Origin: Selenomonas sp.
Lineage (GTDB): Bacteria > Bacillota > Negativicutes > Selenomonadales > Selenomonadaceae
DNA length: 34,452 bases
Assembly: GCA_003518745.1 (NCBI GenBank)
Contig: DOYB01000177.1
Location: 1 to 34,452 of the forward strand
Reading direction: 5' to 3'
This document shows positions 1 through 34,452 of this stretch, one piece after another. The number at the start of each line of letters is the position of its first letter. Within the stretch, counting starts at the first letter, position 1. The translations under genes and the position numbers were made by a program. The notes under the pieces are model-generated. The model searched no databases and was not told where the DNA came from. It saw only the letters and a list, made by a program, of their open reading frames with translations.

Positions 1-813
1 GTACCGAATGATACGCATCTCAATCATGGAGATTGCGAGGCCATGCTTATTACAGGCCCCAATATGGCGGGTAAATCCACCTATATGCGTCAGGTTGCCC
101 TATTGACCCTGATGGCTCAGGTTGGGAGCTTTATCCCTGCAAGGGAGGCTGTTATTTCGCCGGTTGACCGTATTTTCACCCGTATCGGGGCAAGTGATGA
201 CTTGGTGAGCGGACAAAGCACTTTTATGGTGGAAATGAATGAGGTGGCTCAAATACTGAAATATGCTACCAAGAAGAGTCTTGTGATACTGGATGAAATC
301 GGACGGGGCACAAGTACCTTTGACGGCATGAGTATCGCTAGGGCTGTCATGGAGCATATTGAAAAGAAGATACATGCCAAGACCCTTTTCGCCACCCATT
401 ATCATGAGTTGACGGATTTGGAAGATGATAAGATAAAGAACTTCTGTATTGCCGTCAAGGAAAGGGGAACTCAGGTTGCTTTTCTGAGGCGTATCGTTTC
501 AGGTAGTGCTGATAAGTCGTACGGAATTCATGTTGCTAGGCTGGCCGGATTGCCAAAGGCTGTTACCGATAGGGCTGAGGTCATATTGGAGGGTTTGGAG
601 TCCGGTGAAGCACATATGGAAAAGCCTGTATCAGAAAAAAAGGTTGAAAAGGAACAGTCCTCGAAGCCTGCCGCCAACATGGACTCCCTTTTTTCGTCCG
701 GCTTGCAGAGCGCGCTTTTAGGGCTTGATGTCATGTCCATGACTCCGTTAGAGGCGATGAATGAGCTCTACCGCCTGCAGGAACAGGCAAAGAGGGAGGC
801 AGGAATTTCATGA
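1..813 (+). CDS. mutS: DNA mismatch repair protein MutS, C-terminal part (5' end lies outside the window)
   Basis: Frame 1 is open from nt 1 ([14 protein letters not shown] then [17 protein letters not shown]). It shows Walker A GPNMAGKS, Walker [17 protein letters not shown], and THYHEL. The TGA stop at 811-813 overlaps the mutL ATG (ATGA). Confidence 0.95.
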
Positions 814-2684
814 GCATAGTGCATCTCTTGGATGACAATACCATCAACAAAATAGCCGCGGGAGAAGTAGTTGAACGTCCTGCCTCAGTAGTCAAGGAGC
901 TGGTGGAAAACGCCATAGACGCGGGGGCTTCACGCATTGAGGTGGAAATCCAGTCAGGCGGCACCAGCCTTATTCGAGTTACAGACAATGGCAAGGGCAT
1001 GAGCATGGAGGATGCGAAGCTTGCCATGGAGCGTCATGCCACCAGCAAGATAAACGCGGTGGATGACCTGCTTTCCATTGGTACACTGGGATTTCGCGGT
1101 GAGGCGCTGCCTACTATCGCGTCTGTATCACGCTTTACCATGCGTACCCGGCAGGAGGGCAGTGAACTGGGAACACTTGTGACCTGTTCCGGCGGGAAAC
1201 AGCAGGATGTAAGGGAAACGGGATGCAGCCTAGGTACGACTATTCAGGTTGAGGATCTGTTTTTCAATACTCCTGCCCGTAAGAAGTTCCTTAAGACAAA
1301 TCAGACGGAAGCCTCCAAGATAAATGATTATATTATCAAACTGGCTCTTTCCCATCCAGAAATCATGTTTCGATTCATAAATGGCAGCAAGGCGGCTGTT
1401 GTGACGCCGGGAAACGGTATTTTGAAGGATGTCATAGCGAGCCTTTACGGAAAGCAGGCGGCAGCGTCTCTTTTGGAACTGTCTTTCTATGATGGTGAGC
1501 TTCTAATTTCGGGATATATTACAAAGCCCAATATGCTGAAAAGCAGCAGGGCTTGGCAGACTTTTATGGTGAACGGACGCATCATTCAGAATCGGGCAAT
1601 GGCCAAGGCTATAGAAAATGCCTATCGGGCAATGGTGCCGAAAAGCGGCTTTCCAATGGCTGTGCTGTCCCTTGAGGTGCCAAAGAATACGGTGGATGTC
1701 AATGTACATCCGCAGAAGACCGAGCTTAAATTCGAGGATGAGAGTCGGATTTTCAAGGCTGTGTATAAGTCTGTAGTGGATGCCTTGCGTCCATCTGTTC
1801 AGCAGCTCGGACAAATGGCTGCTGTGGTTCCTAATGTGGAGAGGCATTATACCATGGAACCGATGCAGTTCATTCCCGCAAGTGAACCGTCCACGGAAAT
1901 GCCGAAGTCACCGGAGAGAAATGGGCAGCCGTACACGCCAAAGACGATTTATGAGTCAGTGAATCAAAGTAATGGAAGTGCCATGAGTTTTCACGAAGCC
2001 CAGGAAATGCTTCATTCAAAGCCCATAATGCCTGCTGATTCAAGCGAAATAGCAGATGTCGAAAACGTAACAGTTGAAGGGAATAGAGCAGTAGAGGCAT
2101 TGCGGTATGATGGCAGCATAATTCCCATTGGCCAGGTGGATTTATGTTATATAATAGCCCAGGACAAACGGGGGCTGTATATTGTGGATCAGCATGCGGC
2201 ACATGAGCGTATCCTTTTCGACAAATTTTCTTCCATGGCTGACGGTATACCCTCTCAGCAGCTTTTGGTCCACTTGGTGCTGGAATTTGATGCCAGGGAA
2301 GCAGATTTGATTGAGAATAATCGCGAGCTGTTTCACTCCCTTGGATTCACTATGGAACCCAGTGGAGAGAGAGAGTTCAGACTTACTGAAATTCCCTCGG
2401 ACGTACCCATAGGAGAAGCAGAGGATATCATTCGTGAAATCCTGTCAGATATTCAGGAGCAGCATCGGACTACGGCAAAGGATATACGACAGTCGTGTCT
2501 TGCCACAACCGCATGCAGGGCTGCCATAAAGGCAGGCGAGGAGCTCAATATCCGCCAGATGCAGATCATACTGGAGGAATTGGCTCATACGGACTTCCCA
2601 TACACTTGTCCCCACGGGCGTCCTACAGTGCTGAAATTCAGCAGTGACGAGCTAGCAAAAATGTTTAAGAGAACGGGATTTTGA
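810..2684 (+). CDS. mutL: DNA mismatch repair endonuclease MutL
   Basis: GHKL N-terminus ([25 protein letters not shown]). Endonuclease motif [11 protein letters not shown] at nt 2187-2219. C-terminal ACR and CPHGRP motifs. The ATG at 810 overlaps the mutS stop. Confidence 0.95.
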
Positions 2685-2710
2685 TATTCCGGCAGGGAAG
2701 GAGGAGCTGT

Positions 2711-5236
2711 ATGGAGGCTGAGTTTAACGCGTGGTTGGGAAATGCTGAGGATTTCAATCGGTTTGAAACAGTTCAGTACAGCAGGGGCCTATTTCCCATG
2801 AATATGCCCGATGAACTGCTTTATGCCTTCTGTCAATCTCTTCCGGAACGAGTAAAAAAGTGGCAGACTGAGCTTGATGGTGAGAATATCCGTTACTTTC
2901 TAAGTGATTACGGCAATGTCAGGTTTTATTCGGAGGAAATTGTATTAGGTGAAGGCTGGGAACTCTTTGTCATATTTACGGAAGGCAGATTGACACTGTT
3001 GTCCGCTTCCAATGACATTGAGCATCAGGCGCGAATGCGTTCTGTTATGGCAGATAGGGAGTGGGCCTTACGTTATGGGGATGAGGTGACAGGCTTTCGT
3101 CAGAAACCCTTGTTGGAATTCCTGAAGATGCTGCACTTTTATATGCTTCGCCATCAAAGGACCTGCAGCGCCAGGACCTTTCGCAGTATTTTCCAGCACA
3201 ACATGGATTACCTGCCGGATAATGTGCAGTTGGAAGCCGTGGAGTCGTCAGATGATGCGGACGCGGCCAATATATTCCTCTCGGGCTGTGCCGGCTCTGG
3301 TAAATCGGTGACCGGCTTCCGGTGGCTTGCCATGCATCCTGTGAAGGCGGTAAAGAAAATATGCCTGTCCGTTTCAGAGAAACAGCGACATAAGCTGGAG
3401 TATTGGCAGGAATCAGAGAATCGGATTCGAAGGGCAATGAATATTGAAGAAATACCTGCCATCGAATGCAGCATATGGTTCGATTTCCTGTCAGAGCATG
3501 CCCGTCCTTTCATTGAGCGTGGAAGGTATGTCTTGAACACTGAACAGAGCTTTGCTGTCTTTTACGAAATAGCCAGATTTTTGCCTACGGTATATTGGAA
3601 GGATATACCGGGGGAGGCCATCAAGGATAAAATGTTTTTCCTTTGGGGCGAAATCCATGGACTAGTCAAGGGCGCGATGTTTACCCGTAATATTGCTGAA
3701 GGGTCAAGTGAGCCCCTGACCAGGAAGCAGTATGGAGAACTTAGGTCCTTCCACAAGGGAAGCGCGGAAAGCAAACATCTCACCGGGCAGGGAATAGCCA
3801 TGCTGTTCCAGCTGTATGAAAGATATGAAGAATATTTAAAATCCCGTCATTTCATTGATGACAATGACGTTGCGCGTATTGTCATAAACCACATTACGGA
3901 AATAAAGCAGAGCGAGGATTTCGTTAAATACCAGCTGGCATTTTTGGATGATTGTCAGGATTTGACTGAAATACAGATGTATGCCGCGTTTTCGCTGCTT
4001 TCTGACTGCACCCAGAAATTCATGGCCTTTGACCGTTGCCAAATCCTGCAGCCCACCTGGTTCCATCCCGGATTTGTCCAGAAGACGGCTGAGCAGTTGT
4101 TTCCAAAGGGGGATGATGTGTATTCCCTGAGATACCACCTACCCAATCAGTACAGGTCGTTACTGGAGGTAATGAGGTTTCAGGGCAGTATACTGGATGA
4201 GCTTGGAGGACATCGAAATCTAAGTGAATTGGACTTAAGAGCCGCGGGGTTTGCTGAACAGGATTTGAGGGAAGGGCTTCTGCCCATATGGATCGCGGAT
4301 ACGGGTGAAAATAGGGAGCTGCTTAATGGCCTGCTGGAGGAATTTGAAGCAGGTGATATTTTTGTGCTTCACTCGGCCCGGCTTAGCGCGGAGGAACGGG
4401 ACGGAAAGCATCTCAGCCTGTCTGATTGCAAGGGTATAGGAATCGCGTCGGCTGTAATACTTTGGAATTTGTTTTCCGATGCGGAGAGCTATATGAACGA
4501 GGCTCAGGCATGGGAGTATTTCTATATTGGAGCTGCCCGCCCAGAATCCTGTCTGTTTGTGCTGGAAACGGATAAAGGAACAATAGGCGCATTCCTTGAG
4601 CAGCTTACTGCCCGCGGGATAATTGAAAAGTGCGAATCGCTTCATGATACCTACGCTGATGGATATACCTGGGTAGAAGAGCTAAGGAAACGCATAGTCT
4701 GTTCTTCCGAGGAAAGCGAGCTTGAGGAGGCCTACCACCTGTATTTGCATGATGAGTTTCAGGAGGCTCTAGCCATTTATGGCCAGCATCGGGAGAAAAG
4801 GGAAGCAGTGTTAAACAGCATGGTTTGTGAAGGAAAACTGGCTGAAGCAGAGGGCAGCTTAAGCGCCGCGTTGGAGTGGTATTTCAGATTGGCAGATGAA
4901 TCAGTAACAGGCATGTACTGTATCCGTGAGTTTTTGGACAATGCCAATATAACACCGGAGCTGCGCTTCGCGGCAAATATGTATCTATTGAATGACTTGA
5001 AATATACGGAGTTTAATGGCCCCTCCGGATTGAAGACCTTATATGAGGATTATCATGACCACAGTGGACATTTCAAACTTGGGGTGCTGATAGACAAGGT
5101 CGTTTCCATATATCCGGTACTTGAACAGAAGCTGGGGGGATGGACGAAGGCCGTATTGAAGGAAATGGATACCTGCGTGCTTGCCATCAATGATATAATT
5201 GACAGGGAGGCTGATTGGAGGGTACACGATGAGTGA
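2711..5236 (+). CDS. Divergent UvrD/PcrA-like superfamily-1 P-loop ATPase (helicase-like) with unassigned N- and C-terminal domains
   Basis: ATG 2711 is preceded by RBS GGAAGGAGGAG (2696-2706); the ORF track starts earlier at TTG 2681. Walker A GCAGSGKS (3284-3307), motif II-like LDDCQDL (DDCQD 3947-3961), motif IV-like LPNQYRS (4145-4159), motif V-like CKGIGIASAVIL, motif VI-like FYIGAARP. The order and spacing match SF1 helicases, but several catalytic residues are substituted. Confidence 0.7.
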   Translation: MEAEFNAWLGNAEDFNRFETVQYSRGLFPMNMPDELLYAFCQSLPERVKKWQTELDGENIRYFLSDYGNVRFYSEEIVLGEGWELFVIFTEGRLTLLSASNDIEHQARMRSVMADREWALRYGDEVTGFRQKPLLEFLKMLHFYMLRHQRTCSARTFRSIFQHNMDYLPDNVQLEAVESSDDADAANIFLSGCAGSGKSVTGFRWLAMHPVKAVKKICLSVSEKQRHKLEYWQESENRIRRAMNIEEIPAIECSIWFDFLSEHARPFIERGRYVLNTEQSFAVFYEIARFLPTVYWKDIPGEAIKDKMFFLWGEIHGLVKGAMFTRNIAEGSSEPLTRKQYGELRSFHKGSAESKHLTGQGIAMLFQLYERYEEYLKSRHFIDDNDVARIVINHITEIKQSEDFVKYQLAFLDDCQDLTEIQMYAAFSLLSDCTQKFMAFDRCQILQPTWFHPGFVQKTAEQLFPKGDDVYSLRYHLPNQYRSLLEVMRFQGSILDELGGHRNLSELDLRAAGFAEQDLREGLLPIWIADTGENRELLNGLLEEFEAGDIFVLHSARLSAEERDGKHLSLSDCKGIGIASAVILWNLFSDAESYMNEAQAWEYFYIGAARPESCLFVLETDKGTIGAFLEQLTARGIIEKCESLHDTYADGYTWVEELRKRIVCSSEESELEEAYHLYLHDEFQEALAIYGQHREKREAVLNSMVCEGKLAEAEGSLSAALEWYFRLADESVTGMYCIREFLDNANITPELRFAANMYLLNDLKYTEFNGPSGLKTLYEDYHDHSGHFKLGVLIDKVVSIYPVLEQKLGGWTKAVLKEMDTCVLAINDIIDREADWRVHDE

Positions 5237-5960
5237 TGTTTTTGATATAGAGAAATTCAGTGAAAATGCTGAACGGCTTACTAAGACTCTTGAAAAGTCA
5301 AGTACATACATCAATGATGTTGATCAGGCCATGACAAGGCTGAGTGAAGCTGTCAATGATGCCGAAATAAACGCGAAGCTGGACAGCTACGGACAGAGGC
5401 TGCAGGAGCTGCAACAGGGCAGTCGGCAGATATTGGATAATTTATCCGGACAGCCTGAGGAGCTAAAGGAGGCCGCGAGAAGACTTCTTGAAACCACCGA
5501 GCAATTCGGGAATTCTTATCAGTATCTGGAGCGCTATAAGGAGAGGGCTGAGAGGCTGACGGAGCTTTTGGAAAGCCTTGGAACCCTTTCGGACTTTGAG
5601 GAACGCCTGAAGAAGTATGAGGCTGAGCTTGAAACAGTATCCGGTACATTGGACAAGATAAAGAAACAGGAATTGGAAATCCGCAACATTCCAAATGTCT
5701 TAAAGGCCATGAAGGAATCCGTAACGGATCTCCAGAAGCAGTATATAGAGGCCGCGGCAGATTTGAGGGACCAGGGCAATGAAGCACTCACTGGTGTTCG
5801 AGGGGTCAAGGATTCTGTGAATAAGGCAGAGGAACTACAAAGGACACTGTCGGATCAGGTGGGATTTTTCAAGATTGGAATATATGCTCTTATCGTCATG
5901 AATACCTTGATGACTGTATTTATGATTATCTTCCTGATGAAGGAGTTTTTCTTTTCATGA
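5229..5960 (+). CDS. Tail-anchored coiled-coil protein (long heptad-rich helical region plus one C-terminal TM helix)
   Basis: ATG 5229 (MSDVFDIEKF) lies 7 nt after GGAGGG and overlaps the upstream stop by 8 nt (ATGAGTGA). About 215 aa are E/K/L/Q-rich helical sequence. The C-terminal segment FFKIGIYALIVMNTLMTVFMIIFLM is hydrophobic. The stop overlaps the next ATG (ATGA at 5957-5960). Confidence 0.75.
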   Translation: MSDVFDIEKFSENAERLTKTLEKSSTYINDVDQAMTRLSEAVNDAEINAKLDSYGQRLQELQQGSRQILDNLSGQPEELKEAARRLLETTEQFGNSYQYLERYKERAERLTELLESLGTLSDFEERLKKYEAELETVSGTLDKIKKQELEIRNIPNVLKAMKESVTDLQKQYIEAAADLRDQGNEALTGVRGVKDSVNKAEELQRTLSDQVGFFKIGIYALIVMNTLMTVFMIIFLMKEFFFS

Positions 5961-6757
5961 GGCTATATGACAATTTGAGTACCATCGTCACCACGGGCCG
6001 CAAGGTTAAGGACAGCAGTATCGCGTTGGCAAAGGAAACAGCCCGTCGGCTGAATATTCCCTTTGTGCAGAGGCATACCGAATCCATAGCAGAGCTTCGG
6101 GAAAAGCATGGGGTGGATTTCGTGCTTGTCGCGAAAAAAGGACTGCTGGTGCTGGATACAAGAGATGGTGAGTTTTTCTTTCATCCCAATATGGCGCATC
6201 TTCGGCTGAAAAATCTGAGATTCGGTGATGGCAGGGACAACATGGTAGAGGCTATGAATCTGAAAGCCGGCATGTCAGTATTGGACTGCACTTTAGGTTT
6301 TGGTACTGATGCTATAGTGGCCAGCTTCGCGGTGGGTGAGAGTGGAAGTGTTACAGGTTTGGAGTCCAGTCCATTAATCGCGGAGGTTACGGGCTATGGC
6401 CTGGCCAATTACCATGCGGAAAACTATCCCATACAGGAGGCCATGAGAAGAATATGTACTATTCCATCGGACTATCTTGATTATCTCCGGCAGGCGGAGG
6501 ATAATTCGTATGATGTGGTATATTTTGACCCCATGTTCCGCTATCCTCTGATGGAAAGCAGGAATCTGAATCCCTTGAGGCTGGCCGCGAATCACGATCC
6601 CGTTTCAAGGGAGGCTGTGAATGAGGCAATACGCGTGGCAAGGCACAGGGTGGTGCTGAAGGAAAACGCAAGGAGTGAGGAGTTCGAAAGACTTGGTTTT
6701 CCCATGATAGCCGGAGGGAAATACAGTAAGGTGCATTACGGTGTCATTGAGATTTAG
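5957..6757 (+). CDS. Class I SAM-dependent methyltransferase, RsmJ (16S rRNA m2G)-like family
   Basis: VLDCTLGFGTDAIVAS (SAM motif I), YDVVYFDPMF (motif IV-like, matching RsmJ DVVYLDPMF), and RVVLKENARS resemble RsmJ/YhiQ-type proteins. The start is translationally coupled to the upstream gene. Confidence 0.75.
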   Translation: MRLYDNLSTIVTTGRKVKDSSIALAKETARRLNIPFVQRHTESIAELREKHGVDFVLVAKKGLLVLDTRDGEFFFHPNMAHLRLKNLRFGDGRDNMVEAMNLKAGMSVLDCTLGFGTDAIVASFAVGESGSVTGLESSPLIAEVTGYGLANYHAENYPIQEAMRRICTIPSDYLDYLRQAEDNSYDVVYFDPMFRYPLMESRNLNPLRLAANHDPVSREAVNEAIRVARHRVVLKENARSEEFERLGFPMIAGGKYSKVHYGVIEI

Positions 6758-6780
6758 ATTTAGATTAGAGGTGCTGGCTG

Positions 6781-8013
6781 ATGCGGTTTTATTTGAATGA
6801 TATGCTCTATGCTATTTCCTACGCTCTGGACAATGTGGAGAGAGAATACAGGGGGATAAGTCTGCACCACGCTGAACGTGTCGCGTACATGTCAGTACAG
6901 ATGGGGCGGGCTTATGGTTTGGATACTACGGCCCTGATGAATCTTGCGGTTGTGGGGGTTCTTCACGATAATGCCTTTACTGAGTATTATAAAATGCTGG
7001 ATAAGATTCCAACTTTGATGGATGGCCGGCCGGGAATGAGTCCCGATGAGATGGCCGCGGCGATACGTCCCCATTGTGAGATGGGGGAGAGGAACGTGAA
7101 GGTACTGCCCTTTTATTCAGATATAAAGAACGCTGTGCTGTTCCATCATGAGAATGCTGATGGCAGCGGAGCCTTTGGGATTTCAGCTGATGAAACGCCC
7201 CTTTATGCCAGGCTTCTGCAGCTGAGTGACCAGTTGGACAATCAATTCATATTGGAATATGTGGATGAACACACCTATAAGAAAATCATAGATTATCTTG
7301 AGGAAAATGTAGACCACCTTTTCACAAGGGAAATGGTTGATTTATTCAGGTCAGCCTTTCCCGAACCCATGAAGGGAACATTGAGTTATGCCATGATTCG
7401 ACAGATGCTGCAGGGGGATCTGCCACATGTGCTGGAGGAATACAACGCGGCTGACGTTCGGGGATTGGCTACGGTAATCGCCCGAATCATCGACTATAAG
7501 TCCAAATTCACCTGCACGCATTCCCTTGGCATTGCCCGTAAATCCAGCGAAATGGGGCATTATCTTGGCTATGACGAAGAACTTTGCACAAAACTATACC
7601 TGGCAGGTGCCCTGCACGATGTGGGCAAGCTGACGATTCCCTCAGATATTCTGGAGAAGCCGGATCGTCTTACCGAGCGTGAGTTTTCCGTTATGAAGAC
7701 CCATGCCATCGCGTCCTGGAATATTCTCAGGACTATTGACGGCCTGGATGATGTGGTGGACTGGGCGTGTATGCACCACGAGAAGCTGAATGGCAGCGGC
7801 TATCCCTTCGGGCGTACGGCAGACCAGCTTTGCCGTAATGCGCGCCTGCTTTGCTGTACGGATATATATCAGGCACTTAGGGAGGAACGGCCATACAAAG
7901 AGGCCATCTCTCATGATCAGGCCATATCGGTTATGCGGGAAATGGTTGCTAATGGTCTCATAGACGCAGAGCTTACAGAGGCTATGGATAAATGCTTCTC
8001 GGGGAGGAATTGA
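6781..8013 (+). CDS. Tandem HD-GYP-type phosphohydrolase: degenerate N-terminal module plus canonical C-terminal HD-GYP
   Basis: The C-terminal module has H..LHDVGK and HHEKLNGSGYPFG (7774-7812). The N-terminal module has HHAERV...LHDNAF and HHENADGSGAFG (7144-7179), so it lacks both the GYP signature and the HDxGK lysine. Confidence 0.85.
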   Translation: MRFYLNDMLYAISYALDNVEREYRGISLHHAERVAYMSVQMGRAYGLDTTALMNLAVVGVLHDNAFTEYYKMLDKIPTLMDGRPGMSPDEMAAAIRPHCEMGERNVKVLPFYSDIKNAVLFHHENADGSGAFGISADETPLYARLLQLSDQLDNQFILEYVDEHTYKKIIDYLEENVDHLFTREMVDLFRSAFPEPMKGTLSYAMIRQMLQGDLPHVLEEYNAADVRGLATVIARIIDYKSKFTCTHSLGIARKSSEMGHYLGYDEELCTKLYLAGALHDVGKLTIPSDILEKPDRLTEREFSVMKTHAIASWNILRTIDGLDDVVDWACMHHEKLNGSGYPFGRTADQLCRNARLLCCTDIYQALREERPYKEAISHDQAISVMREMVANGLIDAELTEAMDKCFSGRN

Positions 8014-8016
8014 GGT

Positions 8017-8691
8017 ATGGCAATAGATTTACCGGCATCCTTTGAGGTGATAGCGAATATAGACTGGGACATGGTGAAAAACAAGGTTCAAGACTATGCT
8101 CCGGTGATTGAAGTTATAAAGAGTACATGGAGCCATGAAACTTTGCGTGAAATCGCGGAGGGAAAGGTTTTCGTTCCGGATGAAACCCTGAATGATATGT
8201 TAAAGAAGAATATTTCAGAGAAAAGTCCTATAACGATGCTGAAGGTTACCTCCAGAGATACAGGACGTCTTGAGATTTATGGGGAGACCAAGAATTTAGG
8301 CAGGGTTGAGCTTTCCGGCACCATTGAGGAATGTGTGCACAGGGGCGATAGTACCTATGTGAGCTACCGTGTCCGGGAAAGGGAGCTTTTGGATCACGGC
8401 CTTGGTTCATGGATTTTTTCGAGAATATCCATGTCCATGACTCAGAAAATAATGGGTGGATTGAAATTCTCGGACGATGTTCCCACCAAGATTCACGGCA
8501 ATACGATTACGGTGGATCTATCCAAGATAGTGGGGGAGTCCGAGCTTTCAAAGACCGAGTTCCACGGCTACAGACTGGTGGATGTGGTTGGGATTGAGGG
8601 AGCGAAGCCCAAGGAGGGCGGAATCGAGATAGATACCAAGCTGAATGTTCCGGATAATATTAAGGAGCTCATCCTGGGAATACTGAAATAG
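8017..8691 (+). CDS. Hypothetical cytoplasmic protein (no motif recognised)
   Basis: The 224-aa ORF starts 3 nt after the HD-GYP stop, with an RBS-like GAGG upstream. Its codon style matches the neighbours. It is followed directly by the terminator at 8694-8725. Confidence 0.6.
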   Translation: MAIDLPASFEVIANIDWDMVKNKVQDYAPVIEVIKSTWSHETLREIAEGKVFVPDETLNDMLKKNISEKSPITMLKVTSRDTGRLEIYGETKNLGRVELSGTIEECVHRGDSTYVSYRVRERELLDHGLGSWIFSRISMSMTQKIMGGLKFSDDVPTKIHGNTITVDLSKIVGESELSKTEFHGYRLVDVVGIEGAKPKEGGIEIDTKLNVPDNIKELILGILK

Positions 8692-8693
8692 AA

Positions 8694-8725
8694 AAACTCC
8701 GCTGTTCATTTTGACAGCGGAGTTT
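8694..8725. terminator. Bidirectional intrinsic terminator between the mutSL-linked operon and tsf
   Basis: A 12-bp perfect stem, AAACTCCGCTGT (8694-8705) with ACAGCGGAGTTT (8714-8725). It has an A-run on the 5' side and a T-run on the 3' side, so it can terminate convergent transcripts. Confidence 0.8.
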
Positions 8726-8749
8726 CTGCGATATCGGAATATCCGAATC

Positions 8750-9616
8750 TTATTTCATCTGTGCGGCAACTTCGGCAGCAAAATCTTCCTGCTTCTTCTC
8801 GATGCCTTCACCAAGCTGATAACGGGTGAACTGGAGTACCTTCACGTCTCCAAGCACATCCTTCACAGTCTTTTCGGTATCCTTTACGAAAATCTGCTCG
8901 TTGAGGCAGACTTCCTTGTAGTACTTGTTGATACGGCCTTCAACCATCTTATCGACGATTTTCTCAGGCTTGCCTTCTTCCAGAGCCTGCTTGCGGAGGA
9001 CTTCCTTTTCATGTTCAAGATCCTCTGCCGCGACGCCACTGCGATCGACTGCTGTAGGATTAGCCGCCGCAATCTGCATGGCCACATCCTTGCCCAGCTC
9101 CTCAGAACCGCCGGTGAGCTCAACCAGAACGCCAATCTTTCCGCCCATGTGAATGTAGCTTGCGAGACGTCCCTCGGTCTGGTAACGCACGAAACGGCGA
9201 AGGGAAATCTTCTCTCCGATTGTGGCGGTAGCTTCGGTAATCAGCTCGGAAACCTTCTTGCCGTCAAGAACACTATCGTTGAGGGCATCAAGGTCAGCAG
9301 GCGCGGAAACGGCAATGTGCTCGGCAATCTTGCTCTCGAGGCTGCGGAACTGCTCATTGCCGGCAGCAAAGTCGGTTTCGCAGTTGATTTCTACCAAAAC
9401 ACCAGTCTTGGAATCTCCTGTCACATAAGCAGCAACAGCGCCCTCTGCGGCAATACGGCCGGCCTTCTTCTCAGCCTTTGCGATTCCCTTTTCACGAAGA
9501 TAATCTATAGCCTTCTGCATATCACCATCAGTTTCGGTGAGAGCCTTCTTGCAGTCCATCATGCCTGCGCCTGTTTTCTCGCGCAGGTCCTTTACCATTG
9601 CAGCTGAAATAGCCAT
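8750..9616 (-). CDS. tsf: Translation elongation factor Ts
   Basis: [29 protein letters not shown]-like N-terminus; typical length of 288 aa; immediately downstream of rpsB. Confidence 0.97.
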
Positions 9617-9646
9617 ATTTTATTTCCTCCCCAAATTCAACCGTAA

Positions 9647-10372
9647 TTAAGCTTCTTCTGTGTCCTCAGCAGACTCGTCCTCAACGTCCTGTCCCTGACG
9701 GCCTTCCAGAACAGCATCGGCCATACGCCCGGTGAGAAGCTTGACGGCGCGGATGGCGTCATCATTTCCGGGGATTACATAGTCAATCTCGTCGGGATCG
9801 CAGTTTGTATCCACGATTGCCACAATGGGAATATTCATCTTGCGAGCCTCTGCCACGGCAATACGCTCCTTGCGGGGATCAACCACGAAGAGAGCTCCGG
9901 GCAGACGGTTCATTTCCTTGATACCGCCAAGGTATTTCTTCAAACGGTCCATCTCATGACGAAGCTGCATGACTTCCTTCTTGGTCAGCACATCGAAGGT
10001 TCCATCCTCTTCCATGGTCTCAAGTTCCTTAAGACGCACTATACGCTTCTGGATGGTCTGGAAATTGGTCATCATGCCGCCCAGCCAACGCTCGTTGACA
10101 TAGAACATGTTGGCGCGAAGGGCCTCTTCCTTGACGGCTTCCTGAGCCTGCTTCTTTGTACCCACGAAGAGTACGGACTTGCCTTCCTCAGCTACACTGC
10201 GAAGGAAGTTGTAGGCCTCGTCCACCTTACGCACGGTCTTCTGGAGATCGATGATGTAGATACCATTGCGCTCAGTGAAGATGTACTTAGCCATCTTAGG
10301 ATTCCAGCGCCTTGTCTGATGTCCGAAATGGACACCTGCCTCTAAAAGTTGTTTCATGGAAATCACTGCCAT
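9647..10372 (-). CDS. rpsB: 30S ribosomal protein S2
   Basis: [27 protein letters not shown]... is a canonical S2 N-terminus. It has an acidic C-terminal tail. Confidence 0.97.
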
Positions 10373-10479
10373 GTTGGTGCACCTCCTGTTTTTTCTTCCG
10401 CGGTCTTCATCCGCTGCTTCACCGCAAATGCGGCACAGTACAGCACTCCGACCACGTGCTTTTTATTACACCAAAAGGC

Positions 10480-10508
10480 ATTATATCACAGACAAGGCCG
10501 GAATACAA
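10480..10508 (-). promoter_or_regulatory. Sigma-A type promoter for rpsB-tsf
   Basis: On the minus strand: TTGTAT (10508-10503), a 17-nt spacer, then TGATATAAT (extended -10; TATAAT at 10485-10480). This predicts a 5' UTR of about 100 nt. Confidence 0.6.
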
Positions 10509-10580
10509 ATGTTTTCTGGATGTAGGACGCTATTTTGCATTATATTTTGTTTTACTGTTGTTTTATGGCCGCTATCGTAA

Positions 10581-10607
10581 TTGACAGACAGGAAATATTG
10601 ATATAAC
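10581..10607 (+). promoter_or_regulatory. Possible promoter for the deacetylase gene
   Basis: TTGACA (10581-10586), a 15-nt spacer, then TGATATAAC (TATAAC at 10602-10607). The spacer is on the short side. Confidence 0.35.
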
Positions 10608-10639
10608 ATGTCAGTAAATGCGAAATTTGAGGAAAAGGG

Positions 10640-11497
10640 ATGAATTTTTTGCGAAGATTATTACGAAACTGCCTCATTGGAATTGCTGTTATCTTAGTAA
10701 TTGCTTTGTGTGTTATGGCATGGCTCTTCCACGGCAAGGGATCATCTGTGCCGGTCCTGAACTATCATCAGATAAATGATACGGCTAAAAACCCATTGAC
10801 TGTCAATGTTGAGCAATTTGACGCCCAGATGAAGTTCCTTTCGGAAAATGGATATCACACTATTACACCGGATGAAATGCTGGACGCATGGGAAAATGGT
10901 ACTGAGCTTCCCGAAAAACCGGTGGTCATCACCTTTGATGATGGATACGTAGACAATTTCAAGTATGCGTTCCCCGTTCTCCAGAAATATAATCTTAAGG
11001 CCACCATATTCCTGATTTCTGACTATCTGGAGGTTTATCCTAACTACGTTACCTGGGCTCAGGCCAAAACCATGCAGGATAGCGGCTTGATAAATTTTGA
11101 GAGCCACACATTGAATCATTCAAAATTGACTGAGCTTCAGTCCACGAGAGAGGTCCAGAATCAGTTGTTCGGCTCAAAGCAGGCCATTGAGTTCAAGCTG
11201 AATAACAGGGTGAAATACATAGCCTATCCCTGCGGTTCCTACGACCAGGATGTTATAAAGCTCACGGAAGAGGCCGGTTATCGTGGTGCTTTTACAGTCA
11301 ACTATGGGTGGGCTGACCCGGAGGAATCCCATTACGTTATGGACAGGGTTCCGATTTTCGGCAACAATGAGCACACGTTGATGCGCTTTAAGCTCAGACT
11401 TGTGTTTGCTCCTGTGGTTGCCCCTTTGAGCCGTATGCGTGAAGCATTGACGGATGGAGGCTTTACACGATTGGCAAGCTTCATACCGGTACCTTGA
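10640..11497 (+). CDS. Membrane-anchored polysaccharide deacetylase (NodB/CE4 family)
   Basis: N-terminal TM helix (LIGIAVILVIALCVMAWLF). VLNYHQI, ITFDDGY and ESHTLNH are NodB-type motifs. Confidence 0.85.
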   Translation: MNFLRRLLRNCLIGIAVILVIALCVMAWLFHGKGSSVPVLNYHQINDTAKNPLTVNVEQFDAQMKFLSENGYHTITPDEMLDAWENGTELPEKPVVITFDDGYVDNFKYAFPVLQKYNLKATIFLISDYLEVYPNYVTWAQAKTMQDSGLINFESHTLNHSKLTELQSTREVQNQLFGSKQAIEFKLNNRVKYIAYPCGSYDQDVIKLTEEAGYRGAFTVNYGWADPEESHYVMDRVPIFGNNEHTLMRFKLRLVFAPVVAPLSRMREALTDGGFTRLASFIPVP

Positions 11498-11522
11498 AAG
11501 TTTCGTGACAGTTAAATAATAT

Positions 11523-11565
11523 GAACGCCCCTGCTTGAGCCGTTGCTCAGACAGGGGCGTTTTGC
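11523..11565. terminator. Intrinsic terminator shared by the convergent deacetylase and aminopeptidase genes
   Basis: GAACGCCCCTG (11523-11533) pairs with CAGGGGCGTT (11552-11561), followed by TTTG. Confidence 0.7.
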
Positions 11566-11571
11566 TTGATA

Positions 11572-12804
11572 CTAAAAAGCGAAATTCCCATTTACGAATA
11601 CGGGAACCTCAGAGCCATCCTTCTTTATTCCGGTTATGGACAGATCTTCGGTACCCACCATGAAATCCTCATGGTTAAGGGAGTCGTTAAGTCCGCGCCG
11701 GATAAGTTCAACGGAATTCAGCTTTGAACCGTCTTTTATACAGGATGGGTATGCTTTTCCAAAGGCGAGGTGACAGGAGGCATTTTCATCGAAGAGGGTG
11801 TTGTAGAACAGCACGCCGCTTTTGGAGATGGGGGAGTCGTATTGCACCAGGGCAACCTCTCCAAGGTAGTTGGAACCGTCATCGGTTTCAAACAGCGCCT
11901 TTAGGTGTTCTTCGCCACGTTCTGCCGAATACTTCACCACACGTCCGTCTTTAAATTCCACACGGAACTTCTCTATGAGATTCCCCTGGTACACCAGCGG
12001 ACGGGAGGCGAATACCACGCCGTTTACGCCATCACGCTTAGGTGCTGTAAAGACCTCTTCAGTTGGCATGTTTGCCACGAAAAGCGTGCCATCTTCAGAG
12101 TATTCCGCGCCGCCTGCCCAAATATGTCCTTCCGGCAGCTCTATCACCAAATCCGTACCCAACGAATTTTGATAGTGAAGGGAGTGGAAATCATGTCCAT
12201 TAAGGAAATCCGCTGCCTTCGACAAGTTCTGTATGTGCCGCTTCCAGACCTCGACCGGATCATCTGCTCCTGAAATTCGCACGGATTGAAGTATTTCATC
12301 CCATAGCTTCTCTGCAGCCTGCTCCGGCGGAAGGTCAGGGAATACCTTTTTCGCCCAGCCCGCAGTTGGAACAGAGATAACGCACCAGGTGTTCCGGCTC
12401 TTCATAATGCGCTCGCGATACTCCACTAAGGCCATTCCGGCGGTTTTCTGGGCTGTCAGCAGGCGAGTGGGGGATATGCCATTGAAAATCTCGGGATCTC
12501 TGGCAGAAACGGAGAGGAAGGCAGCTCCTTCCTTGGCATAGTCCATGTAGAACCTGTAACGCCAGTCGGGAAACTCCTCAAAAACTTCTTCAGGCGCCTT
12601 TTCATATCTGAGCCGAGCAAACTTCTCATCGCTCCAGTTCATGACCACATCGTGAGCGCCGGCTTCATATGCTTCTGCGGCAGCGAATCTTGCGAATTCC
12701 GCGCATTCGATGGGGGAATTTATAATCAAGGTCTGTCCCTTTTGAATGTTGATTCCCGTTCTGACAGCAAGACGTGCCAGTTTAATCTGACTTTTTTTGT
12801 CCAC
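11572..12804 (-). CDS. Aminopeptidase, M29 family (PepS/AmpS-like)
   Basis: The 410-aa length and the N-terminus (LARLAVRTGINIQKGQTLIINSPIECAEFARFAAAEAYEAGA) are typical of AmpS/PepS aminopeptidases. Confidence 0.85.
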   Translation of the reverse strand: MDKKSQIKLARLAVRTGINIQKGQTLIINSPIECAEFARFAAAEAYEAGAHDVVMNWSDEKFARLRYEKAPEEVFEEFPDWRYRFYMDYAKEGAAFLSVSARDPEIFNGISPTRLLTAQKTAGMALVEYRERIMKSRNTWCVISVPTAGWAKKVFPDLPPEQAAEKLWDEILQSVRISGADDPVEVWKRHIQNLSKAADFLNGHDFHSLHYQNSLGTDLVIELPEGHIWAGGAEYSEDGTLFVANMPTEEVFTAPKRDGVNGVVFASRPLVYQGNLIEKFRVEFKDGRVVKYSAERGEEHLKALFETDDGSNYLGEVALVQYDSPISKSGVLFYNTLFDENASCHLAFGKAYPSCIKDGSKLNSVELIRRGLNDSLNHEDFMVGTEDLSITGIKKDGSEVPVFVNGNFAF

Positions 12805-12840
12805 AAGTCTTTCTCCCGTTCAAAATATAAATATCATTTA

Positions 12841-13284
12841 CTAAATCGAATCTGTGTCGAAGCACAATGTAACAGGGCCGTCATTTATGGAAGCCACCTT
12901 CATGTCTGCGCCGAACTCCCCATGTTCCACCGTAAAGCCCATATTTTCGCAGGTTTCCATGAATTTCTCATATAGAGGTATTGCCTTGTCCGGTTTCGCG
13001 GCATGTGAAAAACCGGGACGCCTGCTTTTCAGGTCCGCGTAGAGGGTAAACTGGGAGATAATCAGCAGAGCCCCATCCACATCTCGGAGACTCAGGTTCA
13101 TTTTTCCTTGGCTATCCTCGAAGACTCTGAGATTGCAGACCTTCTCCGCTAGACGTATCGCTTCGTGTTCTGAATCCTCGGGGCCGACTCCCAGAAGCAC
13201 CAAAAAACCCTTTTCGATTTTCCCCGTAACCTGTCCACCTATTTCCACCGATGCTTTGCTTACTCTTGTCACTACCGCACGCAC
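12841..13284 (-). CDS. dtd: D-aminoacyl-tRNA deacylase
   Basis: MRAVVTRVSKASVEI...GFLVLLGV...SQFTLYAD are hallmark Dtd motifs. The protein is 147 aa with a GTG start. Confidence 0.93.
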   Translation of the reverse strand: MRAVVTRVSKASVEIGGQVTGKIEKGFLVLLGVGPEDSEHEAIRLAEKVCNLRVFEDSQGKMNLSLRDVDGALLIISQFTLYADLKSRRPGFSHAAKPDKAIPLYEKFMETCENMGFTVEHGEFGADMKVASINDGPVTLCFDTDSI

Positions 13285-13299
13285 CTATTACCGGCCTCC

Positions 13300-14211
13300 T
13301 TATACGTCATCAAGAATCTGGTCGTAGATGAAGCCCTCTCTCACACCTGAATCACTGTAGATAATGGAGGAGCTTCCAAAACGTTTTGCAAGGACATCAG
13401 CTATTATAAGGCCGGGAATAAATGTCCTCAGACGATCGGGCACCGTCCGCATAAGAAGGATGCTGTCCTGTTGAGTGAGCTCATAGTCCCTTTGGAAACG
13501 ACGTATTATGTCCGGAATGCGTCTGGCCTCTATGCGCTTGTTTCGGCTTCTGAGACCGTACATTGAGTTATACAGGGCAACCGCGGCCTTAAACGTGCCT
13601 CCTATGCCGCAAATCTGGGCATGGGAAACAGCCTGGAACTCTCCTACAGCCGCTATCGTGACCTCAGCCTCCGCGCGCATATCATCACATTCCGCCGCGG
13701 AGGGGAGTATACCTGTGGAATATTTAGTATGGAATGCGAGAGAGCCGATTGGGAGACTGACCTTTGCTTCTATTTCACGATGTATAAAATAGACTATCTC
13801 AGTACTGCCTCCGCCAATATCGATTAGAAGGCCGGTGTCTTCCACCAGATTATGGGTTGCCCCTATGAAGTCAAAGATTGCTTCTTCATCACCTGTGAGA
13901 ATCCGCACACTGACACCGGTCCGCTGCTCAATCTCAAATACGGCTTCACGTCCGTTTTTTGAATTTCTCAAGGCGGCGGTGGTAAAGGCAGTGAATTCAG
14001 TGATATTGAAGCTATAGAGGAATTCCTTGAATTCCAGCAGAATCTCCACTGCTTTTTCAATGCCGCCTCTGGTCATGACACCGTTTTTTACATAGGAAGC
14101 AAGCCCCACAAGGTGTTTTTTCTTCATGACCATTTCTACCCGTTCGCCTTCCAGCTCATAAATAGCCATCCGTACGGTGTTGGACCCAATATCTATCATC
14201 CCATAGAGCAT
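13300..14211 (-). CDS. Ppx/GppA family phosphatase (ASKHA domains only, no C-terminal HD domain)
   Basis: IDIGSNTVRMAIYE and IDIGGGSTEI are ASKHA phosphate-binding motifs. The 303-aa length suggests a short-form Ppx/GppA. Confidence 0.85.
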   Translation of the reverse strand: MLYGMIDIGSNTVRMAIYELEGERVEMVMKKKHLVGLASYVKNGVMTRGGIEKAVEILLEFKEFLYSFNITEFTAFTTAALRNSKNGREAVFEIEQRTGVSVRILTGDEEAIFDFIGATHNLVEDTGLLIDIGGGSTEIVYFIHREIEAKVSLPIGSLAFHTKYSTGILPSAAECDDMRAEAEVTIAAVGEFQAVSHAQICGIGGTFKAAVALYNSMYGLRSRNKRIEARRIPDIIRRFQRDYELTQQDSILLMRTVPDRLRTFIPGLIIADVLAKRFGSSSIIYSDSGVREGFIYDQILDDV

Positions 14212-14303
14212 AAGCTTCCTCCCTTCTGATCGTATCTTATGAACCTCTGACTGAAATCGGCCAGATGATTCCTTGCTTCTGCTTCAGGATCGTAAATTGA
14301 AAT

Positions 14304-14335
14304 AGAGACGCGGTATGGGGTTCGACCGCGCCTCT
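14304..14335 (-). terminator. Probable intrinsic terminator after the PLP enzyme gene
   Basis: On the minus strand, AGAGGCGCGG pairs with CCGCGTCTCT (10 bp including one G-U). The following U-tract (ATTTCAATTT) is weak. Confidence 0.45.
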
Positions 14336-14343
14336 GTGGGATC

Positions 14344-15339
14344 CTATCTCTTCAGACCATGGCCTGTAATGGGAAGGACAACCTTGTAATTATCGGGTTT
14401 CCCTGCCTGGAAGTAGTTAAGGGCGCCTGCCAGTACCGCGGCAGAGGTGACCTCAACGTAGATTCCCCGGCTGCTCAGATACTGTTTTGCCTTAAGTATT
14501 TCCGTGTCTTTGACGGTGATTACATCGCCGTCACTGTTCTTGATGGCCTTCAGCATATCACTCATGCGCTTCGGTTTCTCAATCCTGATTCCATTGGCGA
14601 TGGTAACCCGTTTTGGGGTTTCGGGAAGACCATGGAAGGCCTCGTAAAGGGGAGCGCATTTGTCGCTCTGAACCGCCACGAAATGCGGCATACGCCCTAT
14701 TTCCTCGAAGCCATAATAGAGTCCCATGAGCATCGTTCCATTGCCCACCGGTATGAAAATGTAATCGGGAACATGGTCATCAAGCTGATGATACATTTCG
14801 TAGGCCATAGCCTTCATGCCTTCAAAGAAGAGGGGATTGTAGACATGGGAGGCATAATATGCGTCTCCAAGGTTCTGTTTTACGGCAGCACAGGCCTTCA
14901 TACGTCCGTCAGGAACCTTAACTATCTTAGCGCCATAGGCTTCAATCTGCTTGATGATTTCAGAGGACACATCGTCCGGTACATAAACAGTACAGTCCAT
15001 TTTTGCCGCGGCAGCGTAAGCGGCAATGGCAGAACCCGCGTTGCCGGCTGAATCCAGCATTATCTTATTGATGCCAAGATGATGGAGCTCATTGATAAGG
15101 GTATATGCGCCGCGGTCCTTGAAGGAGCCGGTGGGCTGCATGCTCTCCATCTTGAGCAGGAAATCCAGTTTCCCTACATCGAATTTCAGAAGAGGCGTTT
15201 CATGCTCGCCAAGGGTAATCTCATGCACAGGCTCGTCCTTGTCGGACTTGTGCAGCTGGAACATTCCTCCGCATTCGCACATATAAAAGCGGCTGTTAAG
15301 GGGATATTGCTTCTTGCATTTTTCACAGTAAAAATACAT
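14344..15339 (-). CDS. Threonine-synthase-like fold-type-II PLP enzyme with N-terminal 4-Cys zinc ribbon
   Basis: The PLP-lysine motif SFKDRG is present, and the N-terminus reads YCEKCKKQY...CECGG. I favour the ATG at 15339 because GAGGAGGG lies 8 nt upstream. The ORF track extends to 15396. Confidence 0.8.
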   Translation of the reverse strand: MYFYCEKCKKQYPLNSRFYMCECGGMFQLHKSDKDEPVHEITLGEHETPLLKFDVGKLDFLLKMESMQPTGSFKDRGAYTLINELHHLGINKIMLDSAGNAGSAIAAYAAAAKMDCTVYVPDDVSSEIIKQIEAYGAKIVKVPDGRMKACAAVKQNLGDAYYASHVYNPLFFEGMKAMAYEMYHQLDDHVPDYIFIPVGNGTMLMGLYYGFEEIGRMPHFVAVQSDKCAPLYEAFHGLPETPKRVTIANGIRIEKPKRMSDMLKAIKNSDGDVITVKDTEILKAKQYLSSRGIYVEVTSAAVLAGALNYFQAGKPDNYKVVLPITGHGLKR

Positions 15340-15477
15340 AGTGTCTGCCCTCCTCAAAGGTTCATCGAAAGACCATTTTTTGTATATATTCGTCACATTT
15401 CTGTTTTTTCCTTTTATTTTAAATAATATTACAATAAAAATCTAATGGATATTTCTAAAACCGTTTTCGTCACGACA

Positions 15478-15509
15478 GAAAAAAATAAGCTGCCGCGGCT
15501 GCGGCAGCT
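15478..15509 (-). terminator. Intrinsic terminator of the secreted-protein operon
   Basis: On the minus strand, AGCTGCCGC-AGC-CGCGGCAGCT forms a GC-rich hairpin (15488-15509), followed by TATTTTTTT. Confidence 0.8.
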
Positions 15510-15514
15510 GTATG

Positions 15515-16444
15515 TCACTTTGATAAAGTAGTCTGGACACCGTATAGTACCTGATTAGATTTAGTCTGGATGTATACTTCGGTACCCGCGGGCAGGTCAA
15601 TATTTTTTCCGTTCACAAAAATGCCCGTGATTACGCCAAGGGGTCCAAGAAGCGCCATACCAACGATTGAAGCGCCTGCCGCCATGGCAAGTTGATTCAT
15701 TTCCTCTTTTGCTTCATCGCCTACAAAGGTATCAACGTAAGTGCCGTCGATAGCCTTTGTTTTCTTAAAGTCGACGATAACCTCAGCATCTCGGCCGAAA
15801 TTCTTGGCCTGGCGCACCTTAGTCACAGAGCCTTCACCGGGCTCGCCCTTTGCAAAAACGAGATTGCCATCCACTATGACATCATCAATAACCTTAAAGT
15901 GGATAGTATCGCCCACTCTGAGATTTTTGGCATTTACCGGATCCACCAGGGCAACCTTTATAAGGGTGTTCATGGGAACCTCGGTGGGGACCATGGGAAG
16001 CGTCGAGTTGCCAAAGGAAAGCTCAGAAAGGCTTGAAAGACGGGAGGTAAAGGTTCCGCCATCCGTCTTTCCCTGAAGCTCCAGCTCCAAATCAGTCACA
16101 CGCTGCTGAACAGACTTCATGCTGACCTCATGGGAAATATTCCATTCGATGGCGTTGATCTTAGCAAGCACAGAAGGGCCCGCCGCATTGTTGTATAGCT
16201 GGTCATAAATGGCATCAACCCTTGCCATAAGGCTGCCGTTCATATGGTTGCCATTGAAGTCTGTTTCAAGACGGCTGATTCTGTCCAGTAACGCGCCTGA
16301 CTGTTCATTGCCATAGGCATCTGCCTCAATTGCGGCAAGCTTGTCCTGAACTGTCTGGGGAATCGCTGCTGAGCATACGGTCAAGGGAGTCACAGCAAGC
16401 ATTGCGGCTAGCAGGGCGCTCAAACAACTTTTGTAGAACATCAT
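15515..16444 (-). CDS. Secreted or membrane-associated protein with about six 20-aa helical repeats and a glycine-rich C-terminal hydrophobic segment
   Basis: ATG 16444 is preceded by GAGGAG. Signal peptide MMFYKSCLSALLAAMLAVTPLTVCSAA. Repeats of the form L..R(I/V)..LE....G appear (LDRISRLETDFNGN, MARVDAIYDQLYNN, LAKINAIEWNISHE, QQRVTDLELELQGK, TSRLSSLSELSFGN). The C-terminal segment is MAAGASIVGMALLGPLGVITGIFV. Confidence 0.7.
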   Translation of the reverse strand: MMFYKSCLSALLAAMLAVTPLTVCSAAIPQTVQDKLAAIEADAYGNEQSGALLDRISRLETDFNGNHMNGSLMARVDAIYDQLYNNAAGPSVLAKINAIEWNISHEVSMKSVQQRVTDLELELQGKTDGGTFTSRLSSLSELSFGNSTLPMVPTEVPMNTLIKVALVDPVNAKNLRVGDTIHFKVIDDVIVDGNLVFAKGEPGEGSVTKVRQAKNFGRDAEVIVDFKKTKAIDGTYVDTFVGDEAKEEMNQLAMAAGASIVGMALLGPLGVITGIFVNGKNIDLPAGTEVYIQTKSNQVLYGVQTTLSK

Positions 16445-16445
16445 T

Positions 16446-16844
16446 CTATCTCCTCTCTGGGTAAAGAATATACTCAACTATCTGCTGCATCATTGAACTT
16501 GGACCGTAATAGTGTTCTATGGGTGAGCCCTCGTTATATTCAAGCAATTCCTTGGTATCATAGGCAAATACTTTAGAATAGGCTATCTGATAGGTGCTTT
16601 TTCCAAGGTCGAAATGCATGCAGTAAAGATACATGCGGTTAGATGAGCCTTTTACCACGGCAATATTCGCGTTAATGTAGTTATCTCCATATTCAACGGA
16701 ATTCAAATCCACATAATAACCTGTCTGACCCTCGGCATCAACAAAGTTCATACCGCTGACAGCGTAACAAGCTGAACTGGTATAGATTAAAAGTCCCAGA
16801 ATCAGTGGAAAGACCTTTATTAGTCCCAAACTTCTCATCATCAT
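16446..16844 (-). CDS. Small secreted protein of unknown function
   Basis: An ATGATGATG start cluster at 16844 follows RBS AAGGA. Signal peptide MMMRSLGLIKVFPLILGLLIYTSSACYA. The TAG stop lies 1 nt before the next ATG. Confidence 0.65.
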   Translation of the reverse strand: MMMRSLGLIKVFPLILGLLIYTSSACYAVSGMNFVDAEGQTGYYVDLNSVEYGDNYINANIAVVKGSSNRMYLYCMHFDLGKSTYQIAYSKVFAYDTKELLEYNEGSPIEHYYGPSSMMQQIVEYILYPERR

Positions 16845-16905
16845 ACTAATCCTTTCCAGAATATTAGGGGCAACCATAATTGAGATATCAAATAAATTCA
16901 GGTAC

Positions 16906-16934
16906 ATTATAAGGAAAATCCCGCTTTACGTCAA
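16906..16934 (-). promoter_or_regulatory. Strong sigma-A type promoter for the two secreted-protein genes
   Basis: On the minus strand: TTGACG (16934-16929), a 17-nt spacer, TATAAT (16911-16906). Confidence 0.65.
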
Positions 16935-16940
16935 CCGGAC

Positions 16941-17103
16941 TAGTGTAAGACCTCGTTCATATATGGACAAATGAATCGTTCGAGATGTAGTCATATGCTA
17001 GAAAGAGGAAGGCGGCGTAGCGGTGGCTACGCCAACTGACGATGACAACGCAGATGACTGCATATCGGGCGATTCATACAGATGTGAACGAGGGTTTACA
17101 CTA
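16941..17103 (+). ncRNA. Candidate structured small RNA of about 163 nt, rod-shaped with 6S-like architecture
   Basis: Closing stem 16942-16962 pairs with 17082-17102 (21 positions). Second stem 16971-16998 pairs with 17050-17077 (28 positions). A 15/16-nt bubble follows, then the terminal hairpin GGCGTAGC-GGTG-GCTACGCC (17014-17033). Of the 49 stem positions, 41 are Watson-Crick, 5 are G-U and 3 are mismatches. All 5 wobbles are G-U only when read on the + strand. TATTTT follows the 3' arm. Confidence 0.5.
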
Positions 17104-17105
17104 TT

Positions 17106-18113
17106 TTAGCAAATACGCGGCACAATATTTCCAAGTGGCATATCTACAATGCGTATGCCGCCGATTGTGGTGCGCAGCCCTACCTGTCCCGGGGCATCTG
17201 CTGTAACCTCACCGATTATACAGGCATCCTTTCCATACTTGCTGCGCCGCATTGCCTCTAGAACACAGTTCGCGCTGTCCGAGGGAACGAAGGCAACAGC
17301 CTTTCCTTCGTTGGCGAGATAAAGGGGGTCGAAGCCCAGGATATCACATACTCCCTGTACCTCGGGACGAATTGGAATGGCATCCTCGTCAATCAGGATA
17401 CCGGTATTGGACGCGGAAGCTATCTCATTTAAGACGGCAGCAAGGCCCCCGCGGGTAGGGTCCCTGAGCACCGCTATGTTGGGCTCGGCCTTCAGCATTG
17501 CCTGTGTCAACTCGGCCAAGGGCGCGCAATCTGTTTTTATGCTATCGGGAAGCTCAAGCTTGTGCCGCTGTGACAGTATCGTCACGGCATGGTCACCCAA
17601 AAATCCCGAAAGCAGGATTTTCATGCCGGGCTTTACATGCTTTGGTGAAATATGCGTGTTTGGGAGTATTTCACCGACACCTGCGGTATTTATGAAGATT
17701 CCGTCTGCCTGTCCCTTCCCAACGACCTTTGTATCTCCCGTGACAATTGATACGCCTGCTTCGTCTGCCGCAAGGCGCATGGAATGGACTATGCGTTTAA
17801 GCTCATCCATGGAGAAGCCCTCTTCAATTATAACTCCCGCGGAAATATAGCGTGGAACCGCGCCGGTCATTGCAAGGTCGTTCACGGTGCCGCAAACCGC
17901 AAGCTTCCCAATGTCTCCTCCGGGGAAAAACAGGGGGCGCACCACATACGAGTCAGTGGTGAAGGCTATTTGCCCTTTCATACTGAGTATCGCTCCATCG
18001 TGAAGCTCGTTTAGCTGAGGATTGCCGAATTCGGGCAGAATTACCTCTTCCATGAGCTCCTGACTGATTTTTCCTCCGGCTCCATGAGCCAGGGTGATTT
18101 TATCCTTTGCCAT
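17106..18113 (-). CDS. hypE: [NiFe]-hydrogenase maturation protein HypE
   Basis: MAKDKITLAHGAGGK N-terminus, PurM-like body, and the C-terminal PRIC motif. The ATG at 18113 overlaps the end of hypD. The ORF track extends to 18164. Confidence 0.93.
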   Translation of the reverse strand: MAKDKITLAHGAGGKISQELMEEVILPEFGNPQLNELHDGAILSMKGQIAFTTDSYVVRPLFFPGGDIGKLAVCGTVNDLAMTGAVPRYISAGVIIEEGFSMDELKRIVHSMRLAADEAGVSIVTGDTKVVGKGQADGIFINTAGVGEILPNTHISPKHVKPGMKILLSGFLGDHAVTILSQRHKLELPDSIKTDCAPLAELTQAMLKAEPNIAVLRDPTRGGLAAVLNEIASASNTGILIDEDAIPIRPEVQGVCDILGFDPLYLANEGKAVAFVPSDSANCVLEAMRRSKYGKDACIIGEVTADAPGQVGLRTTIGGIRIVDMPLGNIVPRIC

Positions 18114-19206
18114 ATATGAATGTCCCCCTTCCGTATTTGTACCAGGCTGCGCAGACACCTTCAACCGAGACCATGCATGGGCCTATGGCATGGGTAGGTA
18201 CACATGCCTTGCCGAACAATGGGCATTCAGGCGGGGTTACAATGCCCCGCAGCACTTCCCCGCAACGGCATGCGGTCCTTCTTGGTACCGAAACAGTGTC
18301 AATAGGGATGACCTTTTCTATGTCATAGTCTTCATAAGCCTGTTTCATTTGAAGGCCCGAAAGTGGAATGGTGCCGATTCCACGCCATTCCGCGTCCACG
18401 GGCTCATAAACCTGCTCGAGTATTTGCCTGGAAATGGGATTGCCTTCCTTGCGCACAACAGCGCCATATTCATTGCGAACGTCAAAGCGGCCTTCAGTCT
18501 TTTGTTGCATGAGCCTTACCAGGGATCTGAGGATTTCCAAAGGTTCAAAGCCTGTGACGATGCCGGGGATGTGATATTCATCGGACAGGAAGTTGAAAAC
18601 GTCGGTTCCTGTAACGACCGCGACATGCCCCGGAAGGAGGAATCCATCCACGTGAACTTCAGGATCGTCCAGCAGCATGCGAAGGGCAGGAGGAACCAGC
18701 TTGTGGGCGGACAGCATGAAGATATTGGTGATTCCCTGCTGCTTTGCCGTCAGTATAGTGGCTGCGGCGGTAGGAGCAGTGGTTTCAAATCCCACCGCGA
18801 GGAAAATTACCTTTTTGTCCGGATTTTCCCTAGCAATCTGCAGGCTGTCCATGGGGGAATAGAGAATGCGGATATCTGCTCCATCTGCCTGGGCCTCTAC
18901 CAGGCTTGAACTGCTGCCGGGAACCTTGAGCATGTCACCGAAGGTGGTAATGATAACATCTTCACGTTCAGCGTACGCGACAGACTTGTCGATATAGGTG
19001 TCAGGTGTAACGCATACGGGACAGCCGGGGCCGGAAACCAGCTCGATATTATCCGGAAGAAGCTGGCGTATACCGGCCCGAAAAATTGAGACAGTATGGG
19101 TTCCGCAGACCTCCATGAACCGCAGTCTGCCGTCGTGGTGTTTGGATAATCGGGCTATTTCCTCCACCATTTGACGGGCGATAGCCCTTTCCTGTTGTTT
19201 CTCCAA
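18100..19206 (-). CDS. hypD: [NiFe]-hydrogenase maturation protein HypD
   Basis: The MEVCGTHT and GPGCPVCVTP motifs are present. The protein is 368 aa with a TTG start preceded by GGAGGT. Confidence 0.93.
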   Translation of the reverse strand: MEKQQERAIARQMVEEIARLSKHHDGRLRFMEVCGTHTVSIFRAGIRQLLPDNIELVSGPGCPVCVTPDTYIDKSVAYAEREDVIITTFGDMLKVPGSSSSLVEAQADGADIRILYSPMDSLQIARENPDKKVIFLAVGFETTAPTAAATILTAKQQGITNIFMLSAHKLVPPALRMLLDDPEVHVDGFLLPGHVAVVTGTDVFNFLSDEYHIPGIVTGFEPLEILRSLVRLMQQKTEGRFDVRNEYGAVVRKEGNPISRQILEQVYEPVDAEWRGIGTIPLSGLQMKQAYEDYDIEKVIPIDTVSVPRRTACRCGEVLRGIVTPPECPLFGKACVPTHAIGPCMVSVEGVCAAWYKYGRGTFIYGKG

Positions 19207-19221
19207 GACGAATGCTACCTC

Positions 19222-19452
19222 CTATTGAACAGTTCGAGGAGCGCCGTTCATTTCCGCCAGAAGGGCATTCATCTCCTCGACCTCCTTTTCTTCTACGACC
19301 TGCATGGCAAAGCCCGCGTGAACCAGCACATAGTCACCGGGCTTTGCCTCCGGCAGCAGCATCAGACTGATATCACGAGTAACTCCGGACAATTCAACCT
19401 TTGCAAGGTAGTCCTTAACCTCCAGCACTTTAGCCGGAACAGCTAAACACAC
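19222..19452 (-). CDS. hypC: [NiFe]-hydrogenase maturation chaperone HypC
   Basis: HypC needs an N-terminal Met-Cys. GTG at 19452 gives MCLAVPAKVLEV, with GGAG 8 nt upstream. The ORF track starts three codons earlier, at 19461. Confidence 0.88.
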   Translation of the reverse strand: MCLAVPAKVLEVKDYLAKVELSGVTRDISLMLLPEAKPGDYVLVHAGFAMQVVEEKEVEEMNALLAEMNGAPRTVQ

Positions 19453-19832
19453 AACAACCACTCCTTGAGATGGTGAAGCATCCGCCTATCACATAATATT
19501 GACCTCGGAGCCTCAAATATTTGGACAAATATATGTTCCACTACACAATTATAAGGTTAATGAAAAAAATGTCCAATGTTATTTGCGTTTAACGTTTTTA
19601 AACTCAGACTAATATGCACCTATGGGCTTATCTCAAGGGGCGTTGGCGCAATGGGGGGGCCGGAGAGGAAAAATTTTTCGTTTATGCAGGAATCCATTGG
19701 TGTTCGTCGAATATTGCTAGTTGGAATTGTTAAAGCGTTTGAAATATATCCTCATGAATTTCAAGCGTCGTATATCTTACGAAACGGGTGTATGCTCACA
19801 AGAATTTCATTTACAAGGAAGGATGTATAGCT

Positions 19833-20690
19833 ATGAACATGAAAAAAATGGCTGCTGTAATGCTTGGCAGTATCCTGGCTGCGGGATTGCTTGTTGGATG
19901 CGGCGGGGGTGCCGATAAGCCACAGGCCAAGCCGGATAAAGCTTCCGAAGTGAAGATTGGTATACTTACGCACCTTAATGCCAGCGAAGAGAAGCTCAAC
20001 GAGATCATGAAGAAGATAGACGAGGAATCCTCTGTTAAGTTGGCGAGGAATTATGTCTATTACGATATGCTGACATCCATGCAAATGGGGCTTGATTCGG
20101 GAAGTATACAGGAAATGAGCCTCTATTCGAGCGTAGCGAAGTACCTTTCAAGTCGAAATGATACTATTATGCCTGCTGAAGTGCAGGGACCGAAGCTTTC
20201 TGATTCCTTCTGCTGCGCTCTTAGGCAGGATGATACCACGCTAAAGGCGGAGCTTGACAAGGTAATCGTTGAAATGAAGCAGGATGGCACCTTGGAGCGC
20301 CTCACCAAGGAATACATAACTGATATTGAGAAGGGGCAGGAGCCTCCAGCAGTACCTATTCCCGTGACGGAGGGGGCGCCCACACTTAAGATCGCCGTTA
20401 CAGGCGATTTGCCGCCCCTTGATTTGGTAAAGGCAGATGGGACGGCGGCCGGCTTCAACACGGCTGTATTGTCGGAGCTCGCGAAACGTCTTGGACGCAA
20501 TGTGGAGATTATTCAGATTGACAGCGCCGCGCGTGCTTCAGCATTGGTGTCGAAGAAGGTCGATGTGGTGTTCTGGGCTGTGGTGCCCGCGAATAATTCC
20601 AAGTTACCCGCGGACATGGATAAGCCCTCAGGAATTGAACTGACTGAGCCTTACTACACAGATCAGATTATTCATGTAAAGAAGAAGTAA
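19833..20690 (+). CDS. Lipoprotein, amino-acid-type ABC substrate-binding protein with apparently permuted domain order
   Basis: ATG 19833 follows AAGGAAGGA. Signal plus lipobox MNMKKMAAVMLGSILAAGLLVGCGG. The C-terminal 100 aa (TLKIAVTGDLPPLDLVKADGTAAGFNTAVLSELAKRLG...EPYYTDQ) look like the N-terminal lobe of GlnH-type binding proteins. Residues about 40-165 look like their C-terminal half (...ALRQDDTTLKAELDKVIVEMKQDGTLERLTKEYI). Confidence 0.8.
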   Translation: MNMKKMAAVMLGSILAAGLLVGCGGGADKPQAKPDKASEVKIGILTHLNASEEKLNEIMKKIDEESSVKLARNYVYYDMLTSMQMGLDSGSIQEMSLYSSVAKYLSSRNDTIMPAEVQGPKLSDSFCCALRQDDTTLKAELDKVIVEMKQDGTLERLTKEYITDIEKGQEPPAVPIPVTEGAPTLKIAVTGDLPPLDLVKADGTAAGFNTAVLSELAKRLGRNVEIIQIDSAARASALVSKKVDVVFWAVVPANNSKLPADMDKPSGIELTEPYYTDQIIHVKKK

Positions 20691-20697
20691 GAGGTTA

Positions 20698-21366
20698 ATG
20701 GTGGGAATTACAGAGCTTGTGCACCATATCTTTATAAAGGATGGTGCTTGGCTGACCATTCTTAAAGGCCTGGCGACTACGGTGGAGATTTCCCTGCTGG
20801 CCTTATTGTTTGGAACTTTGTTTGGGGCGGTTTTGTGCTGCCTGAGATTGGGGCGGTACAAGCTATTACGGATAGCCGCCATGACGTACATATCCGTCGT
20901 GCGCGGCTGCCCGGTGCTCATGCTCTTGATGCTTTTGTTCTATGGAGTGCTTGCTCAGAGCAGCCTCTCGTCCATTACCGTGGCTGTTTTGGCATTTAGC
21001 CTGCATACGGCAGCCCATGTAGCGGAGCTCCTGCGTTCCGCTATGATGGCGACCGACAAAGGACAAATCGAGGCTGCGAGAACCTTGGGGTTTTCCGCGC
21101 TGCAGGCCTTTTATCTGGTTACCCTGCCACAGTTGACTCGTATTGCCCGTCCAGTATACCAATCCACTGTAGTGAATCTTATACAGTGGACCAGTGTAGT
21201 TGGATATATCACTATTACGGATTTGACCCGCGTAATCTATAATGTCGCTTCCCGCACTATGCAGCCTATGATTACCATATGTGGGGGAATGGTGCTGTAC
21301 CTTTCTCTGTCATACCTGGTGTATGGAATCTTTTACTTGACAGACAAAAAGGGAGGCGAGGCCTGA
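20698..21366 (+). CDS. Amino acid ABC transporter permease (HisM/GlnP family)
   Basis: About five hydrophobic segments. EAA-loop motif IEAARTLGFSALQAFYLVTLPQ. Confidence 0.9.
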   Translation: MVGITELVHHIFIKDGAWLTILKGLATTVEISLLALLFGTLFGAVLCCLRLGRYKLLRIAAMTYISVVRGCPVLMLLMLLFYGVLAQSSLSSITVAVLAFSLHTAAHVAELLRSAMMATDKGQIEAARTLGFSALQAFYLVTLPQLTRIARPVYQSTVVNLIQWTSVVGYITITDLTRVIYNVASRTMQPMITICGGMVLYLSLSYLVYGIFYLTDKKGGEA

Positions 21367-22481
21367 TGGGTATTATAGAGGTGGAGGGGCTTTGCAAATC
21401 CTTTGGAGATTTATCGGTACTTCAGAATGTTAATCTCAGTGTCAATGAGGGGGAGCGTATCTCTATAATCGGTGGGTCAGGCTGCGGGAAAAGTGTTTTC
21501 CTGCGCTGCCTCAACCTTTTAGAGATTCCGGATAAAGGCAGAGTACTGATTGATGGTAAAGAGATAACGGCTCCCGGTGCTGATGTGGATAATATCCGAA
21601 GAAGTATGGGGATGGTCTTTCAGAAGTTTTGCCTTTTTTCCCATATGAACGTCATTGATAACCTCTGTCTTGCCCCCACGAGGCTTCTGGGGATGAGCAG
21701 GGAGGATGCGGAAAATAAAGCCCACGGCCTTCTCAAAGAGGTGGGGCTGGTATCCAAGAGGGAGGCTATGCCCCTTACGCTTTCAGGGGGACAGCAGCAG
21801 CGAATCGCGATTTGCCGTGCTCTGATGATGGAGCCGAGAGTGCTTCTTCTCGATGAGCCAACAAGCGCGCTTGACCCGACGATGGTGGGTGAGGTTCTGG
21901 CGGTTATACGTCTTCTCGCGAAGAAAAATCTCACGTTTCTTATCGTCACTCATGAGATGAGCTTTGCCAGGGAGGTTTCGGACAGGATTCTCTATTTTGC
22001 CGATAGGGGCATATATGAATCAGGAACTCCGGAGGAAGTATTTGACCATCCAAAACGGGAAAAGACAATTGCGTTCATAAATAAATATCGATACTATGGT
22101 TGTGAGATATCAGATAAGAATGAATTCGATCTTATGTCGGTACAAGGTGGTATATGGACCTTCGGGGAACGATATGGCTTGTCTGATAAACGTATTTTGA
22201 ACCTGCAGCTCTGTACGGAGGAATTGATATACGAGTTCATGGATGTGTGCTACCCGGAGCAGAACAAGGTGGATATTAAGCTGGATATCACTTTTGCGGA
22301 GACTACCGGTAAGGTTCATATTGAATTTGTATGCGGCGGGAAGCCTTATAATCCAGTTACCGTCGATAAAGCCGGTGATGATTTTTCCGACTCATTGGGA
22401 GTTATAATAGTGAAAAAAATTTCCAGTGATATTGGATATGAGTACGCGGGGGATAAGAACAGGGTTTGGATTGAGCTGTAG
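21366..22481 (+). CDS. Amino acid ABC transporter ATP-binding protein fused to a C-terminal degenerate GHKL/SpoIIAB-like domain
   Basis: ATG 21366 overlaps the permease stop (TGATG). Walker A GGSGCGKS, signature LSGGQQQR, Walker B LLLDEPTSALD. The last ~130 aa (nt ~22087-22478) follow the pattern of anti-sigma-kinase HATPase domains (LQLCTEELIYEFMD; VHIEFVCGGKPYNP; DSLGVIIVKKISSDIGYEYAGDKNRVWIEL). Confidence 0.8.
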   Translation: MGIIEVEGLCKSFGDLSVLQNVNLSVNEGERISIIGGSGCGKSVFLRCLNLLEIPDKGRVLIDGKEITAPGADVDNIRRSMGMVFQKFCLFSHMNVIDNLCLAPTRLLGMSREDAENKAHGLLKEVGLVSKREAMPLTLSGGQQQRIAICRALMMEPRVLLLDEPTSALDPTMVGEVLAVIRLLAKKNLTFLIVTHEMSFAREVSDRILYFADRGIYESGTPEEVFDHPKREKTIAFINKYRYYGCEISDKNEFDLMSVQGGIWTFGERYGLSDKRILNLQLCTEELIYEFMDVCYPEQNKVDIKLDITFAETTGKVHIEFVCGGKPYNPVTVDKAGDDFSDSLGVIIVKKISSDIGYEYAGDKNRVWIEL

Positions 22482-22510
22482 GCGGTTTGCTGACATAAGT
22501 TTTTGCCTGA

Positions 22511-22549
22511 AGGGCACCTGTATCGGCACCGTCTGGCAGGTGCCTTTTG
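22511..22549 (+). terminator. Intrinsic terminator after the ABC operon
   Basis: GGCACCTG (22513-22520) pairs with CAGGTGCC (22537-22544), followed by TTTT. Confidence 0.7.
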
Positions 22550-22603
22550 CGGTAGGCAGGTTTAGCAGGTATTTGAATATTATTTTGCGGGGAGAGGGAT
22601 ATC

Positions 22604-22948
22604 ATGCTGACGTTGGAAGTGTTGGAAAATTTCGGCGTAGATACAAAAGAGGGTCTTAACCGTTGCATGAACAATGAGGGCTTTTACTTCAGGATGATTA
22701 AGCTTGGGCTGTCTAATGCGTATTTCGATACATTAGGAACGGCTTTGGAAGGAGGAAATATGGAGGAGGCATTTGAAGCCGCCCATGCGCTGAAAGGGGT
22801 TATAGGCAATCTGGCCCTCACTCCGATTTATGACCCACTTGCTGATATGACTGAGATGCTGAGGGCAAAGAAGCAGGCGGATTATGTAGAAATTTACCGT
22901 CCTATAAAGGAGATGCGTGATAAACTGCTGGGTATGCTAAACGGCTGA
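22604..22948 (+). CDS. Stand-alone Hpt (histidine phosphotransfer) domain protein
   Basis: AAHALKGVIGNLAL matches the Hpt HxxKG signature; the His codon is at 22784-22786. The protein is 114 aa and all-helical in character. RBS GGGGAGAGGG lies upstream. Confidence 0.8.
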   Translation: MLTLEVLENFGVDTKEGLNRCMNNEGFYFRMIKLGLSNAYFDTLGTALEGGNMEEAFEAAHALKGVIGNLALTPIYDPLADMTEMLRAKKQADYVEIYRPIKEMRDKLLGMLNG

Positions 22949-23044
22949 AATCTGTCATGTTTGGCATGGAAGGACTGGGAGTTTCCGCTTTGAGGTTTTT
23001 GTATAGAAATCTCATATAATTTGATATAAAAAGCAGGAATTCAA

Positions 23045-23060
23045 CTTTCGATATCGAAAG
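23045..23060. promoter_or_regulatory. Perfect 16-bp palindrome upstream of folB (possible operator)
   Basis: CTTTCGATATCGAAAG is perfectly self-complementary and lies 55 nt upstream of the folB ATG. Confidence 0.3.
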
Positions 23061-23114
23061 AAGTATAAAAGAGGTATGACAGTCAAGATATATTATTTTT
23101 GAGGAGTGACCAAA

Positions 23115-23477
23115 ATGGCAAAAATCAGAATCCATAATATGATGTTCTACGGTTTCCATGGTTTTTATGAGTATGAGCGTGAACAGGGACAGAAGTTTTT
23201 CATAGACGTGGAACTGGAAACCAAAAATGATCAGGCTGTGGAGACAGACGATATCAATGATGCTGTTGATACGGCTGTAGTTTATGGCATTGTCAAGGAC
23301 GTGACGGAGAATAAGCGCTTCCAGCTCTTGATGGCATTGGGTGGCCATATAGCCGATAAGCTTTTGCAGAAGTATTCTAAGGTCAAGAGCGCGACGGTAT
23401 GCATTCGTAAGCCCTCTGTGCCTATTTCGGGACCAATTGATTATGTAGAGGTAGAAACTACCCGTACAGCAGAGTAA
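23115..23477 (+). CDS. folB: Dihydroneopterin aldolase
   Basis: MAKIRIHNMMFYGFHGFYEYEREQGQKFFIDVEL is a typical FolB N-terminus. ATG 23115 lies 8 nt after GAGGAG. The ORF track starts at GTG 23106. Confidence 0.88.
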   Translation: MAKIRIHNMMFYGFHGFYEYEREQGQKFFIDVELETKNDQAVETDDINDAVDTAVVYGIVKDVTENKRFQLLMALGGHIADKLLQKYSKVKSATVCIRKPSVPISGPIDYVEVETTRTAE

Positions 23478-23488
23478 AAGAAAAACAT

Positions 23489-23536
23489 AATCCTGTCGGA
23501 TGTTTGAAATTTTCAGACATTCGGCAGGATTTTTTG
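23489..23536 (+). terminator. Intrinsic terminator after folB
   Basis: AATCCTGTCGGATGT (23489-23503) pairs with ACATTCGGCAGGATT (23517-23531), 15 bp including two G-U pairs, followed by TTTTTT. Confidence 0.8.
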
Positions 23537-23565
23537 ATGAATTGTTTTAATTTGGCTGCCGGGTA

Positions 23566-23594
23566 TTGCATGTTATATTCCTTTTTTGTATGAT
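23566..23594 (+). promoter_or_regulatory. Candidate promoter for dprA-topA-trmFO-hslVU
   Basis: TTGCAT (23566-23571), a 17-nt spacer, TATGAT (23589-23594). Confidence 0.5.
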
Positions 23595-23690
23595 ATGTAA
23601 TTATCCTGCATTAACTGTGCTGAATTCGGTTAGTTGCAGCGTTAAGACCGTAATCCATATATGTATATAACGGGTATTGGAGTTGAACTG

Positions 23691-24788
23691 ATGGAAAATT
23701 TTTTTCTTGCGGCCCTTGCGCGGGCAAGCGGGGTCGGCAGCAGGCAGCTGCGGAAGCTGCTCGATGAATTCGAGAATGCTGAGACGGTATGGAACCTCAC
23801 CAGGGAGGAGCTTCTGGATTGCGCTGCTTTGCCTATTCATGTGGTTGAGGCCATAGTCAGCTATCGAAAAGATTTTCCGGATGATCCCAAACAACTGCAA
23901 GAGGCCTGCGTTAAACAGGGAATCAAAACGGTCAGTCTGAAGGAACCGGAATATCCGGAAATTTTGAAGCAAATATCCGATCCTCCTGTAGTGATATACT
24001 ATAAGGGGACATTGGAACCTGCTGCCGCGCGATTGGCTATTGTGGGTTCAAGAATGGCCAGCCCATATGGTGAAGGGGTGGCAAAGGAGTTCGCGGAAAG
24101 ACTGGCGCGGGCCGGATTTACCATTGTCAGCGGAGGTGCCAGGGGAATAGATACCTTTTCCCATATAGGGGCCCTTAAGGGAGGACGGACTATCGCGGTT
24201 TTGGGATGCGGTGTGGATGTGGTATATCCTTCAGAAAACAGGAAGCTCTTTGGGGAAATAGCTGAGAAGGGAGCTATAATATCCGAATATGGGCCGGGTA
24301 CAAAACCCTTTCCGGCGTTTTTTCCCGCAAGAAACCGCATAATAAGCGGTCTTTCCAGGGGAACGATTGTGGTTGAGGCTGCTGAAAGAAGCGGCTCACT
24401 CATTACCGCGGAGCTTGCTATAAGCGAGGGGCGGGATGTATTTGCCATTCCGGGTACTATTTACTCCAAGACCAGCAAGGGCTGTCATAGGCTTATTCAG
24501 CAAGGGGCACAGCTTGCTTCATGCGTGGAGGACATATTGGAGGAGTATGGTGTATGTGAACCTAAAACCTCGAAGTCTTCCAAGAAAAAATTGCCAGAAA
24601 TGACACCTGAGGAAGCTGCTGTCTACAGAGTGCTGTCCGATGTGCATCCGCTGTCCATGGATGAGGTCATATACAATCTGCATGGAGCCCCTGTATCGAA
24701 TGTGTCATTCTTGCTGTTGCAGCTAGAGTTGAAGGGCTATGTAAAGGAAAATAAAATGCACGCGTACCTGCGTGCGGAAAGGGTGTGA
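23691..24788 (+). CDS. dprA: DNA processing protein DprA
   Basis: Rossmann-like core with IVSGGARGIDT and FPARNRIISGLS, plus a C-terminal winged-helix-like tail. ATG 23691 follows GGAG. The ORF track starts at 23661. Confidence 0.92.
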   Translation: MENFFLAALARASGVGSRQLRKLLDEFENAETVWNLTREELLDCAALPIHVVEAIVSYRKDFPDDPKQLQEACVKQGIKTVSLKEPEYPEILKQISDPPVVIYYKGTLEPAAARLAIVGSRMASPYGEGVAKEFAERLARAGFTIVSGGARGIDTFSHIGALKGGRTIAVLGCGVDVVYPSENRKLFGEIAEKGAIISEYGPGTKPFPAFFPARNRIISGLSRGTIVVEAAERSGSLITAELAISEGRDVFAIPGTIYSKTSKGCHRLIQQGAQLASCVEDILEEYGVCEPKTSKSSKKKLPEMTPEEAAVYRVLSDVHPLSMDEVIYNLHGAPVSNVSFLLLQLELKGYVKENKMHAYLRAERV

Positions 24789-24792
24789 AATC

Positions 24793-26976
24793 TTGGCAGC
24801 CAAAGCATCGGCCAAGACCGCAGCGAAAGCAAAGCAGAAGAGAACTTTGGTGGTGGTTGAGTCACCGGCAAAGGCAAAAACCATCGAAAAATATCTGGGC
24901 AGGAAGTTCATGGTACGCGCTTCTATGGGACATCTCAGGGACCTTCCCAAAAGTCAGTTTGGCATAGACGTGGAGCATGATTTTGAACCCAAATATATAA
25001 ATATTCGTGGCAAGGGTGATTTGATCAAGGCACTGAAGAAGGACGCCAAGAACGCTGACAAGATTTTTCTGGCAAGCGACCCTGATCGCGAGGGAGAAGC
25101 TATTGCCTGGCATTTGGCACATATTTTGGGGATAAACCCGGAGGATGCCTGCCGCATTGTGTTCCATGAGATAACGAAGCCCGCTATTCAGGAAGCAGTG
25201 AAGTCTCCACGGCCAATCGACATGGCAAGGGTTGACGCGCAGCAGGCAAGGCGGCTTCTCGATCGTATCGTTGGATATAAGCTGAGCCCTTTGCTATGGC
25301 GCAAGGTCAGGAAAGGGCTTTCGGCTGGACGTGTTCAGTCTGTTACGGTGAAGCTCATTTGCGACCGTGAAAAGGAAATACAGGCCTTCGTATCGGAGGA
25401 ATACTGGACAGTCAATTTCAAGCTGAGAAAGGGAAAGTCTTCCATGTTCGAGGCTGAATTGACTCACGTGGACGGAAAGAAGCTGTCCCTTTCAAATGAG
25501 GACGAAACGAATGCCCTTCTTAAGGAATTGGAAAGGGAAGATATCGTTGTAAAGGATATCAAGAAGAGCCAGCGACGCCGCAAAGCATCAGCCCCATTCA
25601 CCACCAGCAGTATGCAGCAGGATGCTGCCCATAAGCTGGGTTTTACTTCCCGTAAGACTATGATGCTGGCTCAGCAGCTATATGAAGGCCTCGAACTGGG
25701 AAAGAGGGGCCCCGTGGGTTTGATTACCTACATGCGTACGGATTCCACCCGTATATCAGAGCTGGCTCAACAGGAGGCCAGGGATTTCCTTACGGCGCGT
25801 TTCGGAAGCGAGTATGTGCCGCAGAAGCCGAATATATACGCGACCGGAAAGAAAGCCCAGGATGCACATGAGGCTATTCGTCCAACCAGCATAGAACTTA
25901 CACCGGATGTGGTAGAGCCCTTCCTGTCTAAGGATCAGCTAAAGCTGTACAGCCTTATTTGGCAGCGTTTTGCCGGTAGTCAGATGTCAGCGGCAGTGTA
26001 TGATACGATTTCAGTACAGCTGGAAGCAGGCACTCGTTTCCGGGCAAAGGCCGCGGGATCTAAATTGAGATTTCCGGGCTTCACGGCCGTATATGGAGGC
26101 TCTGACTCAGGAAAGAAGGAAAAGGACGTGACCCTGCCGGATATGGAGCAAGGGGATGTTCTGACTGTTGTGAAATTCCTTCCTCAACAGCACTTTACCG
26201 AACCACCTCCGCGTTACAATGACGCTTCTTTGGTAAAGACGCTAGAAGAAAAGGATATAGGACGTCCAAGCACATATGCGCCAATCATTGAAACGATTCA
26301 GGCCAGAGGCTATGTCCAACGTGTAGATAAGCAATTCCGCCCAACAGAACTTGGCTTTGTGGTTCTGGATATGCTGGAGGAATATTTCAGGGATATAGTG
26401 GATGTTAAGTTCACGGCCGGAATGGAAAACGAGCTGGACGAAATCGCGGAGGGGAAATTGCAGAAAGAAGAAGTTCTTTCCGAATTCTATACTCCATTTG
26501 ACGAGACTCTGAAAAAGGCTGATGAGGCCATAGGTCATGTGGAACTTCCGGTGGAGGAAACGGACGAAATCTGTGACCTTTGCGGCCGCCGGATGGTTGT
26601 CAAGCAGGGGCGTTTCGGAAAATTCCTGGCATGTCCGGGCTTTCCCGAGTGCAGGAATACGAAACCGCTTCTGAAGGATACCGGCGTGAAATGCCCCAAA
26701 TGCGGCGGGCGCATTGTTGAACGGCGCACGAGGCGAGGCAGGAGCTTCTTCGGCTGTGAGAAATACCCTGAGTGTGACTATACAACATGGGATGTTCCTC
26801 AAATGGAGACGTGCAAGAGCTGTGGCGCCTTCATGCTGAAGCATAGCTATCGAAATGGCAGGGTTCTGATGTATTGCAGCAATGATGCCTGCGAAAGCCG
26901 TAAGGACAATCCGATAAATGCTGAATTGGAAAAAGCAAAAAAGAGAGCCGAGTCAAAGACAAAGGAATCAAAGTAG
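24793..26976 (+). CDS. topA: DNA topoisomerase I
   Basis: Toprim region LVVVESPAKAKTIEKYLG and DPDREGEAIAWH. The active-site region has YMRTDS. Three C-terminal Cys4 zinc ribbons are present. The start is uncertain: either TTG 24793, just after the dprA stop, or GTG 24772. Confidence 0.95.
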   Translation: MAAKASAKTAAKAKQKRTLVVVESPAKAKTIEKYLGRKFMVRASMGHLRDLPKSQFGIDVEHDFEPKYINIRGKGDLIKALKKDAKNADKIFLASDPDREGEAIAWHLAHILGINPEDACRIVFHEITKPAIQEAVKSPRPIDMARVDAQQARRLLDRIVGYKLSPLLWRKVRKGLSAGRVQSVTVKLICDREKEIQAFVSEEYWTVNFKLRKGKSSMFEAELTHVDGKKLSLSNEDETNALLKELEREDIVVKDIKKSQRRRKASAPFTTSSMQQDAAHKLGFTSRKTMMLAQQLYEGLELGKRGPVGLITYMRTDSTRISELAQQEARDFLTARFGSEYVPQKPNIYATGKKAQDAHEAIRPTSIELTPDVVEPFLSKDQLKLYSLIWQRFAGSQMSAAVYDTISVQLEAGTRFRAKAAGSKLRFPGFTAVYGGSDSGKKEKDVTLPDMEQGDVLTVVKFLPQQHFTEPPPRYNDASLVKTLEEKDIGRPSTYAPIIETIQARGYVQRVDKQFRPTELGFVVLDMLEEYFRDIVDVKFTAGMENELDEIAEGKLQKEEVLSEFYTPFDETLKKADEAIGHVELPVEETDEICDLCGRRMVVKQGRFGKFLACPGFPECRNTKPLLKDTGVKCPKCGGRIVERRTRRGRSFFGCEKYPECDYTTWDVPQMETCKSCGAFMLKHSYRNGRVLMYCSNDACESRKDNPINAELEKAKKRAESKTKESK

Positions 26977-27024
26977 GGGTTTCAAACGATGAAGCCGCAA
27001 TAGATTAAAGCAGGGAGCAGTACC

Positions 27025-28332
27025 ATGAAGAGAATCATCATCGTAGGTGCCGGACTGGCAGGCTCAGAGGCCGCATGGCAGGCAGCGAAGCGGGGGGCAG
27101 AGGTCGTTCTTTATGAGATGAGGCCGGAAAGGATGACACCGGCGCACAAAACCTCGGGCTTTGCTGAACTGGTGTGCAGTAATTCCCTTCGGGGAGCGGG
27201 TATGGAGAACGCGGTTGGGGTGCTGAAGGAGGAAATGCGTATCCTTGGCTCCCTGATAATGGAGGCCGCGGATGCCACAGAGGTTCCCGCAGGCGGAGCT
27301 CTGGCAGTGGACAGGGAGGGCTTTAGCCGGTACATTACTGATAAGCTGGAGTCACATCCCAATGTGACGGTACTTCGTGAGAAGCTGCACGATATTCCGC
27401 CAACTGATGAACAGGTGGCTATAATAGCCAGCGGGCCGTTGACTGATGGGGCATTGGCGGAGTCCATAGCCGCTCTCACAGGAGAAGGTTCCTTTTACTT
27501 TTATGATGCCGCGGCTCCCATTGTAACCTTGGACTCCATTGATATGTCGAAGGCCTATCGTGCGTCACGCTATGGCAAGGGGGAGGCCTCATATATAAAC
27601 TGTCCCATGACGAAGGAGGAATATCTCCATTTCTATGAGGAGCTCATTCATGCTGAAATGACACATACCCATGAATTTGAAAAGGAAATCTTCTTCGAGG
27701 GCTGTATGCCTGTGGAGGTTATGGCATCAAGAGGAGAGGATACCCTTCGGTACGGTCCCTTGAAGCCCGTTGGCCTGGAGCATCCGGAAACAGGTGAGCT
27801 GCCATACGCGGTAGTTCAATTGAGGCAGGACAATGCGGAAGGAACACTGTACAATATAGTGGGGTTTCAAACGCATTTGAAATGGCCAGAGCAAAAAAGG
27901 GTATTTGGGTTGATTCCGGGACTTGAGAACGCGGAGTTTATGCGCTATGGAGTTATGCACAGGAATACCTTTCTGAATGCTCCAAAGCTGCTCCTGCCCA
28001 CCATGCAGTATAAAGGCAGGGAAAATCTCTTTTTCGCGGGTCAGATGACCGGGGTCGAGGGCTATGTGGAGTCGGCCGCGTCGGGACTGATAGCCGGGGT
28101 AAATGCCTTTAGGATTGTTTCAGGGGATTCTCCTATGGTCTTTCCTAAAGAGAGCTGTCACGGCGCATTAGCCAACTATATTACAACGGCGGATCCGGAG
28201 CATTTCCAGCCCATGAACGTAAATTTTGGTCTTCTGCCGCCCTTGGCAGAAAAGCTTCGTCCGAAAAAGCTCAAGAAAGCCAAATTGGCAGAACGGGCTT
28301 TGGAAGCAATTCATAACATACAGCATGTCTAG
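27025..28332 (+). CDS. trmFO: Methylenetetrahydrofolate-dependent tRNA (m5U54) methyltransferase TrmFO
   Basis: FAD-binding [17 protein letters not shown], then YEMRP...CSNSLR. The 435-aa length and the position after topA both fit. Confidence 0.93.
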
Positions 28333-28362
28333 AATTACGGCCTTGCTAAAGGAGGAAACTAA

Positions 28363-28905
28363 ATGGATATGACCTTTCATGCTACAACAATCGTAGCTGT
28401 CCGGAAAAATGGGAAAACGGCTATAGCCGGAGACGGACAGGTAACTTTTGGGCAGAATACTGTAATGAAGGCAAATGCCAGAAAGGTACGCCGCCTTTAT
28501 CACGATAAGGTTCTGGCCGGTTTTGCCGGCTCTGTGGCAGATGCCTTCACGCTCTTTGAGAAGTTTGAGGCGAAGCTGGAATCCTACCACGGGAATCTTC
28601 AGCGTGCTGCCGTAGAGCTTGCGAAGGATTGGCGAACAGACCGCATACTGCGCAAGCTGGAGGCGCTCCTCTTGGTGGCGGATAAGGAAACGATTCTGAT
28701 GGTTTCCGGCAATGGGGAGGTCATTGATCCCGACGGTGATGTGGCGGCAATTGGCTCCGGTGGATTCTACGCCCTTTCCGCCGGCCGCGCGATGGTCAAG
28801 CATACTGATATGACAGCCGCGGAGATAGCAAAGGAAGCGCTTTCTATCGCGGCAGATATATGCGTTTATACTAATCACAACATCAAGGTAGAGGAGCTGG
28901 ACTAA
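28363..28905 (+). CDS. hslV: ATP-dependent protease subunit HslV (CodW-like, with short propeptide)
   Basis: [30 protein letters not shown] parallels Bacillus CodW MSSFHATTIFAV. The protein is 180 aa. Confidence 0.93.
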
Positions 28906-30311
28906 TGGACAAGGATAAAATCGGCGTAAATGAACAGACTCCACGACAGATTGTGGAGGAATTGGACAAGCATATTGTTGGACAGTCTGAAGCAAAGCGT
29001 TCAGTAGCCATCGCGCTGCGTAATCGTTGGAGAAGCCGTCAGCTGCCCGATGCGATGCGGGATGATGTTATTCCTAAAAACATCTTGATGATTGGCTCCA
29101 CCGGTGTCGGAAAAACCGAGATTGCCCGGCGTCTTGCGCGTCTGGTCAAGGCGCCCTTCATTAAGGTTGAAGCGACAAAGTTCACTGAAGTTGGTTATGT
29201 GGGACGTGACGTTGAGTCTATTATCCGCGATTTGGCTGAGATTGCCGTGCGTATGATACGTCAGCAAAAAACTGAGGAGGTCAAGGAAAAGGCTGAACAG
29301 CTTGCGGAGGAACGTATCCTGGATGTGTTCGTCCCTGAGCCCAAGAAGTCCAAGAATCCTTTGGGACGTCTCTTTGGCAATGATGAAGAGGATGAGAAGG
29401 AAGCTGAGGAAAAGCCTGAGGAACCGAAGTATCAGGCAGGACGGGAATGGGTCAGGAAAAGGCTTGCCAAGGGCGAGTTGGAGGAAGAACTCATAGAGAT
29501 AGATGTTGAGGAAGCATCTCGTCCGATGGTGGGTATGTTTTCCGGTTCAAGCCTTGAGGGCATGGGTGACAATTTGCAGGACATGATTGGAAATCTTATG
29601 CCAAAACGCCGTAAGAAGCGCAAGGTTACCGTATCGGCTGCCAGAAAGATTTTTGCCCAGGAGGAAGCCGATAAACTCATAGATATGGAGGATGTGGCGG
29701 AAACTGCCGTTCAGGTTGCTGAACGCAGCGGAATCGTCTTCCTCGATGAAATCGACAAGGTGGCGGTAAAGGACGGAGCCTCAGGACACGATGTTTCCAG
29801 AGAAGGCGTGCAGCGGGATATACTTCCCATTGTTGAGGGTTCTACCGTTATGACAAAATATGGACCGGTTAAGACGGACCATGTACTGTTCATAGCCGCG
29901 GGTGCCTTCCATACCGCAAAGCCCTCTGATTTGATTCCGGAACTTCAGGGACGCTTCCCTATCAGGGTTGAATTGAAATCCTTGAGGAAAGAGGATTTTG
30001 AGAAGATTCTTACTGAACCGCAGAACGCCCTTATTAAACAGTATGAGGCTCTTTTAGCGACGGAGGGCATTGAGCTTTCTTTTGACAATAGTGCTATCAG
30101 CCGCCTTGCTGAGTTGGCCTGCGACGTAAATGACCAGTCGGAGGATATCGGTGCCCGCAGGCTTCACACCCTTCTGGAAAAGCTGTTGGAGGACGTTTCC
30201 TTTGACGCCCCTGATATGGAAGATAAAAAGGTTGTAGTCGACGCAGCCTACGTGGATCAGAAATTAGCTGATATTGTTGTTAACAGGGACCTGTCTCAGT
30301 ATATTCTATAA
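28905..30311 (+). CDS. hslU: ATP-dependent protease ATPase subunit HslU
   Basis: [16 protein letters not shown], Walker [16 protein letters not shown], Walker B VFLDEIDK, and an acidic I-domain insertion. The ATG overlaps the hslV stop. Confidence 0.95.
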
Positions 30312-30330
30312 AAGAATAAGCTATCGAAAG

Positions 30331-30365
30331 TATGATGGGAATCTTAGGATTTCCATCATATTTTG
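30331..30365 (+). terminator. Intrinsic terminator after hslU
   Basis: ATGATGGGAATC pairs with GATTTCCATCAT (one G-U), with loop TTAG, followed by ATTTTG. Confidence 0.75.
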
Positions 30366-30388
30366 CTAAGAGGGCCTAAAAGGCAAAT

Positions 30389-30417
30389 AAAAAAGGAAAC
30401 GGTTTGTTGCCGTTTCC
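30389..30417 (-). terminator. Intrinsic terminator of the minus-strand RHH gene
   Basis: GGAAACGG (30395-30402) pairs with CCGTTTCC (30410-30417). Read on the minus strand, TTTTTT (30394-30389) follows. Confidence 0.7.
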
Positions 30418-30446
30418 GCAGCCGCTATTAATGTCCTTTCGTACCC

Positions 30447-30629
30447 TCACTCGTGCTCATCTTGATTCGCAACTACGCCGAATTCTTTCTCATAGCCCTC
30501 AATACCCTGCTTGATGAAATATTCCAGTTGTGAATTCAAGGAGCGCAATTCTTTCTCTGCGATGATTTTCAGCTTGCTATGGGCTTTTTCATCCAGACGT
30601 AGCTGTAGGGCTATCTTTCTACCAGCCAT
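30447..30629 (-). CDS. Arc/CopG-type ribbon-helix-helix DNA-binding protein
   Basis: MAGRKIALQLRLDEKAHSKLKIIAEKELRSLNSQLEYFIKQGI fits a beta-strand-helix-helix pattern. ATG 30629 lies 8 nt after AAAGGAG. The ORF track starts at GTG 30635. Confidence 0.65.
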   Translation of the reverse strand: MAGRKIALQLRLDEKAHSKLKIIAEKELRSLNSQLEYFIKQGIEGYEKEFGVVANQDEHE

Positions 30630-30653
30630 AATCACTTCTCCTTTCTTTGCCTA

Positions 30654-30772
30654 CGATATCACTATGATATCAAACTTTAAATAGAATAAATAGTGTTATA
30701 GTGAAACTATTTTGATGATATGGCCAAAATAATATTGAAAAATTATCTAATTTATGATATAGTTTCAGTATA
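30654..30772. repeat. Operator-like repeats in the divergent RHH intergenic region
   Basis: Tandem GATATC boxes (GATATCactatGATATC, 30655-30671). ATGATAT occurs three times (30663, 30715, 30754). A 14-bp inverted repeat, TATAGTGAAACTAT (30697-30710) with ATAGTTTCAGTATA (30759-30772), has one mismatch. Confidence 0.55.
30735..30763 (+). promoter_or_regulatory. Promoter for the plus-strand RHH gene
   Basis: TTGAAA (30735-30740), a 17-nt spacer, then TGATATAGT (extended -10; TATAGT at 30758-30763). The right arm of the inverted repeat overlaps the -10 element. Confidence 0.55.
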
Positions 30773-30804
30773 GTATCGCGGTATTGTCAAAGGGGAGGGA
30801 GAAT

Positions 30805-30987
30805 GTGGTCACAACGACAATAAGGTTTCCCGATGGTCTTTATCAGCATGTTTCGGATTATGCTGAAGTGAATGATCTCAGTAAAAATCAGGTAATAAAA
30901 ATGGCCGTCAGGGAATTTTTGGAACGAAAGGGTGTTCACGTCTACAGAGAAACTGATCAGGGCGAGTTAACCAGTGAGAAAAATTGA
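30805..30987 (+). CDS. CopG/Arc-type ribbon-helix-helix DNA-binding protein
   Basis: VTTTIRFPDGLYQHVSDYAEVNDLSKNQVIKMAVREFLERKG fits the RHH pattern. GTG 30805 lies 6 nt after GGAGG (30794-30798). The ORF track starts at TTG 30784. Confidence 0.65.
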   Translation: MVTTTIRFPDGLYQHVSDYAEVNDLSKNQVIKMAVREFLERKGVHVYRETDQGELTSEKN

Positions 30988-31095
30988 CAATATACCCTTT
31001 CTTATATATCGTTTATTTATTGTTTTTTCTTAAGTGCGATTTAGGTGTTTTTTACTCTTTCTTTTTGTTAATCGAAGCGTATGCCATATTTGTGT

Positions 31096-31123
31096 GGCCC
31101 TTGTCTCTGCAAGGGTCTTTTTT
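31096..31123 (+). terminator. Intrinsic terminator closing the AT-rich islet
   Basis: GGCCCTTG (31096-31103) pairs with CAAGGGTC (31110-31117), followed by TTTTTT (31118-31123). Confidence 0.75.
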
Positions 31124-31301
31124 GCGTGTCTACCTTATTTTTTCATTAAATTATCATGAAACAAGAAAAATTAACTGGAGTAATGAACAATAATAAGCTA
31201 TAATTGAATAGCGGCTGAATAAGCACATGTTGATATCAGGAATTACAGCAGTGATGGCGAACAGAGTCATCTATAAGGTTATTATTACAAAGGAGAATAA
31301 G

Positions 31302-32333
31302 ATGAAGAAATATAATGTTGCGATTTTAGGTGCCACAGGAGCTGTGGGTCAGGAATTTCTTAGTCTGATTGAAGAGAGGAATTTTCCCTTTGCAAATTTG
31401 AAGATGCTTGCCTCCAAGCGCTCCGCCGGGAAGAAGATTTCTTTTATGGGGAAGGAGTATACTGTTGAAGAGGCAACGGAGGATTCCTTCAAGGATGTGC
31501 AGATCGCGCTTTTTGCGGGTGGTTCTGCCAGCAAGGCATTTGCTCCCGCGGCAGTAAAGGCTGGGGCTGTTGTAATAGATAATTCAAGTACCTTCCGCAT
31601 GGATCCCGAGGTTCCCTTGGTTGTTCCTGAGGTCAACCCACAGGCAATCGCACGGCATAAGGGTATAATAGCAAACCCTAACTGTTCCACCATAATAATG
31701 GTAATGGCACTGAAGCCCCTTTATGACGTGGCTAAGATCAAGCGGGTAGTTGTCTCCACCTATCAGGCAGTTTCCGGAGGCGGCAAGGAGGCTATGGCCG
31801 AGTTGGAGCAGCAGGTTCAGGATATTGTGGCGGGTCGTGAGGTAACTGCCAATATACTGCCGGGTGCGGCGCTTGCGAAGCATTATCAGATTGCCTTCAA
31901 TCTCATTCCGCAGATTGATGTCTTTAAGGAAAACCTCTATACAAAAGAGGAAATGAAAATGATTGACGAGACGAAAAAAATCATGGAAGATGATTCCATG
32001 CGCATTACGGCAACTACTGTCCGAGTACCCGTCTATCGCAGTCATGCGGAATCAGTTAATGTGGAGTTCGAGAGTGAGGTTACTGAGGACGCTGCTAAAA
32101 AGGCCTTGGCCAATTTCCCCGGAGTTATCCTGCGGGATAATCCTGACGAAATGGAGTACCCGATGCCCTTGGAGACTTCCGGCAAAAACGATGTGGAGGT
32201 CGGTCGTTTGAGGAAGGATTATTCAATCGAGAATGGGCTCAATTTCTGGGTATGCGGCGATCAGATACGCAAGGGTGCCGCGCTTAATGCGCTGCAGATT
32301 GCAGAGTATATGATTAAGAATGATATGATTTGA
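31302..32333 (+). CDS. asd: Aspartate-semialdehyde dehydrogenase
   Basis: MKKYNVAILGATGAVGQEF NAD(P) fold, active-site NPNCSTI, and a C-terminal DQIRKGAALNALQIAE. ATG 31302 follows AAAGGAGAA. The ORF track starts at 31227. Confidence 0.93.
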   Translation: MKKYNVAILGATGAVGQEFLSLIEERNFPFANLKMLASKRSAGKKISFMGKEYTVEEATEDSFKDVQIALFAGGSASKAFAPAAVKAGAVVIDNSSTFRMDPEVPLVVPEVNPQAIARHKGIIANPNCSTIIMVMALKPLYDVAKIKRVVVSTYQAVSGGGKEAMAELEQQVQDIVAGREVTANILPGAALAKHYQIAFNLIPQIDVFKENLYTKEEMKMIDETKKIMEDDSMRITATTVRVPVYRSHAESVNVEFESEVTEDAAKKALANFPGVILRDNPDEMEYPMPLETSGKNDVEVGRLRKDYSIENGLNFWVCGDQIRKGAALNALQIAEYMIKNDMI

Positions 32334-32387
32334 TTCACAGGAGTCGGATAGGCCTGAATCTGAATTATTTGATTAGGAGGGAAACCA

Positions 32388-32639
32388 ATGGTCAGTGATG
32401 AAACTATGATGTTCCAATTTGGAACAGAGGAGAACAAAGCAGAGACGATTATAAGAAATGCATGCGAGGCCATGGAAGAAAAAGGATATAACCCCATCAA
32501 TCAGTTGGTCGGTTATCTGCTTTCCGGGGATCCTGCCTATGTAACCAGCCATAAGGATGCCAGGAGCCAGATTCGCAAGCTGGAACGGGATGAGCTGCTT
32601 GAAGAGCTGGTTCGTGCCTATCTGGAGAAAAAGGATTGA
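32388..32639 (+). CDS. ireB: IreB/UPF0297 family small regulatory protein (YrzL-like)
   Basis: The protein is 83 aa. [27 protein letters not shown] is the family signature. It sits immediately upstream of ruvX, as in other Firmicutes. Confidence 0.85.
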
Positions 32640-33070
32640 AAAGATATATTGCTTTAGATGTGGGAGATCGTACCATAGGGATTGCTGTCAGTGATATGCT
32701 GGGGATTACGGCCCAGGGGGTTGAGACAATACGGCGGAAATCCCTTTCGGAGGATCTCAAGAGACTTGGCGAATTGATGCAATCCTATGAAACAACAGCG
32801 CTTGTTCTTGGTTGGCCTAAAAACATGGATGGAACAGAGGGAGAACGTTGCAGGATCGTCAAGGAATTCGCGGAAGAAGTGAAAAAGGTATACCCTGATG
32901 TGGAGACCTTTTTCCAAGATGAGAGGCTCTCCACTGTGGCGGCTGCAAAGGCCTTGATTGCAGCAGATGTAAGCCGGAAAAAACGAAAAAAGGTAATAGA
33001 CAAAATGGCTGCCGTCCATATCCTGCAGGTTTTTTTGGACGGCAGGGCTAGGATTCACTGTGATTTATAG
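32636..33070 (+). CDS. ruvX: Putative pre-16S rRNA nuclease / Holliday junction resolvase-like YqgF
   Basis: [20 protein letters not shown]...GWPKNMDGT...DERLST are YqgF motifs. The start overlaps the ireB stop. Confidence 0.92.
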
Positions 33071-33085
33071 AAGGAGGCAGTTTCT

Positions 33086-33421
33086 ATGGCAGATATGAAG
33101 GATTTGCAGGAACCGGAGGATGATATGCTTGTTGTCATGACAGATGAAGATGGCAATGAATATTATTATCAGGAAGAAATGATAATCCCCGTAGGTGATG
33201 ATAAGTATGCGCTTCTAGTCGGTATCCACGGCGAAGATGAAGAGCACGAACATGGTTGCGGCTGTGGCTGCGGTTGTGAGGATGGCGATGATGATGTTAT
33301 CATTGCTAAAGTCGTCACAAATGAGAATGGAGAAGAAGAATACATAGAGCCGACTGACGAAGAGTTCGAGCTTGTTCAGAAGGCGTATGATGCTCTTGTT
33401 GCCGATGAAGAAGAGGAATAA
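33086..33421 (+). CDS. DUF1292/UPF0473 (YrzB-like) acidic protein with a His/Cys-rich insertion
   Basis: DEDGNEYYY...DDKYALLV and a C-terminal PTDEEFELVQKAYDAL are typical of the family. The insertion HEHGCGCGCGCED is encoded at 33251-33280. Confidence 0.8.
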   Translation: MADMKDLQEPEDDMLVVMTDEDGNEYYYQEEMIIPVGDDKYALLVGIHGEDEEHEHGCGCGCGCEDGDDDVIIAKVVTNENGEEEYIEPTDEEFELVQKAYDALVADEEEE

Positions 33422-33463
33422 ATCTACACGCCAAATCAATTGAATTGTTAGCTTTAGGAGAAG

Positions 33464-33507
33464 CCCTGTGGCAAGGTGAATTATGTCATCTGCCGCAGGG
33501 TGTTTTT
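33464..33507 (+). terminator. Intrinsic terminator after the asd-ireB-ruvX-DUF1292 block
   Basis: CCCTGTGGCA (33464-33473) pairs with TGCCGCAGGG (33491-33500), including one G-U, followed by TGTTTTT. Confidence 0.7.
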
Positions 33508-33585
33508 GAATCTTGAATGTCTGCATCCAGAGATGCTTATGCAGGAGAAAGAGTTATGCTGTCGAATTTTCAATTATGAAGGGGG

Positions 33586-34254
33586 ATGATTTCCTTGAAG
33601 TACAAGGCCGCGATATTTGATTTGGATGGAACTCTGATAGACTCCCTTGAGGATTTGGCTGACAGTGCCAACGATACAATGACTTCCTTTGGATTTCCGA
33701 CACATACGGTAGAAGAGTATCGATATTTTGTGGGGAATGGGCCGAGAAAGCTGATGGAGCGCTGCCTGCCTAAAGAACATTCTCAGGATGCCAAAATAAT
33801 AGATGAGGCATTGAGCCGGTACAATGCCTGCTACAAGGAGCATCTGTTCGGCAAGACAAGACCCTACGATGGAATAATGTCTATGCTTGAGGCATTGCGT
33901 GAGAAGGATATTCCACTGGGAATATGCACCAACAAGCAGCAATTTGCCTCGGACGCAATAGTGGAGAAGATGTTTCCTTCGGGTATGTTCCGAATGAACC
34001 TTGGGGATATGCCGGGGACTCCCAGAAAGCCTGACCCCACCAAAACCCTGCAGATTGTTACGGCGTTTGGGGTAAAGCCGCAGGAAACAGCGTATTTGGG
34101 AGATTCCTCGACTGACATGGAAAACGCGATAAATGCCGGAGTTTTTGGGGTCGGTGTAAGCTGGGGCTTCCGCCCTGAGCAGGAGCTTGTGGAAAGCGGG
34201 GCAAAGCTGATAATCCACCATCCCATGGAGCTGCTGGCAAAGCTGGATTTTTGA
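33586..34254 (+). CDS. HAD-family phosphatase (phosphoglycolate phosphatase-like)
   Basis: AAIFDLDGTLIDS (motif I), GICTNK (motif II), YLGDSSTDMENA (motif IV). The start is either ATG 33586 or TTG 33595; the RBS GAAGGGGG abuts the ATG. Confidence 0.88.
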   Translation: MISLKYKAAIFDLDGTLIDSLEDLADSANDTMTSFGFPTHTVEEYRYFVGNGPRKLMERCLPKEHSQDAKIIDEALSRYNACYKEHLFGKTRPYDGIMSMLEALREKDIPLGICTNKQQFASDAIVEKMFPSGMFRMNLGDMPGTPRKPDPTKTLQIVTAFGVKPQETAYLGDSSTDMENAINAGVFGVGVSWGFRPEQELVESGAKLIIHHPMELLAKLDF

Positions 34255-34295
34255 GATAATTGTCAGCACAAATTTCATCTAAGATAGGAGCAGCT

Positions 34296-34452
34296 ATGAA
34301 AGTCAACATTCCTGTAGAAAAGGGCAAATCCTACGATATAGATATAAACAGCCTTGGAACCAATGGGGAGGGCGTTGGACGTTATGAGGGATTCACCGTC
34401 TTCGTGCCAGGAGCGCTGCCCGGAGAGCGGGTAAAGGTAAGAATCGAAGAAG
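34296..34452 (+). CDS. N-terminal TRAM domain of a 23S rRNA (uracil-C5)-methyltransferase (RumA/RlmCD-like); 3' end lies outside the window
   Basis: ATG 34296 follows AGGAG. MKVNIPVEKGKSYDIDINSLGTNGEGVGRYEGFTVFVPGALPGERVKVRIEE is a typical TRAM N-terminus. The frame is open to the window edge. Confidence 0.75.
   Translation, partial: MKVNIPVEKGKSYDIDINSLGTNGEGVGRYEGFTVFVPGALPGERVKVRIEE

Follow-up and report, generated by a model that had tools for sequence, protein, structure and literature searches.

A divergent UvrD-like protein and its coiled-coil partner inserted behind mutL in a Selenomonas lineage

Relation to described UvrD-like systems

The UvrD-like fold is found in the helicases UvrD, PcrA, and Rep and also in proteins with other roles. 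AddB is an inactivated UvrD-like domain, with Walker A kept and the catalytic Glu and Arg finger lost, and AddB and RecC (of AddAB and RecBCD) are kept under selection as non-motor modules (PMC3321194). GajB of Gabija is a UvrD-like SF1 NTPase in a two-gene module, in which it is a nucleotide-sensing or regulatory subunit and not a classical helicase. HelD, a helicase IV-like factor of RNA polymerase recycling in Firmicutes and Actinobacteria, is a UvrD-like NTPase, though not a conventional helicase, with extra N-terminal and inserted domains; it is not known to have a dedicated partner gene.

Here, we describe a UvrD-like protein, called X, encoded behind an endonuclease-type mutL in a 34,452-nucleotide stretch of Selenomonas sp. 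DNA (the window; Table 1). Its best structural matches are UvrD, PcrA, and Rep, with which it shares the motif order Q, I, Ia, II, III, IV, V, VI, and its distant paralogs, which keep DExQD, NYRS, KGLE[YF]P, and YVGxTRA, score above the Pfam cutoffs for UvrD-helicase and UvrD_C. In contrast to these helicases, X has Asp in place of the catalytic Glu, degraded motifs V and VI, and a motif III that reads DRCQ(I/M)xQPT instead of GDxDQSIYxxRGA, and it offers no space for a full 2B domain. The window copy has only subthreshold Pfam matches and stays below all Pfam and NCBIfam thresholds, and X has a unique N-terminal alpha/beta domain, C-terminal TPR-like repeats, and an obligate downstream coiled-coil partner.

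Like X, AddB and RecC retain Walker A in a UvrD-like fold with otherwise eroded motifs, and AddB chains are among the Foldseek matches of X. However, X has neither a nuclease domain nor an Fe-S cluster, its partner is a small coiled-coil protein and not an active motor like AddA, and its erosion is much milder (Asp, not Gly, with the Arg kept in most members); the resemblance is one of evolutionary trajectory, not of membership. Matches to GajB (PADLOC) and GajAB (Foldseek) are weak, those of PADLOC being generic and limited to the helicase core (E = 0.009), and, unlike Gabija, X has no OLD-family nuclease as its partner and no defense-island or mobile context. HelD is similar to X in length but has a Gre-like N-terminal coiled coil that is absent from X, its Foldseek rank is far behind that of PcrA and UvrD, and the canonical ATPase motifs that it keeps are eroded in X.

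Fold, motifs, and selection

Foldseek searches with the AlphaFold model of X give PcrA, UvrD, Rep, AdnB, and AddB as the top ~30 matches (E down to 3e-8; 340-420 aligned columns). X has the UvrD/PcrA/Rep (SF1A) fold, and the likeness exceeds chance. The original prediction of a divergent UvrD-like SF1 protein is thus borne out by the structure search and by the Pfam matches of the paralogs, and the predicted layout is upheld as well: in the model, a short core lies between an N-terminal domain (~168 aa) and a helical C-terminal region (~190 aa). The N-terminal domain has no match in Pfam and no significant match among PDB structures (best E 0.11); RelE/ParE-type toxins are enriched among its top PDB matches, at the same nonsignificant best E. 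The putative domain 2A is modeled with poor confidence (pLDDT ~30), with a sequence as conserved as the rest of X, and motif V follows motif IV after only ~90 aa, which is too short a stretch for a UvrD-size 2B domain. The C-terminal region, the fastest-evolving portion of X, weakly matches the profiles of designed consensus TPR proteins (E = 0.006).

With respect to the gene itself, the maximal ORF spans 2681-5236, and the Met equivalent to the ATG at 2711 is the start in all homologs, in agreement with the ORF with a strong RBS proposed behind mutL. The close packing of the two genes also stands, with the gap corrected from 27 to 26 nt because the mutL stop lies at 2682-2684. All motif strings and coordinates given earlier, including the Asp at the position of the catalytic Glu and the endonuclease motif, ACR, and CPHGRP of MutL, are recovered upon translating the window.

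In the family alignment, there is little or no variation at the Walker A Gly/Lys, D413, Q416, D441, or Q444. Outside the mutL-linked clade, all representatives covering motif II read D-E-[CS]-Q-D there, and NYRS and YVGATR are found in nearly all of them, with canonical members keeping DECQD, NYRS, KGLEYP, and YVGATRA. Within the clade, motif II reads DDCQ[DE]; the exception is P0013, which has DDIQW there and no domain 2A, and which may be an assembly artifact or gene fragment. The Arg of motif VI is gone from P0006, and motifs III and IV are altered in P0012. The dN/dS of X is about 0.12, equal to that of the MutL C-terminal half, indicating that the gene is under purifying selection and still functional; at depth, X evolves about twice as fast as its neighbors.

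Table 1. Features of the mutL-X region of the window (+ strand)
Feature	Position	Strand	Description
mutS, 3' part	43-813	+	Gene extends beyond window start; 96% identical to C-terminus of L001 MutS
mutL, endonuclease type	810-2684	+	Motifs confirmed; public name 'DNA mismatch repair endonuclease MutL'
MutL endonuclease motif	2187-2219	+	Translation
mutL-X spacer	2685-2710	+	26 nt, holds RBS; read from sequence
RBS of X	2695-2706	+	GGGAAGGAGGAG, 12 nt
X	2711-5236	+	841-aa divergent UvrD-like SF1A NTPase, eroded motifs; Foldseek, family alignment, dN/dS
X N-terminal alpha/beta domain	2711-3214	+	aa 1-168; family-specific; stand-alone model pLDDT 84, pTM 0.83
X domains 1A/1B	3215-4141	+	aa 169-477; VQLEAV (LDxxQxxAV-type), Walker A, motifs II and III; model, Foldseek, translation
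Walker A	3284-3307	+	GCAGSGKS; translation
Motif II	3947-3961	+	DDCQD; translation
Motif III	4031-4042	+	DRCQ, within FDRCQIL (aa 440-446)
X putative domain 2A	4142-4597	+	aa 478-629; motifs IV, V, VI
Motif IV	4145-4159	+	NQYRS; translation
Motif V, degraded	4427-4462	+	CKGIGIASAVIL, aa 573-584
Motif VI	4520-4543	+	FYIGAARP, aa 604-611
X C-terminal TPR-like repeat region	4670-5233	+	aa 654-841; model all helices, pLDDT 80-90
Partner gene	5229-5960	+	243-aa coiled-coil protein; C-terminal membrane anchor about 5865-5948
SAM-dependent methyltransferase	5957-6757	+	PF04445, Pfam match; directly 3' of mutL in cassette-free relatives
HD_5/HD-domain protein	6781-8013	+	Part of syntenic block
Conserved 224-aa ORF	8017-8691	+	Without family; part of syntenic block

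A two-gene insertion behind mutL

Every complete X family locus has a coiled-coil gene of 205-350 aa directly downstream, and this is the sole gene that recurs across the differing paralog contexts. The original prediction did not mention this constant neighbor. In the window, the partner gene shares its first 8 nt with the end of X (ATGAGTGA) and its last 4 nt with the start of the methyltransferase gene. The window partner matches those of L007 (E = 8e-12) and L005 (E = 4e-8), and a comparison of the two partner subgroups by hhalign gives a probability of 22%, too low to establish that they are homologous. The C-terminal membrane anchor is present on the partners of the mutL-linked clade only.

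The X family is small and uncharacterized, with ~30 clusters at 50% identity (11 clusters among 5.8 billion proteins; 30 representatives at E < 1e-30 in an exhaustive search). All identified members are from Selenomonadaceae, with the loci covering most of X coming from Anaerovibrio, Mitsuokella, unclassified Selenomonadaceae, or 'Veillonellaceae SB90', and annotated relatives are all named 'hypothetical protein' or 'ATP-binding domain-containing protein'. Genomes have up to three paralogs (three each in M. jalaludinii and SB90), which vary in their N-terminal extensions; one of them has a GmrSD-type gene at a distance of 8 kb. Some giant paralogs have a hybrid-binding domain of the RNase H1 type (the N-terminal RNase H1 domain, at full length), which scores 27.5 bits in L017 and 23.5 in L010 at a Pfam cutoff of 21, with L013 and L016 slightly under this cutoff.

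The order mutL-X-partner-methyltransferase-HD-224-aa ORF is found only in the window and at L001-3 (the L001 MutS has 864 aa and domains MutS_I-V), L020, and L019. The mutL-adjacent members are 49-100% identical, and this form is restricted to a few uncultured Selenomonas-like genomes, while at the 23 other family loci the 6-10 kb of flanking sequence retrieved contains no mutL. In the Selenomonadaceae loci L023 (whose MutL bears the name M. jalaludinii in its sources) and L024, the order is miaB-mutS-mutL-methyltransferase, with no gene between the last two, the methyltransferase orthologs at 66-67% identity, and orthologous flanks, which marks X and its partner as a two-gene insertion. The insertion behind mutL is thus confined to a single Selenomonas lineage. 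This insertion is old, since the cassette has no compositional anomaly and no terminator. In the window, mutL starts 4 nt inside the mutS end, no terminator-like site is found between mutL and X, and X is probably co-transcribed with mutSL, as had been proposed from the tight packing behind an endonuclease-type mutL.

The receiving operon already held unrelated genes (the methyltransferase and the HD-domain protein), so that membership in it says little about the function of X, and insertion in a single lineage makes the position weak evidence for a mismatch-repair role. The earlier reading of mutSL linkage as the sign of a mismatch-repair accessory helicase therefore finds no comparative support: the neighborhood survey places mutL adjacency in one narrow clade, sporadically within the family, and the cassette is absent from L023 and L024. 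In this clade, three derived traits co-occur, namely, mutL adjacency, eroded ATPase motifs, and a membrane-anchored partner; the correlation of the DD motif with mutL is perfect in four independent loci, a count that leaves out the contexts of P0012 and P0013.

Candidate roles of the pair

X would be the NTPase subunit of a pair, translationally coupled with its coiled-coil partner. Ancestral family members resemble active nucleic-acid motors, judging from the canonical motifs and from the hybrid-binding domain of some giant paralogs. In the Selenomonas lineage, the pair entered a pre-existing mixed operon between mutL and the methyltransferase gene, and there alone the catalytic Glu became Asp, motifs V and VI decayed, and the partner gained its membrane anchor. 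X presumably still binds nucleotide because it keeps Walker A, the Mg-binding Asp, the Gln of motif III, and the Arg of motif IV, with hydrolysis predicted to be slow or absent. It would then be a nucleotide-gated switch or scaffold tethered to the membrane through its partner, with the N-terminal domain and TPR-like repeats as putative interaction surfaces, and probably not a processive helicase; the alternative of a switch in the original prediction fits this pattern of motif erosion.

An unlikely alternative is that the family acts on RNA:DNA hybrids or RNA polymerase, as PcrA/UvrD and HelD do, with the window copy a reduced version. The hybrid-binding domains of L017 and L010 and the HelD-RNA polymerase complexes among the Foldseek matches (E 3e-4 to 5e-3) point in this direction, and PcrA/UvrD is documented as binding RNA polymerase and suppressing R-loops (PMC8318588). 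However, window X has neither the hybrid-binding domain nor a HelD-type N-terminal coiled-coil arm, HelD falls well below PcrA, UvrD, and Rep in Foldseek (rmsd ~19 Å), and a membrane anchor is unexpected for the partner of a polymerase-bound factor.

We consider it quite improbable that X, with or without its partner, was recruited to MutH-independent mismatch repair as a helicase or ATP-dependent switch for strand removal with MutL. Consistent with such a role, X follows mutL by 26 nt with no terminator, the arrangement is kept at 4/4 independent clade loci down to 49% identity, X is under purifying selection, and the clade-specific changes could signal neofunctionalization after insertion. 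Furthermore, the helicase for MutL-endonuclease repair in Firmicutes is assigned only tentatively, with PcrA and YrrC listed in a review for B. subtilis (PMC8744996). Nevertheless, the cassette interrupts an operon of prior unrelated genes, no other family member has mutL, mutS, or a recurrent repair gene nearby, and motor motifs are most damaged in the mutL-linked copies, one of which is without domain 2A. Damaged motor motifs and a membrane-anchored partner run counter to the needs of a strand-displacing repair helicase, and such a partner is ill-suited to replisome-coupled excision. E. coli MutL activates UvrD through the 2B domain, for which the motif IV-V spacing of X leaves no room at UvrD size. 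Finally, the restriction to few uncultured genomes means that X is no general Firmicutes solution for mismatch repair.

It is also very unlikely that the pair is an anti-phage or anti-mobile-element module of the Gabija type, by chance beside mutL: the compactness of the two-gene cassette, the presence in one genome of several divergent paralogs with differing N-terminal extensions, the fast evolution of X, the weak toxin resemblance, the generic PADLOC matches (GajB and a DRT-associated helicase), and the GmrSD-type gene would fit, but PADLOC gives no specific family match and only compositional coiled-coil matches, no nuclease or other effector domain is found in X or its partner, no relatives occur on 2.9 million viral contigs, no integrase, transposase, or defense genes surround the window copy, the RelE-like similarity is not significant, and the gene order in a core housekeeping operon stays the same down to 49% identity.

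Some observations speak against the switch or scaffold reading. The change from Glu to Asp is conservative, and the remaining nucleotide-contacting residues are all present in window X, which may have real ATPase, even translocase, activity. In addition, 2A is modeled at only pLDDT ~30, which leaves the active-site geometry poorly defined, and mutL adjacency kept to 49% identity with tight packing is compatible with selected co-expression. The comparative data suggest that the probable co-transcription with mutSL reflects the landing site of the cassette and not a repair role, and X would have no part in mismatch repair. On balance, we favor, with some reserve, the view that X and its partner form a self-contained two-gene module, in which X, descended from a motor, is a switch or scaffold that binds nucleotide and is kept at the membrane by the partner.

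Fold and domain layout of the protein encoded behind mutL

The ATG of X, the gene directly behind mutL, lies 26 nt downstream of the mutL stop codon and behind the ribosome-binding stretch GGGAAGGAGGAG, and the close homologs (839 to 844 aa) all have an equivalent start Met. The motif strings and nucleotide positions of the original prediction were all recovered by translation, for X as well as for the adjacent MutL (an endonuclease-type motif, ACR and CPHGRP), and its statement that no terminator separates the two genes holds, with nothing terminator-like found between them. Promoter-like and terminator-like counts across positions 1 to 9700 were no higher than in shuffled sequence, and a search of the window for Rfam families and tRNA genes returned none.

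Positions of the features discussed, by locus (L005 to L017 are genome loci of other family members)
Feature	Locus	Position (strand)	Remark
Endonuclease-type MutL motif	window	2187-2219	
mutL stop codon	window	2682-2684	
X, maximal ORF	window	2681-5236	
X ribosome-binding stretch	window	2695-2706	
X from ATG	window	2711-5236 (+)	
X GCAGSGKS (Walker A)	window	3284-3307	
X DDCQD (motif II)	window	3947-3961	
X NQYRS (motif IV)	window	4145-4159	
Coiled-coil partner gene	window	5229-5960 (+)	243 aa
HD-domain gene	window	6781-8013	410 aa
orf224	window	8017-8691	224 aa
ORF antisense to tsf	window	8711-9607 (+)	298 aa
Putative tsf (EF-Ts-like)	window	8750-9616 (-)	
ORF with ABC_tran domain	window	21279-22481	400 aa
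Giant paralog	L010	7235-12643	hybrid-binding domain aa ~736-777
Giant paralog	L017	7190-12505	
Giant paralog	L013	6878-12496	
Giant paralog	L016	192-5774	
GmrSD_C/DUF4268 gene	L005	1-2036	
Phosphonate-bd gene	L005	13890-15371	
Phosphonate-bd gene	L006	10272-11762	
Phosphonate-bd gene	L012	13613-15094	
Phosphonate-bd gene	L014	13607-15133	

X misses the Pfam gathering cutoff for UvrD-type helicases (PF00580, UvrD-helicase, and PF13361, UvrD_C; 13.3 bits versus 23), with matches below cutoff to SLFN-g3_helicase at Walker A (E = 0.0097) and to UvrD-helicase over aa 364 to 438 (E = 0.065). NCBIfam gave no match, a PDB sequence search with X nothing useful, and the family profile matched only weak TPR and PcrA fragments among PDB sequences. 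The Pfam cutoff is passed by the paralogs L009 (24.4 bits) and P0011 (27.7 bits), and the UvrD_C cutoff by the L005 paralog (34.9 versus 25.6 bits).

A profile search of the word-indexed protein database to deepen the alignment gained one protein, so that the full-length AlphaFold model (11 homologs in the alignment, mean pLDDT 68) is shallow and domain 2A (residues 478 to 629, pLDDT ~30) is left without modelled structure; the model is confident for the N-terminal domain, for 1A/1B and for the C-terminal helices. The best Foldseek match of this model in the PDB is PcrA (2pjr, E = 3e-8), followed by AdnB, UvrD, Rep, AddB and then HelD, over 340 to 420 aligned columns. As modelled, the confident half of the core is thus confirmed as an SF1A fold of the UvrD/PcrA/Rep type, and this part of the original prediction stands. 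Furthermore, motifs Q, I, Ia, II, III, IV, V and VI occur in canonical order and align with the canonical versions of the paralogs, with only ~90 aa between motifs IV and V. The 2B domain of UvrD is larger than such an interval would hold, so X has no space for a 2B domain of UvrD size.

The N-terminal 168 residues, modelled alone (pLDDT 84, pTM 0.83), form a long helix, a four-stranded antiparallel sheet and then more helices, with no match in Pfam and no significant match in the PDB (best E 0.11). The top non-significant PDB matches are rich in RelE/ParE-type proteins (the Cami1 RelE domain, YafQ, ParE2, HigB and HP0892; target-normalised TM-score up to 0.47), and we take a RelE/ParE-like identity, which is in keeping with a 'GNYRLLW...ILGIVSHD' type of pattern in the paralogs, as no more than a lead. 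The C-terminal ~190 residues are all-helical in the model; for this region the family profile weakly matches designed consensus TPR proteins (E = 0.006 to 0.4), and a search for Pfam TPR found no match.

Family range, paralogs and the coiled-coil partner

X is a new, divergent UvrD-like SF1A variant from an uncharacterised two-gene module found in Selenomonadaceae. Its family comprises 11 clusters in a word-indexed search of 5.8 billion proteins and 30 sequences at E < 1e-30 in an exhaustive HMMER search of 1.84 billion representatives; the matches further down are generic UvrD-like proteins that align over aa ~364 to 460 alone. The named members and loci belong to Selenomonas sp. and Selenomonadaceae MAGs (the cluster of the window), Mitsuokella, Anaerovibrio and 'Veillonellaceae bacterium SB90', and the sole extra-family match, in a Coriobacteriaceae MAG, is weak and partial. 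All family members are annotated in databases as 'hypothetical protein' or 'ATP-binding domain-containing protein'.

Every complete family locus carries a charged, helix-rich ORF of 205 to 350 aa directly downstream of X (the partner), and flanking-ORF clustering found this to be the only gene recurring across different paralog contexts. In the window, the partner gene shares 8 nt (ATGAGTGA) with the end of X and 4 nt with the start of the next gene; at L013, the partner starts 20 nt past the X stop. The N-terminal ~80 residues of the window partner are homologous to the partners at L007 (E = 8e-12) and L005 (E = 4e-8). A single family for all partners found little support, with an hhalign probability of only 22% between two partner subgroups; the N-terminal 60 columns of the window-type and YQKGLEEI-type partners are in register in this alignment, and kinship of the two is only suggestive. 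The window partner also scores just over the Pfam cutoff for V-SNARE_C (28.3 versus 27.1 bits), and since it is a tail-anchored coiled-coil protein, this likeness is probably compositional and architectural, not homology.

Mitsuokella jalaludinii LCP21S3_H7 (L010, L012, L013) and SB90 (L014, L016, L017) each encode three divergent X-plus-partner cassettes, on separate contigs and every one in its own chromosomal context. Paralog length ranges from ~830 to ~1950 aa by N-terminal extension, and in the giant paralogs (1770 to 1950 aa) this otherwise unassignable extension contains a full-length RNase H1 N-terminal (Cauli_VI, hybrid-binding) domain, scoring 27.5 bits at L017 and 23.5 at L010 against a Pfam cutoff of 21, and just under it at L013 and L016. 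The domain hints that the ancestral family may have structured nucleic acid or RNA:DNA hybrids as its substrate. We consider it unlikely that X itself has a role related to transcription or R-loops: the window protein is without the hybrid-binding extension, and, against a HelD-like factor, HelD ranks far below PcrA and UvrD in Foldseek, at an rmsd of ~19 Å.

In the specific case of the 1013-aa paralog type, a ~495-aa Phosphonate-bd (PF12974) protein is encoded after the partner on the same strand (gap 18 to 30 nt) in 4/4 loci and may belong to the operon as a third member in this subgroup alone. At L005, one such paralog has a type IV restriction-like gene ~8 kb upstream, the sole defence-type gene seen near any family member.

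The mutL junction and its empty sites

Using tblastn with the window genes, we observe the order mutL, X, partner, SAM-dependent methyltransferase gene (SAM_MT), HD-domain gene and orf224 in the window and at L001-L003, L020 and L019, where X is 85%, 58% and 49% identical to that of the window, respectively. The original prediction had linked X to mismatch repair (MMR) with the order of mutL and X as its only basis, and the neighbourhood survey that it proposed goes against the link: mutL-adjacent X is confined to one clade (four independent loci), and mutL was found at 0/23 other family loci within flanks of 6 to 10 kb. None of the six M. jalaludinii and SB90 cassettes is near mutL, and a metagenome scan for further loci of the type with the DD form of motif II gave none more.

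MutL orthologs of other Selenomonadaceae reveal the empty site. At L023, whose MutL sequence is named M. jalaludinii by its sources, and at L024, the order is miaB-mutS-mutL-SAM_MT, with gaps of 25 and 2 nt and a SAM_MT 66 to 67% identical to that of the window; a third Selenomonadaceae lineage has an RND efflux operon behind mutL. Judged from these gene orders, X and its partner are a lineage-specific two-gene insertion between mutL and SAM_MT. GC content is flat (0.46 to 0.50), genes are tightly packed, and no mobile genes or repeats were seen around the cassette, which argues that the insertion is old and against a recent horizontal one. An old insertion of the cassette into the mutSL operon of one lineage would explain the gene order, and repair genes already shared the recipient operon with genes for a methyltransferase and an HD-domain protein, so operon membership is weak evidence of function. 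For B. subtilis, the helicase entries in a review of methylation-independent MMR are PcrA (=UvrD) and YrrC, and the review emphasises that little is firmly known beyond E. coli (PMC8744996); the premise of the original prediction, that this pathway has no firmly assigned helicase in Firmicutes, was thus reasonable as an open question. Co-option of X into MMR nevertheless appears quite improbable, given that the order behind the proposal is explained by the insertion. At first sight the junction pointed to the missing helicase of MutH-independent MMR; if the reading of X given below is right, the empty-site comparison, which shows a lineage-specific insertion, is a caution against reading function from gene order.

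The HD-domain gene of the mutSL-linked operon is HD-GYP-like, with two HD_5/HD stretches, and at L001 a FIST-GGDEF protein is encoded upstream of miaB-mutS; cyclic-di-GMP-type signalling genes thus flank repair genes in this lineage. In each of the four syntenic loci, the HD-domain gene has orf224 behind it (72 to 92% identity), a conserved gene that matches no family in Pfam or PADLOC and closes the same-strand block ahead of the convergent tsf-rpsB pair. The leucine-rich, low-complexity ORF exactly antisense to putative tsf is almost certainly a shadow ORF and not a gene. Further along the window, an ORF with an ABC_tran ATPase domain and a weak C-terminal HATPase_c_2 match (26.9 bits, cutoff 27.4) shares ~90 nt with the permease gene before it and is either an unusual fusion or has a wrongly extended start.

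Motor-motif erosion and the role of X

The mutL-linked clade combines three derived traits, namely mutL position (read at the window, L001-L003, L020 and L019; P0012 and P0013 are sequences without a locus), eroded motor motifs and a membrane anchor on the partner. Outside the clade, motif II is F[ILV]DE[CS]QD in every representative covering it, NYRS and FYVGATR[AGS] occur in nearly all representatives, and motif V is KG[LM]EYP in the aligned members. Within the clade, motif II is DDCQ[DE], motif V KGIGIA and motif VI GA[ALV]RP; in the window, the catalytic Glu of DExQD is replaced (DDCQD), motif V is KGIGIA and motif VI (IGAARP) keeps its Arg. Erosion varies among members: in P0006 the Arg of motif VI is gone (GASCP), P0012 (41% identical) has ADPGQ as motif III and QCRS as motif IV, and P0013 (672 aa, from the exhaustive protein search) has DDIQW as motif II and is without the whole 2A domain (motifs V and VI). 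P0013 retains the N-terminal domain, 1A/1B and the repeats at the C-terminus; it may represent either a natural 'half-helicase' or an artefact of assembly. In full-length members, little or no variation is seen in Walker A, the Mg-binding Asp, the Gln of motif III and the Arg of motif IV. The C-terminal hydrophobic anchor of the clade partners reaches Kyte-Doolittle 19-residue maxima of 2.35 to 2.61, and partners outside the clade peak at ≤1.06.

Rates of substitution indicate a functional X gene. Against the 85% relative, dN/dS is 0.12 for X, 0.124 for the C-terminal half of MutL, 0.085 for SAM_MT, 0.071 for the HD-domain gene and 0.059 for the partner. At greater depth, non-synonymous change in X is ~2x that of its neighbours; within the clade, domain 2A is conserved like the other X domains, and the C-terminal repeats evolve fastest. 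On the value of 0.12 and the conserved domain 2A, we rejected a pseudogene or a decaying gene.

We lean slightly toward a reading of X, from its motifs and its anchored partner, in which an active motor gave rise to a membrane-tethered switch or scaffold gated by nucleotide. Of documented cases, AddB comes closest to this evolutionary course; in it, the AddAB structure shows an inactivated UvrD-like domain that keeps Walker A, with Gly for the catalytic Glu and Ser for the Arg finger (PMC3321194); X is far less eroded. If this reading is right, the X lineage may be a natural intermediate between a helicase motor and a non-motor scaffold.

That X and its partner form a defence system is likewise quite improbable, and we rejected it as the leading explanation. 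PADLOC matches of the X core are generic (GajB or DRT-helicase, with one GajB model at E = 0.009), those of the partner are compositional coiled-coil noise, and the PHROGs match is to a generic DNA helicase only. In addition, no GajA-type OLD nuclease or other nuclease was found nearby, a scan of 2.9 million viral contigs gave no relative, and the window is housekeeping throughout (tsf-rpsB, hypDE, dprA-topA-trmFO-hslVU, asd). More improbable still is that the cassette was co-opted after landing, with X and its anchored partner as an ATP-gated accessory coupling MutL-endonuclease MMR to a membrane-proximal site or step, although this would explain the joint rise of motif erosion, anchor and mutL linkage, kept by purifying selection.

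If the switch or scaffold reading is true, it would define an uncharacterised two-gene SF1 module in Selenomonadaceae, with paralog expansions, giant hybrid-binding members and no named domain for either the N-terminal region or the partner. AddB and RecC are already known examples of the route from motor to scaffold. What first drew interest to X now carries less weight; the family, its paralog architecture and the apparent motor-to-scaffold transition are new and testable. The organism of the window is uncultured, yet paralogs with canonical motifs occur in Mitsuokella and Anaerovibrio that are in culture, which makes the family accessible to experiment.
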